NCBI GenBank assembly: GCA_964642545.1
Contig: CAZXQU010000003.1
Location: 22,443 to 86,442 of the forward strand
Direction of reading: 5' to 3'
Length of the DNA stretch: 64,000 nucleotides
DNA from: an uncultured Prolixibacteraceae bacterium
GTDB taxonomy: Bacteria > Bacteroidota > Bacteroidia > Bacteroidales > FEN-979
Part shown: positions 1 through 64,000 of the stretch, piece by piece
How positions within the stretch are numbered: the stretch's first letter is position 1
How the letters are laid out: each line of letters begins with the position of its first letter
The notes under the pieces: generated by a model
Database searches by the model: none
What the model saw: only the letters and a program-made list of their open reading frames with translations
What the model was told of the DNA's origin: nothing
Made by a program: the position numbers and the translations under genes

Positions 1-269
1 CCGGATTCCTCGTAAAATATCCGGTCACGCACAACTTGCCTGATCAGATCATCAACATCAATCTCATATCCTGTAATTTCCTGTCGTTCAAAAACCTTCC
101 CTTCAATAGAAAGATGTTTGAACGTCTTTTGTGGCGCACTATCCCGGCTCTCTGGATTATGACACCACCAACAGGAGAGGGGACACCCCTTGAAAAAGAT
201 CGTTGTCCTGATTCCAGGCCCATCATGGACCGCAAAACGTTTGATATCGAAAATATACCCTTTAGTCAC
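1..269 (-). CDS. glycyl-radical enzyme activating protein (radical SAM), N-terminal ~89 codons; continues past window edge
   Basis: Not in the ORF track because it is open at the window edge. The reverse frame reads (GTG)[42 protein letters not shown]... GPGIRT followed by CxxxCxxC-HNPE is the typical N-terminus of PflA-type activases. The GTG at 269-267 overlaps the end of the upstream M64 gene by 8 nt. Confidence 0.7.
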
Positions 270-1575
270 AGTAAAAACGTATTTTCTGACGAATGGCTTC
301 CTGGCAAACCAGGCAGAATCCCTTGGCACTGTTATCTTTCATCCTGCAATTCATCGCGGGACTAAAAATCCCCTTAGCCATATAACCTCCACCTTCAAAC
401 ATCCCGACAACATTCCGGAATGTCGAATCTCTTGGGGTTGGCAGCGGAACATCAAGTCCAATCATTGATTCCCATTTACTCCCGAAGTCGATATTCGTTG
501 TAATATTTGGTTCCCATGGTTCCTGCTGCAAGTTATAAAACCCATCGTAATTCACTCCTCCAACATATTCGTCAGCCAGTCCTCCAAAGGCATGCCCAAA
601 TTCATGGATGGCAACAATTTCGCTTGCTTCATTATCAACTGTACTCTGGCAATAGTGATTGTAAAACCCGCCGCCACCATATTTTTTGCTGTTATTTAGG
701 ATGATTATCTGGTCGTATGGTGCATTCGCAGCAGCATCGCGAATGCTCCATGTATCGGGGGTCGTAAGGTATCTGTCAGAATCGAATGTTGAGAAGCTGC
801 TGTTAAAGCCTGTATTAATATACTCCATTTGCCCCGGAATATCAACACCCGATCCGGCAGAAGGGGACTCTACTATCCAGAATGTGATTTTCTCCTGGAA
901 TTCAGAAAGAGGTTTTACTGAGAGAAAATAGTCACAGATCCTTCGGGCATCCTCTCTGAATTTCGGCATCTCATCCATCTTATACCCTTCGGCCAGAAGT
1001 GCAATGTCGAGCTGCGTGGCCGGGTTTCCTGGCTCTGGGATTGGGGTCACAACCAGCGAATCAATCGACTCATGCAGGATGAAATAATTTTTCGGATCAA
1101 TGGATAATGAAAACAAGTTCTCAAATTCTCCTGTGTTGTAATTGCGTTTATCGATCTCGAACCTGACCGGAAGATTTGGATATGGCATGGTAGCTGTCAT
1201 CGGGTAGGCCCGCGGGGTCTTACTGGCTTCAGCGGTTCCCTGGAACTCTTCAAACAATGACGAATATCCTTTTCTATAGAGGAGCAATCCGGAGGCTGAA
1301 TCGTAGAGCGAATAGCGATAGTTTCCTGAATTCCAAGGATCTATAAGGTTTTTGTGAGGACCTCCCCAAAGAGGTTCCTCTTTGAGTTGCCACAAATAGA
1401 CATCCGTTCTGATGTTATTTCCTGCTAAAAGGTAATCTATCCGAAGTGTTTTATCCGTAAAAAATTGGTCGAAGATGCTCTCTCCCGACATCTGTTCAGT
1501 AAAGGTAGTACTGGAAATATCCTGGCCGAAAGCGGCCTGAAATCCAAAAAGAATAATGACGAATTGTTTCCACAT
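262..1575 (-). CDS. secreted zinc metallopeptidase, M64 (IgA-peptidase-like) family
   Basis: 437-aa ORF with signal peptide [18 protein letters not shown]. The [14 protein letters not shown] block matches the M64 zinc site. Confidence 0.8.
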
Positions 1576-1593
1576 AATTTGTTATTGTTTAAT

Positions 1594-2086
1594 CTACCTG
1601 ACAATTATAAGCTTCTCTCGTTTTATCACTCCTGATCCATTTTGTAATACTATCATGTATTGGCCCTCTTGAAACCCGCTAACATCTATCTCCATGTTCC
1701 GAAAAAAGAGTGGCACAAAGGTGGGTACGAACATCGTTGGACTGAGCTGAATCGATAGCAGGATCAGTGAGCCAATCGTGTATTGTAATCGGTGCACCAG
1801 ATGCCGGATCTATTTCATAGGAAAAATAGCAAAGATCCGATAACAGATTCCACTGGTAATTAAGGTAAGCATTGCCGATCCAGTATGGATGATAGCCGAA
1901 AACGATCTTCTCAAGCGTACATCCTGAAGCTATTCCTGGAACAATTTGTTGTTGTAAAGCAGAGATCTCAACCTGGTGCTCTTTGTAGTATCCCGACTCC
2001 TCAGCGTGAATGGATCTGAAAGGAATATCCTGTGCGAACATGATATTGGTTGACAGAAACAGAAATAATACGAGATTTTTCTTCAT
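1594..2086 (-). pseudogene. relic of a secreted GH18-like glycosidase with T9SS C-terminal sorting domain (internal deletion plus frameshift)
   Basis: The 135-aa ORF has a signal peptide and a GH18-like N-terminus (VFGYHPYW...YQWNLLSDLCYFSYEIDP...HLCATLF), then stops. An overlapping frame (1594..1797) ends in a T9SS CTD tail (EIDVSGFQEGQYMIVLQNGSGVIKREKLIIVR). The frames switch at a T6 run near 1706-1711, and the whole catalytic barrel is missing. Confidence 0.6.
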
Positions 2087-2156
2087 CGCAAATTACTATT
2101 TGACGCAAAATTACAGAGTTTCGTCGATCTTCTCTGAACTTAGTGCAACCTTCGTC

Positions 2157-2164
2157 TATCTTTG
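2157..2164 (+). promoter_or_regulatory. Bacteroidota -7 promoter box (TATCTTTG, consensus TAnnTTTG)
   Basis: Exact match to TAnnTTTG, 63 nt upstream of the 2227 ATG. Confidence 0.4.
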
Positions 2165-2226
2165 TGTAATAAATATAGGCACATAATGTTCACAAACCTG
2201 TACTTTTACAAAAAAAAATCCACTCA

Positions 2227-3939
2227 ATGAATACTTTATCGTATAAAATTGTCTTTCTCGCTATTGCGATTCTGACCTGGGTCCCAGTCTCTTTTGCACA
2301 AGAACTGAACAACAAGAACAATGATTCAAGGCTTCACAACGAAGTCCCGGATAATGCTTACATGGCTCCGTCCCCAAACCATACCCCGCCTGTAAAGGGA
2401 TATAAGTCAGTCAATTCCTCCGTTTTTACAACTCAGGTGAACATTGATGAAAATGGTTTTAACATCCCTGATGATGCAGCCAACGAGCCTTCCATAGCTG
2501 TTGATCCGACAAACCCGAACAATATGGTGATCGGGTGGCGTCAATTCGATAACATTGGAAGTAATTTCCGGCAGGCTGGATATGGCTATACTACTGATGG
2601 AGGACAATCCTGGACCTTTCCCGGGGTGATTAATCCAGGAATCTTCAGATCCGATCCTGTGCTGGATGCCGATGCAAATGGAACCATCTTTTACAACAGT
2701 CTCACTTCCGATGGATCTGCATATACTTGTCAGGTTTTCCGTAGCAATACGGGAGGAGCTGACTGGGATGCAGGTGTACAAGCAAAGGGAGGAGACAAAC
2801 AATGGATGGTCATTGATCAAACTGACGGCATCGGTGCCGGAAATATCTACTCTTTCTGGACTGTATATTATAGTTCATGCTATCCGGGTTTCTTCACCCG
2901 ATCGACCGATGGAGGTGACTTCTATCAAAACTGTGTTGATGTCCAGGGATTCCCTTACTGGGGTACGATGGCCGTGGGCCCCGACGGCGAACTCTATACG
3001 GTAGGAAAAGGAGACTTTGAAGGAGTCGTAGTTTCAAAATCCACAACAGCCCAGAATCCTGCCAATGTGATCAGCTGGGACCTGGCCGAGGAGGTCTACC
3101 TGGATGGACACTTGACCTCTTCCCCTCCTGTAAATCCCGCTGGCTTGCTTGGGCAGGCAGATATTGGCGTGGATGTGTCTGAAGGTCCAGGAAGGGGAAA
3201 TGTTTATGTTTTATCTTCAGTTGTAAGAGCAACTGGAGGTGACCCGGCCGACGTAATGTTTTCGAAAAGCACGGATGGAGGCCTCACCTGGAGCCTCATT
3301 CCAGGAAGGATCAACGACGATCCTGAGAACGATAACTATCAGTGGTTCGGTACGATGTCTGTCTCTCCCGACGGAAGAATCGACGTTGTATGGCTCGATA
3401 CCAGGGACGCCCCTGCAGGTACCTATTTTTCGGCACTTTACTACTCCTATTCCACTGATGAGGGAGCAACTTGGTCTACCAATGAGCGCCTTTCCGAGCT
3501 CTTCGATCCACATGTTGGTTGGCCACAACAAGACAAGATGGGGGACTATTTCGACATGCGGTCGGATGAAATAGGTGCCCATCTTGCCTGGGCGAATACA
3601 CTGAATGGCGAACAGGATGTCTATTACAGCCATATCACACCAACCTATATTGGTCTAGAGGAGAATAATTCTTTATCAAATTCCCTTTCTCTCTCTTGTT
3701 ATCCCAATCCATTTACCGATGGAACTACAATCAGGTATGTCCTGGCAGAGGAAGCATTTGTACAGCTGGAAATCCTGAATCTTTACGGACAAGTTGTTGA
3801 AACACTTGTTGCAACAACACAGCAACAGGGAATTCAAGCGATCCAGTATCATCCAGCTGATCTCAAAATGGGATATTACTATGGAAGGTTGACGGTGGAG
3901 AAACAAAAAGCGGTAATCAGTATTCTGAAGATTAGGTAA
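2227..3939 (+). CDS. BNR/Asp-box repeat (sialidase-fold) secreted protein with T9SS C-terminal sorting domain
   Basis: Signal peptide present. There are five Asp-box-like motifs (TTDGGQSWT, SNTGGADWD, STDGGDFY, STDGGLTWS, STDEGATWS). The C-terminus LSCYPNPFTDGTTIRY...GRLTVEKQKAVISILKIR is T9SS CTD-like. Confidence 0.8.
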   Translation: MNTLSYKIVFLAIAILTWVPVSFAQELNNKNNDSRLHNEVPDNAYMAPSPNHTPPVKGYKSVNSSVFTTQVNIDENGFNIPDDAANEPSIAVDPTNPNNMVIGWRQFDNIGSNFRQAGYGYTTDGGQSWTFPGVINPGIFRSDPVLDADANGTIFYNSLTSDGSAYTCQVFRSNTGGADWDAGVQAKGGDKQWMVIDQTDGIGAGNIYSFWTVYYSSCYPGFFTRSTDGGDFYQNCVDVQGFPYWGTMAVGPDGELYTVGKGDFEGVVVSKSTTAQNPANVISWDLAEEVYLDGHLTSSPPVNPAGLLGQADIGVDVSEGPGRGNVYVLSSVVRATGGDPADVMFSKSTDGGLTWSLIPGRINDDPENDNYQWFGTMSVSPDGRIDVVWLDTRDAPAGTYFSALYYSYSTDEGATWSTNERLSELFDPHVGWPQQDKMGDYFDMRSDEIGAHLAWANTLNGEQDVYYSHITPTYIGLEENNSLSNSLSLSCYPNPFTDGTTIRYVLAEEAFVQLEILNLYGQVVETLVATTQQQGIQAIQYHPADLKMGYYYGRLTVEKQKAVISILKIR

Positions 3940-3947
3940 TCCATATG

Positions 3948-4039
3948 ATCTCCGAATAAATCGATTTTCGATTTCCGATTTTTTATATCGTAAATCCTAA
4001 ATCGAAATGCGAAGCATTCATGAACACCTTTGGAATTTA
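3948..4039. repeat. inverted gene-less copy of the flanks of the SDR gene at 46163-46969 (modules A 4004-4039, B 3987-3996, C 3948-3974)
   Basis: The reverse complement of 3948-3974 equals 47014-47040 (27/27). The reverse complement of 4004-4028 equals 46118-46142 (24/25, extendable to about 36 nt with 3 mismatches). The reverse complement of 3987-3996 equals 46968-46977 (10/10). Module order is preserved. Module C has the palindromic core AAATCGA-TTT-TCGATTT. Confidence 0.85.
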
Positions 4040-4945
4040 ATGATTTTGTGAATAATCAATCGTAAATCTTTTTAGTTGTGCTACAATCATTCCTGCCAGC
4101 ATCAGACAGCAACCAAGCAATATCTTGCCCGTAACGATTTCGTTCAGAAGCAGCCATCCACCAAGAACGGCAAATACCGATTCGAGGCTTAAAATGATCG
4201 AAGCATAGGCCGGATGTGCTTTTTGCTGGGCAAAAACCTGCAACGTATAACCTATTCCTACTGATATCAAGCCTCCGTAAAGGATTGGCCACAGGGCATC
4301 GATGATTGGTTTCAGGCTGATCTCTTCAAAGCCGATGGCTACAACCCAACTCAAAAAGGCACAAATGCAGAATTGGATGATGGCGGTTCGGATGGGGTCT
4401 GTTTTTGGGGCGACAAAACCAACTACTAACACATGAACAGACCAGATCAGTGCGCAAATTAGCACAAGATAATCCCCGAAGTTAATAATAAACCCCTCTT
4501 TTACGCTCAGGAAATAGAGGCCGGCAATAGCCAGTGCGACCCCAATCCAGATGGTAATATGATTCCGTTGGCCAAGAAAGAGCCCGATTACCGGGACAAA
4601 AACAACATATAACCCGGTAATAAACCCGGCATTTCCTGCAGTGGTATAAACGAGACCATATTGCTGAAATGATACTCCGCCAAAGACTAGCAATCCTAGC
4701 AGAAGCTGAAGCAAAACGATCTTTTTTCGTTCCCTCTTTGTTGTTGCTAATCGATTAAATGCCCGCTCTTTGCGAAAGAATAAGAAGGGGAGAAGTACCA
4801 AACTTCCCAGACTAAACCTGACAGCCGAAAAGGTAAATGGTCCCACATAGTCCATACCCACCCGCTGGGCTACAAAAGCAAAGCCCCAGATGGCGGCAGC
4901 AAGCAGCAAAAGCACGTCGGATTTTACTTTCCCGGAAGAGTGCAT
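4037..4945 (-). CDS. EamA/DMT-family permease
   Basis: 302 aa and about 10 hydrophobic helices arranged as two similar halves, as in EamA-domain transporters. Confidence 0.8.
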   Translation of the reverse strand: MHSSGKVKSDVLLLLAAAIWGFAFVAQRVGMDYVGPFTFSAVRFSLGSLVLLPFLFFRKERAFNRLATTKRERKKIVLLQLLLGLLVFGGVSFQQYGLVYTTAGNAGFITGLYVVFVPVIGLFLGQRNHITIWIGVALAIAGLYFLSVKEGFIINFGDYLVLICALIWSVHVLVVGFVAPKTDPIRTAIIQFCICAFLSWVVAIGFEEISLKPIIDALWPILYGGLISVGIGYTLQVFAQQKAHPAYASIILSLESVFAVLGGWLLLNEIVTGKILLGCCLMLAGMIVAQLKRFTIDYSQNH

Positions 4946-4988
4946 AGGAGGTTATCTCAGAATGAGTCGCGAAAATACGAACAAATGG

Positions 4989-6044
4989 CTAGTACTCTGT
5001 GAATATCCGTTGGATCTCCTTGTAATCTTTCGTTTTCATCAGCGCCAGCATCAGCAGAATACGCGATTTCTCAGGAGTTTTAAACCAGGATGCCGAAAAT
5101 CCGTATTTGTCATCATCCACTTCGTCGTGCTGCGTAGTTGGGCCAAACGGTGTACGGGCCGAGCGAACCACTGGGATTCCACGCTTGACGGCATCTGCAA
5201 GGGCATTCATGTTAGATGTATTTGGATTTCCATTCCCAACACCAGCATAAACAATTCCATTTGCCCCTTTTTCTATCGCTGTGGTGACAAATAGAGAGTC
5301 AATACCAGCGTATCCATACACGATCTCAACTTTAGGGAGTTTCTCAACATTCGCAATATCAAATTCGCTCTTGGTAGTATGACGAACCAGAGAATTACGA
5401 GTGAAAATAGGTTTGCTGTTATATACATAACCCAGGAATCCATAATTGGGGCATTTGAAGGTTTCCAGTGCGGTTGTCAGTGTCTTTAATGCATCATCGG
5501 CGCTTAGGATCTTGTCATCCATGACAATCATCACTCCTTTGCCAACCGATTCAGGACTGGCAGCAACAGCAGCTCCTTCATAGACATTCATGGGGCCATC
5601 TGCACTGAGTTCTGTTGAAGGGCGCATAGATCCTACCAACACTACCGGTTTGTTGCTTTTCACTACCAGGTTAAGGAAGTAGGCGGTCTCTTCCATGGTG
5701 TCGGTCCCATGTGTGATGACAACCCCGGTTACATCAGCCTTTGCCAGCAACTGGTTGACCCGTTTCGCAAGGATCAGCCAGTCGGCTTCGGTTATATCCT
5801 GACTGGGAATATTGACAACCTGTTCGCCTTTGATCTGGGCCAGTTGCAGTATCTCCGGTGCCGATTGAATGATCTTGTCGACAGATACAACTCCCGAAGT
5901 GTATCCCGAACTGGTTTCGGAAGCACCCACGCCGGCGATGGTTCCGCCTGTAGCCAGGATATAAATGAGGGGTTTCCCTTGTCCGTATGCATGGATTGAT
6001 GCCATGCCAAGCAGGCAATAAATGAGAATCAGATTTTTTCGCAT
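4989..6044 (-). CDS. ansB: periplasmic L-asparaginase, type II
   Basis: Signal peptide present. Contains the ILATGGTIAG and HGTDTMEETAYFL signature blocks of asparaginase II. Confidence 0.9.
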   Translation of the reverse strand: MRKNLILIYCLLGMASIHAYGQGKPLIYILATGGTIAGVGASETSSGYTSGVVSVDKIIQSAPEILQLAQIKGEQVVNIPSQDITEADWLILAKRVNQLLAKADVTGVVITHGTDTMEETAYFLNLVVKSNKPVVLVGSMRPSTELSADGPMNVYEGAAVAASPESVGKGVMIVMDDKILSADDALKTLTTALETFKCPNYGFLGYVYNSKPIFTRNSLVRHTTKSEFDIANVEKLPKVEIVYGYAGIDSLFVTTAIEKGANGIVYAGVGNGNPNTSNMNALADAVKRGIPVVRSARTPFGPTTQHDEVDDDKYGFSASWFKTPEKSRILLMLALMKTKDYKEIQRIFTEY

Positions 6045-6086
6045 ATGACAGGTTTTATTTATCTGAGATATTCTCTTTGTTCTCCA

Positions 6087-7850
6087 TTACTTCATTTCAT
6101 AGGTTGTAGGACCTTCGCTGTAATCCGTTCTGTCCAGCCAAAAAGCAGGATATCCGATCACTCTTGTCAGATCGGCTTCCGGGGTTGAGTAATTGCCATT
6201 TGGGAGGTTGATATATCCATCTGAGTATTTGGCAACAATCGCAGCAGCCATATTCCACCAACCGGATATCACACTGTCGGCATTTTCCTTACCCCGATCT
6301 GTAAGTAGCTCACGGGCAGCTTCTGGCGATAGACCAACAACGGCTTTATCTGTCTGATCAATGAACTCCAACTCCTGCCTTTCCAGCCGGGACTGTAGTG
6401 GGATGATGTCGGCCCTGGTCATCTGGCGGAAGTTTAACCTCGACCAGTTGTTGACAAAGTTAAATGGCCACCAGGCACATCTTCCATAAAATTTTTGTGG
6501 ACCTCCGGTTTGCAAAGCTTCAGGCAACTCGTTTACGTTCGTATAAAAGGGCATGAATACAGTAGTATAGGATACATCTGGCCCAAACCAAACCACTCCC
6601 TTGGTAATCAAAGGCTGTTGCGGCCGGAGCTTGCAAACATAGGTATATCCCTGGTAAAACACGGAGATCGCCCTTTCCCAGGCTCCAACCATCTTTTTTC
6701 CCGTGGATACATTGTTTTGATTTCCATCATAAGGCCCGACAAACCGGTGGGGATCGCCATACGGACCAGCTGCAATGCCCCTGGTCAGGTCAAATTGAGT
6801 TCCCTCGTAGTGATCGCGGTAGAGAGAAAAAATGTCGGAAGTGGTAAGCTTATCTTTCGGTTTGATTGAAAACGGATAATCGAATGTATAGCCATCTTCC
6901 ACCCAAGGTGAGAGACCAAGGTCAGGATTTACCCTATCGAGGACCCTCCAGACTCTCCTTAGCGAGTAGTAGGGGTGGTTGTATTCACCAGGACTAACTG
7001 CTTTCAGCCAGTCGACAGGACCATCTTTCTCCTCATCCCACCATCCCAGTTTCTTCAATCCGGGGATGAGGGAATTGGAGAAGAGAAAGTTATCAGGATC
7101 AGTTTTTACTAAATACCGGATCCGAAATTCATTGGCGGCAACAAAAACTTCTCCATCCGGCACAAGCTGGGCTACCCAAGCCGAGTGGTATACATCATCA
7201 GGCAGAGCACACATCTCAAAAACCCATGCCTCTTCCTCGTCTGCCACAAGAAGTGTCTCTCCAGTAGAGTAATAACCATATCGCTCTATCAACTTTCCCA
7301 TGAGCATGATGGCTTCCCGTGCTGTTTTGCAGTTTTCCAGGGCAATCCGTGAGAGTTCCTGCGAATAAAAGATCCTTAATGGTTTTCCAGTTGCCCTGAC
7401 AGCATTTGCTTCAGGTTCGAAATTAGCCCCGTTTGTACACTCACCAACCATCAGGTTGTATTCATTCATAATGCCGTAATTTCCATCAAAATAGGCATAG
7501 GATTGTACATTCTTGTGTCCCAGAAAGCTCCATATATCCTCGTAGGGCAATTGAAAAAGTACGGGTGTTAATGGATATCCTGGAGTGTTGTATCCAGGTC
7601 CCCTTTCAGTAGTATTGATCCTGGGATAACGATAGTGTTCCTGAAAAATAGCTCTGGTTCCGTTCTGATCCCTGGAAGGAACAAAGATCATCCGCTGGTC
7701 TCCCAGTTCATCATCATCAGAATGGGCTACCATCATGGAGCCATCAGCACTGGCTCCTTTGGTAATGATCATGGTTGTGCACGCCAAAGAACTAAAAAAG
7801 GGAAGGACTAGTAAGCAAGCACAAACAGTGGTAAGAATAGTATTTCTCAT
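6087..7850 (-). CDS. C69-family dipeptidase (secreted/lipoprotein)
   Basis: The signal sequence ends ...SSLA-CTTMIITKGASADGSMMVAHSDD. An N-terminal catalytic Cys after cleavage is typical of peptidase C69. Confidence 0.85.
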   Translation of the reverse strand: MRNTILTTVCACLLVLPFFSSLACTTMIITKGASADGSMMVAHSDDDELGDQRMIFVPSRDQNGTRAIFQEHYRYPRINTTERGPGYNTPGYPLTPVLFQLPYEDIWSFLGHKNVQSYAYFDGNYGIMNEYNLMVGECTNGANFEPEANAVRATGKPLRIFYSQELSRIALENCKTAREAIMLMGKLIERYGYYSTGETLLVADEEEAWVFEMCALPDDVYHSAWVAQLVPDGEVFVAANEFRIRYLVKTDPDNFLFSNSLIPGLKKLGWWDEEKDGPVDWLKAVSPGEYNHPYYSLRRVWRVLDRVNPDLGLSPWVEDGYTFDYPFSIKPKDKLTTSDIFSLYRDHYEGTQFDLTRGIAAGPYGDPHRFVGPYDGNQNNVSTGKKMVGAWERAISVFYQGYTYVCKLRPQQPLITKGVVWFGPDVSYTTVFMPFYTNVNELPEALQTGGPQKFYGRCAWWPFNFVNNWSRLNFRQMTRADIIPLQSRLERQELEFIDQTDKAVVGLSPEAARELLTDRGKENADSVISGWWNMAAAIVAKYSDGYINLPNGNYSTPEADLTRVIGYPAFWLDRTDYSEGPTTYEMK

Positions 7851-7945
7851 CTTAGCAGTGATTTATTAACCGGTGAATAACAATGTAAATCTACAAAATA
7901 AATGTAGAGATTCTAGTTATTTACAACAAACTGTTATTCAGATTT

Positions 7946-10900
7946 TTACTCTACACTGATCTCGTCAGCAAAGATCCAGCATTTCATCCCTGCTCCCGGA
8001 TGCCATTCGGGACAGATTCCTGGCGTTTTGGCAACAACTCTCACGTAACGTGCCTCAACAGAGGGCTCCAGGTCGGCCCATTGTTCCAGCGTTGTTGGAG
8101 TAAAATCCTTTTGAGAGTATTCATGGATAGAGATACCGGCAGGGATGAAACTCTCTCCATCAACGGATGTAAAGAATTCAACTTCCGTAGGAAAAAAGAT
8201 CCAGGAACCTACATCCTGAAGAAACCCGACAGAGATCTTGTGCACCATCTGAACCTCACCCAGATCCACAACGGCATCCAGGTTAACACCTTCATATCCT
8301 TGCCAAACACCGGTTTTGAAATTCTCACCTCCCTTTTTAAAGTCGATCAAAGCAATATCACCGCCTGCCGAATATTGGGGTGAATATTGTGTATTTAGCT
8401 TGATCTTGCGGTTCTCAGGAATTTTCTGAAAAGTGGATTCAATGATGAAACTTCGTTCATGGCCCTCTTTTTGGGTATAGGCAAGGATGGTGGTGGTGTT
8501 CTTAACTGAGATCGGATTTGCATACGGATGCCAGATACCAGATCCTGGATCCAGGATCGAGGATTCCTCATGCTTTATGCCTTGTGCCTCTTGCCTTTTT
8601 ACTTGAAAGTAAATCTTTGCCTCGGGGTCAGGAGAGGAGAGGACAATGGTGGTTGAATCAAAGAAGGTAGCATCTCCTTCAGTCATAAATGGAACCGGCT
8701 GAATCAGATGATCCCGGATGCCTGATTCCGGATGCCTGATTAGATTTTGCGTATCGCGAATCACGGATCCCGTATCGCTTGACGCATTTCCCCATTCGTA
8801 ATTTGGTGAACTTCTCATCTCAAAAACCAGGTCTCCACCTTTCATAATCTCATCATGCCTTATGGCTGGTGCGTCATGGCTCTTTCCGTTCAACGAGCAG
8901 GATTGAATATAAAAGTTCTCGTCCGAAAGATTGTTTGCGGTGATCGTGAAGGTTTTGCCGTTTTCCAGTTCGATTTTGGCAGATGGAAATCTCGGGGTGC
9001 CGATAGCATAGATCCCTGAGCCTGGCGTCACGGGATAGAATCCCAGGGCAGAGAAAACGTACCAGGCCGACATCTGGCCGCAATCTTCATTGCCGCACAG
9101 GCCATCTCGCTGATCGGTATAAAAATCGTTCATGATTTGGTGAACTATCTCCTGCGTTTTCCAAGGTTGACCAACATAGTCGTAGAGGTAGGCCATGTTA
9201 TGACTGGGTTCATTTCCTTGGGCATACTGGCCGATCAAACCTGTAATGTCGGCCTGATCACGGCCGGTTGTCTGCGAGTTTGCTGAGAAAAGTTTGTCAA
9301 GTTTGCTTGCAAAGGCCTCTTTCCCGCCCATCAACCCGATCAGTCCGTTGATATCTTGAGCTACACAAAAGCTGTATTGCCATGCATTGGCTTCTGTATA
9401 GTTGAAGTTGACTTCATAGGGATCAAACGGGGTGAACCATTGGTTGTTCAGCTTTGCCCGCATAAACCCCGTGGAGGGATCAAAGATATTTTTGTAGTAC
9501 TGAGCCCGTTGGATAAACTCGCTGTAATCCGCCTCTTTTCCCATCTCTTTCGCCATCTGCGCAATACACCAGTCGTCATAAGCGTATTCCAGTGTTTTAG
9601 AGACCGACTCACCCTCCTGATCACCAGGAATAAAACCTTGGTTTTTGTAAAACTTCAGCCCAAAGTGATCTTGGTTCGCACTGGTTTTCATGGCTTCAAA
9701 CGCCTTCTCAGCATCATAGTCGCGGATGCCCTTCAACCATGAATCAGCAATTACAGGAACTGAATGGTAACCGATCATGCAATTTGTCTCATTGGCAGAG
9801 AGTTCCCAAACAGGTAAAAGCCCTCCCTCTTCATACTGCCGGATGAATGTATTGATGAAATCGTTTGTTCGCTTTTGATCGATGATAGTAAGCAGCGGAT
9901 GCAAAGCCCTGTAGGTATCCCAGAGAGAGAATACGGTATAATAATCGAAACTGTCAGTCTGATGCACCTGAAGGTCTCTGCCAAGGTATTGCCCATCCAC
10001 ATCCATATATAGATTTGGGCTTAAGAAAGCATGATAAAGAGCTGTATAAAAGATAGTTTGGTCGTCATGGCTTCCTCCTGAAACTGTAATTTTTTGCAAC
10101 GCATTCGTCCAGGCTAACCTACAGTCATCCAAAACATTGTCAAAGTCCCAATTGGAATTTTCGTCATTGAGATTCTTGCGGGCACCTTCAATACTCACTG
10201 CCGAGATTCCGATCTTAACCAGAATCTCATCGTTTTTTTTCAGAGAGCTAAAACGGAGCAAAGCTTTCACATCACTCCCCTCAATTTCTTTCAGGCCTTC
10301 TATCATAATTCCATCAACATCAATAACTACTTCCAGGATAGGTCTCGAGAACCTGACCACGAAGAAAAGCCGCTGATCTTTTGCCCACGCAGTTGAAAAC
10401 CGGTACCCTTCAATCTCACTGTCGCCAACGACTTTCATGCCCGATTCAAGCACTTTATCCCTGTGCTGAAGATTGAGAACTACTCCGGGCATCTCCGAAG
10501 AGGGGTAGGTATACCTATGAAAGCCTGTGCGTTTTGTGGCTGTTAATTCCACACGAATATCATAGTTCGACAAACCAACCCGGTAATACCCTGCGGATGC
10601 CCTCTCGGAAGAGAAATCAAATGAAGATGCATAGCTATAGTCTGAAAGTGAGATTTCCCCGGCAACCGGCATCAGGAGAATATCCCCATAATCAGAACAC
10701 CCGGTACCACTCAGGTGTGTATGGCTGAACCCAAAGATGGTATCATCGGAGGCATGGTATGCCGAACAGCCATCCCATCCCTCCAGCCTGGTATCCGGAC
10801 TTACCTGGATCATCCCGAAAGGATAACTTGCCCCCGGATAGGTATGTCCGTGTCCACCGGTACCAATAAAGGGATTTACAAAATCAGTCAGACTGACCAG

Positions 10901-10972
10901 TCGTTGACCGAAACAACCAGAAACAAATAATACGCTGGCAGTAAGAAGAATTGATAGTGTCTTTTTTACCAT
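7946..10972 (-). CDS. GH92 alpha-mannosidase with C-terminal F5/8-type-C (discoidin)-like domain
   Basis: FIGTGGHGHTYPGASYPFGMIQVSPDT is the GH92 N-terminal hallmark. The protein is 1008 aa with a C-terminal ~150-aa beta-sandwich-like tail. The linker contains simple repeats (see 8541-8741). Confidence 0.9.
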   Translation of the reverse strand: MVKKTLSILLTASVLFVSGCFGQRLVSLTDFVNPFIGTGGHGHTYPGASYPFGMIQVSPDTRLEGWDGCSAYHASDDTIFGFSHTHLSGTGCSDYGDILLMPVAGEISLSDYSYASSFDFSSERASAGYYRVGLSNYDIRVELTATKRTGFHRYTYPSSEMPGVVLNLQHRDKVLESGMKVVGDSEIEGYRFSTAWAKDQRLFFVVRFSRPILEVVIDVDGIMIEGLKEIEGSDVKALLRFSSLKKNDEILVKIGISAVSIEGARKNLNDENSNWDFDNVLDDCRLAWTNALQKITVSGGSHDDQTIFYTALYHAFLSPNLYMDVDGQYLGRDLQVHQTDSFDYYTVFSLWDTYRALHPLLTIIDQKRTNDFINTFIRQYEEGGLLPVWELSANETNCMIGYHSVPVIADSWLKGIRDYDAEKAFEAMKTSANQDHFGLKFYKNQGFIPGDQEGESVSKTLEYAYDDWCIAQMAKEMGKEADYSEFIQRAQYYKNIFDPSTGFMRAKLNNQWFTPFDPYEVNFNYTEANAWQYSFCVAQDINGLIGLMGGKEAFASKLDKLFSANSQTTGRDQADITGLIGQYAQGNEPSHNMAYLYDYVGQPWKTQEIVHQIMNDFYTDQRDGLCGNEDCGQMSAWYVFSALGFYPVTPGSGIYAIGTPRFPSAKIELENGKTFTITANNLSDENFYIQSCSLNGKSHDAPAIRHDEIMKGGDLVFEMRSSPNYEWGNASSDTGSVIRDTQNLIRHPESGIRDHLIQPVPFMTEGDATFFDSTTIVLSSPDPEAKIYFQVKRQEAQGIKHEESSILDPGSGIWHPYANPISVKNTTTILAYTQKEGHERSFIIESTFQKIPENRKIKLNTQYSPQYSAGGDIALIDFKKGGENFKTGVWQGYEGVNLDAVVDLGEVQMVHKISVGFLQDVGSWIFFPTEVEFFTSVDGESFIPAGISIHEYSQKDFTPTTLEQWADLEPSVEARYVRVVAKTPGICPEWHPGAGMKCWIFADEISVE
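8541..8558. repeat. perfect 18-nt palindrome GATCCTGGATCCAGGATC inside the GH92 linker coding region
   Basis: The sequence equals its own reverse complement, checked by hand. Confidence 0.9.
8714..8741. repeat. perfect tandem duplication of the 14-mer CCGGATGCCTGATT inside the GH92 coding region
   Basis: Two exact 14-nt copies. The same 14-mer recurs at 39887-39900 inside the GDE-like gene. Confidence 0.9.
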
Positions 10973-10996
10973 TTTACTATTTTACCAGTTTACCAT
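10964..10996. repeat. 4 x TTTTAC(C/T)A micro-tandem repeat spanning the GH92 start codon and the EEP stop codon
   Basis: The tract reads ttttacca ttttacta ttttaccag tttaccat. Confidence 0.8.
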
Positions 10997-11844
10997 AAAT
11001 AAAAGTCACTTACCACCGGTAAATGGTCAGAGGGATACAACTCTCCCTGATGAAAATCGACGATTTCGTATTTTCCTGGACTAATCCCGGGTTTCCCCTT
11101 GAAAAAAATAAAATCAATGATATTTCCCGGAGAGTTTTTTGCCGGAAACCCAACAAACGAACACGCATCATCAAGATCCTTCACGGAGGGTCCTGTGGCC
11201 GTAAGATCTGTATTCAACAACTGAAATGCGTGATCTTCAGGCGTGCAATTGAAATCACCAGTTAGAATCAGATCGGCATCCCCGGTTATTGTCCTGATCT
11301 TTGACAACAATAATTCAGAAGCATGAACCCGTGCATCCTCGCTCACATGATCAAAATGGGTGTTGAAGATAAAGAGAATCTGCTTCGAAGAATTCTCGCT
11401 TAATTGCACCCAGGTAACGATACGCGTACAGGCCGCACCCCAAGAGATTGATCCCGGAACTTCAGGAGTTTCTGAAAGCCAGAAAAATCCTGAGTCGAGA
11501 AGCGCAAAGCAATCTTTCCGGTAAAAAATTGGAGCATATTCTCCTTTTTGATTCCCGTCATCCCTGCCAACTCCATACCAGGCAAGGGATGATAAGTTAT
11601 CAGCCAGCTCTTTGGTCTGGTTGACTAACGCCTCTTGGAACCCTATGATGTCTGGTGACTCAAGTTGCAGGACATTGAAAACAAGCTCTTTGCGCTGATC
11701 CCATGAAAAAATTCCGTCGTGTGGGTTGTCATACCTGATGTTGAAGCTCATGACCCGGAGTTCTGTCGAATCGGGAGATAAGGAAAAGGCTGAAACTGAA
11801 CTGATAAGAGTTCCTGCCAAAAATAAAACCACCCATCTCCTCAT
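10990..11844 (-). CDS. endonuclease/exonuclease/phosphatase (EEP) family protein, secreted
   Basis: Signal peptide present. Contains the EEP blocks RVMSFNIRYDNP, DIIGFQE, NTHFDH and SDHLPV. Confidence 0.8.
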   Translation of the reverse strand: MRRWVVLFLAGTLISSVSAFSLSPDSTELRVMSFNIRYDNPHDGIFSWDQRKELVFNVLQLESPDIIGFQEALVNQTKELADNLSSLAWYGVGRDDGNQKGEYAPIFYRKDCFALLDSGFFWLSETPEVPGSISWGAACTRIVTWVQLSENSSKQILFIFNTHFDHVSEDARVHASELLLSKIRTITGDADLILTGDFNCTPEDHAFQLLNTDLTATGPSVKDLDDACSFVGFPAKNSPGNIIDFIFFKGKPGISPGKYEIVDFHQGELYPSDHLPVVSDFYLW

Positions 11845-11849
11845 ACTAA

Positions 11850-11871
11850 TTTCGCTTTTCGCTATTTCGCT
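11850..11871. repeat. 3 x (A)TTTCGCT micro-tandem repeat between the EEP start and the beta-mannosidase stop
   Basis: The tract reads tttcgct tttcgct atttcgct. Confidence 0.8.
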
Positions 11872-14416
11872 ACCTTAAATAGGTGTCTACCAGCGAGATC
11901 ACCTTCAATGAATCCTGGAAATTATCGACCTCCTCACTAGTATTAAATTGGATTCGTTTCTCCTCAAATGGCATCAGGTCGAAATAGTTATCACTGAAAT
12001 CACCTTTTACCGGAGTGCTCAGGAAGACTCCCTTTGCCAGTTTGGTCGTATACAGATTCAAGATATATCCGGTTGATGTCTTTTGTGTAGCAACATCGAT
12101 AGGCGCCTTTTCAAGCTTCATCTCTTTTGGCGATACAAAATAGTATAAGTTTGATGCCCTGACCCCCAGGATATTCTGAATCTGGGTATAAATGAACAAC
12201 CTCGACTTATCGGCCTTTTTGAGGAATGCAGCCAGGTTGGTATCAACGACCACCTCTGTGCGGGAGGCAGAAAAGTTGTATGGTTTCTTCTCTTGCCACA
12301 GTACCTTGCCATCAAAGTCGGCCAGAACAACCCAAAGGTTTGCATCCTGGTTGTCAGGTTCGTCGAATGTCGCATATACTTTCAGCTGATCTCCTTCCAT
12401 TTCTGGAACAATGAAGAAGTTGCGGTATGCCCTCCAAGCGGTATAGTAAGATGCTTTTTTATTACCATAATAGTCGATGGTGGACCAGGAGATAACCGGC
12501 CATGAATCGTTCAGTTGCCAGTACATGGTTCCCATGCAGGCCGGCTTGGCCTTTCGATGTGCTTCAATAGCGGTTTTTAAACCATCAGCCTGCAGCAGTT
12601 GGCTAACATATCCGTATGTTTCCAGATCGGTAGGAACCCGGTAGTCACGTTGCATATATTCTTCAATAGTCTCATAACCAAGCGGATGTTTCTGATGAGT
12701 TTTCATGACCTTCGATCCAAGTCTCAGCTCTGCCGGAGGTGTAACTTTCTGAATAGTTGTGTAATCGGGGAAGCCCTGAAACCCATATTCAGAGACAAAC
12801 CGTCCAACTTTTTGATTGTATATGTCAAAGGGCTCTTTTCCCCACCAAACTCCCCAATAGTGCAGATCTCCCTCTGTCAGGCTCTTCTCATTACCCCAGC
12901 CATGCATCGGACTGGTACTGATATAAGGCCTGAGTGTATCATGCCGGAAAAGTGAATTAGGAATTAGTTCTTTGAAAATCTTCTTGTAATTCCTGAAGAT
13001 CAGGGATGAGTCCTTCTTGGTGTAACCATAATCTTTTACCCACCCCCAATTGTACCATCCCTCCTCAATCTCATTGTTGCCGCACCAAAGAACAATGGAA
13101 GGATGGCGCCTGAGTCGGACAATATTCTGGATGATCTCATCCCTCACACCAACGAAAAACTGATCATCCTCGGGGTACATTGCATTGGCAAACATAAAAT
13201 CCTGCCACACCATAATTCCCTTTTCATCACATAAATCGTAAAAGATATCATTTTCATAGATGCCACCTCCCCATACCCGAAGCATATTGATATTTGCTGC
13301 ATCCACATCTTTAATCAGGGCTGTATACATGGAGTCGGTTACCCTGGAAGGGAAGTTGTCCATAGGAATATAGTTTGCTCCTCTGATAAAAACAGGCACA
13401 TCATTGATCTTCAGATAAAAAGATTTGCCTATGGAATCAGGTTCCTGTATCAATTCTACTGTTCGCAAGCCGATTTTCTGATAACCTTCAGCCTCTTTTC
13501 TGCCGGCAAACCAAACCTGGTAGCCCAGGTTATAACGTATAGGAGCCCCCATTCCATTTGGCCACCAACGTTTTGGGTTGGTCATGTCAAAATCGATTCG
13601 GATGGCATTAACTCCTTTGTTAAGTAACTCACGACCTTCAAAAAATACAGTAGAGTCAAACATCAGCTTGAAGATCGCAGTATCGGCCAGGGAGGAAGTT
13701 ACGATAAATGAAGTAGACATCCGGGCAATTGAATCCGTCAAACTCTTTTGAATGAAATTGACTCCCAGCACATCCACATATTTCCAGTATTTAATATAGA
13801 TCGGTCGCCAGATGCCCATAGTGACAAAAGAAGGAGCCCAATCCCAGCCAAACTGATAAGCAGCTTTCCGGCAAACTACCCGCTCATCGCCGGGAAGTTT
13901 GTATGGAAGTTTGTCATAAAAGGCTTTGTTCAACTTGGTGATAGAGGGAAACTCAATTTTTATCCGGTTGTAACCGATTCTCAGGTAATGCTTTGCATTG
14001 GCATACCAGGTTTTAAACATGTTATCGGCCGTGATCACAAGGGAGTCGTTGATGTAGACATTTGCATACGTGTCAAGCCCTTCACAAACAAGCTGAATAT
14101 TTCTGTTGGCAAAAAAATCGCGATCCAGTTCGAAATATTTTTCATAAACCCACCCGGTATCAGAGATCCATTGAAGCTTTTCTTCAAAGTCGGCATAAAA
14201 TGGATCAGGAATTACCTTATTCCTTAAAAGATCAAGCTGAACAACTCCCGGAACCTCTGCATTGTATATCTTTTTGGATCCCTGCATCCTCAGTTGCCAG
14301 ATGCCGTCGAGGGATAAGATATTGGCCTCCTCCTGAGCAGCAAGGGGGAGGATTCCGGTGAGTATGAAGAAAAGTGAAAATAATCTTGTAATGTTTAGTT
14401 TCAAAAATCTTTTCAT
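11870..14416 (-). CDS. GH2 beta-mannosidase
   Basis: Contains the GH2 acid/base block IVLWCGNNEIEEG and the nucleophile block FVSEYGFQGFP. I prefer the ATG at 14416 (MKRFLKLNITRLFSLFFILTG... signal) over the TTG at 14443 used by the ORF track. Confidence 0.85.
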   Translation of the reverse strand: MKRFLKLNITRLFSLFFILTGILPLAAQEEANILSLDGIWQLRMQGSKKIYNAEVPGVVQLDLLRNKVIPDPFYADFEEKLQWISDTGWVYEKYFELDRDFFANRNIQLVCEGLDTYANVYINDSLVITADNMFKTWYANAKHYLRIGYNRIKIEFPSITKLNKAFYDKLPYKLPGDERVVCRKAAYQFGWDWAPSFVTMGIWRPIYIKYWKYVDVLGVNFIQKSLTDSIARMSTSFIVTSSLADTAIFKLMFDSTVFFEGRELLNKGVNAIRIDFDMTNPKRWWPNGMGAPIRYNLGYQVWFAGRKEAEGYQKIGLRTVELIQEPDSIGKSFYLKINDVPVFIRGANYIPMDNFPSRVTDSMYTALIKDVDAANINMLRVWGGGIYENDIFYDLCDEKGIMVWQDFMFANAMYPEDDQFFVGVRDEIIQNIVRLRRHPSIVLWCGNNEIEEGWYNWGWVKDYGYTKKDSSLIFRNYKKIFKELIPNSLFRHDTLRPYISTSPMHGWGNEKSLTEGDLHYWGVWWGKEPFDIYNQKVGRFVSEYGFQGFPDYTTIQKVTPPAELRLGSKVMKTHQKHPLGYETIEEYMQRDYRVPTDLETYGYVSQLLQADGLKTAIEAHRKAKPACMGTMYWQLNDSWPVISWSTIDYYGNKKASYYTAWRAYRNFFIVPEMEGDQLKVYATFDEPDNQDANLWVVLADFDGKVLWQEKKPYNFSASRTEVVVDTNLAAFLKKADKSRLFIYTQIQNILGVRASNLYYFVSPKEMKLEKAPIDVATQKTSTGYILNLYTTKLAKGVFLSTPVKGDFSDNYFDLMPFEEKRIQFNTSEEVDNFQDSLKVISLVDTYLR

Positions 14417-14498
14417 TACAGGTAGTTTAGATAATCGCGACAAAATTAAATGATTTTCCCAACTACTTTTTGTTAATTTGGGCGATAATATTTATAAC

Positions 14499-15665
14499 AT
14501 GGACTTTCAACAGCTTTTTGATCTTTTCTTTCAGCGATATGGACAGGCTGACCATACTCCTGAACTATTTTTTGCTCCTGGACGCGTAAATCTGATCGGC
14601 GAACATACCGATTATAACGGGGGTTTTGTATTACCATGTGCTTTACAGTATGGTACCTATCTGATTATCAGGTCTATAAACGAACCTGTTGTCCGCCTTG
14701 CATCGAGCAATATGGATTATTATGCCGAGATTCCGTTGTCAGGAAACTTCAGTCGTATTCAGAACCATTGGGTCAATTATCCTCTTGGCGTGATGCAGCA
14801 ATTCCAGCTAAAGAAGATTCCAGTCGGAGGGATGGAGCTTTTATTCTCCGGGGATATTCCAAATAGTGCTGGATTGTCCTCTTCAGCATCCATTGAAATG
14901 GTTACGGCATTTGCCCTGAATCTGCTCACCGAAGCAAATCTCCCAAAGCTGGAGTTGATAAAATTATCGCAGAAGGCAGAAAATCAGTTTGTTGGCGTTA
15001 ATTGTGGCATCATGGACCAGTTTGCTGTAGGGATGGGGGAGAGGGATCAAGCTATTTTCCTGAATTGCAAGACATTGGAATTTAAAATGATCCCGGTAAT
15101 CCTCGAAGGGATCTCGATGGTTGTTGCCAATACCAATAAGCAACGCGGTCTGGCAGATTCGAAATACAACGAAAGGGTTGCTGAGTGCCAACTTGCGGTC
15201 ACTTATCTGAGTGAGCGCTTTGATGTAAGCCGGCTCAGTGAAATAAGCTTCATGCAATTTTACAAAAACCAGGATCAGATTCCCGATGAGGTTATTCGCC
15301 GCCGTGCAAGGCATGTCATCTCAGAAAATCAACGTGTTTTGAATGCTGTTACAGCTCTTTGGAATAACAACATCCTGGAGTTCGGAGCACTTATGAACGC
15401 TTCGCATGAATCGCTTCGGGAAAATTACGAAGTTACAGGGATTGAATTGGATACGTTGGTTGAAGAGGCTCAGAAGATTCACGGCGTGATTGGATCCAGG
15501 ATGACCGGAGCGGGCTTCGGAGGTTGTACTGTAACCCTTGTCAGGAATGACGCGCTGGAAACTTTTATTGAAGAGGTAGGGAAAAACTACAAGGAAAAAA
15601 CCGGATTAACAGCTGATTTCTATGTGGCGGAGGTGTCGGATGGGGTGAGAATGATAGGAAAATAG
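14499..15665 (+). CDS. galK: galactokinase
   Basis: Contains the GRVNLIGEHTDYNGG and GAGFGGC signatures. The ATG at 14499 lies in frame inside the TTG-started ORF of the track. Confidence 0.9.
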   Translation: MDFQQLFDLFFQRYGQADHTPELFFAPGRVNLIGEHTDYNGGFVLPCALQYGTYLIIRSINEPVVRLASSNMDYYAEIPLSGNFSRIQNHWVNYPLGVMQQFQLKKIPVGGMELLFSGDIPNSAGLSSSASIEMVTAFALNLLTEANLPKLELIKLSQKAENQFVGVNCGIMDQFAVGMGERDQAIFLNCKTLEFKMIPVILEGISMVVANTNKQRGLADSKYNERVAECQLAVTYLSERFDVSRLSEISFMQFYKNQDQIPDEVIRRRARHVISENQRVLNAVTALWNNNILEFGALMNASHESLRENYEVTGIELDTLVEEAQKIHGVIGSRMTGAGFGGCTVTLVRNDALETFIEEVGKNYKEKTGLTADFYVAEVSDGVRMIGK

Positions 15666-15700
15666 GAAAATGGGAAATTAGGAAAATAGGAAATTAGGGA
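15654..15700. repeat. about 6 imperfect copies of the 8-mer AT(A/T)GGAAA overlapping the galK stop
   Basis: The tract reads ataggaaa ataggaaa atgggaa attaggaaa ataggaa attaggga. Confidence 0.85.
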
Positions 15701-15744
15701 TGACGATGATAATCCGGGAAATCGCGGGATCAATCGTCCTTTTT

Positions 15745-16887
15745 CTACTCTGACACTCCAAACTTGTACACCGTAATCTCGTTGTACTTCACTCCCGGCT
15801 TCAGGATGGTATTTGGGAAATCCTGGTGGTTTGGTGAATCGGGGGAATGCTGCGTTTCCAGGCACAGGCCATAATGTTGTTTGTATACTTTGTCTCCTTT
15901 TCCTTTGATTGAACCATCGAGGTAGTTTCCGGAATAGAACTGAATGCCAGGCTGGGTAGTATAAATCTTCACTTCACGACCGCTTTTGGGATCCAGCAGG
16001 GTTGCTGCCAGAGAGAGATCGCCTTCTGTTTTGTCCAGGATATAATTATGGTCGTAACCACCTTTGACTTGGTTAATCCGGGAGCCTATTTCGTGTGGGG
16101 TGTTGAAATCCATTGGTGTACCTGCTATCGGAGGCATCAGTCCGGTAGGGATAGATTCTTCGTTAACATCCGTCAGCTGTGCTGCAACGATAGATAAAAT
16201 ATGACCGAGGACGTTAGTGTCGGCCGTTGTCAGATTAAAATAAGTATGGTTACAAAGGTTAATCGGGCAGGGCTTATCAGTTGTAGCAGAAATAATAGTT
16301 TTTAGTTCGTTGTCATCAGAAAGGGTATAGGTTACCTTGATGTTGAGATTCCCTGGATATCCCTCTTCTCCATCTTTACTCAAATAAGTGAGTTCCAGCC
16401 CTACGGATGCCGAATCCTCAAGCTCGGTTGCGTTCCAAACCACTTTATCAAATCCTTGGTCTCCTCCATGAAGATGATTGTTCCCATTGTTTTTTGCCAG
16501 CGTGTACGTTGTCCCATCCAGGGCAAACTGACCACCAGCGATCCGGTTTGCATAGCGTCCTACAATCGCCCCGAAATAGGGGTTATTCTCGATGTAAGAC
16601 TTCAGGCTGTCATATCCTAGTACAATATCTCCAGGTTTTCCATTACGGTCAGGAGTCCAGATTTGTGTAATGATGCCTCCATAATTGGTGATTTTTACAA
16701 TGATCCCGTTTTTGTTAGTGAGTGTGTAGAGGAAGATCTCCTTGCTATCCACAGATCCAAAATTTTCTTTCATGATGGAAAGGGTTGACGTGTTTTTGTT
16801 TTTACTTTGCTCATCGAAATATCGGCATGAAGTAAAGACACCGGAAATTAAAAGAAGAATGATCCAAAGATGAAGGTTTCTTTTCAT
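15745..16887 (-). CDS. galM: aldose 1-epimerase (galactose mutarotase), lipoprotein-type signal
   Basis: Contains the NNHLHGG and CNHTYFNL blocks of aldose epimerases. The start at the 16887 ATG gives MKRNLHLWIILLLISGVFTSC. Confidence 0.85.
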   Translation of the reverse strand: MKRNLHLWIILLLISGVFTSCRYFDEQSKNKNTSTLSIMKENFGSVDSKEIFLYTLTNKNGIIVKITNYGGIITQIWTPDRNGKPGDIVLGYDSLKSYIENNPYFGAIVGRYANRIAGGQFALDGTTYTLAKNNGNNHLHGGDQGFDKVVWNATELEDSASVGLELTYLSKDGEEGYPGNLNIKVTYTLSDDNELKTIISATTDKPCPINLCNHTYFNLTTADTNVLGHILSIVAAQLTDVNEESIPTGLMPPIAGTPMDFNTPHEIGSRINQVKGGYDHNYILDKTEGDLSLAATLLDPKSGREVKIYTTQPGIQFYSGNYLDGSIKGKGDKVYKQHYGLCLETQHSPDSPNHQDFPNTILKPGVKYNEITVYKFGVSE

Positions 16888-16940
16888 AACACAAGGTTTA
16901 ACTACTACAAACATAATGAATAATAATCAAGATTGTTCGC

Positions 16941-17771
16941 ATGGCAAAGGAGATTAAAGGAAAGGTTGTACTGATAACCGGAGCTTCATCCGGGATTGGA
17001 GCAGCTGCGGCATTGGCGTTTGACGGAGCTGGCGCACGGGTAGCGATGGCCGCACGAAGGAGAGAGAAACTGGAACGCCTGGCAGCTTCCATGCGTGATC
17101 CGCTTGTTTTACAGGTGGATGTCAGTAAAGAGACAGAGGCCCGACGGATGGTTCAGGATACGATCAGTCACTTCGGGAGGATTGATGTATTGATCAACAA
17201 TGCTGCATTGATCATCGTTTCACCTGCAGAAACAGTGACTCTCGACGACCTTGAATCTGCATTTCGCACCAACCTTCTTGGCCCGGTTGCTGCAACACAG
17301 GAGGCTGTGATCCAGATGAAAAAGCAAGGAGGAGGGCAGATCATTAACGTGGGTTCTCCCGGTTTTATGATGGGAATCCCGTTTTACAGCCCCTATGTTT
17401 GCTCCAAAGCAGCATTGTGTGCCTGGACAAGAACCATCCAGGCCGAATGGGCCGGGAGTGGGATTGTTGTGAGTGAGTATTTCCCGGGTTACATCCTGAC
17501 CGACTCAAAGCCCGATTCCCGCATCGGAGAGGTTGAGCAGGATTTGCTGATGAGTCCGAAACAAAACTGGCTTACACGGAAGTTTGCCAAACCCAAACTG
17601 CCGGAGAATGTAGCGAATCAATTGGTGCGATTGGTAAGGAACCCCAAAACCCTGATCTACTCCGCAGGGTCTGTCAGATTGGGAGCATTCATCTCGAATT
17701 TTTCGGGTTTCCGACTCTCTCTGGCAACACAGATGGCGCAAACTGCCCGTGATAAAAAACCGGATATCTAA
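16941..17771 (+). CDS. short-chain dehydrogenase/reductase (SDR)
   Basis: Has the TGASSGIG Rossmann motif, NNAA, and YxxxK (YVCSK). Confidence 0.85.
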   Translation: MAKEIKGKVVLITGASSGIGAAAALAFDGAGARVAMAARRREKLERLAASMRDPLVLQVDVSKETEARRMVQDTISHFGRIDVLINNAALIIVSPAETVTLDDLESAFRTNLLGPVAATQEAVIQMKKQGGGQIINVGSPGFMMGIPFYSPYVCSKAALCAWTRTIQAEWAGSGIVVSEYFPGYILTDSKPDSRIGEVEQDLLMSPKQNWLTRKFAKPKLPENVANQLVRLVRNPKTLIYSAGSVRLGAFISNFSGFRLSLATQMAQTARDKKPDI

Positions 17772-17776
17772 TTTAT

Positions 17777-17784
17777 TACCTTTG
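17777..17784 (+). promoter_or_regulatory. Bacteroidota -7 promoter box (TACCTTTG)
   Basis: Matches TAnnTTTG, 17 nt upstream of the 17801 ATG. Confidence 0.35.
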
Positions 17785-17800
17785 TCCGAAATTTCCCGCC

Positions 17801-19675
17801 ATGAAAATACTTACTTCTTCGTTGATCGCTTTGTTTATCATAGCTTTAAGTTTGACAGTAAATGGCCAGGTAGATACTATCACGGACTCCATCAGTCCAC
17901 TAGATTCACTGAACAGAAAACTCAGTGAGTTCACGGATCAGATCAGGAAGAGCGAGCAGCAAAGGCTTGCTGACTCTATCCGGAGATTGGAACTTCAAAG
18001 CGAGCTTGAATTGGTTAAAGCGAGCGATTATATCCGACGCCGTGAACTCCAGGACCGGTTGCTCCAACTGGAACAGGAGGATTCCATCAGGATGGAGCAG
18101 AAAAAAAAACGAGTCGAAGAGATTCGCAACACAAATGCCGGAATGCCAGTCGTTCCTTTTGGCGATACCCTGTTTTTGATTTTTAACAAAATTGGTGCAT
18201 TTACTCCCTTTGAACGTGCCGAAAGCATCTCCCGAAAGATCCAACAATTATATAAAAACAGACCTTATTACCCCGATTCTCTCCAGATTTTTTCAACCGA
18301 TAACACGCAGGATCTTATCTACCAAAACAGGATAATCGTGAGTGTGAGCGATATCGATGCACTCATTTATGGGACAAACTCACCAGGATTGGCTCAGCAA
18401 TACCAGCTAGCAATCAATAAAGCAGTGTTAGACCATATAAAACATACAAGTCTCTCAAATATTCTTAAACAAATTGGATTGGTTCTGTTAACTATTGGGA
18501 TTGTATCTCTGCTGATCTTTTTAATAATCAGGCTATTTCGTTTTACTAAAAAATATATCAAGTCGCATCAGGGAAAATTTATCCGGAGTTTCAGATTCAG
18601 AAATTATGAATTTCTCTCCAAAAAGAAGGTATTGAAAGGTGTATTACTACTAAACAAGGTAGTGAAGATCTTCTTTATCATCCTTATCGTTTACCTGGCG
18701 TTGCCCTCCCTTTTCAGTATTTTTCCTGTGACGAAGTCCTGGGCCGGAACTCTATTAAGTTGGGTGGTTGATCCCATTATTTCTATATTCCTTGCTTTTG
18801 TAAGCTATCTCCCCGACCTGTTTACTGTCATTGTTATCGTTACAGTGGTGAGATACCTTGTGAAACTAATAAAATACCTTGCCAAAGAGGTTCAAGTGGG
18901 AAAATTGACCCTTCCCGGGTTTCATCCCGACTATGCGATGCCTACTTTCGGTATTGTCAGGTTTATACTCTATGCATTTATGTTTGTTGTCATCTTTCCT
19001 TACCTTCCGGGCTCTGGTTCCGATATATTCAGAGGTGTATCAGTATTTCTTGGTATCCTGCTCTCTCTTGGATCCACCTCAGCGATCAGCAATGTGGTGG
19101 CTGGGTTGGTTATAACCTACATGCGTCCGTTTAAGATTGGAGACCGTATAAAGCTAGGGGATGTGACCGGGGATGTGATTGAAAAAACGCCATTGGTTAT
19201 TCGTGTCAGGACCATTAAAAATGAAGAGATTACGATCCCGAACAGCCAGATACTCACTGGTCACACCATAAACTACACATCCTCAGGAAAGGAAATCGGT
19301 CTGATTCTCCATACAACAGTATCGATTGGGTATGATGTGCCTTGGCGCCAGGTTCATGAATTGTTGATATCTGCCGCGAAATCAACAAAAGGAGTTTCTA
19401 AAGACAATGCGCCGTTTGTATTGCAAACTAGCCTCGATGACTTCTATGTCTCCTATCAGATCAATGCCTTTACCAAGTCCCCTGAGAAATCTGCCGTGCT
19501 ATACTCCGACCTGCACAAGAATATCCAGGATAAATTCAATAAAGCCGGAGTGGAGATCATGTCGCCGCATTACAAGTCTATCAGGGATGGGAACCTGATG
19601 GCTGTTCCTCCCGATTCTCTTCCAAAAAACTATACCGCTCCATCTTTCAGAGTCAATGATAACCCGGAGAACTAG
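17801..19675 (+). CDS. MscS-family mechanosensitive channel with long N-terminal coiled-coil/periplasmic region
   Basis: The TM cluster is followed by the MscS beta-domain block AISNVVAGLVITYMRPFKIGDRIKLGDVTGDVIEKTPLVIRVRT. Confidence 0.85.
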   Translation: MKILTSSLIALFIIALSLTVNGQVDTITDSISPLDSLNRKLSEFTDQIRKSEQQRLADSIRRLELQSELELVKASDYIRRRELQDRLLQLEQEDSIRMEQKKKRVEEIRNTNAGMPVVPFGDTLFLIFNKIGAFTPFERAESISRKIQQLYKNRPYYPDSLQIFSTDNTQDLIYQNRIIVSVSDIDALIYGTNSPGLAQQYQLAINKAVLDHIKHTSLSNILKQIGLVLLTIGIVSLLIFLIIRLFRFTKKYIKSHQGKFIRSFRFRNYEFLSKKKVLKGVLLLNKVVKIFFIILIVYLALPSLFSIFPVTKSWAGTLLSWVVDPIISIFLAFVSYLPDLFTVIVIVTVVRYLVKLIKYLAKEVQVGKLTLPGFHPDYAMPTFGIVRFILYAFMFVVIFPYLPGSGSDIFRGVSVFLGILLSLGSTSAISNVVAGLVITYMRPFKIGDRIKLGDVTGDVIEKTPLVIRVRTIKNEEITIPNSQILTGHTINYTSSGKEIGLILHTTVSIGYDVPWRQVHELLISAAKSTKGVSKDNAPFVLQTSLDDFYVSYQINAFTKSPEKSAVLYSDLHKNIQDKFNKAGVEIMSPHYKSIRDGNLMAVPPDSLPKNYTAPSFRVNDNPEN

Positions 19676-19715
19676 ATGCTATATATTTTATAACCCTTAA
19701 CCAACACCGATTCTT

Positions 19716-20219
19716 ATGCGAAAATCAATCCCCTTGAAAGAGCGCCCGATCGATTACATCTACCTGGCTTTCTTTTTTGTAAACCTGTTCTTTATCACCT
19801 ATATAGTAGACCTGGAACAGATTGTGATCAAGGATCCCTCCAACTTTGACTACCCTTTCTGGCCATTGCCTTTTTTTATCGATATGGTTCACTGGTGGGG
19901 GACTACATTTGATCCGCTTCAGTGGTTCCGCCCGGTTTGGTGGCAGGCTACCATATGGCTGGATGTATTGATTTTCGGACCCTTTTATGCCTTTGCTATC
20001 TATGCTTTTATCAAAGGAAAGGATTGGATCCGCATCCCGACAATTATCGCCATGTCCATCCTCTTCACCAACGTTACGATCATCTGCAGCGAAGAGATCT
20101 GGGGCCCGACACCGGCATTAAACATGCCTCTGGTACTTCTGGCAAATGCCCCATGGTTCCTTTTTCCGATCTTCCTGATTTGGAAAATGTGGGAAAAACC
20201 TAATCCCTTAACTAAATAG
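19716..20219 (+). CDS. EXPERA-domain membrane protein (TMEM97/sigma-2-receptor / EBP-like)
   Basis: 167 aa with 4 TM helices. FGPFYAFAIYAFIKGKDWIRIPTIIAMSILFTNVTII aligns by eye with human TMEM97 [37 protein letters not shown]. The N-terminal and C-terminal helices are also colinear. Confidence 0.6.
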   Translation: MRKSIPLKERPIDYIYLAFFFVNLFFITYIVDLEQIVIKDPSNFDYPFWPLPFFIDMVHWWGTTFDPLQWFRPVWWQATIWLDVLIFGPFYAFAIYAFIKGKDWIRIPTIIAMSILFTNVTIICSEEIWGPTPALNMPLVLLANAPWFLFPIFLIWKMWEKPNPLTK

Positions 20220-20227
20220 ATTTCACC

Positions 20228-21301
20228 ATGCTGCCACTTTTTTCTTCGTTTAATTTGAAAGGGATCCCTGTAAAGAACAGGGTCATCATGCCGCCGATGG
20301 TTTGTCCGGGTTACGCCGGTGCCGATGGCTATGTAACAAGGAGAAACCTCGACCATTATCGGGAGCGGGCTGAAGGAGGTGCCGGCATCATTGTGACTGA
20401 AGCCACGGCTGTAACCAAGATCGGGAGGCTCTCATCATACCAGTTGGGCATATGGTCGGATGATCACATCGCAGGCTTAAGCCAGATCCCTTTACTTGTG
20501 AAAAGTTTCGGTGCAGTTTCGTTGATCCAGATCCATCATGCCGGTCTCGTGGCCCCGGAAGCCGTCACAGATGAACCGATGGGACCATCTGCAAATCCGA
20601 AAGATCCCAGGTCACGAAGCCTGACGGTAGAAGAGATCCGGGAAATCAAAGGGGATTTCATTGCCGGTGCCATTCGTGCCCGGAAGGCTGGTTTTGATGG
20701 TGTACAGATCCATGGCGCACATGGCTACCTGATCAGCCAGTTCGCTTCCACCTATTACAACCAGCGTGAGGATGAGTATGGCGGTACCCTTGAAGGAAGA
20801 ATGAGATTGGCAGTTGAAGTGATCAAAGGCATCAGGGAGGCATGTGGAGACTCCTTCCTGATTTCCTACCGGATGGGGGTCAATTCTCCAACATTGGAAG
20901 ATGGGATTGAAATTGCTCGTTACCTGGAGACAAAACCCATTGATATGCTTGATGTTTCACACGGGGGCTCTTTGGTTTCACTACCACGACCGCCGCAAGG
21001 GTTTGATTACAACTGGATCTGTTATTCGGGAACTGAGGTTAAAAAGGTTGTAAAGATTCCTTTAGGTGTTGTCAATGAGATTCGAACTCCTAAACGAGCT
21101 AATTACCTGATCGAAAATGAACTCGCTGACTTCGTAAGCCTTGGCCGGCCACTGCTGGCCGATCCGCACTGGGTTTCAAAAGCACAACATCACGAGGAGA
21201 TGATTGTATCCTGCCTGAGTTGCAAGCCCCGCTGCAAATGGTATATTGATAGCGCTGATTGCCCTGCACTTCACATCCGGATGAAAGAGAGACTTATTTA
21301 A
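20228..21301 (+). CDS. Old Yellow Enzyme-family NADH:flavin oxidoreductase
   Basis: Contains MPPM, GFDGVQIHGAHGYLISQF and other OYE TIM-barrel blocks. It starts 8 nt after the EXPERA gene. Confidence 0.85.
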   Translation: MLPLFSSFNLKGIPVKNRVIMPPMVCPGYAGADGYVTRRNLDHYRERAEGGAGIIVTEATAVTKIGRLSSYQLGIWSDDHIAGLSQIPLLVKSFGAVSLIQIHHAGLVAPEAVTDEPMGPSANPKDPRSRSLTVEEIREIKGDFIAGAIRARKAGFDGVQIHGAHGYLISQFASTYYNQREDEYGGTLEGRMRLAVEVIKGIREACGDSFLISYRMGVNSPTLEDGIEIARYLETKPIDMLDVSHGGSLVSLPRPPQGFDYNWICYSGTEVKKVVKIPLGVVNEIRTPKRANYLIENELADFVSLGRPLLADPHWVSKAQHHEEMIVSCLSCKPRCKWYIDSADCPALHIRMKERLI

Positions 21302-22517
21302 CCGAATCCAGTTTTACTATTAAACTCTCGACAAGAGTATTGTAGGTTTTCAGATTCGCTGTATCAACAGGCTCAGCCGGCGGAGACTCCATCTTCAGTG
21401 GGTCCATGGGAGAGTTATTCTTGTAAACTCGGAAGTCGAGATGCGGGCCCGTTGAAAGACCGCTGCTGCCCACATAACCAATTACATCACCCTGTTTCAC
21501 GTATTTCCCGGCCTTGATCCCTTTCGCATAACCCGAAAGATGTCCGTATCCCGTAGAGTAAACACTGTTGTGCCGAATCTTAATGAATCGTCCGAATCCT
21601 CCATTCCACCTTGCTTCAAGTACTTTCCCATCACCCAATGCTACTACAGGAGTCCCACGTGGAGCTGCATAGTCAACACCATGATGGGGACGGAAAATCT
21701 TCAGAACCGGGTGTTTCCGTGCATTAGTATACCTGGAACTGATCCGTGAGAAGTGCAAAGGTGCTTTCAAAAAGGTTCGTTGGAGGCTCTCACCCAACTC
21801 ATCAAAATAGGCCCCTATACTATCCTGCTCAAAATAGAAAGCATAGAAGTCGTGTCCCGATGATCGAAACCGGGATGCCAGGATGTTTCCTGTCCCAACA
21901 GGAATCGTGTCGATAGTAAGCTCTTCATAGATAACATTGAATTCATCTCCCTTCTGAAGTCCATAGAAGTCAATCGTCCAGGCATATATATCCGACATCT
22001 TCAGGGCAAGATTGATGTCCAGTCCATTATCCACAAATGCATTCCACAACGATGATGTAATCGTTCCGGAAGCGGTTTTAATGGTTTTAGTCACCACTTT
22101 TTCATCCCTGTACACACGCAGCGAGTCCCTGAAATCATATACTACAAAGTTTGTTGTAGTAATTTCATAAATGAAGAAAAGCGTTTTTTTCAGGCTGTCC
22201 CTTGCCGTAATTATGGCATACCTGTTACCCGGACGAATCTTCCTGACATCAAAAATCTGGCGGGTGGTCCGTGAAATCAAGTCGATGGTTTGCATGGAAA
22301 CCAGCGGGGCAAGAATTTCGGAGAGATTCTGGTTCTTCCTGACATCGCCGTAGACGATGTCGAGTGTATCGATATTGAGGTGATAGACACTATTCGGTAA
22401 GCTTACTGCAATCTCTTCTTCAGGATCAACAGAAGTGGTTGTGGTAATGATGACACCAACAATTATCAGAAGTAAAAAAATGATTGGGAAAACAAGTCTG
22501 AGCCAGGATCTCTTCAT
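21294..22517 (-). CDS. M23-family peptidoglycan endopeptidase
   Basis: Contains the HHGVDYAAP and GSSGLSTGPHLDF metal-site motifs and an N-terminal TM anchor. Confidence 0.85.
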   Translation of the reverse strand: MKRSWLRLVFPIIFLLLIIVGVIITTTTSVDPEEEIAVSLPNSVYHLNIDTLDIVYGDVRKNQNLSEILAPLVSMQTIDLISRTTRQIFDVRKIRPGNRYAIITARDSLKKTLFFIYEITTTNFVVYDFRDSLRVYRDEKVVTKTIKTASGTITSSLWNAFVDNGLDINLALKMSDIYAWTIDFYGLQKGDEFNVIYEELTIDTIPVGTGNILASRFRSSGHDFYAFYFEQDSIGAYFDELGESLQRTFLKAPLHFSRISSRYTNARKHPVLKIFRPHHGVDYAAPRGTPVVALGDGKVLEARWNGGFGRFIKIRHNSVYSTGYGHLSGYAKGIKAGKYVKQGDVIGYVGSSGLSTGPHLDFRVYKNNSPMDPLKMESPPAEPVDTANLKTYNTLVESLIVKLDSVK

Positions 22518-22584
22518 CCGGCAAAATTAGGGTATTCTCCCCATTTATTCATACTTTTACCTCTCTATTTAGCCTTTACGAACG

Positions 22585-25002
22585 ATGCGAATTGCTCTTG
22601 TTGTGCTTTTTAACCTGATCTCGTCCTGCATGTTTCCCGGGCCGGCTGACAATTATAAATTTGAGCAGCTTCCTGATGGCGTCATTCTCTTTTATGATGG
22701 GTTTACCCTGAAAATTCAGATTTGCTCTCCACGGATTATTCATCTCGTTTGCGCACCCGACGACAGGCTTCCGGAGAGCAAAAGCCTCGTTGTCACGAAA
22801 GTATGGGAACCCTCCGACTGGAGTTTTGATAAAAAGGGGCAAACCATCCGCTTAAAAACATCTGAGATATCTGTTGAGATCAATACTGCTACCATTCTTT
22901 GCAAGTTTTTCAATTCGAAGGGGGATCTTATCCTGGAAGAGAAGGAACGGTCGTTCAGCCCAACTGTTGCAGGAGGATCTGCTGAGTGGAATGCGTTTGA
23001 AATGTTTAAGCTTTCATCCGAAGAGGCCATCTATGGGCTTGGACAATACCAGGATGGCTGGATGAATCATAGAGATAAAGAGGTTACCCTGATACAGACA
23101 AATACGACGGCAGTTGTCCCGTTCCTGGTCTCCACAAAAGGGTGGGGGATTCTTTGGGACAATTATTCAAAGACCTATTTTCGTGACGATCGGAATGGGG
23201 CTACTTTTTGGTCGGAATATGGAAATGTAGTGGATTTTTACGTGGTATTCGGAAGGGATATGGATGAGGTGATTGCCGGTTACCGGGAAGCAACCGGAAG
23301 CGCTCCACTGTTTGGGAAATGGGCGTATGGATTCTGGCAAAGTAAGGAACGCTATGAAAGTGCCAAAGAGATCTCCGACGCTGTGGCCGAGTACCGGATG
23401 CGTCGTCTGCCACTGGATGTCATTGTGCAGGATTGGCGGTACTGGGGAGAGAACAACATGTGGAGCTCCATGGAATTCGATCCCAGAGTCTATCCGGAAC
23501 CCGCAAAAAGCATTGAAAAGATTCATGACCTGTTTCACGCTCACTTTGTCATCTCTGTCTGGCCAGCCCTGGGCCGTGATACAAAGGTTTTTAAAGAATT
23601 GTTTGAACAGAAACACACGTTCGCACCGATCCACTGGAGTGGGGGACATCTTTTCGATCCGTATAGCCAAGAGGCCAGGGATACCTACTGGAAGTATCTG
23701 GATGCCGGATTGATGACAAAAGGAGTGGACGGACTGTGGCTTGACGGGTCAGAGCCTGAGCTGGCTGATCAGCATACCTTTGAGGAGTCGGAGGCCAACA
23801 TCCGAAAGCTGGGGACCACAGCCATCGGACCTGTTTCCCGCTTCCTGAATCCCTATTCCTTGCAGGCAACCCAGGGGATATTTGACAATTGGCGTGTTGC
23901 GTATCCCGATAAACGCGTATTGATTCTTACCCGGTCGGCCTTTGCCGGCCAGCAACGGAATGCAGCCATCACATGGTCGGGCGACATCAACGCAAGCTAT
24001 GATGTGCTGAGGCGTCAGATCTCCGCCGGACTCAATTTCTCCGTCTCAGGAATCCCTTATTGGACCTCGGATATCGGAGGTTTCTTTATCACCGGACACG
24101 ATAAGGGCTACGGGCCCGGACGCTATCCGAATGGTTGCCACGACCCGGCATACAAAGAGCTATATGTCAGATGGTTCCAGTTTGGAACCTTTTGCCCGAT
24201 TTTCCGCTCTCATGGCACTCAAACCCCAAGAGAAATCTGGCACTTCGGAGATATCGGGGATTGGGGCTATGACGCCATGACCAGGTTTCTGAACCTCCGG
24301 TACCGGTTAATGCCTTATATTTATTCCGAAGCCTGGAAGGTGACATCTCAAGGGAGCACGATGATGCGCCCCTTGGCCATGGACTTTCCCGATGATAAAA
24401 AGGTCTATAACATTGACAATGAGTACCTGTTCGGGCCGTCCATACTTGTCTGTCCGGTTACCGAAGAGCAGTATTTCCCGTTGGATACCATCCTGAACAA
24501 ACCCCGTTCGCTCGATGTGCCGGTATCGGTGGAGCTCTATCTTCCAAAAGGGAGAGACTGGTTCGATTTCTGGACAGGCGAAACATTAGAGGGAGGAGAG
24601 ACCATCACCAGAGAAACACCCATTGATATCCTCCCGCTCTATATCCCTGCCGGTTCTATCATACCAATGGGACCATACCTTCAATATGCGGAAGAAAAGC
24701 CGGCTGATCCCATTGAGTTACGAATTTATCCGGGTGCCAACGGCTCCTTCACTCTTTATGAAGATGAAGGGGATGGATACAATTATGAAAGAGGAAAATT
24801 CGCCACGATTGATTTCAACTGGAACCATGAAACCGGAACCCTGACGATCGGAAAACGCAAGGGGACTTTCCCGGGAATGCTGCAAACCCGGACTTTCAGG
24901 ATTGTGATAGTATCGTCCGTACACGGTACCGGAGTAGAGATTACCTCAAATGCCGATAAGGTGATTCAGTATTCGGGGGAAGAACTGGTAATTAATCTGT
25001 AA
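22585..25002 (+). CDS. GH31 alpha-glycosidase (alpha-xylosidase/alpha-glucosidase type), lipoprotein signal
   Basis: Contains the GH31 core blocks GVDGLWLDGSEPE and ITWSGDINASYDVLRRQI...GIPYWTSDIGGF. The signal is LISSC. Confidence 0.85.
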   Translation: MRIALVVLFNLISSCMFPGPADNYKFEQLPDGVILFYDGFTLKIQICSPRIIHLVCAPDDRLPESKSLVVTKVWEPSDWSFDKKGQTIRLKTSEISVEINTATILCKFFNSKGDLILEEKERSFSPTVAGGSAEWNAFEMFKLSSEEAIYGLGQYQDGWMNHRDKEVTLIQTNTTAVVPFLVSTKGWGILWDNYSKTYFRDDRNGATFWSEYGNVVDFYVVFGRDMDEVIAGYREATGSAPLFGKWAYGFWQSKERYESAKEISDAVAEYRMRRLPLDVIVQDWRYWGENNMWSSMEFDPRVYPEPAKSIEKIHDLFHAHFVISVWPALGRDTKVFKELFEQKHTFAPIHWSGGHLFDPYSQEARDTYWKYLDAGLMTKGVDGLWLDGSEPELADQHTFEESEANIRKLGTTAIGPVSRFLNPYSLQATQGIFDNWRVAYPDKRVLILTRSAFAGQQRNAAITWSGDINASYDVLRRQISAGLNFSVSGIPYWTSDIGGFFITGHDKGYGPGRYPNGCHDPAYKELYVRWFQFGTFCPIFRSHGTQTPREIWHFGDIGDWGYDAMTRFLNLRYRLMPYIYSEAWKVTSQGSTMMRPLAMDFPDDKKVYNIDNEYLFGPSILVCPVTEEQYFPLDTILNKPRSLDVPVSVELYLPKGRDWFDFWTGETLEGGETITRETPIDILPLYIPAGSIIPMGPYLQYAEEKPADPIELRIYPGANGSFTLYEDEGDGYNYERGKFATIDFNWNHETGTLTIGKRKGTFPGMLQTRTFRIVIVSSVHGTGVEITSNADKVIQYSGEELVINL

Positions 25003-26152
25003 ATTGTAGATTGATCTTCACGATCTCTGGCCTGTTCCCGAGTCTTAAGGGTGGTCCCCAGGTGCCATAACCGGAAGAGACGTAAAAGTGTGTGTTCCCG
25101 ATCTTCTTGTATCCCCAGCTGATCTCGTAGATGGCATCCGTGATGTAATTGAATGGCCAGAGTTGGCCGTGGTGGGTATGTCCAGAAAGCTGGAGGTCAA
25201 TACCCATTTGTGAATGCTTTTCTAGGTTGAAGGGCTGATGATCCATCAGGATGACAGGAAACGAAGTGTCGACAGTTAATATTATCTCTTCCAGCTCTTT
25301 TCTGGGTTTCCCCGTGAACCTGGGCTTGTCGCGGTCATCCCTACCAATCAGGTAAAACTGGTTGTTAATCCTGATGGATGTATCACGTAGCATCCTGATT
25401 CCGTGTTTCTCAAGGTATTCCACAGCCGGACTAACTCCACCAATGTATTCGTGATTTCCTGTGATTGCATATACACCCAGTCGCGATTTGATCCTCGATA
25501 AAGCTTCCCCCAGGTTGTTGTTGATTACCGGGGACAGATCCTCATCCACAATATCACCTGCAAACAGGACAAGATCGGGCTTCATGGCATTGATCTTTTC
25601 AACAAGCCGGTTGGCTTTTCGGCTGGCAATGATGGTGCCCAGGTGGATGTCTGAAGCCATTACAACAGTTAGTTCACCCGGCGTTGCGTTGGGTTTGGAG
25701 ATCTTGAGGTTCAACTCTTTGATCCGTGGGTTTCGGGCATTGATGAAGCTCACTGAAACCAGAAAGAGAGTCAAACCTAGCACAGTAAAGAGTGTTACCA
25801 GTTTTGTATAAGCAAGGTCGGCATAGAAGGAGGGAGGAAGAAAATGAAGGAAGGAGTTGAAGAGGCGGATCAGGTCAATCAACACAACCGCCAGAAAAAA
25901 GAAGAGCATAAATCCCAGCCAGAATGAACCAATCCAGGTGATGACTCCGGTAAAGAGGCAAGGATAGGTTCTCTCAAGGATCCGGGCAAGGATGAAGGTT
26001 GATGCCAAACCCCAGAAGATCAATGAAAACCATAGGCGCCAGGGAGAACCAGAAGGGGTTGCCTGTAAACCTCGGATGTAGATGTAGAAGTTTACAACTC
26101 CGTAAAAGACCAGAACAATGGAGAAAAAGATTAGAAACTGAGTGGTTTTCAT
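24992..26152 (-). CDS. membrane-anchored metallophosphoesterase
   Basis: N-terminal TM helices are followed by the SDIHLG, GDIVDE, GNHE and GHTHHGQ calcineurin-like motifs. Confidence 0.8.
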   Translation of the reverse strand: MKTTQFLIFFSIVLVFYGVVNFYIYIRGLQATPSGSPWRLWFSLIFWGLASTFILARILERTYPCLFTGVITWIGSFWLGFMLFFFLAVVLIDLIRLFNSFLHFLPPSFYADLAYTKLVTLFTVLGLTLFLVSVSFINARNPRIKELNLKISKPNATPGELTVVMASDIHLGTIIASRKANRLVEKINAMKPDLVLFAGDIVDEDLSPVINNNLGEALSRIKSRLGVYAITGNHEYIGGVSPAVEYLEKHGIRMLRDTSIRINNQFYLIGRDDRDKPRFTGKPRKELEEIILTVDTSFPVILMDHQPFNLEKHSQMGIDLQLSGHTHHGQLWPFNYITDAIYEISWGYKKIGNTHFYVSSGYGTWGPPLRLGNRPEIVKINLQFTD

Positions 26153-26284
26153 TCGGATTGCGTTTGGAGAGTGAAAAGCAAATATAAAATTGTTTGATGA
26201 ATATGCTTTATAACGATTTGTATTTAGAGTATGACATCCGGATTCCGCCTTTGGAATTAGTGTCCTTTGATTTGCTTCTTTTTA

Positions 26285-26292
26285 TATCTTTG
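26285..26292 (+). promoter_or_regulatory. Bacteroidota -7 promoter box (TATCTTTG)
   Basis: Matches TAnnTTTG, 29 nt upstream of the 26321 ATG. Confidence 0.4.
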
Positions 26293-26320
26293 CAATAGCA
26301 CCCCAATCAATCAATAATTT

Positions 26321-28036
26321 ATGGCTACATCGTTTACACTGGGATGGATCGATTATACGATCATGGTTGTCTATTTCTTGTTTGTCCTGGGTATTGGTTA
26401 TGCTCTGAAACGATACATGAAATCCAGTGCCGACTTTTTAACTGGTGGTAAATCAATTCCCGCATGGATTACAGGACTGGCATTTATTTCAACCAACCTG
26501 GGAGCTCTCGAAGTGATGGGGATGGCGGCATCCGGGGCAAAATACGGGATGATTACGACACATTTTTACTGGATAGGAGCAATCCCGGCGATGATCTTCC
26601 TCGGATTATTCATGATGCCATTCTACTATGGTTCCAAAGCCCGTTCAGTTCCAGAGTATCTTAAGATGCGTTTCGATGAGAAGACCCGTGGATTCAATGC
26701 GTTGTCATTTGCCATCATGACCATCTTCGCAAGCGGGATTTCCATGTACGCGCTGGCAATGTTAATGGAGACCCTTCTTGGCTGGAACTTCACGTTAAGT
26801 ATTTTCATCTCTGCTCTTATCGTCCTGGTTTACACCTACCTCGGAGGGTTGAAATCGGCTATTTACAACGAAGTTCTCCAGTTTTTTCTCATCGTGATCG
26901 GCTTTCTTCCACTTGTTTTTCTCGGACTGATCAGTATTGGTGGATGGGAGGGACTCACGAAGCAACTAGCTGAGGTTGCAACAAGCCATGGATATGCTGC
27001 CGGAGCCTATACTGAAACCTGGAAGCCTGTTGCTCATGCGGCAGACAACCCGATGGGCGTTGAATGGTTCGGTTTGGTTATGGGGCTTGGTTTTGTTCTT
27101 TCTTTCGGATACTGGTGCACTAACTTCCTGGTTGTTCAGCGTGCAATGGCTGCAGGATCAATGTCGGCAGCCCGCAAAACACCGTTGATCGGGGCGCTCC
27201 CAAAGATGTTTATACCTTTTTTGGTGATTGTTCCCGGGATGATCGCCATGGCACTTACATCGGATCCCAACAGCGGTTTCGCGCTTCCGATAAAAGGTAA
27301 CTCTTACGATTATGACAAAGTCATTCCAATGATGCTGGGATATTACTTTCCAACCGGAGTTTTAGGACTTGGCCTTACTGCCCTGATGGCCTCGTTCATG
27401 TCGGGGATGGCCGGGAATGTAACAGCATTCAATACAGTTTGGACCTATGATATCTACCAGAGTTATATCAGCCCGAACCGGTCGGACAAACACTATCTCT
27501 GGGTAGGACAGATGGCTACTATATTTGGGATTCTGGTAAGTATCGGGGCGGCATATATGGCGCGACTATTCAATAACGTCATGGATTTCCTGCAACTGAT
27601 CTTTGCCTTCATCAATGCCCCGCTCTTCGCCACATTCCTTCTTGGAATGTTCTGGCGACGAACTACGGGAAATGGCGCCTTCTTCGGACTTTTATCAGGC
27701 ACTGCTGCGGCAGCCATCCACCACGGACTCACACAGCCCGCAGGAGCTACTTCACTCATCAAGGGAGGATGGCTTGGAACAGTAGTTCACATCTATCCCA
27801 GCGAAATGGCCCAGAATTTCTGGACCGGCATTTTCGCCTTTTTTACCTGTTTACTGCTTACGATTATCATTTCATTGCTGACAAAACAGACCAAAACAAA
27901 AGAGGACCTCGTGGGATTAGTCTATTCACTTACTCCACGGATAAAGGATGAGAGCAAACACTGGTATCAGCGTCCCCAGTTTCTGGCTATCATTGTTGGT
28001 ATCATCGCTGTTGTTTTATCAATCATCTTCTGGTAA
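26321..28036 (+). CDS. sodium:solute symporter (SSS/SGLT-type)
   Basis: 571 aa with about 14 TM helices. The organisation is typical of the SSS family (YLGGLKSAIYNEVLQ block). Confidence 0.85.
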   Translation: MATSFTLGWIDYTIMVVYFLFVLGIGYALKRYMKSSADFLTGGKSIPAWITGLAFISTNLGALEVMGMAASGAKYGMITTHFYWIGAIPAMIFLGLFMMPFYYGSKARSVPEYLKMRFDEKTRGFNALSFAIMTIFASGISMYALAMLMETLLGWNFTLSIFISALIVLVYTYLGGLKSAIYNEVLQFFLIVIGFLPLVFLGLISIGGWEGLTKQLAEVATSHGYAAGAYTETWKPVAHAADNPMGVEWFGLVMGLGFVLSFGYWCTNFLVVQRAMAAGSMSAARKTPLIGALPKMFIPFLVIVPGMIAMALTSDPNSGFALPIKGNSYDYDKVIPMMLGYYFPTGVLGLGLTALMASFMSGMAGNVTAFNTVWTYDIYQSYISPNRSDKHYLWVGQMATIFGILVSIGAAYMARLFNNVMDFLQLIFAFINAPLFATFLLGMFWRRTTGNGAFFGLLSGTAAAAIHHGLTQPAGATSLIKGGWLGTVVHIYPSEMAQNFWTGIFAFFTCLLLTIIISLLTKQTKTKEDLVGLVYSLTPRIKDESKHWYQRPQFLAIIVGIIAVVLSIIFW

Positions 28037-28048
28037 GGAGGAATTTAT

Positions 28049-28261
28049 ATGGAAATTGACATCAGGTTACCCATAGGCTTCATGTTTGCGTTGCTTGGAT
28101 TGCTTCTGCTCATTTTTGGGCTGACTACAGAAGGTGATCCCGAACTCTACAAACGATCTCTCGAGATCAATGTCAACCTCTGGTCAGGGTCCCTGATGAT
28201 TATTTTTGGGGGACTCATGCTCCTGTTCGGCTTGCGTGCTAAACGATCAAAAACCAAATAA
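28049..28261 (+). CDS. small two-TM membrane protein downstream of the symporter
   Basis: 70 aa with two hydrophobic helices and a basic tail. There is a 12-nt gap after the SSS gene, and its stop abuts the ogt ATG. Confidence 0.45.
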   Translation: MEIDIRLPIGFMFALLGLLLLIFGLTTEGDPELYKRSLEINVNLWSGSLMIIFGGLMLLFGLRAKRSKTK

Positions 28262-28262
28262 A

Positions 28263-28745
28263 ATGAAATCTATTAAAAGGGCTTATTTCAAATGCCCGAT
28301 TGGCTACGTCGAAATCACCGGAACTAATCATGGCATTCAATCAGTGACAATCGCTGATGAGAAAACGAAAAAGTGGTTCGTCCCCCTCTGCCTGCGCGAA
28401 GCCGTTTACCAGCTGAAAGAGTATTTTGACGGAAAGCGCCAGATCTTTACGTTGAAGCTGGACATCATGGGAACTGAGTTTCAGATGAAAGTTTGGGAGG
28501 AGATTGAGAAAATTCCTTATGGGAAGACAATTACCTACCATCAACTCGCTGAGCGTATTGGCGACCCAAAAGCCTTCAGAGCAGTTGGCCAGGCCGACTC
28601 CAAAAATCCTGTATGGATTGTCATCCCTTGTCATCGTGTTATCGGAAATGATGGAAAACTTGTAGGGTATGCCGGAGGCCTCTGGCGGAAAAAGTGGTTA
28701 CTGGAACATGAACAGGCATTTGCACAAAAAGACCTCTTTTTCTAA
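28263..28745 (+). CDS. ogt: methylated-DNA--protein-cysteine methyltransferase
   Basis: Contains the IPCHRVIG active-site motif. The ATG at 28263 lies within the longer tracked ORF. Confidence 0.85.
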   Translation: MKSIKRAYFKCPIGYVEITGTNHGIQSVTIADEKTKKWFVPLCLREAVYQLKEYFDGKRQIFTLKLDIMGTEFQMKVWEEIEKIPYGKTITYHQLAERIGDPKAFRAVGQADSKNPVWIVIPCHRVIGNDGKLVGYAGGLWRKKWLLEHEQAFAQKDLFF

Positions 28746-28800
28746 TTACGATTAATCCGATTCTCATTTACGAATTTTAGCTACAATACACGATTTTCTT

Positions 28801-31611
28801 ATGAAACTTTCATGTAAGACTTTTCTCAGCTTAGCGCTGATCTTAATTATTATTCCCGCATATCCCCAAATTTCAGGATTGACATTTTGTGAACCGGATG
28901 ACATTGCCTTGAAAGCGATTCAGATGGATGGTGGTGATATACTTAAACTCCCCTATGAGATCCCATTCTATACCCTTTTAATGGATGATAACTACTTTGC
29001 CTCCTTCTATTCTCCGCCTGAGTATACAAACGGTAAAATTTTATTTGTTCTCGGCGATTCAATCCAAGGGACCGTCACGTTTGATACGATGTTCAGGCCT
29101 GGATTGAAATACAGTATCCGGTTTACGAATACTAGCCATACCGATCATCAGATTGAGAACCTCGTCCCCCTGGGAGAGGGGAGTGATAAGGTCTATATCT
29201 CAGCCGAAGGGCCTAAAGAGTGGCCCGATTACCTCTGCAGGTCAAAACTCTACCGTCCGGGTTACGGACCTGTTGGTGTGATCCTTCCCGATAATGCCTG
29301 GCACCTTGGCTTTGCAGATATGCGTATCAATGATTCACTTTCGCTGGTGGCGCTTGCCCGCCGCACAAACCGCGATCGTGAACGAACCAAACTTGACCGT
29401 TGGGCTGTAACACTGCAACCGGGTGGCTGGGTGGAATATACAATCTGGGCCGATGTTCATTCTGGCGAGTGGCATGAGGGCATCAAAATGATGTTCCAGG
29501 AGAGGTGGCTGTATGATCTGGATACTTTTGACCTGGCTATGTTTGAACGGGAGGATCTCAAATGGATGAATCACTCGTATATCATGCTTCTGCAGTTTGC
29601 CTGGGACAAGAAATTTTACGACTGGAAATCAAAAAAATACAATTTTTATACTAGTCTATTTGAATTCGATTCATTAACGGGAGGTTACGATATTTTTACT
29701 CTCTGGCCAACATGGCCTCGCCTTGGACTCGACCAGAGGAATCAATGGGATATGTATCGGGACCTTCCGGGAGGCATCGATGAGCTGAGAAGGCAATCCG
29801 ATTTTGCTCATGCAAATGGTAAAAAATATTTCATCTCCTACAATCCCTGGGATGAATCAGGAAGAAAAGAGGAGCATCTCAACGGAATGGGAGAGCTTCT
29901 CAGACTGGTGGATGCAGACGGAGTGGTTCTCGATACCCGTGGCGCCTCCAGCTATGAGTTACAGGCAACTGCTGACAACGTAAAGCCCGGAATCATTATG
30001 TACAGTGAAGGGATGGCAGTTCCCCGCGACATGCCGGGGATCGTATCAGGTCGTGTTCATGATGCACTTGTTCTTCCTCCACCAGTGAATCTGAATAAGC
30101 TGATCAAGCCCGATTTTGCTATTTTCCGTGTTCTTCAATTAGCCGACGACAGGTTGCATCGCGAACTCGCATGCGCTTTCTTCAATGGGTATGGTATAGA
30201 GATCAATACCATGAAACCGGGCCGTCCTGAATGGATAAGAGAAGAGTATGACTATCTGGGAAAGACTACCAAAATCCTTCGGGAAAACAGCGCTGTATTT
30301 CACAATTACAATTACATGCCATTACTTCCCACAAAAACAGACAGTGTTTATGTTAACCGCTGGAGTGATGGCGTTAAAACACTCTATACAATCCTCAGTA
30401 TGAAGCCTGCCGGATTTTCCGGTAAGCTGTTTGAAGTTACCCCGATGCCGGATAACTATCACTATGTTGATCTGTGGAACCACCAGGAAGTGATTCCCAC
30501 AGAGGCTAAGGGAAGGTATATGATCCCAATTGAATTAGAGCCTTTCAACAAATCCTGGGTCCATTCCCGCAAAGAAGGTGTCGTTGGCTGTATTGCTCTC
30601 TTTCCATCGCTCCTGAATGTAAGCGTCAAAGCAGATACCCTCTATTTTTCTGCTTCTGCGGATGCCGGAACCCGGATCGTACTGACTGGACAGGATCCAT
30701 CATACCAGGTAAAAAGTTTTGAATTTTCATCCACAGATCGTGCTATTGCCTGCTGGGACTATTTCCCACAATCAACGAAGAAGATTGTAATTCAGCTATT
30801 TAACAAAGGTGAACTCCTGGATGAAAGGGTTGTTCAATTAGATAACAGCATACCCCGTCTCATCTCCAGTGTTGAACGAACCACACCTGTTAGAAAATGT
30901 CCTGACGGGATGGTGAAAATCCCTGCCGGAAAATTCCGGTTCTATACCAAACGTGCCCCGGAGACCCTTGAACCCTTTATTCCGCTACCTGTTCATACTG
31001 ATACCGTTCTACTTGATATGACCGGGTTCTTCATGGACCGTTATCCGGTTACGAACACCGCGTGGATGACCTTCGTACTGGAGACCAACTACAAACCTAC
31101 CGACACTGCTAATTATTTGAGACATTGGATTGATGGACAAATTCCTGAGGGTGAGGAAGATTTTCCGGTTACCTATGTGAATATGGAGGATGCGAAAGCG
31201 TATGCGTTATGGGTGGTCAAGCGCCTCCCAACAGAGGCCGAATGGCAGTATGCTGCCCAGGGAGGAGATATGCTAAAATATCCTTTGGGAAACGAAATGG
31301 ATAGTTTGTGCTGCAACTACAACCTGAATCATCCCACACCTGTGAACCAATTCCCGTGCGGAGCAAGTCCATTCGGAGTGGAAGACCTGGTTGGAAATAT
31401 CTGGCAGATGACGAACGACATCTATGACGATGGAAGCTATTACTTCAATAGTATCCGGGGAGGTAGTTATTACCACCCGGATGCCAGTATCTGGTATGTA
31501 ACGGGAGGGGTGCTGCCTGCAGACCATCCTGAGATGTTATTGATGATTGGTCCCGGACTGGACCGAAATGGTACGGTTGGCTTCAGGTTGGTAAAAGATA
31601 TGGCCAAGTGA
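28801..31611 (+). CDS. secreted 936-aa fusion: unassigned ~690-aa N-terminal region plus C-terminal FGE/SUMF1-fold domain lacking catalytic cysteines
   Basis: The C-terminus carries FGE-fold blocks (FFMDRYPVTN, RLPTEAEWQYAAQGG, VEDLVGNIWQMT, IRGGSYY). No Cys follows RGGS, where canonical FGE has CxxxxC. Confidence 0.7.
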   Translation: MKLSCKTFLSLALILIIIPAYPQISGLTFCEPDDIALKAIQMDGGDILKLPYEIPFYTLLMDDNYFASFYSPPEYTNGKILFVLGDSIQGTVTFDTMFRPGLKYSIRFTNTSHTDHQIENLVPLGEGSDKVYISAEGPKEWPDYLCRSKLYRPGYGPVGVILPDNAWHLGFADMRINDSLSLVALARRTNRDRERTKLDRWAVTLQPGGWVEYTIWADVHSGEWHEGIKMMFQERWLYDLDTFDLAMFEREDLKWMNHSYIMLLQFAWDKKFYDWKSKKYNFYTSLFEFDSLTGGYDIFTLWPTWPRLGLDQRNQWDMYRDLPGGIDELRRQSDFAHANGKKYFISYNPWDESGRKEEHLNGMGELLRLVDADGVVLDTRGASSYELQATADNVKPGIIMYSEGMAVPRDMPGIVSGRVHDALVLPPPVNLNKLIKPDFAIFRVLQLADDRLHRELACAFFNGYGIEINTMKPGRPEWIREEYDYLGKTTKILRENSAVFHNYNYMPLLPTKTDSVYVNRWSDGVKTLYTILSMKPAGFSGKLFEVTPMPDNYHYVDLWNHQEVIPTEAKGRYMIPIELEPFNKSWVHSRKEGVVGCIALFPSLLNVSVKADTLYFSASADAGTRIVLTGQDPSYQVKSFEFSSTDRAIACWDYFPQSTKKIVIQLFNKGELLDERVVQLDNSIPRLISSVERTTPVRKCPDGMVKIPAGKFRFYTKRAPETLEPFIPLPVHTDTVLLDMTGFFMDRYPVTNTAWMTFVLETNYKPTDTANYLRHWIDGQIPEGEEDFPVTYVNMEDAKAYALWVVKRLPTEAEWQYAAQGGDMLKYPLGNEMDSLCCNYNLNHPTPVNQFPCGASPFGVEDLVGNIWQMTNDIYDDGSYYFNSIRGGSYYHPDASIWYVTGGVLPADHPEMLLMIGPGLDRNGTVGFRLVKDMAK

Positions 31612-31639
31612 TTTTACCGGACAGGTTAGATTGACTCTT

Positions 31640-32308
31640 TTAGTTGGTCAGATACATTATAATGTACTGATTTCCATCAATCAGAATGGCCCAGGGAGAC
31701 CATCCCTGACCAGATTTGTTTGTGATCCCACTCCTCATTTCCGTTAAGCCATTGTAAACCTGTACATTCCATGCCATGGTTGAGTTCAGGGGAATTTTAA
31801 CAAAAAGCAGGTTTAGAGCCCCTCTGACAAGGGTATAACCAAAAGGTACGTAACCCATTGCATCATACTTATTGATCGTACTGCTTAGCCCCTGGTTCGA
31901 ATATACGGCATTCTGGATAGTCCAAGCAGTTGCCGAGTTCTGAAATTTCAGGAACAATACATAATAGATCCCATCGTAATAGCCAATCTCTTTGGGAACA
32001 AAGTTCTCTTTCCCCATGGCGGTGATACCATTTTCCAGGGCAATATCACTGGTGTACGTATTCAAATACCAGGCAGTAATGCCTAATGTCTGATCATTGA
32101 TGTAGAGCACATAAAGGCTTACAACCTGGCCGTTAGGGTCAGGAGCCACTTCAATGCCAACCGGTAAGTACCCCTGATTGACTTTCTTGGTAATCTCATT
32201 GGAAAGAAAGTTCGTATTTCCTGATTTGTACCATTCTAACACCCAGTTCTGTGAAAATAGCAGTGTAGAGGAAAGAACTATCACCAGAGTAAAGAAAAGC
32301 TTTTTCAT
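31640..32308 (-). CDS. secreted protein built of four ~45-58-aa tandem repeats, unknown function
   Basis: Starts at the internal ATG (MKKLFFTLVIVLSSTLLFSQ). Each of the four repeats begins (N/A)W and contains G(Y/F/W)xP followed by a hydrophobic strand. Confidence 0.55.
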   Translation of the reverse strand: MKKLFFTLVIVLSSTLLFSQNWVLEWYKSGNTNFLSNEITKKVNQGYLPVGIEVAPDPNGQVVSLYVLYINDQTLGITAWYLNTYTSDIALENGITAMGKENFVPKEIGYYDGIYYVLFLKFQNSATAWTIQNAVYSNQGLSSTINKYDAMGYVPFGYTLVRGALNLLFVKIPLNSTMAWNVQVYNGLTEMRSGITNKSGQGWSPWAILIDGNQYIIMYLTN

Positions 32309-32348
32309 AGTTGGTTGGATTTGGATTACCAAAGATATAAAATACCGG

Positions 32349-33278
32349 TTATTGTTTAAACAACCAGGCGTCTTTGTAGAGGGTTTTTGCTTCACTGAGC
32401 CGGCGAGTAGCCTCATCACGGTCAGCTGAATCAAATATAGAAACCCTCACTTTCTCACCGTTTTGAAGGATTTTTGATTGCTGGTAGCCTTTGGCAAGCA
32501 ATTGCTGAACAACTTTTTCAGCCTCTTTTAATGGAAGTTGGCTTTTTACAATGATGTAATAGTGTCCACTTTCCGGGGTGCTCTGCACCACTGCTTCTGA
32601 GGCCTCAGGCCGATTAGGATCTGGTGCGGTTTCCAGAGGTTTTAAAGAGATAATATCGGATTTTGGGTCAGGAGGCTTCTGACCACATACATAGGAAATT
32701 CCCTCAGGGTCAGCAACTTCTCCAAACCAAACTGCTGCATAATTCTGACAGATACCAATCCCGATAGCATTCCATTGCTTTCCTTCCCATTTCCCCGTAT
32801 TCATGAGAAAACCATTGAAATAATCAAACGATCTCCAGAAAGCGATCACACTGTCGATCATAACTGCACCGTTTTCCCAATAAACGATCTCATAACCCTT
32901 TCCGGGATATCCTGAGAGTTCTTTTGGCTTATCCCAAACCGAATTCTTTTTATCCTCATCACGCGGGTAACAAAACGGCTTCCAGGGTCCTTTATCTGAC
33001 CAGGAGTGAAAATTGCATGGTTCAACATCCGGATTATGGAAGAAAAGGTCCTTCACATGGGTGTTAGCGACATAACATAAAGACCGCGACAATGTAATAG
33101 GAGGGAGGTCATACTGGCGTCGGTATTCATTGATCATCCTGTAAAGTTTCGATTCTGCTTCAGAGATGCAAAAACTCTCTGGAACCTCACTTACCTGAAT
33201 GATCTTGGTCTGAGCCTCTAATCCAGCGTAGCAGAAAAGGAGAAAGAGGATTAGTATTATTGATTTTTTACCAGCCAT
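32349..33278 (-). CDS. secreted CAP/SCP-like domain protein with C-terminal SPOR-like domain
   Basis: Signal peptide present. The N-terminus is CAP/YkwD-like (MINEYRRQYDLPPITLSRSLCYVANTHVKD). The C-terminal ~75 aa (YYIIVKSQLPLKEAEKVVQQLLAKGYQQSKIL...VRVSIFDS) resembles SPOR. Confidence 0.55.
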   Translation of the reverse strand: MAGKKSIILILFLLFCYAGLEAQTKIIQVSEVPESFCISEAESKLYRMINEYRRQYDLPPITLSRSLCYVANTHVKDLFFHNPDVEPCNFHSWSDKGPWKPFCYPRDEDKKNSVWDKPKELSGYPGKGYEIVYWENGAVMIDSVIAFWRSFDYFNGFLMNTGKWEGKQWNAIGIGICQNYAAVWFGEVADPEGISYVCGQKPPDPKSDIISLKPLETAPDPNRPEASEAVVQSTPESGHYYIIVKSQLPLKEAEKVVQQLLAKGYQQSKILQNGEKVRVSIFDSADRDEATRRLSEAKTLYKDAWLFKQ

Positions 33279-35266
33279 GATTCCGGTGGTCGTTCTTGTT
33301 TTGCACTGTAATACAATGTTTTACCCGGATCAAGGATACGTGCGTAAAAAGCATATCCACCCAGGTTATTTTCAATCTTGAGAAGAAGTTTATTCCACCC
33401 TACACGCAGATGCACAGTGAGTATAACCTGATCGGGTTCCGCAATTCTGACGCCCAGAAAGCGGTATATCTCCTTGTTATTAAAAAAAACCTTTGCCCCA
33501 TCGTCACTTCCAATCATCAGCAAGACATCTTTTTCCTGCAAGGTATAGATATACGTCAGGGCATAGGTTACAACCAGCTCATTGGGATCAACTTTATCCC
33601 TTAGTGAAAAATAACCATTCTCAGGTGTTCTTACGTATTTCCAGCGAATAGGTTGCCCTCCGACACCGCCAAACCTCATATCCGTATCAATATTCAACTC
33701 GGGGGGATAGATTGAATCGATTCCCAGTCGCTGGGTTTCAGTGATCCGTGGATTGGGGAAAGGGCCAAGAATATACCAGTTGGGAATGAATGTTCGCTTC
33801 GGAATAATATCGGCTCCGTCAAATCCAATTAGGTATCCGGTAGATTTTGGATCTTTTCCGGTAACTGTTATCTGCAGGTTAATTTTACTATACCCTGGAA
33901 TAATATCTGTTAACGAAACCTTGCCGCCAGCCTGTAAGTGAGGTGCATACCCATTAAATTTACCAACTAGTTGCTGCTGGCAATAGATCTCAAAATCACC
34001 ATAATCAGGACCTTTGCTGAAATAGAGGTCTATCTGGTATCCCGATTCAAACATCTTTTCGAGGTTTATCTTAATCACCGATCCGCTATCGGTCCCAATC
34101 AGAAGATGTTTCCCTTCGCTCCAGTCGGGACTAAGGTCAGAGACATCGATAACTTCATTGGGAATCCTGTCCAATGACATTGGAAGGTCTTCAGCCTCTA
34201 TCAGGTTGTTGGGGGTAATCTGTGAGAGAACTACCCGGTTCCCCGCTTTGGGAAGAGTTGGTAACGCAAAATGATCCTCCAGCTGATACCAATAAACAGT
34301 ACTGCTGTAATCTGCAATCACCTGGTTTGCATGTCCATGTTCAATAGTAAACAAGATGTGCTTTTTAAAGGGGATGGGATCCGTGATATTCAGACGATAG
34401 GCGGATATCCTTCCCAGACTGTCATCTTTGAGAATCAAACCGTTATAAGGGCCTGCAAATTCTCCCTGGTTGAAATACCAACCACTGGAGAAATAATCCT
34501 CAGTTCCTGTCCCAACAATGGAAGGTCTCTTTTCACTGTCAACATAGATCATCTCATTCCCTTCAAGGTAAGAGAAACTCCCGTCATAAGACTGGACCTG
34601 GAGATTGACACCAACTACATGACCCTGACCGTCGGCCTTCAGAATGGTATAGTTCGAGTCATAATCAGTGCGGATATCCCGGTTCCAATAAGAATGAAAA
34701 TAACCAACACTCCTGTCAAGATACCCCTCCAATTTGAAATAGTTAATCTGGTAATAAAAGGCATTAACCTCCTGGGTCGTCTCGTTAACTATCTGAATTC
34801 TTGCAGATTTCTCGAACGGCATCAGGAAATAACAAACATAGCCGCCACTCGTCATGCCAAGGTATTGTGAGACATACTGCCGGTACTCGAACGCACATCC
34901 GAAAAAATCACCTAAAGGGACATTTACAGAAGGGACCTCTTCATCATCCCAATACATCTTTATCACCAATCTTCTCAGAAAGTTGGGATCCCTTGAGTCG
35001 ACCGTGAACCAGATTCGTGTGATGACACCTGGGCCGGTAACATTCAGGATGGTAGCAGTTACTCCCGGACCAATTGTGATCCTGTCATTGTTTTGGCCTG
35101 CCGAATCGGTACTCGCAACCTGGTACTGTTTGGCTGTTTTGGTATAAGGGAGAGAAGCCGGAGATAACAATCTCTCCAGATCTGCCCTGTTTGTTGAGGG
35201 ATTGCAGCCCGAAAAGATCAATCCCACAAACCCTGATATTAGAACAACTAGTGGAGATAACTTCAT
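33257..35266 (-). CDS. DUF2961/GH172-like glycosidase with extra C-terminal beta-sandwich (PA14-like) domain, lipoprotein signal
   Basis: EGNEMIYVDSEKRPSIVGTGTEDYFSSGWYF matches the DUF2961 core block as I recall it. The C-terminus has LMIGSDDGAKVFFNNKEIY. The signal is SGC. Confidence 0.7.
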   Translation of the reverse strand: MKLSPLVVLISGFVGLIFSGCNPSTNRADLERLLSPASLPYTKTAKQYQVASTDSAGQNNDRITIGPGVTATILNVTGPGVITRIWFTVDSRDPNFLRRLVIKMYWDDEEVPSVNVPLGDFFGCAFEYRQYVSQYLGMTSGGYVCYFLMPFEKSARIQIVNETTQEVNAFYYQINYFKLEGYLDRSVGYFHSYWNRDIRTDYDSNYTILKADGQGHVVGVNLQVQSYDGSFSYLEGNEMIYVDSEKRPSIVGTGTEDYFSSGWYFNQGEFAGPYNGLILKDDSLGRISAYRLNITDPIPFKKHILFTIEHGHANQVIADYSSTVYWYQLEDHFALPTLPKAGNRVVLSQITPNNLIEAEDLPMSLDRIPNEVIDVSDLSPDWSEGKHLLIGTDSGSVIKINLEKMFESGYQIDLYFSKGPDYGDFEIYCQQQLVGKFNGYAPHLQAGGKVSLTDIIPGYSKINLQITVTGKDPKSTGYLIGFDGADIIPKRTFIPNWYILGPFPNPRITETQRLGIDSIYPPELNIDTDMRFGGVGGQPIRWKYVRTPENGYFSLRDKVDPNELVVTYALTYIYTLQEKDVLLMIGSDDGAKVFFNNKEIYRFLGVRIAEPDQVILTVHLRVGWNKLLLKIENNLGGYAFYARILDPGKTLYYSAKQERPPESWLVKNQ

Positions 35267-35282
35267 GATTTCCTGATTCAGT

Positions 35283-35296
35283 TTTGCAATTGCAAA
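35283..35296. promoter_or_regulatory. perfect 14-nt palindrome TTTGCAATTGCAAA between two glycosidase genes
   Basis: Self-complementary, and located 17 nt upstream of the DUF2961 gene start (35266, minus strand). Confidence 0.4.
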
Positions 35297-35311
35297 GGTC
35301 TAAAAAGTTCC

Positions 35312-37489
35312 CTAATAGCTATACTCTTCAATAAGCAACTTCGCCAGAATGGCATCCCATATATAGTTTGAAGGGGAGTTAAGAACTTCATTATCGGCAC
35401 TATATGACTCCCAGAAATTATGATTCTTTTTCAATTGCATAACCACAGCATTTACCATCTTATCGGCTAATTGATGAGCCAGTGAGTCGTAGCCATAGTT
35501 TTTCAATCCATCATAGACCATATAATCCCAGAGAAGCCAGACCGGACCATTCCATTTGCAACAGTAATCAACATTCGGACTGTACCACGGATCATCAGCC
35601 GAAAGGGCAGGAACCCCATATCTGCGCCAGAATTTGGTTGTATCAGAGAGTACGTTCACAAGTCGGGCGGCACGATCGGAAGGTGCAACTTCAGCCCATA
35701 GGGCCAGGAAACCAATGATCTCCTGGCGACGAAGATCGCGGGTCATAAAAAACCAACCATGATCATCCCTGTTCACTGAATAGTAAAATCCAGTTGAATC
35801 ATCCCACATCCGTTCATTCACCAGTTGGGAAGTATTTTCTGCTTTCTCAAACCAACTGCGGGCTTCCTCTGTTTTTCCAAGGGTTTTGGCCATTGCAGCA
35901 AGACTGCGCTCCTCCTTGATTACCATTAAGGTCAAATCCAGACATTCCAGTTCGTCGGAGATATCCTCTTTGTCAACATCGAGGTACCTTTCAGCAGATA
36001 CCTGAAAAACAGCATTATACCAATCACGAACATTCTCAATCAGTCCATATGGTCCCCATTCAAAGGTCCCATCCTGGTCCGCATCCCTGTTTGTAATGAT
36101 CCAGTCGATATACCGAGCTCCCGAGTTGTAAGCCTCTTCAAGGAAGATTTTGTCTTTACTTACCTTAAAAATTTCCCAGTTGATCCAATTAAAAAATGGG
36201 GCAGATGTTGTCGACATCTTTTTATGCGGGTAATCCTGTAACCCACTGGGACCGTGGCGATAAGCGATCAGGCCGTCATCCCGCTGCTGCTCCATATAAA
36301 CACGTTGGGATCCCTGTGCGGATTTTGGGTCCATGTAAACGTAGGAAAGCATACTGAGGGACTCGTGAAGAACCTGGTGACCATGCCCCCAACCCCAGAG
36401 AGGATTCCGGCTGAAGACATAGAAATTTTGGGTCGTTTTACCGGTAGGAGGGTACATTGATCCTCTTACAAGGTTCAAAGCACCCAGGTATACCAGCTTC
36501 TCATCCTTCGTTTTAAACCGGATCTTCGGAACCCTGGAGAATAGGATGAGGTTGTCATCATAATAACTCCTCAGGTGCATTTTCTTCACAGATTCAATCT
36601 CGTTCAGCAGTGGATCAACTTCCTCATTTTGCGCCTGAATGCCTCGTATATAACGAAGATTACTGGTCTCGTTAGGCCTTAACCTTTCATTTAACTGAAT
36701 AGCTATATAATCAACTAGGTCAGAATCATTCATATTTAATTCATCTAATCTATAGGTTGAATAATAGTCGGTCTTTATCTCGTTATAAAAGCCTTCCATG
36801 TTACCCTTGAATCCACCATATGAATCGTTACCAGGATTGGTAGTGAAGATATTCCTTACTCGTGTTGGATACCCATATTCCGGCTTCAGGCTGCTGATAA
36901 TCCGGTAGAGGCTCTCTCTGTGGTGAAGAATATATCCCTGATGCAGACTGTCGTAATCGACTATTTCCAGCGAGTCATTTCCAAGTTCAAGAATAGGGTA
37001 AGCAACTACCTCATGAGCCACATCATCCATATTTCTCACCTGCATATCCACTAGTGAAATAGAGGAACTATAAACAAAGAAGGTCTCCTTTACGTGAATT
37101 CCCCTGAAAGGCTCATACTCCAGGATTACCATATCGGGAAACGAGAATATAACCACTGGTTTTGTGAAATACTCCCCAATATTACGAATCACAACTTCAT
37201 CAATTTTCCAGATGCAAAACATGGAACCAGCCTGATCGGAAGAGTAAGTAACAGGCCTACAATCAGAATAGTAATCCATTTTATAGGCTTTATCGCCATA
37301 AAGCCTCGAGCGTTTCATAGCTGCTGCGTAGGTCGTATAAAGCGGATCACTGGTTTTGGCATCCATCCGGATATAATCCTCAACGGGTTTTAAGTTTTGC
37401 GCATTAAGTGCATAAGGGAGAGCAGCAGTCAGGATAACCAGGATTCTAAAAAACATGGAACAGGATTTCATGGTGTAAAGATAAGGCAT
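35312..37489 (-). CDS. (alpha/alpha)6-barrel glycoside hydrolase (GH63/trehalase-like clan), secreted
   Basis: 725 aa. The C-terminal half has blocks typical of GH63/GH37-like barrels (GWGHGHQVLHESL, YCCKWNGPVWLLWDYMVYDGLKNYGY). The exact family is not resolved by eye, and the start may be the ATG 18 nt downstream. Confidence 0.6.
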   Translation of the reverse strand: MPYLYTMKSCSMFFRILVILTAALPYALNAQNLKPVEDYIRMDAKTSDPLYTTYAAAMKRSRLYGDKAYKMDYYSDCRPVTYSSDQAGSMFCIWKIDEVVIRNIGEYFTKPVVIFSFPDMVILEYEPFRGIHVKETFFVYSSSISLVDMQVRNMDDVAHEVVAYPILELGNDSLEIVDYDSLHQGYILHHRESLYRIISSLKPEYGYPTRVRNIFTTNPGNDSYGGFKGNMEGFYNEIKTDYYSTYRLDELNMNDSDLVDYIAIQLNERLRPNETSNLRYIRGIQAQNEEVDPLLNEIESVKKMHLRSYYDDNLILFSRVPKIRFKTKDEKLVYLGALNLVRGSMYPPTGKTTQNFYVFSRNPLWGWGHGHQVLHESLSMLSYVYMDPKSAQGSQRVYMEQQRDDGLIAYRHGPSGLQDYPHKKMSTTSAPFFNWINWEIFKVSKDKIFLEEAYNSGARYIDWIITNRDADQDGTFEWGPYGLIENVRDWYNAVFQVSAERYLDVDKEDISDELECLDLTLMVIKEERSLAAMAKTLGKTEEARSWFEKAENTSQLVNERMWDDSTGFYYSVNRDDHGWFFMTRDLRRQEIIGFLALWAEVAPSDRAARLVNVLSDTTKFWRRYGVPALSADDPWYSPNVDYCCKWNGPVWLLWDYMVYDGLKNYGYDSLAHQLADKMVNAVVMQLKKNHNFWESYSADNEVLNSPSNYIWDAILAKLLIEEYSY

Positions 37490-37561
37490 ATAAGCAAATC
37501 AAGAAATAATGTAAACACACCAAATAGTATTACAAGTCTTAAGGCCATGTTTCGTTTCATG

Positions 37562-40500
37562 TTAATGTTGCGTTGGTAGAGTAAGGAGAATGGATTTTCT
37601 TACATACTTTTTCTCAATGGCGTCAAACATAACTAAATATTTAGTTATAAAATTCTTTTGTTCAAAAAAACTTGCATTCTCATGAGGCTCACTAACCGGA
37701 TAATAACTCCAGACTGAGATTGTATCAGAAGTGCCAGCCAAGCCTTCGACATCAATAATATATTGATCTCCTTTTACATTCGCATCTATGATCCGCAAAC
37801 CACCAGCTTGATCACCCGGCAAAGAGGAGAGGGACAGAGGAAGAACAGAAATTCCCCCGTTGAACTCAATAGAGATGGTCTTCGTGCCAGTGACGACAAA
37901 GTTTATCTGCAATGTGACAAACCTTGAGGTGGTAAATGTTGCAAAGGGGTAATCCTTCCCATTCAGCCGAACCTTTTCAATCATTGTTTTCGGTGGCAAC
38001 GCCAGCATCATATTAACTTTAACAGGCTGATTACCCGACCTGTAAAACTGCCATACCATATTCGTTGAATCCCTTTTCCAGGAGACATTAACATCCTGAT
38101 CTCCCAAACGGATTCGTTGTACTGAAAGATAATCCCAATCAGCCGGAAGGCTGGGAGAAAAATTCAGAATATTCTTTCGTGCATCGACCTCGATTCCAAG
38201 CATCCCCTCAATGATTGGTTGTACCACCATGGTCTCCGACCAGCACTGGTGCGGACAAACACCTGAGGGTTGATATTCTGCACCGTTCAGCACCTCTTCA
38301 ACAAATCCCAATCCCCAGTTCCGGTACACATTCAAATTATTCATGATGTGGGAGAATCCCTGAAGGTAATTCCCGAACCGATACTCAGCAAGGGCTGTCC
38401 AACCCGTAAAGAGTGGCCAAACACTTCCGTAGTGATATCCTGATGGTTTGAACATCGGGCTATCCTCCCCGATGATCCGGACTCCCCAGTTGGTTGAGAA
38501 GTTATTTGACGCGTATTGTTCCAACAAAAACGGCATCAGGTATTTGTTTGTCAGCCCGAAATAGGCGGGAACAGCTGGAAGAATGGTTTGATCAGTTCGT
38601 TGAGAACCATCCCTGTTCAGTCCATAAGCATAAAATAGCTCTTTCGAGTTCCAGAACTTCTGATCGATCATATTTTTAACAACCATTGCCTCCTGCCTAT
38701 ACTGAATTGCCGCATCATCGCCGGCTGCAGCAGCTATATCAGCAGCAGCTTCCAGCGCAGCAACCCAGCATCCTGTAAGGTAAAATGATGAATGAGATCC
38801 AAATAATTTCCCCCCTTCAACCCAACCATGTCCCACATTTGTGTTCTCTATCAGGTAATCCTGATCTGTATCTGTCGAAAAACAATAATCAATGGCTTTC
38901 CTGATCCCCGGCCAGTTTGCCTGGATAAATGCGGTATCTCCCGACTTCAGAAGATATTTTCCAGCCAGAACAATAAAGAGGGGAGTGGCATCCGACGCAT
39001 CATAATGAATTACCCCTGAAGTAGTTGCCTCATGAAATATCTTTCCGTTCAGATCCTGGTACTTCAGATAAAATTCCAGATTCTTCCTCACCTTCTCAAA
39101 ATCGCCGTAATCGAGTAATGCAAGTCCGCTCCACTGGCCGTCACGACCAAAATACCAGGAATATCCAGGCCTTCCGCTCACTGCCTGGGCACCGTCCCAC
39201 CCACGACGGGTGGTTCCATATCCTGCGACGAGGGCTGAACCCATGCCTGGCGTGGTGACGAAAAACCGGTCAGTTCCAACAAGTGCCCACTGGTATCCTC
39301 TGTTTAAGTTTTTATCAGGTGTTGTTACCATGAGTCTCTTGCTTAAAAGATCCTCTACATGCTTTTGTGCTCTGGCAAAAATGGCTTCAGGACTCCTGAT
39401 CGCATAATCGAAACTAGCTGTTGCTTCCTCTATTCCATTTATCCCCGACGCAATAGCGATGTCGAGCGATTCACCCGGATCCATTGAATAGATAAGGTTC
39501 GCATCAACAATAAATCCATCTCCCTGAATGGCATTGTGAAAGACCGGAACACTGTTTCCTCCAACCACCATAGCCATATCTCCGGATTTATCTCCAAAAA
39601 CAAATGCGTTATAATCAGCATCCCAGCCATAACAAATTGAACTGATGGATCCTTCAGGATAAGGCCACATCAACCGAAGGTTCGTACTGAAGCGGATCGA
39701 CAATTCGAATGATTCTTCACCATTCCAGGTATAATGAACAACACCACAGGGGAGGGTTGGATCAGCAGCAACAACTTCATCCAGGATGCCATGATCAAGC
39801 TTGTAATGACGGATGAAGCCGTCGGGGCGAATCTCAATTTCAGGTGTCAGCTCCTGAAGCCAGGTAATATTTTCAGATGCCGGATGCCGGATGCCTGATT
39901 GATAATCACGCAGGGCCATGAAAGGATGGGTCCAAATCTCTTCGATACCACCTGTTTCCTCTCCCATGATCAGGATTCGCTCGCCCGCAGCCTCACAATA
40001 GGCCTTTGAGGCAGCGTGAAGTGGAAATGTCAGCGGGTGTGGTTTGATAGTCCATGGAACGGCTTCAGGAATAGCCTCAAACAGGACATCCCGGTTCTGG
40101 ATCTTTTCAGGACATTGCGTGATAAAAGAGGGTGTATAATCCCAATAGAAGCGAGGCTCCTTATCAAATTCTCCGGTGAGGTAGTCCAGTATGTTCATTG
40201 CAAAGGCTTCAAGATGAGGTCGGTTGTCATTTTGAGGTGCAAAAAGGGTGTAAGCCCCAACGGCCAGCAATTTCCCATTTCCAACATCATATTCCACAAC
40301 TACTTTCGAATGTTCTCGAAAAAAAATATAATCCCAGTCAATGGCTGCTACTTTTCCCTGCATGGGAATTGTATCGCCAAAAAAGCCGTTGACACGAACA
40401 GTAAGGTCATGTGTTGGCTTGTAGATGTAAGCCCCACCGTTCAAACCGGCGAAGAGCGGATGCTCCCGGTACGCATGAAATCCGAGTTTTCGTCCATAGC

Positions 40501-41071
40501 CTTCATCCACAAAGACTTTGTGCCTTACAGAGGGTATTGCAGTCTCTATCCCAAAAAGATTCAGGTAGGGGAAGGCATCAAGTGTCAGCAGGAGAGAGCC
40601 TCCGTTTTCAAGATAATCACGAAGTAGTTTGATCAGCTTCGGATTAGAGGCATCAGGGGAAAATTGACTGCTATCTGAGGTGTGAAACCAAACCACTGCA
40701 GCCTCATGTAGTTGTCTCGGTTGTTTTCTTAGTTCAAGAAACGTGCTGTATTTCAGCGAATAGCCATCAAGTTCCTTCACAAATTCCATGGCAGCCACAA
40801 GCTCAGTATCTATAGAGGTAAGAGGCTCCTGGCCAACCATTAGAACAACTCTCTTTCCACCTGAGCCCTCTTCATTCTTCACTCTTCCCTCGTCCTTCGT
40901 AATTAGCTCCACCGAGCTCTCTTGTGCTTCGGTTCGTACTTTTTTCTTCGAGATCGGAATAGTATGCCGTCGTGCATCTGAACCCTTCACTCCCTGTGAA
41001 ACAACGGGTAATGTGTTAATTACAAGTAGAATTAACAAGAATAACCGGGTCTGTCTCATTTTTTCTTTCAT
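37562..41071 (-). CDS. 1169-aa secreted protein with glycogen-debranching-enzyme-like (GDE_C, amylo-alpha-1,6-glucosidase-type) catalytic region and unassigned N-terminal ~350 aa
   Basis: GRPGYSWYFGRDGQWSGLALLDYGDFEKVRKNLEF resembles the WFGRD block of GDE_C-type (alpha/alpha)6 enzymes. It contains an in-frame GATGCCG x3 repeat at 39876-39896. Confidence 0.65.
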   Translation of the reverse strand: MKEKMRQTRLFLLILLVINTLPVVSQGVKGSDARRHTIPISKKKVRTEAQESSVELITKDEGRVKNEEGSGGKRVVLMVGQEPLTSIDTELVAAMEFVKELDGYSLKYSTFLELRKQPRQLHEAAVVWFHTSDSSQFSPDASNPKLIKLLRDYLENGGSLLLTLDAFPYLNLFGIETAIPSVRHKVFVDEGYGRKLGFHAYREHPLFAGLNGGAYIYKPTHDLTVRVNGFFGDTIPMQGKVAAIDWDYIFFREHSKVVVEYDVGNGKLLAVGAYTLFAPQNDNRPHLEAFAMNILDYLTGEFDKEPRFYWDYTPSFITQCPEKIQNRDVLFEAIPEAVPWTIKPHPLTFPLHAASKAYCEAAGERILIMGEETGGIEEIWTHPFMALRDYQSGIRHPASENITWLQELTPEIEIRPDGFIRHYKLDHGILDEVVAADPTLPCGVVHYTWNGEESFELSIRFSTNLRLMWPYPEGSISSICYGWDADYNAFVFGDKSGDMAMVVGGNSVPVFHNAIQGDGFIVDANLIYSMDPGESLDIAIASGINGIEEATASFDYAIRSPEAIFARAQKHVEDLLSKRLMVTTPDKNLNRGYQWALVGTDRFFVTTPGMGSALVAGYGTTRRGWDGAQAVSGRPGYSWYFGRDGQWSGLALLDYGDFEKVRKNLEFYLKYQDLNGKIFHEATTSGVIHYDASDATPLFIVLAGKYLLKSGDTAFIQANWPGIRKAIDYCFSTDTDQDYLIENTNVGHGWVEGGKLFGSHSSFYLTGCWVAALEAAADIAAAAGDDAAIQYRQEAMVVKNMIDQKFWNSKELFYAYGLNRDGSQRTDQTILPAVPAYFGLTNKYLMPFLLEQYASNNFSTNWGVRIIGEDSPMFKPSGYHYGSVWPLFTGWTALAEYRFGNYLQGFSHIMNNLNVYRNWGLGFVEEVLNGAEYQPSGVCPHQCWSETMVVQPIIEGMLGIEVDARKNILNFSPSLPADWDYLSVQRIRLGDQDVNVSWKRDSTNMVWQFYRSGNQPVKVNMMLALPPKTMIEKVRLNGKDYPFATFTTSRFVTLQINFVVTGTKTISIEFNGGISVLPLSLSSLPGDQAGGLRIIDANVKGDQYIIDVEGLAGTSDTISVWSYYPVSEPHENASFFEQKNFITKYLVMFDAIEKKYVRKSILLTLPTQH
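39876..39900. repeat. 3 x GATGCC(G/T) heptamer, ending in the same 14-mer CCGGATGCCTGATT found in GH92
   Basis: The tract reads gatgccg gatgccg gatgcct gatt, and 39887-39900 is identical to 8714-8727. Confidence 0.9.
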
Positions 41072-41712
41072 AATCTGCCAACAAATTCAGTCAATGATGA
41101 TAGTACTTCTACTCCGGCCGATCGGAGCCGCTCTTCCGAATGATGCCCGTTAGGGATCAGGATGCAATCGATCCCGATCTCTCTGGCAACTTCGGCATCA
41201 TGGAGGGTATCTCCAACAAAGATGATCTCCTCTCTTGGGATCCCCAGGTCACGTATCAACCTAAATCCTACATCGGTTTTTCCATGTGCGTAATGATCAT
41301 CCAATCCCCTTACCTGGTCAAAAAAAGGCCTCACTTCATGTGCAATAGTCTCTTGCAGCAACTCATTCTGTTCACGGGCCGAAAGGATGCTTTGTTTGTA
41401 TCCCTTTAGTTCGCAGTATGGTAGTAGATGCTTGACCTCCGGATGCAGATGGCATTCGTGTTGCCGCTGGTTGTATAGTACCATGAATTCCATCCCTACC
41501 TCTTCAAAAGGTTCTTTTTCAAAGTCAAATCCAAGCTTCAGGTAGTAGTCTTTCACAGGAAAATCAAAAATGGATCGGTAAATTTCTAATGTAATAGGAG
41601 TAAGGTCACGTTGCTTAAGCATGCCATTCATCACCTCCACACATAGCCAGGCATCATCCAGCAGTGTTCCGTTCCAATCCCAGATAATATGTGAGTGCCG
41701 GCTTAATTCCAT
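41068..41712 (-). CDS. HAD-superfamily phosphatase
   Basis: Contains IIWDWNGTLLDD (DxD-type motif I) and VGDTLHD (motif IV). Its stop overlaps the downstream GDE-like start by 4 nt. Confidence 0.8.
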   Translation of the reverse strand: MELSRHSHIIWDWNGTLLDDAWLCVEVMNGMLKQRDLTPITLEIYRSIFDFPVKDYYLKLGFDFEKEPFEEVGMEFMVLYNQRQHECHLHPEVKHLLPYCELKGYKQSILSAREQNELLQETIAHEVRPFFDQVRGLDDHYAHGKTDVGFRLIRDLGIPREEIIFVGDTLHDAEVAREIGIDCILIPNGHHSEERLRSAGVEVLSSLTEFVGRL

Positions 41713-41729
41713 AATCCTCAGTTTCTTTA

Positions 41730-41762
41730 CCTTTGCGCACTTCGCGCCTTTGCGCCTTAGCG
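41730..41762. repeat. micro-tandem repeat CCTTTGCGC / ACTTCGCG / CCTTTGCGC / CTTAGCG in a divergent promoter region
   Basis: Read directly. It lies between the HAD start (41712, minus) and the radical SAM start (41816, plus). Confidence 0.8.
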
Positions 41763-41815
41763 TTAATAGTCTTCATTTGAAAAGTACGAAAATAACGAAA
41801 AACTGGTCAACTCGT

Positions 41816-42760
41816 ATGAACTTCTCCTCTCTTCTTTCGGAACTCGATGTACTGCATGATTGTACTTTCTGTCCCCGCAACTGCCATGCCAACAGGTTCA
41901 GCCAGAAATTGGGCTATTGCAAAACCGGAACGGGATTTAACATCTCTTCGATCTGTATTCACCGTGGAGAAGAGCCTGTTATCAGCGGGTTTAAAGGCAT
42001 CTGCAATATCTTTTTTTCTCATTGCAACCTGCAGTGCAGCTTCTGCCAGAACCATCAAATAAGTGATAATTTGATTAATACGACTTCATTTGCCCTATCT
42101 CTGGAAGCTGTAACAAGCCAGATTATTCGAATCCTTGATCAGGGGATCAATATCGTTGGGTTTGTTTCACCTTCCCACATGATTCCTCAGATGAAAGCCA
42201 TCATCAGGGCTGTCAAGAGCTTGGGATACGAACCAACATGGGTATATAATACCAATGGTTACGACACCGTGGAGACGTTACGCGACCTGGAAGAGGTAAT
42301 TGATGTCTACCTGCCCGATCTGAAATACATGGACTCAACGCTTTCTGCGAGGCTCTCGGATGCCGCTGATTACCCTGAAGTCGCCGGTGCTGCCCTCAAA
42401 GAGATGCTTCGACAGAAAGGAACAACCTTGAGAATCAATGACGACGGGTATGCCGAATCCGGATTGTTAATTCGTCATCTGGTTCTTCCGGGATATATTC
42501 AGAACAGCATTGATGTCCTTAAATTCATTGCCGAAGAGCTTTCACCATTGGTCCATGTCGGCCTGATGTCGCAGTACTATCCTGCAAACAGTGTATGTTC
42601 CGAAAAAGAACTCTCAAGATCTCTGACTAAAAAGGAGTACAACCGGGTTGTGGAAGTCATGGATGAGTTTGGTTTCAGTCGTGGATTTATCCAGGAACTG
42701 GAAAGTTTCAACCAGTACCGCCCTGATTTCGACAAAAATCACCCCTTCGAACAGGATTAA
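41816..42760 (+). CDS. radical SAM protein (PflX-like putative activase)
   Basis: Contains the CNLQCSFCQN CxxxCxxC motif. The start at the 41816 ATG gives MNFSSLLSELD...; the tracked ORF has a 65-aa implausible N-terminal extension that overlaps the HAD gene. Confidence 0.8.
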   Translation: MNFSSLLSELDVLHDCTFCPRNCHANRFSQKLGYCKTGTGFNISSICIHRGEEPVISGFKGICNIFFSHCNLQCSFCQNHQISDNLINTTSFALSLEAVTSQIIRILDQGINIVGFVSPSHMIPQMKAIIRAVKSLGYEPTWVYNTNGYDTVETLRDLEEVIDVYLPDLKYMDSTLSARLSDAADYPEVAGAALKEMLRQKGTTLRINDDGYAESGLLIRHLVLPGYIQNSIDVLKFIAEELSPLVHVGLMSQYYPANSVCSEKELSRSLTKKEYNRVVEVMDEFGFSRGFIQELESFNQYRPDFDKNHPFEQD

Positions 42761-42834
42761 TTTCTACATTTGGAGCCGAATCCTGACTTCATTGCCTTCT
42801 GATCAAAAACCAATTAACTTAAATCAATAGTATA

Positions 42835-44043
42835 ATGAGAAAGACAGTTACCTTTTTAGCTATTTTATCTTTGGGATTTTCACTTCCGGTAAATGCCCAG
42901 GATGAAGGAAAGAAAGAGAAAGTAGATTCTGCCTATGTCTTCACGGATGAAATCAGACTACCTGCTACTTCAGTGAAGAATCAGTTCAGATCCTCCACTT
43001 GCTGGAGTTACTCTGCAGTATCGTTTCTGGAATCTGAATTGTTACGAATGGGAAAAGACACGTTCGACCTGTCTGAAATGTTTATTGCCTACTATGCTTA
43101 TGCAGATAAAGCTCCTATTTATGTGCGTTTTCATGGCGAACACGGCTTTGGCCCAGGAGGAGCAGCTCATGATGTTCCTTATGTAATTAAGAATTATGGC
43201 ATTGTTCCTGAAGCGGTTTACAGTGGCATGACGATAGGTGAAGAGAATCCGGTTCATGGTGAAATGGATGCTGTACTAAAAGCATATGTAGATGCTGTGG
43301 TGACAAACCCGAACAAGAAATTAACCCCTGTTTGGCTCAGGGGATATACCGGGATCCTGGATGCCTACCTTGGCCAGATTCCTGAGACCTTCACCTATAA
43401 AGGAACAGAATATACGCCGAAGAGCTTTGAAGAAATGCTTGGACTGAACCTCGATGATTATGTCGAAATCTCTTCGTTCAACCATCATCCCTTTTATGAA
43501 AAATTCATCCTTGAAGTCCCTGATAACTGGTTAATGGATGAAGTATACAATGTTCCACTTGACGAGATGATACAGATCTTGGATAATTCTCTAAAACAAG
43601 GGTATACTGTTGTGTGGGGAAGTGATATCAGTGAAAAGGGATTCTCATGGAAAAACGGAGTAGCGATTGTTCCCGACAAGGATGCCCCGGAGCTGGCCGG
43701 ATTGGAACAGGGAAAATGGGAGAAGATGACCGATAAGGAGAAGGAGGATATGCTTTACAAGTTCAAAAGCCCCGTGCCGGAAAAAAAGATCACACAAGAG
43801 ATCAGACAGGAGGAATTTGATGATTACAAGTCGACTGATGACCATGGGATGCATATCATTGGGTTGGCGAAAGACCAGAATGGAAGTACATACTATATCG
43901 TCAAAAACTCATGGGGTAACAATAGTCACAAATATGATGGCTATTTTTATGTTTCACAGCCATTTGTCGCCCTGAAAACAATGGACATCATGGTTCATAA
44001 AAACGTAATCCCGAAAGAAATCCGTAAAAAGCTCGGACTATAA
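42835..44043 (+). CDS. pepC: aminopeptidase C / bleomycin-hydrolase-type cysteine peptidase (C1B), secreted
   Basis: Contains the QFRSSTCWSYS catalytic Cys block and the late HGMHIIG...KNSWG block. Confidence 0.8.
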   Translation: MRKTVTFLAILSLGFSLPVNAQDEGKKEKVDSAYVFTDEIRLPATSVKNQFRSSTCWSYSAVSFLESELLRMGKDTFDLSEMFIAYYAYADKAPIYVRFHGEHGFGPGGAAHDVPYVIKNYGIVPEAVYSGMTIGEENPVHGEMDAVLKAYVDAVVTNPNKKLTPVWLRGYTGILDAYLGQIPETFTYKGTEYTPKSFEEMLGLNLDDYVEISSFNHHPFYEKFILEVPDNWLMDEVYNVPLDEMIQILDNSLKQGYTVVWGSDISEKGFSWKNGVAIVPDKDAPELAGLEQGKWEKMTDKEKEDMLYKFKSPVPEKKITQEIRQEEFDDYKSTDDHGMHIIGLAKDQNGSTYYIVKNSWGNNSHKYDGYFYVSQPFVALKTMDIMVHKNVIPKEIRKKLGL

Positions 44044-44718
44044 ACTCCATTTTCCTCTTTTCGTTGGAAATTTGATCGCTTCATCCAGGATGTTCAGGTA
44101 TTCTGATCTGGGAATCAGCATTGCTCCCATACGTAGAAAGTGTTCTGTTTCGACCTGGCAGTCAATAAAATAGAATTCCCAGGTTATCAATTGCTGAACC
44201 AAATGGAAAAGGGCCACTTTCGAAGCATTTGGTTTGGTGAAGAACATACTCTCTCCAAAAAAGGCTCTCCCCAGTGATATTCCATAAAGCCCACCAACAA
44301 TTACCCCATTATCATAACATGCAACGGAGTGGGCGAAACCCTTTGTATGCAGATTTGTATACCCTTCGATGAATTCGTCACTGATCCATGTATCTGGTTC
44401 ATGGGCTCGTTTGATCCGGGCACACTGACGGATGACATCCTCAAAATCGGTGTCCAGCTTCACTTCAAATTGTTTGGTCCGGATAATTCGTTCCAGAGAT
44501 TTTGAGATCTTTAATTTCTCAGGAAAAAGAATCAGCCGGGGATCAGGAGAGAACCAGTAGGGCTCTCTATCATGGACAAACCAGGGAAAGATTCCAGACG
44601 CATAGGCATTCAACAACCGATCAACAGAAAAATCACCACCAACTGCAATCAAACCATCCTCTTCTGCCTCAGTAGCAGGAGGGAAAACAGGTTCTTTCGG
44701 TAACAGGTAGACAGGCAA
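44038..44718 (-). CDS. aat: leucyl/phenylalanyl-tRNA--protein transferase
   Basis: FPPATEAEEDGLIAVGGDFSVDRLLNAYASGIFPWF is colinear with the E. coli Aat N-terminus. The apparent start is TTG. Confidence 0.85.
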   Translation of the reverse strand: MPVYLLPKEPVFPPATEAEEDGLIAVGGDFSVDRLLNAYASGIFPWFVHDREPYWFSPDPRLILFPEKLKISKSLERIIRTKQFEVKLDTDFEDVIRQCARIKRAHEPDTWISDEFIEGYTNLHTKGFAHSVACYDNGVIVGGLYGISLGRAFFGESMFFTKPNASKVALFHLVQQLITWEFYFIDCQVETEHFLRMGAMLIPRSEYLNILDEAIKFPTKRGKWSL

Positions 44719-44721
44719 AGT

Positions 44722-44775
44722 GAAGTTAGAAGTTAAAAGTTAGAATGCAAGTACGAAGTTAGAAGGACGAAGTAC
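44722..44775. repeat. micro-tandem repeat, unit GAAGTTA (about 6 degenerate copies)
   Basis: The tract reads gaagtta gaagtta aaagtta gaatgca agtac gaagtta gaagga cgaagtac. It begins immediately upstream of the aat start. Confidence 0.8.
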
Positions 44776-44792
44776 AAAGCTTTCAACAGAAT

Positions 44793-44820
44793 ATCCAGTC
44801 ATCCAGTTATCCAGTTATCA
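44793..44820. repeat. 3.5 x ATCCAGT(C/T) 8-mer tandem repeat running into the aminotransferase stop codon
   Basis: The tract reads atccagtc atccagtt atccagtt atca. Confidence 0.85.
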
Positions 44821-46005
44821 GCTGACGGAGTCCAGTGCTTCAGTTAGCCGTGAGCAGGCCTCCTCAATCTCATCAGCTGTAATAGTCAGCGGGGGCGCTA
44901 TCCGAAAAGTAGCAGGCTGAAACAGATACCAGTCGATAATAATCCCTTGTAACAGCGCTGCTTCCATAAAAGCTTGCCGTTTCCCGGGATCCTCCAGATC
45001 TAATCCGATCGCCAAACCTCGTCTCCTATATGACTTTATTGCAGCGTGATTACAAATTTCCTCCTCAAATTGCCGGCCTTTCTTTTCCACTTCATTTAAA
45101 AGACCATCTGCGAGCAATACCTCGATTCCGGCCAGGGCAGCTGCACAACTCACGGGATGCCCTCCAAATGTTGTGATATGTCCTAGTTCCGGATTGAAGG
45201 CCAGCGAATCCATGACCTGTTTTGGAGCGATGAAAGCTCCTAATGGCATCCCGGCTCCCAAAGCTTTAGCCAGAACGAGGATGTCGGGGATAAAATCGTA
45301 GTGTTCAAAGGAAAATAATCTTCCCGTTCGACCAAATCCCATCTGAACATCATCGATCACCAGAAGGGTTCCCGTTTCAGTACATCGCTCTCTCAGCAGA
45401 CGGAGAAAATTTCCTTCCGGTAATATCAGGCCGGCTTCCGCCTGGATGGTTTCAGCAACCACACAGGCAGTTTTATCGGTGATGTTGGAAAGGTCATCCA
45501 GGTCATTGAACTTCAGGAAGCGGATATCAGGAATAAGTGGGCGGAATGCGCTCTTCATCTCCTCATTCCCGAGAATGGAGAGAGCTCCCTGGGTGGATCC
45601 ATGGTAAGCATGATGAAAAGCGATCACCTCCTGTCTGCCTGTATAACGTTTCGCAAGTTTCATCGCCCCCTCAATGGCTTCACTGCCCGAATTGACGAAA
45701 TAGACCGAATCTAGGGAAGAGGGCAGGAGGTCCGATAACCGCTTGGCAAGCTTCACCTGAGGAGTTTGAATAAACTCACCATAAACGTTGAGATACAAAT
45801 ATTTATCAAGTTGCTCCCTGATGGCTGCGAGAACCTTCGGATGCCTGTGCCCAATGTTACTAACCGAAATTCCTGAAACAAGGTCAAGCCAACGATTGCC
45901 ATCGCGAGCTGTCAGCCAAACCCCTTCGGCATGGACAATATCCAGTGCCATCGGGGTAAATGAAGGCAACCCCAGATACCTGTAGAACAACTCCCTTTCA
46001 GTCAT
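44818..46005 (-). CDS. class-III PLP aminotransferase (acetylornithine/ornithine-type)
   Basis: Contains NSGSEAIEGAMKLA and LLVIDDVQMGFGRTGRLF, blocks typical of class-III aminotransferases. Confidence 0.8.
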   Translation of the reverse strand: MTERELFYRYLGLPSFTPMALDIVHAEGVWLTARDGNRWLDLVSGISVSNIGHRHPKVLAAIREQLDKYLYLNVYGEFIQTPQVKLAKRLSDLLPSSLDSVYFVNSGSEAIEGAMKLAKRYTGRQEVIAFHHAYHGSTQGALSILGNEEMKSAFRPLIPDIRFLKFNDLDDLSNITDKTACVVAETIQAEAGLILPEGNFLRLLRERCTETGTLLVIDDVQMGFGRTGRLFSFEHYDFIPDILVLAKALGAGMPLGAFIAPKQVMDSLAFNPELGHITTFGGHPVSCAAALAGIEVLLADGLLNEVEKKGRQFEEEICNHAAIKSYRRRGLAIGLDLEDPGKRQAFMEAALLQGIIIDWYLFQPATFRIAPPLTITADEIEEACSRLTEALDSVS

Positions 46006-46106
46006 AGGATGCAGTGATGTGATGATGTAACGAAATTACAAAAACCGGTGGATTGTTAGTACTTTCGCGATTGAAATGCTAATTTCGCCATTTATTCGCA
46101 ATATTG

Positions 46107-46142
46107 TCTGTTTCAATGGTGCTCATGAATGCTTCGCATTTC
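46107..46142. repeat. module A' : inverted copy of 4004-4039
   Basis: ggtgctcatgaatgcttcgcatttc versus the reverse complement of 4004-4028, ggtgttcatgaatgcttcgcatttc (24/25). The flanking 11 nt match at 9/11. Confidence 0.85.
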
Positions 46143-46159
46143 ACCATTTCACTATTTTC
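46137..46159. repeat. 2.9 x CATTTCAC micro-tandem repeat directly upstream of the SDR start
   Basis: The tract reads catttcac catttcac tattttc. Confidence 0.8.
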
Positions 46160-46162
46160 TAT

Positions 46163-46969
46163 ATGAAAAACAAAGTCGTCGTAATTACTGGAGCAGCCTC
46201 AGGAATTGGTAAGGCCCTGGCTTTTGAATGTGCCCGGCGGGGAGCAAGACTCTCCCTAGCCGACCGTAACAACCAACAGCTTCAGGAAATTCAGGAAGAG
46301 TTAGTCAAACGAGGGGCCGAAGTTGTTTCCACAGAAGCCGATATCACACGTGAAGAAGATTGTAAGAGATTTATTGCCAATACGGTAAGTCGCTATAACA
46401 GGATAGATGTATTGATCAACAATGCCGGAATATCTATGCGTGCATTGTTCGAAGAGGTTGATCTGGATGTCCTCAGGCGGGTAATGGATGTCAATTTCTG
46501 GGGTGCCGTTTATTGCACCAAGTATTCATTGCACGAACTGCTAAAAACCAAAGGATCGGTTATCGGGGTATCTTCCATCGCAGGGTACAAAGGCTTGCCC
46601 GGCCGAACAGGGTACTCGGCATCCAAGTTTGCTCTTCAGGGATTCCTTGAAGTGATTCGCATTGAGAACATGAAGCGGGGATTGCATGTATTGATTGCCT
46701 GTCCCGGATTTACCAGTTCCAACATCCGGAATGCAGCGTTGGCTAAGGACGGCAGCAACCAGGGCGAGTCGCCCCGCGACGAAGCAAAAATGATGATGCC
46801 CGAAGAGGTGGCAAGACAGATTTGTGATGCCATCGAAAAGCGCAAACACCGTCTTACCATGACTTCCCAGGGAAAGATGACAGTACTCCTGAATAAGTTT
46901 TTCCCGAAGTTCATGGATAAGATGGTTTACAACCACATGGCAAAGGAGCCTGATTCGCCCTTCAAATGA
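46163..46969 (+). CDS. short-chain dehydrogenase/reductase (SDR)
   Basis: Contains the TGAASGIGKA, NNAG and YSASK motifs. The start at the 46163 ATG gives MKNKVVVITG.... Confidence 0.85.
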   Translation: MKNKVVVITGAASGIGKALAFECARRGARLSLADRNNQQLQEIQEELVKRGAEVVSTEADITREEDCKRFIANTVSRYNRIDVLINNAGISMRALFEEVDLDVLRRVMDVNFWGAVYCTKYSLHELLKTKGSVIGVSSIAGYKGLPGRTGYSASKFALQGFLEVIRIENMKRGLHVLIACPGFTSSNIRNAALAKDGSNQGESPRDEAKMMMPEEVARQICDAIEKRKHRLTMTSQGKMTVLLNKFFPKFMDKMVYNHMAKEPDSPFK

Positions 46970-47013
46970 TTTACGATTAATTTTATTTTCGAATGACGAT
47001 TTTCTTTTTTCGT

Positions 47014-47040
47014 AAATCGAAAATCGATTTATTCGGAGAT
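47014..47040. repeat. module C' : exact inverted copy of 3948-3974
   Basis: aaatcgaaaatcgatttattcggagat is the reverse complement of atctccgaataaatcgattttcgattt (27/27). Confidence 0.9.
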
Positions 47041-47048
47041 TTATCTGG

Positions 47049-47948
47049 TTATTTCCTCGGATGGAACTGACTGATAGTACTTCTCAGGTATTCCCGGTCC
47101 AAATGGGTGTAGATCTCTGTTGTGGTAATCGATTCATGCCCAAGCATTTCCTGAACTGCACGCAGATCAGCCCCACCTTCCACCAGGTGGGTGGCAAAGG
47201 AGTGACGGAATGTATGCGGACTTATCGTTTTATTGATCCCGGCTTTTTCTGCGAGTTCTCTGACAATTGTAAAGATCATCGCCCTGGAGAGTTTTGAACC
47301 ACGTCGGTTCAGTAATAGTGTATCTTCATCACCCTGTTTGACAGGCTGAAGCGGACGAACAGAATCTTTATAAATCGTGATTTGTCGCTGAGCACTTTTT
47401 CCGATGGGAACCAGTCGCTCTTTGTTTCCTTTTCCTATGATACGTACAAACCCTTCCGCAAAGTGCAAGGATGATATTTTTAATTCGATGAGTTCTGTAA
47501 CCCTGAGTCCACATCCGTAAAGGATTTCCAGAATTGCCTTGTTACGTTCCCCCTCAGGTTTGCTGAGATCAATTACGCCAATCATCGCCTCAATTTCTCT
47601 ATTTGTCAGGACTACAGGTAATTTTCGTCCAATTCGAGGAGCATCAAGCAGTTCTGTTGGATCAATCTGTACGATATTCTCAACGATTAGAAATTTGTAA
47701 AATGACTTCAGTCCGGATACCAATCTTGATTGTGTTCGTGGTGTCATCTTTAGTTCGGTAACCCATTTTAATAACGCTTGTAAATGATGTACCGTTACCT
47801 GTGCCGGTTGTAAATTTTCTCCTGAGTGCTCCAGAAACTGGATAAGGTTTTTTACATCATGAAGATAGGCTTCAATCGTATTTCCCGAGAGCGATTTCTC
47901 CAGTTGAAGGTATGCCTTGTATCCGTTCAGGTATGAGTCCCACTTCAT
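47049..47948 (-). CDS. xerD: tyrosine site-specific recombinase XerD-type
   Basis: 299 aa. Contains an N-terminal SAM-like core-binding block and the C-terminal HTFRHSFATHLVEGGADLRAVQEMLGHESITTTEIYTHL (R..HxxR..Y). Confidence 0.8.
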   Translation of the reverse strand: MKWDSYLNGYKAYLQLEKSLSGNTIEAYLHDVKNLIQFLEHSGENLQPAQVTVHHLQALLKWVTELKMTPRTQSRLVSGLKSFYKFLIVENIVQIDPTELLDAPRIGRKLPVVLTNREIEAMIGVIDLSKPEGERNKAILEILYGCGLRVTELIELKISSLHFAEGFVRIIGKGNKERLVPIGKSAQRQITIYKDSVRPLQPVKQGDEDTLLLNRRGSKLSRAMIFTIVRELAEKAGINKTISPHTFRHSFATHLVEGGADLRAVQEMLGHESITTTEIYTHLDREYLRSTISQFHPRK

Positions 47949-47953
47949 GAAAT

Positions 47954-48730
47954 TTATTCTCCTTTAAAAACCGGTTTGCGTTTTTCGCGAAATGCCTTGA
48001 TCCCCTCATGATAATCATCACTCTCCCATACCAACGTTCTCAACCCCTCAATTTTTTCAAAAACATCTGCACTGAGGGCTTGAGAATTGGCTAGAATCCG
48101 GAATTGCTCTTTGATGACATGGATCGAAAGAGGGGAGAGGGTTGTGATGTGTTGTGCCATCTCCATCGTGTAGGATTCAAGTTGATCTTCCTCCACAACA
48201 TGATTGACTATTCCCCAAGTCTCAGCTGTGACGGCATCCACAGGACGGGCAGTGAAAAACATCTCTTTGGCTTGATTCGTCCCCAATCGTGCAATAAAAT
48301 GACTAATGCCCGAAGCATTATATGGAACTCCCAGTTTTGCCGGTGTAATGGCAAAGGTCGCAGAAGGGTCACAAATCGAAATATCCGATGTCATGATGAG
48401 GTCACATGCTCCGCCCCAAACACTACCATGGACTTGTGCAAGAACCGGCCCCGGGTATCGTTGGATAGCTCTTAACAGGACCTCCAGAGGGTCGTTGTAT
48501 CCAAGAGGATCTTCATGATTTTCAGGAAGATCCGGAATGTAATGGCCCGCTGACCAAACATTACTTTTGTTCGGCTCAGCTTTCAGGATTATCACTCGGA
48601 TCCCATCTTCTTTAAACAACTCAAATGCGTTAACAAGGTCATGACCCATATCCCTGCTCAGTGCATTCAATTTTTCAGGATGATTCAATGAGATTATACC
48701 AACAAAGTTGTGCTTTTCAGTTTTCACCAT
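47954..48730 (-). CDS. scpB: crotonase-fold enzyme, methylmalonyl-CoA decarboxylase (YgfG/ScpB)-like
   Basis: Colinear by eye with E. coli YgfG (SAGHxIxxLP, GSVWGGAxxxIMxSD, ESDDYHEGIKAFREKRKPVF). The start is at the 48730 ATG. Confidence 0.7.
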   Translation of the reverse strand: MVKTEKHNFVGIISLNHPEKLNALSRDMGHDLVNAFELFKEDGIRVIILKAEPNKSNVWSAGHYIPDLPENHEDPLGYNDPLEVLLRAIQRYPGPVLAQVHGSVWGGACDLIMTSDISICDPSATFAITPAKLGVPYNASGISHFIARLGTNQAKEMFFTARPVDAVTAETWGIVNHVVEEDQLESYTMEMAQHITTLSPLSIHVIKEQFRILANSQALSADVFEKIEGLRTLVWESDDYHEGIKAFREKRKPVFKGE

Positions 48731-48804
48731 GGCTTTAAAAAAATAAGTTTGGCTTCTAAAATAAAGATTTTTCACGTTTGTTTTGATATTAACCGGAAAA
48801 TAAT

Positions 48805-48812
48805 TAATTTTG
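48805..48812 (+). promoter_or_regulatory. Bacteroidota -7 promoter box (TAATTTTG)
   Basis: Matches TAnnTTTG, 28 nt upstream of the rpmG ATG. Confidence 0.45.
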
Positions 48813-48839
48813 CACGCCTTAAAAACAGGAGAGAAAGCA

Positions 48840-49028
48840 ATGGCGAAAAAGAGTAAAGATCAAAGGATTCAGGTAATTCTTGAGTGTACCGAACAGAAGA
48901 CCAGTGGAGTTCCCGGAATGTCGAGATACATCACTACCAAAAGCAAGAAGAATACTCCCGAGCGTTTGGAGATAAAAAAATACAATTCGTATCTGAAAAA
49001 GATGACGGTCCATAAAGAAATTAAATAA
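48840..49028 (+). CDS. rpmG: 50S ribosomal protein L33
   Basis: [62 protein letters not shown] is L33-like throughout. Confidence 0.9.
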
Positions 49029-49040
49029 CACAATTCAGTC

Positions 49041-49202
49041 ATGGCAAAGAAAGTAGTTGCATCATTTAAAGGAGTCACAGCAAAGGATATCACCAAGGTG
49101 ATCAAAATGGTGAAGTCTCCAAAAACCGGAGCATATACATTTAAAGAGACGATGATCACCAACGACAAAATCAAAGATTTCCTCGCTTCCAAGGAGAATT
49201 AA
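49041..49202 (+). CDS. small conserved protein (DUF4295-like) between rpmG and ftsY
   Basis: 53-aa ORF below the track cutoff: MAKKVVASFKGVTAKDITKVIKMVKSPKTGAYTFKETMITNDKIKDFLASKEN. Its position and sequence fit the small gene usually found after rpmG in Bacteroidota. Confidence 0.65.
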   Translation: MAKKVVASFKGVTAKDITKVIKMVKSPKTGAYTFKETMITNDKIKDFLASKEN

Positions 49203-49287
49203 GAACTTTTTTCAATGATTAAAAGAAGCTTTTTTCGGGTGAAAGAAGCTTTTTTTATATCGTAAATAATTCCTAGTAACGAAACCA

Positions 49288-50238
49288 ATGGGATTCTTTA
49301 ACATCTTTTCAGGAGAGAAAAAGGAGAACCTTGAAAAAGGACTCGAAAAGACGAAAAGCTCCCTCTTTTCAAAGATCTCCAAAGCTGTCATTGGAAAATC
49401 CAAGGTTGATGATGAAGTCCTTGATAACCTTGAAGAGATTCTGGTCACGTCAGATGTAGGTGTTGAAACAACGTTACGAATCATCGAACGGATTGAGCAA
49501 CGCGCTGTCCGTGATAAATTTCTGGGAACTGGAGAACTGAACAAACTCCTGAAAGAGGAGATTGTTGCCATGCTTCAGGAAAACACTACGGAAGATTTTA
49601 CAGGATTTGACATTCCCAAAGGCAAGAAACCATATATCATTATGGTTGTTGGCGTTAATGGCGTTGGTAAAACCACAACAATTGGCAAACTTGCATATCA
49701 ATTCAAACAAAACGGAAATTCGGTCTTGTTGGGGGCCGCTGATACATTTCGTGCAGCTGCCGTTGACCAATTAACCATCTGGGCTGAAAGGGTAGGGGTA
49801 CCAATCGTAAATCATGGCATGGGAACCGATCCTGCATCAGTCGCCTATGATACCGTAAAACGCGCGATCTCGAATCAAACTGATATTGTTATAATCGACA
49901 CTGCCGGGCGCCTTCATAACAAAATTAACCTGATGAATGAACTCTCCAAGATCAGGAAAGTAATGCAGAAACTTGTTCCGGATGGCCCTCATGAAGTTCT
50001 TCTTATCCTGGATGCCTCCACAGGTCAGAATGCATTTGAACAGGCAAAGCAATTTACAGCGGCAACAGAGGTCAATGCACTCGCTCTGACCAAATTAGAT
50101 GGCACCGCAAAAGGTGGGGTTGTACTTGGAATCTCAGATCAGTTTAAAGTCCCGGTGAAATACATCGGCATCGGAGAGAAAATGGAAGATCTTCAGGTAT
50201 TTAACCGTATGGCATTTGTTGAAAGTCTATTTTCCTAA
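49288..50238 (+). CDS. ftsY: signal recognition particle receptor FtsY
   Basis: Contains the GVNGVGKTTTIGKLA, DTAGR and TKLDG GTPase motifs. Confidence 0.9.
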   Translation: MGFFNIFSGEKKENLEKGLEKTKSSLFSKISKAVIGKSKVDDEVLDNLEEILVTSDVGVETTLRIIERIEQRAVRDKFLGTGELNKLLKEEIVAMLQENTTEDFTGFDIPKGKKPYIIMVVGVNGVGKTTTIGKLAYQFKQNGNSVLLGAADTFRAAAVDQLTIWAERVGVPIVNHGMGTDPASVAYDTVKRAISNQTDIVIIDTAGRLHNKINLMNELSKIRKVMQKLVPDGPHEVLLILDASTGQNAFEQAKQFTAATEVNALALTKLDGTAKGGVVLGISDQFKVPVKYIGIGEKMEDLQVFNRMAFVESLFS

Positions 50239-50243
50239 CGCCA

Positions 50244-51554
50244 GTGACAGTCATTAAAAATAGAGGGATAGGTTTTGTTTCACTTGGGTGCGCCAAAAAT
50301 CTTGTCGATAGCGAAGTGTTGATGAAACAGCTGGAATCCAGCAAGTTTAGGATCATTTTTGAACCTCATGACCTGCTCAACATTGACACAATTATCATCA
50401 ATACATGCGGGTTTATCGGCGACGCCAAGCAGGAATCTGTCGATACCATTTTGCACTATGCCGAAGCGAAGAGAGCAGGCAGGATCAGCCGGTTATTTTT
50501 AATGGGATGTCTGACTGAACGCTACCGGAATGAGCTCAGGATTGAGATTCCTGAGGCCGATGGTGTCTTTGGAGTCAATGAACTCCCTGAAATTATTCAC
50601 GAAATTGGCGGTCAATACCGAACTAAACTTCTGGGAGAGAGGAGAATAACTACCCCATCCCATTACGCTTATCTGAAAATTGCCGAAGGTTGTGACCGGA
50701 CCTGTTCCTTCTGCGCGATCCCTGCTATCCGGGGGCATCATCGGTCGAAACCCCTTGAAAAGGTTATTGCAGAAGCCAACTACCTGGCCGAAAGGGGTGT
50801 GAAGGAGTTACTAGTCATCTCACAGGATACCACCTTTTACGGCCTGGATCTCTATGGTAAACGTCAACTGTCAACCCTTCTCCAAAAACTGGCTTCTGTC
50901 AATGGAATCGAATGGATCCGACTACACTATACCTATCCTCATGACTTTCCTCTCGACCTCCTTGATGTAATCCGCGATCACCCAACTATCTGTAACTATC
51001 TCGACATTCCCCTGCAACATATCAGCAATCATATATTGCGTTCCATGAAACGAGGCATGACCAGAGACAAAACACGTGAATTACTGAATACAATCAGAAA
51101 TACTATCCCAAACGTTGCAATTCGTACCACATTTATTACTGGTTACCCGGGTGAGACCGATCAAAATTTTGACGAATTGTGCCAGTTTGTATCTGATTCA
51201 AAATTTAACAGATTGGGGGTCTTTACCTATTCGCATGAAGAGGGAACCCCCGCTTTTAATCTCAAAGATACGCTGCCATCAAAAGTGAAGTTGAAGCGTC
51301 ATGTACGTCTGATGAAGATTCAAGAGGATATCTCACTAAAGCAGAACCAGAGACTGGTTGGAAGTGACATCAAAGTACTGATTGACAGAGAAGAAGATGA
51401 GTTTTGGGTCGGCAGGAGCGAGGCTGATTCACCTGAGGTTGATCAGGAGGTATTGGTCAGAAAAACAGGAAGTTCACTATTAGTCGGTTCATTTTATAAG
51501 GTTCGGATCACCGAAGCCAGTCATTTCGATTTAGTAGGGGAAACCTCTGAGTAA
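50244..51554 (+). CDS. rimO: ribosomal protein S12 methylthiotransferase
   Basis: Has an N-terminal MTTase domain (VSLGCAKNLVDSE), the radical SAM motif CDRTCSFCAIP, and a C-terminal TRAM domain. The start is GTG. Confidence 0.9.
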   Translation: MTVIKNRGIGFVSLGCAKNLVDSEVLMKQLESSKFRIIFEPHDLLNIDTIIINTCGFIGDAKQESVDTILHYAEAKRAGRISRLFLMGCLTERYRNELRIEIPEADGVFGVNELPEIIHEIGGQYRTKLLGERRITTPSHYAYLKIAEGCDRTCSFCAIPAIRGHHRSKPLEKVIAEANYLAERGVKELLVISQDTTFYGLDLYGKRQLSTLLQKLASVNGIEWIRLHYTYPHDFPLDLLDVIRDHPTICNYLDIPLQHISNHILRSMKRGMTRDKTRELLNTIRNTIPNVAIRTTFITGYPGETDQNFDELCQFVSDSKFNRLGVFTYSHEEGTPAFNLKDTLPSKVKLKRHVRLMKIQEDISLKQNQRLVGSDIKVLIDREEDEFWVGRSEADSPEVDQEVLVRKTGSSLLVGSFYKVRITEASHFDLVGETSE

Positions 51555-51569
51555 TTTGGCATCATTTTT

Positions 51570-51577
51570 TACTTTTG
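51570..51577 (+). promoter_or_regulatory. Bacteroidota -7 promoter box (TACTTTTG)
   Basis: Matches TAnnTTTG, 20 nt upstream of the 51597 ATG. Confidence 0.35.
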
Positions 51578-51596
51578 TATTACTAAACTTATTCAC

Positions 51597-52373
51597 ATGA
51601 AGAAGGTAATAAATTTGATGATTGCTGTATTGCTTATGATACCTATAATCTCATGGTCGCAGCAAGAAGAATCAGGGAATGTAAAAGAACCTGTAAATCA
51701 ACTCAATGAAAAAAACCTGAAAGTTGGCTACTGGAAAGAGAGGAACGGTGAACTGACTACCCGGGGAAATTATATCAATGGACTCAAGGATGGAACTTGG
51801 GAGACATATCTATCAGACGAACTTATTTTTCGGGTTGAGAATTACGCAAACGGACACCGTGATGGAATCACATTACAATTTGACCGTAAAGGAAAAATAA
51901 CCAACGTTGAACATTATAAAAGCAACCAACTTCATGGAGCTGTTTTCATCTATAGCTCATTTTCACCCAAATTGCAAAGAATGCAAGAGTATGATAATGG
52001 AATGCTGACAGGCCTTTTCCGGAGTTATTATGATGATGGGAAAATCCAGGAAGAGGCGTTCTATAAAAAGAATCAGAAAAATGGGCCATCCAAATGGTTT
52101 AACCGGGACGGACGGTTGGTTGCCATTTACAATTACAGGAATGGGTCTTTTGAAGGGACCCAACGCACCTTCTATGAGAACGATACAACAGCAACCATTA
52201 CCCAATACGTGAATGATAAGCAGGAGGGTAATTATAAGGAGTATTACAGAAATGGGAAACCCAAACTAACCGGCCAATACCAAAACGGAATTAAAGAGGA
52301 TGCCTGGACTGAATATGACGAAATCGGAAAAGCTGTTAACGTTACCAAATACAAGAATGGCGTCGCAAAATAA
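51597..52373 (+). CDS. MORN-variant repeat (YwqK-like) secreted protein
   Basis: Signal peptide present. The G-x-W-x-x-Y/F modules are repeated about 8 times (e.g. GTWETY, GLFRSYY, GNYKEYY). Confidence 0.7.
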   Translation: MKKVINLMIAVLLMIPIISWSQQEESGNVKEPVNQLNEKNLKVGYWKERNGELTTRGNYINGLKDGTWETYLSDELIFRVENYANGHRDGITLQFDRKGKITNVEHYKSNQLHGAVFIYSSFSPKLQRMQEYDNGMLTGLFRSYYDDGKIQEEAFYKKNQKNGPSKWFNRDGRLVAIYNYRNGSFEGTQRTFYENDTTATITQYVNDKQEGNYKEYYRNGKPKLTGQYQNGIKEDAWTEYDEIGKAVNVTKYKNGVAK

Positions 52374-52737
52374 TCAACGTAAAATCAGAAACCCGTTCGT
52401 TAAATTGCCTGGCTACAATTATTTCGGTTGCAGCCCAGGTAATCCGTTCGGATTACATATGACTTTTACCGAAGAGGGTGACGAAGTGGTTTCAAATTGG
52501 GATCCGGAAGAGAAGTTCCAGGGATATTTCGAGATCCTTCACGGCGGTATCCAGGCTGCTTTAATGGATGAAATTTCCAGTTGGGTTGTCTATGTAAAAC
52601 TCAAAACGGCAGGATTTACTTCCAAGGCAGAAGTTCGTTATCATAAAACGATCTACATTGACAATGGTCCGTTAACAATCCGTGCACATTCGCTGGGAAT
52701 GCGAAGAAACGAGGCCCAGAATTCAGGCAACGATTGA
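52357..52737 (+). CDS. PaaI/hotdog-fold thioesterase, probably 3'-truncated
   Basis: Contains the CSPGNPFGLHMTF and ILHGGIQAALMDE blocks. The ORF stops about 20-25 aa before where hotdog-fold homologues normally end. An alternative frame gives ...IQATIDKN and then also stops. Confidence 0.5.
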   Translation: MASQNNQRKIRNPFVKLPGYNYFGCSPGNPFGLHMTFTEEGDEVVSNWDPEEKFQGYFEILHGGIQAALMDEISSWVVYVKLKTAGFTSKAEVRYHKTIYIDNGPLTIRAHSLGMRRNEAQNSGND

Positions 52738-52750
52738 TAAAAATTAGTGT

Positions 52751-52987
52751 CTATTTTCTACGGTTCTTAATCACATAGTCTTTTCGGGGAGAACTCTGCT
52801 TGTATCCGTATCTCATTCCATAATTACTACGGTTCTTCTTTATCTTACCCTGTTTGTATGTCCGGTCTGTTCTGCAACCTGACTTCCTGGAGCCAGAACA
52901 GGCACTGTAAAAAGGAATAGTGAAAGAAAACAAGAGAATCAAAAGAATCGTACTGAACCGCTTAGACATAACTGAAATAATTTGCAT
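52751..52987 (-). CDS. small basic putative lipoprotein
   Basis: 78-aa ORF with a signal plus the Cys lipobox-like FYSAC, and a Lys/Arg-rich tail. I did not recognise any family. Confidence 0.35.
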   Translation of the reverse strand: MQIISVMSKRFSTILLILLFSFTIPFYSACSGSRKSGCRTDRTYKQGKIKKNRSNYGMRYGYKQSSPRKDYVIKNRRK

Positions 52988-53029
52988 GTAAATTTACATA
53001 AACTTCCTTAACTCAAAGCTGAAAATATG

Positions 53030-53037
53030 TATCTTTG
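53030..53037 (+). promoter_or_regulatory. Bacteroidota -7 promoter box (TATCTTTG)
   Basis: Matches TAnnTTTG, 28 nt upstream of the 53065 ATG. Confidence 0.4.
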
Positions 53038-53064
53038 GTGTGCATTAGTTACAATAATCTAAAT

Positions 53065-54390
53065 ATGAAAAAAATTGGTTTACTTTCTTCACTCCTGATT
53101 ATCATGGTTTTATTGCCTTGGATTGGTCTTTCCCAAAAAGCAGAATGGGTTGAACAGGTGATTGTTGCCAACGGGAATCGCTATGAAACCACTCCTCCTT
53201 TCATCGATTATGTTACAATGCAAACTTATGACCCAGTTTCTGGATCAACTTATATTTTTGATCAAATTAAAACGCAATCGGTTCAGGACATTGTAATTGC
53301 AAACAATAAAATTTATGTTGCAGCCCAGGATAGTATTGTTATGTATGATGCAACTACGTTACTGCGGCTTGGAAGCATTGTCGATTCTGGACTTAGCAGA
53401 CTTTATATATTCAATAATAGGTTGATTGTGACAAAACAGTATCCAATTGTCAGGTTTTTTGTGGAAGTATTGAATGCATCTGATCTCTCTCTTGTTGCGA
53501 GAATTCAGAATATATCAGGGGATTGCAAGGGAATAGCACAAACCCAAGATTCGATTTATATAGCAATTAACGGTGGATTTTTAAGTACTGAAGGGAAATT
53601 AGCTGTTATTAATTTCAACAACTGGACTCTTGCAAGAGAAATCGATCTTGGACCTAACATTGCTGGAATTAATGATATTTACAATTATGGTGGGATCATT
53701 TATTGTATCAATGAAACACCATTTGGATCAACTAATATTGGGAGCATAACGGCTTATAATACCTTCAACAAGATACACGCGAACTATATCCTTGACCTAA
53801 GGATTGGGAACGGGTCAGGGGGTCTAAAGAATAGCGGAATTATTGATAATTTACTGTATTTAACGTTGGATAATGGAATAGGTTCTTTCAATATGGATAC
53901 TTATCAAATACAAGATACTTCTATATTTCCTGACCCTGGCTTTGCAAATCATATACTATTTACATCCTTTACTACAGATTATGTTAATTCTTTACTTTAC
54001 ATGAACCTTGGAAACCGTAGCTCCTTTGGTTTGGATATAGTAGGCACTGCATCTGGTGACTCTATTACCTTTTTCGATACAGGTACAAATTCTGATGCCA
54101 TTGCTCTTGATTACAGGGTTCCTGTGGGAATTGAAAGCTCAGTTGCTGCAAATGCATCCATCACCATCTATCCAAATCCGGTTGAAAACCAGGTTCGTCT
54201 CAAATATACCGGAGATGACCCTGTAACAGAGATCCTAATCAGGGATATTACGGGTCGTACAAGTTATCAGAGTAATGAAAGATCACCTTCAGCTATATGG
54301 GTTGATTGTTCATCCTTTTCAGCTGGCCTCTATTTTGTTACTGTGAAAACAGATTCCAAAACTCTGTCATCCAAGTTTATCAAGAAATAA
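53065..54390 (+). CDS. secreted beta-propeller-like (YncE/DUF5074-like) protein with T9SS C-terminal sorting domain
   Basis: Signal peptide present. Propeller-like strands repeat (IVIANNKIYVAAQDSIVMYD etc.). The C-terminus ITIYPNPVENQVRLKY...GLYFVTVKTDSKTLSSKFIKK is a T9SS CTD. Confidence 0.65.
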   Translation: MKKIGLLSSLLIIMVLLPWIGLSQKAEWVEQVIVANGNRYETTPPFIDYVTMQTYDPVSGSTYIFDQIKTQSVQDIVIANNKIYVAAQDSIVMYDATTLLRLGSIVDSGLSRLYIFNNRLIVTKQYPIVRFFVEVLNASDLSLVARIQNISGDCKGIAQTQDSIYIAINGGFLSTEGKLAVINFNNWTLAREIDLGPNIAGINDIYNYGGIIYCINETPFGSTNIGSITAYNTFNKIHANYILDLRIGNGSGGLKNSGIIDNLLYLTLDNGIGSFNMDTYQIQDTSIFPDPGFANHILFTSFTTDYVNSLLYMNLGNRSSFGLDIVGTASGDSITFFDTGTNSDAIALDYRVPVGIESSVAANASITIYPNPVENQVRLKYTGDDPVTEILIRDITGRTSYQSNERSPSAIWVDCSSFSAGLYFVTVKTDSKTLSSKFIKK

Positions 54391-54422
54391 CTTAATTAGG
54401 ATCGTTTTTTGTAAATCTGACC

Positions 54423-55418
54423 ATGATTAAATTGATATTCATTTTGATAACTATCATGTTATCAACAGCTTACTCATACAGCCAATATCCACCACCACCC
54501 GGCTATCCAGGTACTACTGCCATGTTTCAGGATAGTACAGCGTTCCGCGCTTGGGCCAGTGGTTGTGTCGTTGAAGCTGGTTATATCAATTTCGTTGACA
54601 CTACCGTTTATCACATGGAATCAAACAAAGCTTCTTATGGCTTTGCCGAAGATGCTACCGGTATTCCGGATAACTTTGTCGTCAGCCTGGGAGATAGGGG
54701 GGTTGCTATGCTTACTCTTCCTTCTCCTATGTTTGATAGCACAGGTCCTGATTTTGCCGTATTTGAGAACGCATTTGGTGACGAGTTTCTGGAACTTGCT
54801 TTTATAGAGGTGAGTTCAAATGGAATTGATTTTGTCAGATTTCCATCCGTGTCTCTAACTCCTGAAACTCCTCAGGTCATGACATTCGGAACTCTTGATG
54901 CCACACACATCTATAATCTGGCAGGAAAATACAGGGTTTTTTATGGAACTCCATTCGATCTTAATGAATTGAAAGACAGTCTTTCTGTAGATATTTCAGC
55001 CATAACCCATATCCGTGTCATTGATATCGGCGGATGTATTCTCCCTGGCTATCAATCATTCGACTCTCAGGGACATATCATCAACGATCCATGGCCCACT
55101 CCATTTAATACCAGTGGATTTGACCTCGATGCGGTTGGAATAATCCATATTGAAACCCAGTCAATTCCTATTACATCTGAGACGGTTCCCATCCGGCTAT
55201 ACCCAAACCCGGTTCACCATATATTACACATCAATCATTCGTTTCATTCTTCCGTACAACTTTCATTGGTGGATTCTTTTGGAAAAGTCTGCGTTTCTGA
55301 CGTGGAGCTCGGAAATCACATTGAAATAGACCTGTCGGATTATCAGCAAGGGCTTTATTTTGCACTATTTACCCTTGAAGACGGAAAGAAGATTAGCCGA
55401 AAGTTCATTAAACAATAG
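54423..55418 (+). CDS. secreted protein of unknown function with T9SS C-terminal sorting domain
   Basis: Signal peptide present. The core contains GPDFAVFENAFGDEFLELAFIEVSSNGIDFVRFPS and FDLDAVG. The C-terminus IRLYPNPVHHILHINH...GLYFALFTLEDGKKISRKFIKQ is a T9SS CTD. Confidence 0.65.
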   Translation: MIKLIFILITIMLSTAYSYSQYPPPPGYPGTTAMFQDSTAFRAWASGCVVEAGYINFVDTTVYHMESNKASYGFAEDATGIPDNFVVSLGDRGVAMLTLPSPMFDSTGPDFAVFENAFGDEFLELAFIEVSSNGIDFVRFPSVSLTPETPQVMTFGTLDATHIYNLAGKYRVFYGTPFDLNELKDSLSVDISAITHIRVIDIGGCILPGYQSFDSQGHIINDPWPTPFNTSGFDLDAVGIIHIETQSIPITSETVPIRLYPNPVHHILHINHSFHSSVQLSLVDSFGKVCVSDVELGNHIEIDLSDYQQGLYFALFTLEDGKKISRKFIKQ

Positions 55419-55438
55419 GTAGAAGAAAGCATAACGTC

Positions 55439-57370
55439 TTGACGGGAATCGGAAAGCATTTCAGAGAACCTTCTCTTCTTATTTTGCTCGTGATCGCTAT
55501 ATCTAACGCAGCATCAGGGCAACATTTATCAGATACTCTCAGGTTAAAAGAGATTGAGGTGAAGGCCAGTTTTCAGGTTAATAACAAGGGTTTTAAGCAA
55601 GTCAGACTCGATTCTACAATCCTAATTCCGAGGCTTGATGCAAATCTTGCTACAATTTTAACACAATACTCTACTGTTTTCATTAAATCGTACGGAAGCA
55701 ACAACCTGGCAACCCCTTCGTTTCGTGGCACTTCAGCGCATCATACAATCGTTGAGTGGAATGGTGTAACGATCAATTCACCCATGCTCGGACAGATCGA
55801 CTTATCACAGCTGCCTGTTGCTCAATTTCAGGGGATTGAGATACTCTATGGCGCATCGGGTCTGAGCAGGACGAGTGGTGCGTTTGGAGGCATAATTAAC
55901 CTGAAAACAAGTCCCAACTGGAACAACAGACTTTCTACTGATATCACACAAACTATTGCCAGCTTTAATAATTATACCACTACGTTGAATGTCGAAACAG
56001 GAAGTTCCAATTTTCAGTCAATTACCCGGGCAAACTTTGGTATCGGAAAGAATGATTTCCCATATTACAATGATTACACGGGAAAGGAGGAAAAACAAAC
56101 AAACGCGGCTTATACACAATATGGCTTCTCTGAAGATATCTTTGCTAAATTCAGGGACAGGCACCTGATTTCGGCAAGGGTCTGGTACAACTATTCCAAC
56201 CGGGATAATCCTCCATTAATTACGAATCTCGACCCCAACTATGTTGAAAATATGACAGATAAATCTTTCCGAAGCCTTGTTGAATACAAATATATTCAAC
56301 GAGCCTTTATTGGAACTGTTTCATCTGCATTAATTTACAATCATCTTCTCTATACCAGTAATACACAAAACGCTGAGCATCAGTACTACTCTTTCATTAG
56401 CAAGATACAGGGAAGTTTTTCCGGTATCAGGAATTTATTAATTCGACCAGGTATTGATCTTACTCACGACTGGGTTAACTCTGATGCCTATTCCAAGTTG
56501 AAGCAGCGAAATGTATTGGGAGGATTTGCAGAGATTATATACACACCCTTAAAGTTCATTACTGTTTCCATGATGGCAAGAGAAGATGTGGTGGATGGGG
56601 AACTTATGCCATTTATTCCTGCTATGGGATTTGAAATCAAGCCTTTTCACACTGTAAATCTTTCTCTTTCAGGCAACCTCTCAAGAAACTATCGATACCC
56701 CTCTCTGAATGATCTCTATTGGGAACTATGGGGCAATACCAACCTTTTACCCGAAGTAAGTTACAGTGTTGAAGGAGGTATAACATGGAATATGCTCAAT
56801 GACTCTAAGCGGTTCTTCATTGAAACGGAACTCACTGGTTACTATCTGCTGATGAAGGATATGATTGTATGGTCACCATCAGTTACCAGCAGTGCTATCT
56901 GGATCCCTGAGAATATCAGTGAAGTGCTTTCAAGAGGAATCGAGACCGGAATTAACTCAACTATTGTATTCTGGAACAGTAACGTTGACCTGAATGTGAC
57001 GTATAATTATTGCAGATCAACTTACCTGAAAGAGACAAATCCGAATGGCTCATCTGTGGGGAATCAATTGATATATACGCCAATTCACACAATGAACACC
57101 TCTTTAAGGTTTGAAAAGAGTGGATATTATTTTTCCTATTTATTCAACTATATCAGCAGAAGGTACCTTGGAAAAGAAAATACTGCTTATATGCCAGGGT
57201 ATAATTTGTCCAATATCTTTTTAGGGAAAAGTTTTCACATGAAAGATTTTATGTTATCTTTACAAGTTGAAATAAACAATCTTTTTGGTCTGGATTATCA
57301 ATCAATAGCCTATCGCCCTATGCCTGGCAGAAATTTTGCCATTACAATCAAGGGTAGTTTTAGCAAATAA
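55439..57370 (+). CDS. TonB-dependent outer-membrane receptor, short (BtuB/siderophore-size, not SusC-size)
   Basis: 643 aa. Contains plug blocks (FIKSYGSNNLATPSFRGTSAHHTIVEWNGVTINSP) and a C-terminal beta-barrel ending ...NFAITIKGSF. The apparent start is TTG. Confidence 0.85.
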   Translation: MTGIGKHFREPSLLILLVIAISNAASGQHLSDTLRLKEIEVKASFQVNNKGFKQVRLDSTILIPRLDANLATILTQYSTVFIKSYGSNNLATPSFRGTSAHHTIVEWNGVTINSPMLGQIDLSQLPVAQFQGIEILYGASGLSRTSGAFGGIINLKTSPNWNNRLSTDITQTIASFNNYTTTLNVETGSSNFQSITRANFGIGKNDFPYYNDYTGKEEKQTNAAYTQYGFSEDIFAKFRDRHLISARVWYNYSNRDNPPLITNLDPNYVENMTDKSFRSLVEYKYIQRAFIGTVSSALIYNHLLYTSNTQNAEHQYYSFISKIQGSFSGIRNLLIRPGIDLTHDWVNSDAYSKLKQRNVLGGFAEIIYTPLKFITVSMMAREDVVDGELMPFIPAMGFEIKPFHTVNLSLSGNLSRNYRYPSLNDLYWELWGNTNLLPEVSYSVEGGITWNMLNDSKRFFIETELTGYYLLMKDMIVWSPSVTSSAIWIPENISEVLSRGIETGINSTIVFWNSNVDLNVTYNYCRSTYLKETNPNGSSVGNQLIYTPIHTMNTSLRFEKSGYYFSYLFNYISRRYLGKENTAYMPGYNLSNIFLGKSFHMKDFMLSLQVEINNLFGLDYQSIAYRPMPGRNFAITIKGSFSK

Positions 57371-58539
57371 TGAGACCAATGAGATATTTCTTAACTTTAA
57401 AATCAGTGGGTAAAAAGTCTAGCAGGGACAGATTTGACTTTTCTATTTCTGCCCTTTTTCTCGGGATAATATCGATTTTAGTGATATCTTCCTGTTCTAA
57501 AGAGCCCATTCGCCCTGAACCGGGTTCTCCAACTCCTCCTCCTGATGATTCTACTACTTTTGTAAATGGTTTCTTCGTTGTCAATGAAGGAAATTTCAAC
57601 TGGGGAAACGCCTCAGTTACTTATATTGATAACGCAACAGGGGTAGCAATCCAGAATATTTTCGAAGAGGTAAACAACCGTCCCCTTGGAGATGTTGCCC
57701 AGTCTATGAAGGTTATGAACAACCGTGGGTACATCGTGGTAAATGCATCAAACAGGATTGAGGTAGTGGATCTTGTAGATTTTAAAATGATTAAGAGCAT
57801 AGAAGGGTTCAACTCCCCAAGATATATTGAATTTGTTGATTCCACCAAAGCCTATGTAACTAACCTCTACAAGGATATCTCTGTTGTTGACCTTACCACT
57901 ATGACCATCACGAAATCAATCCAAACTCCGGAATGGACAGAGGGCATGGTGAAGTATAATCAGTACATGTTTGTTACCTGTATTGGTGAATTTAATGAAC
58001 CTAGTTTAAAGAGGAAAGCCAAATTGCTGATTATTGATACAAATGAGGATAAAATTGTTGACAGCATCCCAACTGCTTCTGAACCAATCGGTATTGTTAT
58101 TGATAAAAAATTGAAATTGTGGGTTTTATGCTCTGGTGGTTGGGATGGCTTCTCTGCGCCGGCTCTGATTCGAGTGAATCCTGACCTGAAACAGATTGAA
58201 AAGGCTTTTTCGTTTCCTACTACTGATGTGCCAAGCAAACTTTCTATCAACCCTACGAAAGATACTATTTACTATCTTCAAAATGGGATCTACCAGATGC
58301 CTGTAACTGCATCAGCCGTTCCACTCCAACCACTTGTTTATTCTGGAACCCGACTGTTCTATGGCATGGCAATTCATCCGGTTGATGGAACTATCTATGC
58401 TACAGATGCGATTGATTATGTGCAGGCCGGCGTTGCATTCCAGTTCTCCTCCTCAACCGGAGCCCAGATGCGCTCATGGGAAGCTGGCCGAATTCCAGGG
58501 TCCTTCTGTTTTGGTGAAACCCAAACGTCCAGCAAATAG
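57370..58539 (+). CDS. YncE/DUF5074-like beta-propeller lipoprotein
   Basis: Has the lipobox LVISSC. FVVNEGNFNWGNASVTYID...RIEVVDLVDFKMIKSI... is typical of propeller partners encoded next to TonB receptors. The start overlaps the receptor stop by 1 nt. Confidence 0.65.
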   Translation: MRPMRYFLTLKSVGKKSSRDRFDFSISALFLGIISILVISSCSKEPIRPEPGSPTPPPDDSTTFVNGFFVVNEGNFNWGNASVTYIDNATGVAIQNIFEEVNNRPLGDVAQSMKVMNNRGYIVVNASNRIEVVDLVDFKMIKSIEGFNSPRYIEFVDSTKAYVTNLYKDISVVDLTTMTITKSIQTPEWTEGMVKYNQYMFVTCIGEFNEPSLKRKAKLLIIDTNEDKIVDSIPTASEPIGIVIDKKLKLWVLCSGGWDGFSAPALIRVNPDLKQIEKAFSFPTTDVPSKLSINPTKDTIYYLQNGIYQMPVTASAVPLQPLVYSGTRLFYGMAIHPVDGTIYATDAIDYVQAGVAFQFSSSTGAQMRSWEAGRIPGSFCFGETQTSSK

Positions 58540-58556
58540 TTTTAATATCTTTAGTT

Positions 58557-58991
58557 ATGCAAGAATTCGTTGAAACTCGATGGATGGGACAAATGACATT
58601 TGAAGCTGCCATTGATGGATACCCTGTAAAAATGGATGCCAGTCCTGAGCATGGTGGAAGTAATTTCGGTCCCAGGCCTAAGCCGATAATATTATCTTCC
58701 CTTGCAGGATGCACAGGGATGGATATTGTATCTATACTTACGAAAAAACGGATTACCTTTCATGATTTCAGAATCCTGATTCATGCTGAGATGACTGAAA
58801 CCCATCCGAAATACTACCACAAAATCCATCTTGTTTACCACTTTACAGGTGAAAACTTTGAAGGGAATATGGAGTTATTTGAGAAAATCAAACGGTCCAT
58901 TGAACTTTCCAGTGACAATTATTGTGGTGTGAGTGCTATGTTGCGAAAATCCTGTGATATCACATGGGAAATCCAACTCAAGAATTTATAA
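58557..58991 (+). CDS. OsmC/Ohr-family peroxiredoxin-like protein
   Basis: 144 aa with two conserved Cys contexts (LAGCTGMDIV, DNYCGVSAML). Confidence 0.8.
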   Translation: MQEFVETRWMGQMTFEAAIDGYPVKMDASPEHGGSNFGPRPKPIILSSLAGCTGMDIVSILTKKRITFHDFRILIHAEMTETHPKYYHKIHLVYHFTGENFEGNMELFEKIKRSIELSSDNYCGVSAMLRKSCDITWEIQLKNL

Positions 58992-59621
58992 TAACGCTTT
59001 GATTACCTCCTTAAATTCACTGAGAATCATAGCAGTAGCTCCCCAGATAACATATCCGTTCACGACAAAAGCAGGTGCCTTTATTTGAATACCAACTCCT
59101 ATTCTGTGCTTTGTTACCTGTAATGCAGTATCACTAAAAAGGTCACGAATCTTTAGTTCAATGATCTCATCCACTTCAGATGGATCTTTTATAAAATCAG
59201 GCCTTTGGATGCTATAGCCCACAAAAGGAGAGACAAGAAACCTGCTCGGCGGAATGTAGAGATCCGACAATTTCCCAAGAATCCGGACCTCCTCAGGAAT
59301 AATTCCAACCTCCTCATTGGATTCACGCAAGGCAGTGTCGGTTAGATTGAAGTCTTCGGGTTCTCGTTTGCCTCCTGGAAGACTGATCTGGCCAGAATGA
59401 ACTCCTTGATAATCGGGACGTTGAATAAATACTATATAGATGTCTTTACCAATAGGATATAACAGTAATAACACGCTGCTGGGTTTCGCTTCTGGCGATG
59501 GGACAGATCCCGTTAATTCCTGAATCCGCTTCATCGACGACATGCGAAGCTGAGCTTGCATACCGGGGAGTGGTCGCGATAAGGCCTCTGAAATTGATGC
59601 TATGAAATGTTCGAAAGGCAC
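58986..59621 (-). CDS. Nudix hydrolase (CoA pyrophosphatase-like)
   Basis: Contains the Nudix box GGKREPEDFNLTDTALRESNEEVGI. Confidence 0.8.
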   Translation of the reverse strand: MPFEHFIASISEALSRPLPGMQAQLRMSSMKRIQELTGSVPSPEAKPSSVLLLLYPIGKDIYIVFIQRPDYQGVHSGQISLPGGKREPEDFNLTDTALRESNEEVGIIPEEVRILGKLSDLYIPPSRFLVSPFVGYSIQRPDFIKDPSEVDEIIELKIRDLFSDTALQVTKHRIGVGIQIKAPAFVVNGYVIWGATAMILSEFKEVIKALL

Positions 59622-59697
59622 AGGAATAAATATTTTGCCAAAAATACAATATGCTCATGAAAAAATTAGTATACTTGTGCTTTCCAAGCTTACAACG

Positions 59698-59973
59698 ATG
59701 GTTAAAGAGAAAGTTAAACCTGTTGAAAGTCAAGATGATTTGGCTCAGAATGCAAGCCAGATAATTTTGTTTAATGATGATGTCAACTCTTTCGATTTTG
59801 TAATCGAAGTGCTAGTTGACGTTTGCCAGCATGCCCCCATGCAGGCTGAGCAATGTGCCTGGATTGCTCATTACAAAGGAAAATGTGGGATAAAGGAGGG
59901 ATATTTCTCTGAACTGAAACCACTGTACGATGAAATATGCAACAGAGGATTGACAGTTTCAATTGAGAAATGA
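59698..59973 (+). CDS. clpS: ATP-dependent Clp protease adaptor ClpS
   Basis: ILFNDDVNSFDFVIEVLVDVCQHAPMQAEQCAWIAHYKGKCGI is ClpS-like. The start is at the 59698 ATG. Confidence 0.85.
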   Translation: MVKEKVKPVESQDDLAQNASQIILFNDDVNSFDFVIEVLVDVCQHAPMQAEQCAWIAHYKGKCGIKEGYFSELKPLYDEICNRGLTVSIEK

Positions 59974-60054
59974 ACAGGTTATTAATATCTTATTAACCCC
60001 TCTTTTTCTTACACTACTCAAAACTCTTATAATCTGTATTTTAATCTCAAGTGA

Positions 60055-60077
60055 GTTATTAACAATTTGTTAATAAC
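60055..60077. promoter_or_regulatory. 23-nt perfect inverted repeat GTTATTAACAA-T-TTGTTAATAAC
   Basis: The 11-nt arms were checked by hand. It lies 82 nt after the clpS stop and 63 nt before the -7 box at 60140. It could be the clpS terminator hairpin or an operator. Confidence 0.4.
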
Positions 60078-60139
60078 AGTTGTTGATTTCATGTGAATAT
60101 AAATCAATCAAATTTATTGACTTCCTATTTCGCATAGTG

Positions 60140-60147
60140 TATATTTG
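60140..60147 (+). promoter_or_regulatory. Bacteroidota -7 promoter box (TATATTTG) in front of the GC-rich RNA candidate
   Basis: Exact TAnnTTTG match. The composition jumps from AT-rich to GC-rich about 10 nt downstream. Confidence 0.5.
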
Positions 60148-60154
60148 CTATCGC

Positions 60155-60460
60155 AAGTGAGGGATAAAAGGCCCTCTGAGAAGTTGGGGATGTGAAAGCA
60201 GTATCCGTAAGGTGACAGCACTCCAGAACCAAGCCTGAACAAAGGTGAATCCGCAAGATTCACTCGGATAGCAGGTCACATAATCAGGGCGCTCCCGATG
60301 CCGGCTTCCGCAAGGGAGATTGGAACGGAGAGCGGGACGGGAAGAAGGGGTAACCCGGAGAATCGTCAGCCACAATAACCGTAGCTTGACACACCAGGTG
60401 GCCACGGCCGCTTGGATGTAGGATGGGAATTCTGTCGGACAGACGGGGTTCCCATCACGG
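60155..60460 (+). ncRNA. candidate structured non-coding RNA, class unassigned
   Basis: No credible ORF on either strand. G+C is 39/60 in 60301-60360 versus 12/60 in 60061-60120 (hand counts). GNRA-capped hairpins lie at 60245-60263 (loop CGCAA), 60301-60323 (GCAA) and 60336-60367 (GUAA). An end-closing helix pairs 60157-60164 with 60450-60458. The boundaries are approximate. Confidence 0.5.
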
Positions 60461-60567
60461 TTTATTGCTGAACTTTTGCAGAAATATCAATGGTTCCATC
60501 TTCTTCCTGCTGGTTTCAAATCATTTGCCATTTTGGGTATTATTATCTGAAACTGCTGATTTTTTCT

Positions 60568-61323
60568 CTAGAGGATAAAAGGGATCAGCGCTTTTCTTTT
60601 TGAAGGATAACCAGGAAATGTAGATTGATACCATCGGTGATGATGCAATGCTCTCGGCAGAAGATTTACCAATGTCCAAACAGCAAATGCAAGTGCAGGA
60701 GTGCACCATGTCATCATCGCAAACCCAAACCACTCAATGATCTCACTGAAATGGTTCGGACAGGAAATATAGTTGAATAACCCTTTCTGAGGAATAAAAT
60801 ACCCTGTTTGACCTGGTTTTCTTAAATGGATCAGGATGTTATCAGATTGCCAGTTAATTGCCATTCCACTCAGAAACATAACCATACCGATAATAAACCG
60901 GGGATCTGTAAGCCATGATATTGGGTAGGAGGCAAGAGAACCAAGGTAATAGCCATTGATAAAACCATTGACAAAATTGAATCCCAATGCCATAAATACA
61001 ATTGCGAGTGGCATTTTCTTTCCTTTGGTCCTTAGTCGGAAAGGGAAAATAACGGTTCTGTTAATATAATGAAACACCCATAAACCGAAAAAGATCCATG
61101 TTACTACATTGTGTTTTGAAGAACCAAATAGGAAAAGACCTGCAAAGACAAGAAGGGAAGGGGATTCCATAATAATCCAACCGAGTTTGTTATTGATCAG
61201 CGCTCCCCATTGTTTGGTCGTATGACGCCCATAGGGTGCTGTGATATGCAGGACGATTGGAAAAATCACCAGCGCTATTGCAATCCACACATATACAATG
61301 AAATAAAACGTAGAATTACTCAT
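60568..61323 (-). CDS. steroid 5-alpha-reductase / polyprenol-reductase-family membrane protein
   Basis: 251 aa with 6-7 TM helices. The C-terminal block YISCPNHFSEIIEWFGFAMMTW is typical of the 3-oxo-5-alpha-steroid 4-dehydrogenase family. Confidence 0.75.
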   Translation of the reverse strand: MSNSTFYFIVYVWIAIALVIFPIVLHITAPYGRHTTKQWGALINNKLGWIIMESPSLLVFAGLFLFGSSKHNVVTWIFFGLWVFHYINRTVIFPFRLRTKGKKMPLAIVFMALGFNFVNGFINGYYLGSLASYPISWLTDPRFIIGMVMFLSGMAINWQSDNILIHLRKPGQTGYFIPQKGLFNYISCPNHFSEIIEWFGFAMMTWCTPALAFAVWTLVNLLPRALHHHRWYQSTFPGYPSKRKALIPFIL

Positions 61324-61335
61324 GAAAATACCAGG

Positions 61336-62316
61336 TTAGTGAATGTATCCATGTTCCCGGAACCAGGAAAAAGCATCGCGTATGGTCTCTTCAAGATCCC
61401 GTGATGAAAAATTCAGCTCCCGTTTTGCTTTGGCATTAGTGATCAAACGACTTCCTTCTGATATGATTTGCAGAGATTCCTTTGTATATAAAGGTTCTAC
61501 TCCTGCAATATTACTATACAGGGTGATGAATGGTAAACCAACCTTTGCAACCCACATGGGCATTACGGTACGGGGTGTTTTCGCACCAGTAGCCTTCGCT
61601 ACCATTTGTGACAGTTCGGATAAACTGTGCCATGTACCGGATAAGAGATATTTTTCACCGGATTTACCCATTGTCATCGCACTGATGGCTCCTTGAACAA
61701 CATCCCTGACATCCACCCAGTTGTATCCTCCTGGAACCAGGGCAGGAATCTGGTTGTGGTATAGTTCAAGCAGCGCTTTCCCAATTAAACCGGGTTCAGG
61801 ATCATCCGGCCCGATAATGGCAGTAGGGCAAAGGATGACAGCATTAAGTCCGTTCGCAGCAGCCTGGTGAACAGCCCGTTCCCCTTCTGCTTTAGACCTG
61901 TCATATGCAAAACCTTCAGATCCAACTATCGGGCGGGTCTCATCAAGCAACTCGTTTAAAGGATATTGCTGGAATGCGTGAATACTGCTAAAATGAATAA
62001 ATCTCTTTGTATTTTGTTCTTGGGCTACCTCAACGATATTTTTTGTACCTTCTGCATTGATCTTCCACACCATGCCATCAGGATCGCCTTTGATAGAGAT
62101 GTATGCAGCAAGATGAAAACAGTAATCAATATCTTGCATAAAGAATTTAAGAGATTCTTTATCAAGTATATCACCTTTAACTAACTCAACAGGCAAATCC
62201 TTGATAGCCTTGTTATGAGTGTGCGTTAGTGCTCTTACTTGATATCCTTTCTTAAGAAGGGCTTTACAAAGGTTGGAGCCAACATGTCCGTTAGCTCCTG
62301 TTACGGCTATTTTCAT
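61336..62316 (-). CDS. NAD(P)-dependent extended SDR (dihydroflavonol-reductase / 3-beta-HSD-like)
   Basis: Contains the VTGANGHVGSNL Rossmann motif and the YDRSK catalytic YxxxK. The start is at the 62316 ATG. Confidence 0.8.
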   Translation of the reverse strand: MKIAVTGANGHVGSNLCKALLKKGYQVRALTHTHNKAIKDLPVELVKGDILDKESLKFFMQDIDYCFHLAAYISIKGDPDGMVWKINAEGTKNIVEVAQEQNTKRFIHFSSIHAFQQYPLNELLDETRPIVGSEGFAYDRSKAEGERAVHQAAANGLNAVILCPTAIIGPDDPEPGLIGKALLELYHNQIPALVPGGYNWVDVRDVVQGAISAMTMGKSGEKYLLSGTWHSLSELSQMVAKATGAKTPRTVMPMWVAKVGLPFITLYSNIAGVEPLYTKESLQIISEGSRLITNAKAKRELNFSSRDLEETIRDAFSWFREHGYIH

Positions 62317-62339
62317 CGCTGCAAAAATAGAAATATTTA

Positions 62340-63479
62340 TCAAGCAGACAACAGCTCATGATCATGGGCTGAATTGAGGAGGTTCTGAATAGGCCTGAAT
62401 TCATGTCGAATAATTTCCCATTTTTCAGGATACTGATTAAAAAGCTGGATAATACGCCTTTGGTGTTTCCTAAGGGCATCAGTAATAGCTGGTGCTGAAA
62501 TAGGGGTAGGGAATTCTTTGCCAACATTAGCACTCGTTAGGTTGTCCTTTCGTTGCTTAATACCAGAAGCAGCAAGTTCAAGCCTGTCAAGTAACAAGTG
62601 TGTTTTTATCATACGCTGCGGAAGTCCTTCAATGACTTCATTAGGTAATTTTGAATGGCCAGGTTCAGGAAATCTGATGTGGTAATCCGCGATGAGCAAT
62701 TGCGTCGATTGAGCAGTAGAGAATAAGGCTCCTGCAAATTCAAGAGCTTCGCGAATAACACTCTCCAATTGCGCTAATTCGCCACTGAATGATTTCAATT
62801 TAATTTTGGCAGAATCAGTAAGGGAGGCCTTTGTTCCAAGGCTTTCAGCAATTTGAAAAAGATAATGATGTGCCAGCGCCAGAATTCCTTCACGACCCTT
62901 CTGAGCCAGCAATTCCAATTCATCCCGCAGTTGATCCCGTTCTCTTACCACTTGTCTGATCTGATCGTTAAATGTTGATGCTATGTGATTGTGAGAAGCA
63001 GTGATGTCGAATAGTGTCCGAATACTATTGGAGAGGAGAAACCCAACCATGTTCTTATGTTGGGCAGAAAATGGCTCACTTACTTTATCCAATAAAAAAT
63101 TGCTGAGGTTCTCGTTGAAATAGATAAAGTAAAGATCTGATAAAAACGAATCAGTGTTATAATAATTAATCATTAATACACTGTTTTTCAATTCACTAAA
63201 TATAGTTAGTTGAATCTTATCTTTAGCGACAATATCAAATGGAACTTGGTTGTTGGGAAACCAATGATAGGGTTGAGTTGATTTATTGAATCCTGAAAAT
63301 ATAGCCGATCCTGCCTCCAATCGAATAGAATCAGTTTTATAATTCCCATCCTCTTTTTTTAAAAGAAATGCTGCCATTTGGGTGCTATCCTTCTGAAAAT
63401 GAACAAGAACAACCTGTTCAATCCCGGGTATCAAACCAGGAATAAGAGACAAAACCCGCAATGATGCTATTTCTTTCAA
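62340..63479 (-). CDS. hypothetical cytoplasmic protein (379 aa)
   Basis: Long ORF with normal composition. I recognised no motif. It lies 23 nt upstream of the SDR gene on the same strand. Confidence 0.5.
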   Translation of the reverse strand: MKEIASLRVLSLIPGLIPGIEQVVLVHFQKDSTQMAAFLLKKEDGNYKTDSIRLEAGSAIFSGFNKSTQPYHWFPNNQVPFDIVAKDKIQLTIFSELKNSVLMINYYNTDSFLSDLYFIYFNENLSNFLLDKVSEPFSAQHKNMVGFLLSNSIRTLFDITASHNHIASTFNDQIRQVVRERDQLRDELELLAQKGREGILALAHHYLFQIAESLGTKASLTDSAKIKLKSFSGELAQLESVIREALEFAGALFSTAQSTQLLIADYHIRFPEPGHSKLPNEVIEGLPQRMIKTHLLLDRLELAASGIKQRKDNLTSANVGKEFPTPISAPAITDALRKHQRRIIQLFNQYPEKWEIIRHEFRPIQNLLNSAHDHELLSA

Positions 63480-63497
63480 CGCAATTTGATGAAATAA

Positions 63498-63594
63498 TTA
63501 AGCAAATATACAAGAAATATTCTGCTTAAGCAAATTTAAGCTTAATTAAGTGCTTAATTATTTAATTTGATCACTTAAGTATTAGCTGTTAAGC
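63498..63594. promoter_or_regulatory. cluster of seven TTAAGC/GCTTAA hexamers, including the 10-nt direct repeat TTAAGCAAAT x2 and the palindrome CTTAATTAAG
   Basis: TTAAGC occurs at 63498, 63526, 63536 and 63589. GCTTAA occurs at 63524, 63540 and 63552. The cluster sits in a divergent AT-rich spacer. Confidence 0.4.
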
Positions 63595-63680
63595 CAATAA
63601 TTTCGTTTAAATCATTTGCTCTCTCTATTATAATGATCTAGTTTTATCCTTTAATTGATTAAATCTTACTTAAATCTACT

Positions 63681-63881
63681 ATGATGAATAACTTAAATCA
63701 ATCCCTGCAAAATAGTGAATACTATCGCGTCATGGAAAAGCGTATCAGATATTATTCCAATAAGTATGATCCACATACAATATTCTTTGAACAGCCACAT
63801 ATCTTTGTGGAAAATACATCTGTTGTAAAAAGAAAAAAGGGAATCTCAACCCTAATCACAATTTTCATGAATATTTTTTAG
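63681..63881 (+). CDS. hypothetical small protein (66 aa), weak
   Basis: The ORF lies in very AT-rich DNA and I recognised no motif. Confidence 0.2.
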   Translation: MMNNLNQSLQNSEYYRVMEKRIRYYSNKYDPHTIFFEQPHIFVENTSVVKRKKGISTLITIFMNIF

Positions 63882-63946
63882 GCATGTATTGATTTTCGAA
63901 ATGGTTTATTGTACTTTTACTGCTTAAACCATCTAATCTATTTCAA

Positions 63947-64000
63947 ATGAGAACATTCGGGAAAATCGTCTTATGGCTATTAATTATTATCGCAGTTCTG
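63947..64000 (+). CDS. start of a membrane/secreted protein, truncated by the window edge
   Basis: ATG followed by MRTFGKIVLWLLIIIAVL (signal/TM-like). Only 18 codons are visible. Confidence 0.25.
   Translation, partial: MRTFGKIVLWLLIIIAVL

Follow-up and report, generated by a model that had tools for sequence, protein, structure and literature searches.

The stretch of DNA analysed here (the window, 64,000 nt) contains a 594-nt gap between clpS, which ends at 59973, and a Steroid_dh gene on the minus strand, which ends at 60568. As a sequence-only reading of the window had described, this AT-rich gap has a GC-rich core, and the G+C counts it gave (39/60 at 60301-60360 versus 12/60 at 60061-60120) are exact. 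The RNA described below has 55% G+C, the remainder of the gap 26-34% and the window 44%. The -7 box TATATTTG lies precisely where it had been placed, at 60140-60147. Conservation around the RNA is limited to 60137-60463, bounded by the promoter and the terminator, and the nhmmer family match spans 60152-60465; the RNA was found in 18 of 18 syntenic loci.

Positions 60153-60463 (plus strand) very probably encode a free-standing noncoding RNA of ~312 nt, highly folded and independently transcribed, that represents an undescribed Bacteroidota family. The gene is a conserved unit on the plus strand, and the lack of an Rfam match, the bounded conservation and the covariation all uphold the earlier proposal of a structured plus-strand RNA with its own promoter and no assigned class. 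The exact ends of the RNA are predicted from sequence signals.

59978..59996, strand not assigned: weaker second palindrome copy GTTATTAATATCTTATTAA, ~77 nt upstream of the first
60055..60077, strand not assigned: 23-bp perfect AT-rich palindrome GTTATTAACAATTTGTTAATAAC, candidate operator or upstream activating site
60117..60147, plus: Bacteroidota-type promoter, TTG at 60117-60119 (within TTGAC) and -7 box TATATTTG at 60140-60147, both invariant in relatives
60153..60463, plus: RNA, ~312 nt, with 5' end predicted from promoter spacing and 3' end from the terminator
60154..60158, plus: P1, 5' strand CAAGU, pairs with GCUUG at 60384-60388; in the unconstrained minimum free energy (MFE) fold
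60159..60169, plus: core internal loop, 5' strand GAGGGAUAAAA (consensus RAGNGAUAAAA), nearly invariant in short and long forms
60170..60172, plus: P2, 5' strand GGC, pairs with GCC at 60369-60371
60174..60289, plus: domain closed by P2a (60174-60179 with 60284-60289) and containing P3-P6
60184-60195 with 60222-60232, plus: P3 (consensus fold, MFE)
60198-60206 with 60211-60219, plus: P4, GUAA loop (consensus fold, MFE)
60233-60237 with 60272-60276, plus: P5 (consensus fold, MFE)
60244-60251 with 60257-60264, plus: P6, CGCAA loop (consensus fold, MFE)
60290-60297 with 60326-60334, plus: P7, enclosing P8 (60301-60309 with 60314-60323, GCAA loop) (fold and covariation)
60336..60367, plus: P9, apical GGG-GUAA-CCC (60347-60356) supported by covariation, outer GACGG/UCGUC stem predicted, purine-rich internal loop
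60368..60388, plus: 3' strands of P2 and P1 with the loop strand AGCCACAAUAACCGUAGCUUG between them; AAUAACNGUARCUUG nearly invariant family-wide
60391..60419, plus: P10 hairpin, CACG loop (UACG in most members), stem 60394-60402 with 60407-60415 (covariation)
60422..60466, plus: P11, intrinsic terminator, stem 60422-60436 with 60442-60456, then ACGGUUUAUU (fold and U-run)

Fold and conservation of the RNA

The plus strand folds with an MFE of -124 kcal/mol (z = -3.94; 0 of 100 shuffles equal), whereas the minus strand does not stand out clearly from its shuffles (z = -1.12). Every consensus helix is already present in the unconstrained MFE of the window RNA. All complementary segments listed in the sequence-only reading exist, and comparative data favour its hairpin at 60244-60264 (drawn at 60245-60263), the nested helices 60290-60297/60326-60334 and 60301-60309/60314-60323, GGG-GUAA-CCC at 60347-60356, the hairpin at 60394-60415 and the terminator hairpin at 60422-60456. 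Its other pairings fared less well: TATCCG and CGGATA are complementary at long range but only 41.5% of cells are paired, and comparative support is lacking both for the local GAGGG/CCCTC hairpin at the 5' end and for the proposed 5'-3' closing helix GTGAGGGA/TCCCATCAC (GTGAGGGA/TTCCCATCAC). The actual closure is CAAGU/GCUUG, 60154-60158 with 60384-60388.

The RNA had been called an orphan, which it is not. Searches of Bacteroidota genomes and metagenomes returned more than 130 family sequences across the phylum, comprising 124 unique homologues with both conserved ends and 8 further loci. Homologues were recovered by pattern scans and nhmmer, which yielded 106 full-length matches (80 unique) and more than 45 long forms; 7/96 genome and 6/67 metagenome pattern hits (e.g. 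Deefgea, Nitrosopumilaceae, Bergeyella, Anaerolineales) were chance matches. Family members measure about 250-620 nt. Some 78 homologues have ~312-335 nt and ~45 have 380-625 nt (e.g. Algoriphagus, Mariniphaga, Rikenellaceae), and the window member is a short form. Carriers include Bacteroidales-type metagenome-assembled genomes (MAGs), Cyclobacteriaceae, Saprospiraceae and one Chlorobiota MAG. The RNA also occurs in the complete genomes OY781040.1 and OY820914.1 and in cultured Algoriphagus, where A. aquatilis, A. lacus and A. terrigena have the ~610-nt form, and a Draconibacterium orientale copy was recovered from a MAG.

All members have in common an invariant core that the sequence-only reading missed, made of CAAGY/RCUUG, the loop GAUAAAAGG/AAUAACNGUA and a covarying P2. 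In long and short forms, P1 (CAAGY/RCUUG) and P2 (GGY/RCC) flank an asymmetric loop in which RAGNGAUAAAA lies opposite AYAAUAACNGUA; 3' of this core come a tetraloop hairpin and then a terminator hairpin with conserved sequence. The interior is multi-branched and variable, capped by GNRA loops (mostly GCAA), and ranges from ~130 to 500 nt between members, only the two-end core being conserved. It has been expanded or trimmed by lineage.

Helix support was measured by counting pairs on MAFFT alignments against shuffled or slid controls, a count that ignores kinship. For 79 short forms and 78 consensus pairs, 82.6% of cells are paired versus 72.8% in shuffled and 30-48% in slid controls; 63 of the 78 pairs changed on both sides, and the covariation score reaches 0.33, against 0.18 for shuffled and 0.06-0.12 for slid controls. 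For the core fold, taken over 29 long forms and the window, pairing amounts to 91.1% (27-49% when slid). By these pair counts 11-12 helices are supported, and some of those drawn earlier failed. P1 is paired in 96.7% of cells (column 8/268: UG 33, CG 20, UA 13), and in the long forms one of its pairs went from AU to GU five times and from AU to GC once. P2 is 98.3% paired, its third pair being CG 37, UA 23, UG 15 and GC 3; in the long forms it has 5 bp with pair swaps. The complementarity of P2a is kept by very different sequences, and its own duplex has an energy of -9.4 kcal/mol versus -5.5 kcal/mol for the cross-pairings. All 15 pairs of helices 8 and 9, in the P7/P8 region, changed on both sides, as did 11/12 pairs of P10 (7/8 in long forms). 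P5-P9 are 61-74% paired and partly misaligned in the MAFFT alignment. The P11 stem AUGGGAA/UUCCCAU is conserved throughout the family, with 95.9% of cells paired.

A pseudoknot between the P10 loop (UACGG) and CCGUA of the core was rejected by eye because no compensating changes link the loop variants (CACG, UAAG, UCCG) with the variable N. A mutual-information scan for additional long-range pairs was dominated by clade effects.

Promoter, upstream palindrome and gene context

The sigma-A promoter consensus of Bacteroidota consists of TTTG at -33 and TAnnTTTG at -7. Across the family, the end of TAnnTTTG lies 5-7 nt upstream of the C of CAAG in 117/122 unique members, and in 116 of those 117 a TTG lies 12-30 nt upstream of the -7 box, as expected of a sigma-A promoter. 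At the other end, the GC-rich hairpin at 60422-60456 is followed by the U-run ACGGTTTATT, which makes it an intrinsic terminator, and a run of at least four T marks the RNA 3' end in 110/122 members.

The 23-bp palindrome occurs at one site in 64 kb (0 expected). Its start lies 98-100 nt before the 5' CAAG in ~100/118 unique members, short and long forms included, and all 129 palindrome sites in 1.29 Mb of loci are upstream of an RNA copy. Additional TGTnnAT-like half-sites follow it in the window (TGTTGAT at 60081-60087, TGTGAAT at 60092-60098), and sites like the second, weaker palindrome are found at -175 to -177 in several close relatives. The LexA of Bacteroidetes (XRE-HTH/S24) binds GGA-N5-TCC or CTAA-N5-TTAG, with the diverged form TTAC-AAATT-GTAA (PMC8565304). 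A dyad-N5 arrangement of this kind is also seen in the upstream palindrome (TAAC-AAnTT-GTTA), whose arms are not identical to those of LexA sites; the likeness is one of layout. It lies ~88 nt upstream of the RNA start, an unusual position for a repressor, and LexA-like and SRAP genes are found near some long forms only.

No constant neighbour gene that might give a functional clue was found across short- and long-form loci. The short form keeps strict synteny with clpS, NUDIX and reductase genes, and a local role in that clade is therefore conceivable. In ~63/78 short-form loci clpS is encoded on the same strand as the RNA and lies ~180 nt upstream of it. In the short-form loci the next gene downstream is convergent, no same-strand gene following the terminator. 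Long forms are in unrelated contexts without clpS, and Mariniphaga has tandem copies, each with its own promoter. Relatives carry beside the RNA an additional gene of 292-316 aa that was lost from the window, where a remnant persists at 60461-60531, outside the RNA.

Known RNA families and alternative explanations

The RNA family matches no catalogued family and is absent from Rfam 15. With 4227 models, cmscan gave no match at E<=1 with permissive filters over 59500-61000; at gathering score it gave none at the RNA in the whole window (only tRNAs or noise) and none for the RNA in 18 homologous loci, and at E<=10 there was none in the 612-nt Algoriphagus copy. RNase P RNA (RF00010/RF00011, including the P4 core CR-I/CR-V) was not detected at E<=1 or in the 18 loci, nor were the tRNA-like domain and tag frame of tmRNA by ARAGORN or Rfam; ARAGORN found 0 tRNA or tmRNA genes at the RNA. 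Rfam matches to 6S RNA (RF00013, RF01685) and 6S-Flavo were likewise lacking, and the fold is multi-branched with 11-12 helices. No model of OLE, ROOL, GOLLD, HEARO or raiA matched either, whether in the window at E<=1 or, at E<=10, in the Algoriphagus form of 612 nt. Searches of plasmid and phage collections (blastn) and IMG/VR (pattern scan) gave no match, and a search of open-access literature text, exact sequence strings included, found no description of the RNA. Novelty is judged here against Rfam and this open-access literature.

The large 'ornate' noncoding RNAs (raiA motif, OLE, ROOL, GOLLD) are Rfam families of unknown function studied by cryo-EM (PMC12286853). The present RNA resembles them in being stand-alone, noncoding and several hundred nt long, with many covarying helices, abundant GNRA tetraloops, highly conserved internal loops and no evident target in cis; a promoter and a terminator of its own are a further point in common with raiA. 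It differs in lacking any sequence or structure match to them and in belonging to Bacteroidota, whereas they occur mainly in Firmicutes and Actinobacteria. GOLLD and ROOL are associated with phages, and the present RNA has no phage or viral association; OLE has oapA, and the present RNA has no constant partner gene. With 6S and Ms1 it has in common independent transcription and two ends paired around a large conserved internal loop, and it is likely to be stable, highly expressed and regulated. Unlike their one long irregular hairpin, it is multi-branched, with a closing helix of only 5 bp and two added hairpins 3' of it. In Y RNA and YrlA, too, 5' and 3' segments pair into a conserved module around a variable interior, but no Rfam match links them to the present RNA, which is much larger and more structured, and neither rsr (Ro) nor rtcB is among the recurrent neighbours.

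A strongly diverged known RNA (RNase P, 6S, tmRNA, SRP, OLE, ROOL, GOLLD or raiA) that escapes the covariance models would be typical in size range, own promoter and terminator, core built from distant segments and GNRA-rich layout. We consider this very unlikely, given 0/4227 Rfam models matching at E<=1 (window) or E<=10 (Algoriphagus), the absence of a tmRNA call by ARAGORN, a multi-branched shape with two hairpins 3' of the closing helix that is unlike 6S, and no copies on viral contigs, unlike GOLLD and ROOL. RNase P, tmRNA, SRP and 6S of Bacteroidota are, moreover, normally detected by standard models. The same-strand position ~180 nt downstream of clpS in most short-form loci might suggest a processed 3' UTR, or a small RNA derived from the 3' end, of that gene. 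As an alternative to an independent gene this is highly improbable: the promoter is at a fixed distance in 117/122 copies, conservation falls between clpS and the promoter (the palindrome excepted), long forms dispense with clpS and tandem copies carry separate promoters. It is still harder to credit that the locus is conserved DNA and not an RNA gene, such as the remnant of a lost protein gene, a small ORF on the antisense strand, a site bound by protein or part of a mobile element. The antisense ORF at 60148..60405 (85 aa) is present, and in 58/78 short forms an antisense frame runs for 80 aa or more without a stop; such a frame is expected because that strand is pyrimidine-rich. The ORF, earlier taken for nonsense, has no Pfam match and no codon periodicity (substitutions 0.196/0.166/0.216), and the length of 91% of indel runs is not divisible by 3, which rules it out as a gene. 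Compensatory changes preserve RNA helices, the remnant of the adjoining lost gene lies outside the RNA, and there is usually one syntenic copy per locus; flanking repeats are absent, as are matches to plasmids, phages or viruses.

A cis-acting switch had also been proposed, in which UUCCCAUCAC would pair either with the 5' end or with GAUGGGAA, gating the terminator in response to a ligand such as c-di-AMP. GUGAGGGA is indeed complementary to UCCCAUCAC in the window and the sequences closest to it, the stem of the terminator shows unusual sequence conservation, and column 9/343 is paired in 91% of sequences (GC 42, AU 21, GU 9). The 21 A-U cases in that column are one clade, and five independent lineages with A in column 9 keep a mismatched C in column 343. 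The middle pair of the closing helix (column 12/339) forms in only 12/79, column 8/344 fails in 34/79, and a G at the variable position is found only in the window's own clade. The three-way competition of end helices is thus without independent compensatory support, and against it stand the terminator helix paired at 95.9% and the short-form loci that lack a same-strand gene to regulate. The ydaO-like block on which the ligand was based is the 3' strand of the family's own core loop (CCACAAUAACCGUAGCUUG); its likeness to ydaO-yuaA is confined to a short sequence resemblance (GAAUC..GUCAGC..CGUAGC), and neither ydaO-yuaA (RF00379) nor any other riboswitch matches at E<=1 over 59500-61000. Unlike ydaO-yuaA, the RNA is outside any 5' UTR: in the window and the short-form loci it is followed by its terminator and then a convergent gene. 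A switch of this kind appears most unlikely.

Possible role of the RNA

On the best reading, this is a new class of structured RNA, free-standing and regulated, that would act in trans; the mechanism given here is a prediction. Transcription would start from its own sigma-A-type promoter (TTG, then TATATTTG), at or within 1-2 bases of CAAG, and end at the intrinsic terminator. A transcription factor acting as a dimer, or else a nucleoid protein, would bind the palindrome and so set the level of expression. The RNA would act in trans as a folded particle and not as a cis-regulator of a neighbour; its invariant core would be the functional site, at which either a conserved partner (protein or RNA) binds or catalysis takes place, and the GNRA-capped interior may serve as scaffolding.

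That this is an undescribed RNA class, whatever its function, is probable. A bolder and less likely reading takes it as a phylum-wide new class in which the near-invariant core (P1, the RAGNGAUAAAA/AAUAACNGUA loop, P2 and the conserved 3' hairpin) is a putative active centre and the operator would switch the gene on; the centre could belong to a novel ribozyme, or lie at the core of a novel assembly, either a ribonucleoprotein or one made of RNA alone. Novelty is claimed at the level of the RNA family, not of mechanism.

Large bacterial RNAs with complex folds are rare (RNase P, tmRNA, OLE, GOLLD, ROOL, raiA), and each has pointed to unusual biochemistry. The present family adds more than 130 representatives with a core invariant over that depth, an interior resized between ~250 and 620 nt in total length and a private upstream palindrome, and its 312-nt short form lends itself as the minimal construct for solving the structure. 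The classical RNA-biology proteins Hfq, ProQ and CsrA are, to our knowledge, missing from Bacteroidota, and little has been learned about noncoding RNAs in this phylum, so that a conserved, structured and probably regulated RNA offers a concrete way in.

Position, fold and catalogue searches

The element occupies the gap between clpS and a convergent gene for a Steroid_dh/DUF1295 protein (hereafter the reductase), and we conclude that it is a real feature. Its immediate surroundings in the window are as follows.

59602-59973, plus strand: ClpS, ORF upstream of the element
60422-60456, plus strand: terminator-like hairpin, with ACGGTTTATT directly 3' of it
60568-61323, minus strand: Steroid_dh/DUF1295 protein, ORF downstream of the element

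The G+C content of the element is 55% (173/314), compared with 26% and 34% in the parts of the gap on either side. The sequence-only reading had counted 39/60 G+C at 60301-60360 and 12/60 at 60061-60120, and had placed a promoter box (TATATTTG) at 60140-60147; coordinates and counts are exact. The plus strand of 60150-60470 folds at -124 kcal/mol (z = -3.94), a value equalled by 0 of 100 shuffles, and the minus strand of this interval gives z = -1.12. Without constraints, the minimum free energy structure of 60153-60466 (-121.9 kcal/mol) already has P1, P2 and P2a together with all consensus helices described below.

Searches with cmscan against all 4227 families of Rfam 15 gave no match at E<=1 on 59500-61000, none for the element at gathering score over the whole window, and none at the homologous loci of the family. 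The ydaO-like resemblance suggested earlier is not borne out, because no Rfam match was obtained at E<=1. ARAGORN identified neither a tRNA nor a tmRNA in the element, blastn against plasmid and phage collections returned no match to it, and a scan of 2.9 million viral contigs found zero copies. No description of this RNA was found in the searchable open-access literature. The main proposal, a structured plus-strand RNA with its own promoter and no assigned class, was right.

Family extent and genomic neighbours

Via proteins related to the neighbouring reductase we reached 18 syntenic loci in uncultured Bacteroidales/Bacteroidota assemblies. The element lies downstream of clpS in 18/18, at 68-88% nucleotide identity, and the conserved stretch is bounded by promoter and terminator (window 60137-60463). 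Two different exact patterns from invariant blocks were then run, one over species-representative genomes (96 stretches, 7 of them chance matches) and the other over metagenomes (67 stretches, 6 by chance). With nhmmer, 106 full-length copies were recovered (80 unique, 312-335 nt), and at ~60 further loci the match was limited to the 3' ~100 nt. Nearly all of these partial matches have the 5' motif YCARGYRAGNGAUAAAAGG 375-615 nt upstream of the terminator; thus the window RNA is the family's short form, alongside long forms of ~380-625 nt. Both ends are present in 124 unique sequences, and 8 more loci were found by pattern.

MAGs carrying long forms are labelled Rikenellaceae, Prolixibacteraceae, Mariniphaga, Tenuifilaceae, Chitinophaga or Chlorobiota, and cultured Algoriphagus species also have them (~610 nt); one Saprospiraceae MAG has a ~250-nt form. 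The RNA belongs to a Bacteroidota-wide family without representation in Rfam 15. This RNA class is widespread and undescribed, which makes the element more interesting than was proposed from the sequence.

Two full members are on contigs binned outside Bacteroidota. The copy in an Alphaproteobacteria-labelled MAG (L083, SACF01000013.1) is probably on a mis-binned contig, and that in a Chlorobiota-labelled MAG (L032) may be genuine because Chlorobiota is a sister group phylum. Tandem long forms of ~550 nt, ~1 kb apart with AT-rich spacers, are present in a Mariniphaga MAG (L101:1-3432, JANXZJ010000072.1), with at least 3 copies up to the contig edge and a promoter for each of the 2 complete ones; another uncultured Mariniphaga locus (L053) has two tandem long-form copies. 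The motif ACCGCAGAARUGC occurs three times inside the 612-nt form of Algoriphagus aquatilis (L024:5928-6540, minus strand), which suggests internally repeated modules in long forms.

A coding role and a cis-regulatory role were both considered and rejected. A long antisense open frame is expected because the strand is pyrimidine-rich; substitutions show no codon periodicity, and 91% of indel runs have lengths that three does not divide. In about 64/78 loci the short form has clpS ~180 nt upstream on the same strand and the convergent reductase gene on its other side. The neighbours of long forms differ (SRAP, an XRE/S24 LexA-like gene, carboxylase subunits, a beta-lactamase-like gene), and none is constant among these loci.

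By eye, an SRAP (SOS-response-associated peptidase) gene adjoins the RNA in 19 long-form loci (e.g., L021, L106 and L045), and an XRE-HTH/S24 LexA-like gene, likewise identified by eye rather than by profile search, lies ~2 kb upstream in 8. Lineage synteny could explain this proximity, or it may hint at a DNA-damage link. In many relatives a gene of 292-316 aa, with a lipoprotein-like N-terminus and no Pfam match on record, lies between RNA and reductase (L001:3866-4762, L003:3848-4759, L010:4880-5758, L011, L012 and L018). The window and L006-L009 and L013-L017 are without it; in the window, short remnants of the gene's 3' end can be aligned at 60461-60531. In L006 (3468-4511) and L007 (3447-4490) the recorded gene call merges NUDIX into a 347-aa product that crosses the opposite-strand clpS place of relatives, probably through an over-extended start and not a real clpS loss.

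Conserved core and comparative support for helices

RNAalifold and averaged pair probabilities on an alignment of 79 short-form sequences gave 12 helices. In P1, CAAGY at the 5' end pairs with RCUUG ~230 nt downstream (60154-58 with 60384-88), and in P2 GGY pairs with RCC (60170-72 with 60369-71), its third pair being CG in 37 sequences, UA in 23, UG in 15 and GC in 3. They flank an internal loop that hardly varies, with RAGNGAUAAAA on one strand and AYAAUAACNGUA on the other; these sequences are presumably similar to loop-E/bulged-G and UAA/GAN-type tertiary motifs. This core is the key structural feature, was missed by the sequence-only reading, and is the sole part common to long and short forms.

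Over the 78 pairs counted, pairing is possible in 82.6% of cells, compared with 72.8% after shuffling and 30-48% with partners slid; the covariation score is 0.33 versus 0.18 and 0.06-0.12, respectively, and 63/78 pairs show two-sided changes. For 29 long forms plus the window, pairing in P1, P2, P10 and P11 reaches 91.1%, against 27-49% with partners slid; P1 shows A-U to G-U or G-C changes, and a P2 of 5 bp shows swaps. The long-range helix P2a (60174-79 with 60284-89), which MAFFT misaligns, keeps complementarity although its sequences differ considerably (-9.4 kcal/mol for own duplexes versus -5.5 kcal/mol for cross-pairings).

Among the helices drawn earlier, comparative data support the CGCAA hairpin (P6), the nested pair P7/P8, the 60394-60415 hairpin (P10) and the terminator (P11); for P9 the support is for the GGG-GUAA-CCC tip. 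The TATCCG/CGGATA pairing fails, with 41.5% of cells paired and the CC of TATCCG belonging to the P4 hairpin. The proposed three-way switch is without comparative support, because GAGGG/CCCTC and the 5'-3' closing helix do not hold across sequences: in the former, 2/5 pairs form in only 11-12 sequences, and the latter requires G at a variable position where only 12/79 have it. One pair of the closing helix (column 9/343) apparently covaries; its 21 A-U cases all come from a single clade, and C at column 343 persists in five independent lineages that have A at column 9.

Promoter, upstream palindrome and possible function

Among unique copies, 117/122 have a TAnnTTTG box whose end is 5-7 nt upstream of the CAAG cytosine, with TTG 12-30 nt further upstream in 116 of the 117, and in 110/122 the terminator is followed by four or more consecutive T. 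We also identified an AT-rich palindrome of 22-23 bp (consensus GTTATTAACAA(N)TTGTTAATAAC) starting 98-100 nt before CAAG in about 100/118 copies. The perfect site in the window and a weaker copy are as follows.

60055-60077, no strand given: AT-rich palindrome GTTATTAACAATTTGTTAATAAC, perfect over 23 bp and ~100 nt before the start of the RNA
59978-59996, no strand given: weaker second copy, a further ~77 nt upstream; present in the window's clade

Its position is the same in short and long forms, irrespective of neighbouring genes; Algoriphagus copies are without it. The 64-kb window contains a single such palindrome, where 0 are expected even with three mismatches allowed, and 129/129 sites in 1.29 Mb of fetched loci are upstream of an RNA copy. 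Two TGTnnAT-like half-sites lie downstream of it. Bacteroidetes LexA-type operators (CTAA-N5-TTAG, TTAC-AAATT-GTAA; PMC8565304) have a similar dyad-N5 layout but different arms. The palindrome is a candidate binding site for a regulator, and its centre near -88 would fit an activator or architectural protein more readily than a repressor. Just upstream of it, ATCTCAAGTGAG (60044-60062) echoes the first bases of the RNA, ATCGCAAGTGAG (60150-60168), at 79% identity; the echo is probably chance, because it is absent from the other loci inspected.

The element is a conserved, strand-specific RNA gene under structural constraint, equipped with a promoter and a terminator of its own and with a private site upstream. 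We anticipate that the RNA would act in trans as a folded particle, with the invariant core as its functional site, the GNRA-capped interior as scaffolding that lineages would have enlarged or trimmed, and the palindrome controlling its expression. It may serve as an RNP scaffold, a protein or RNA sponge, or a ribozyme.
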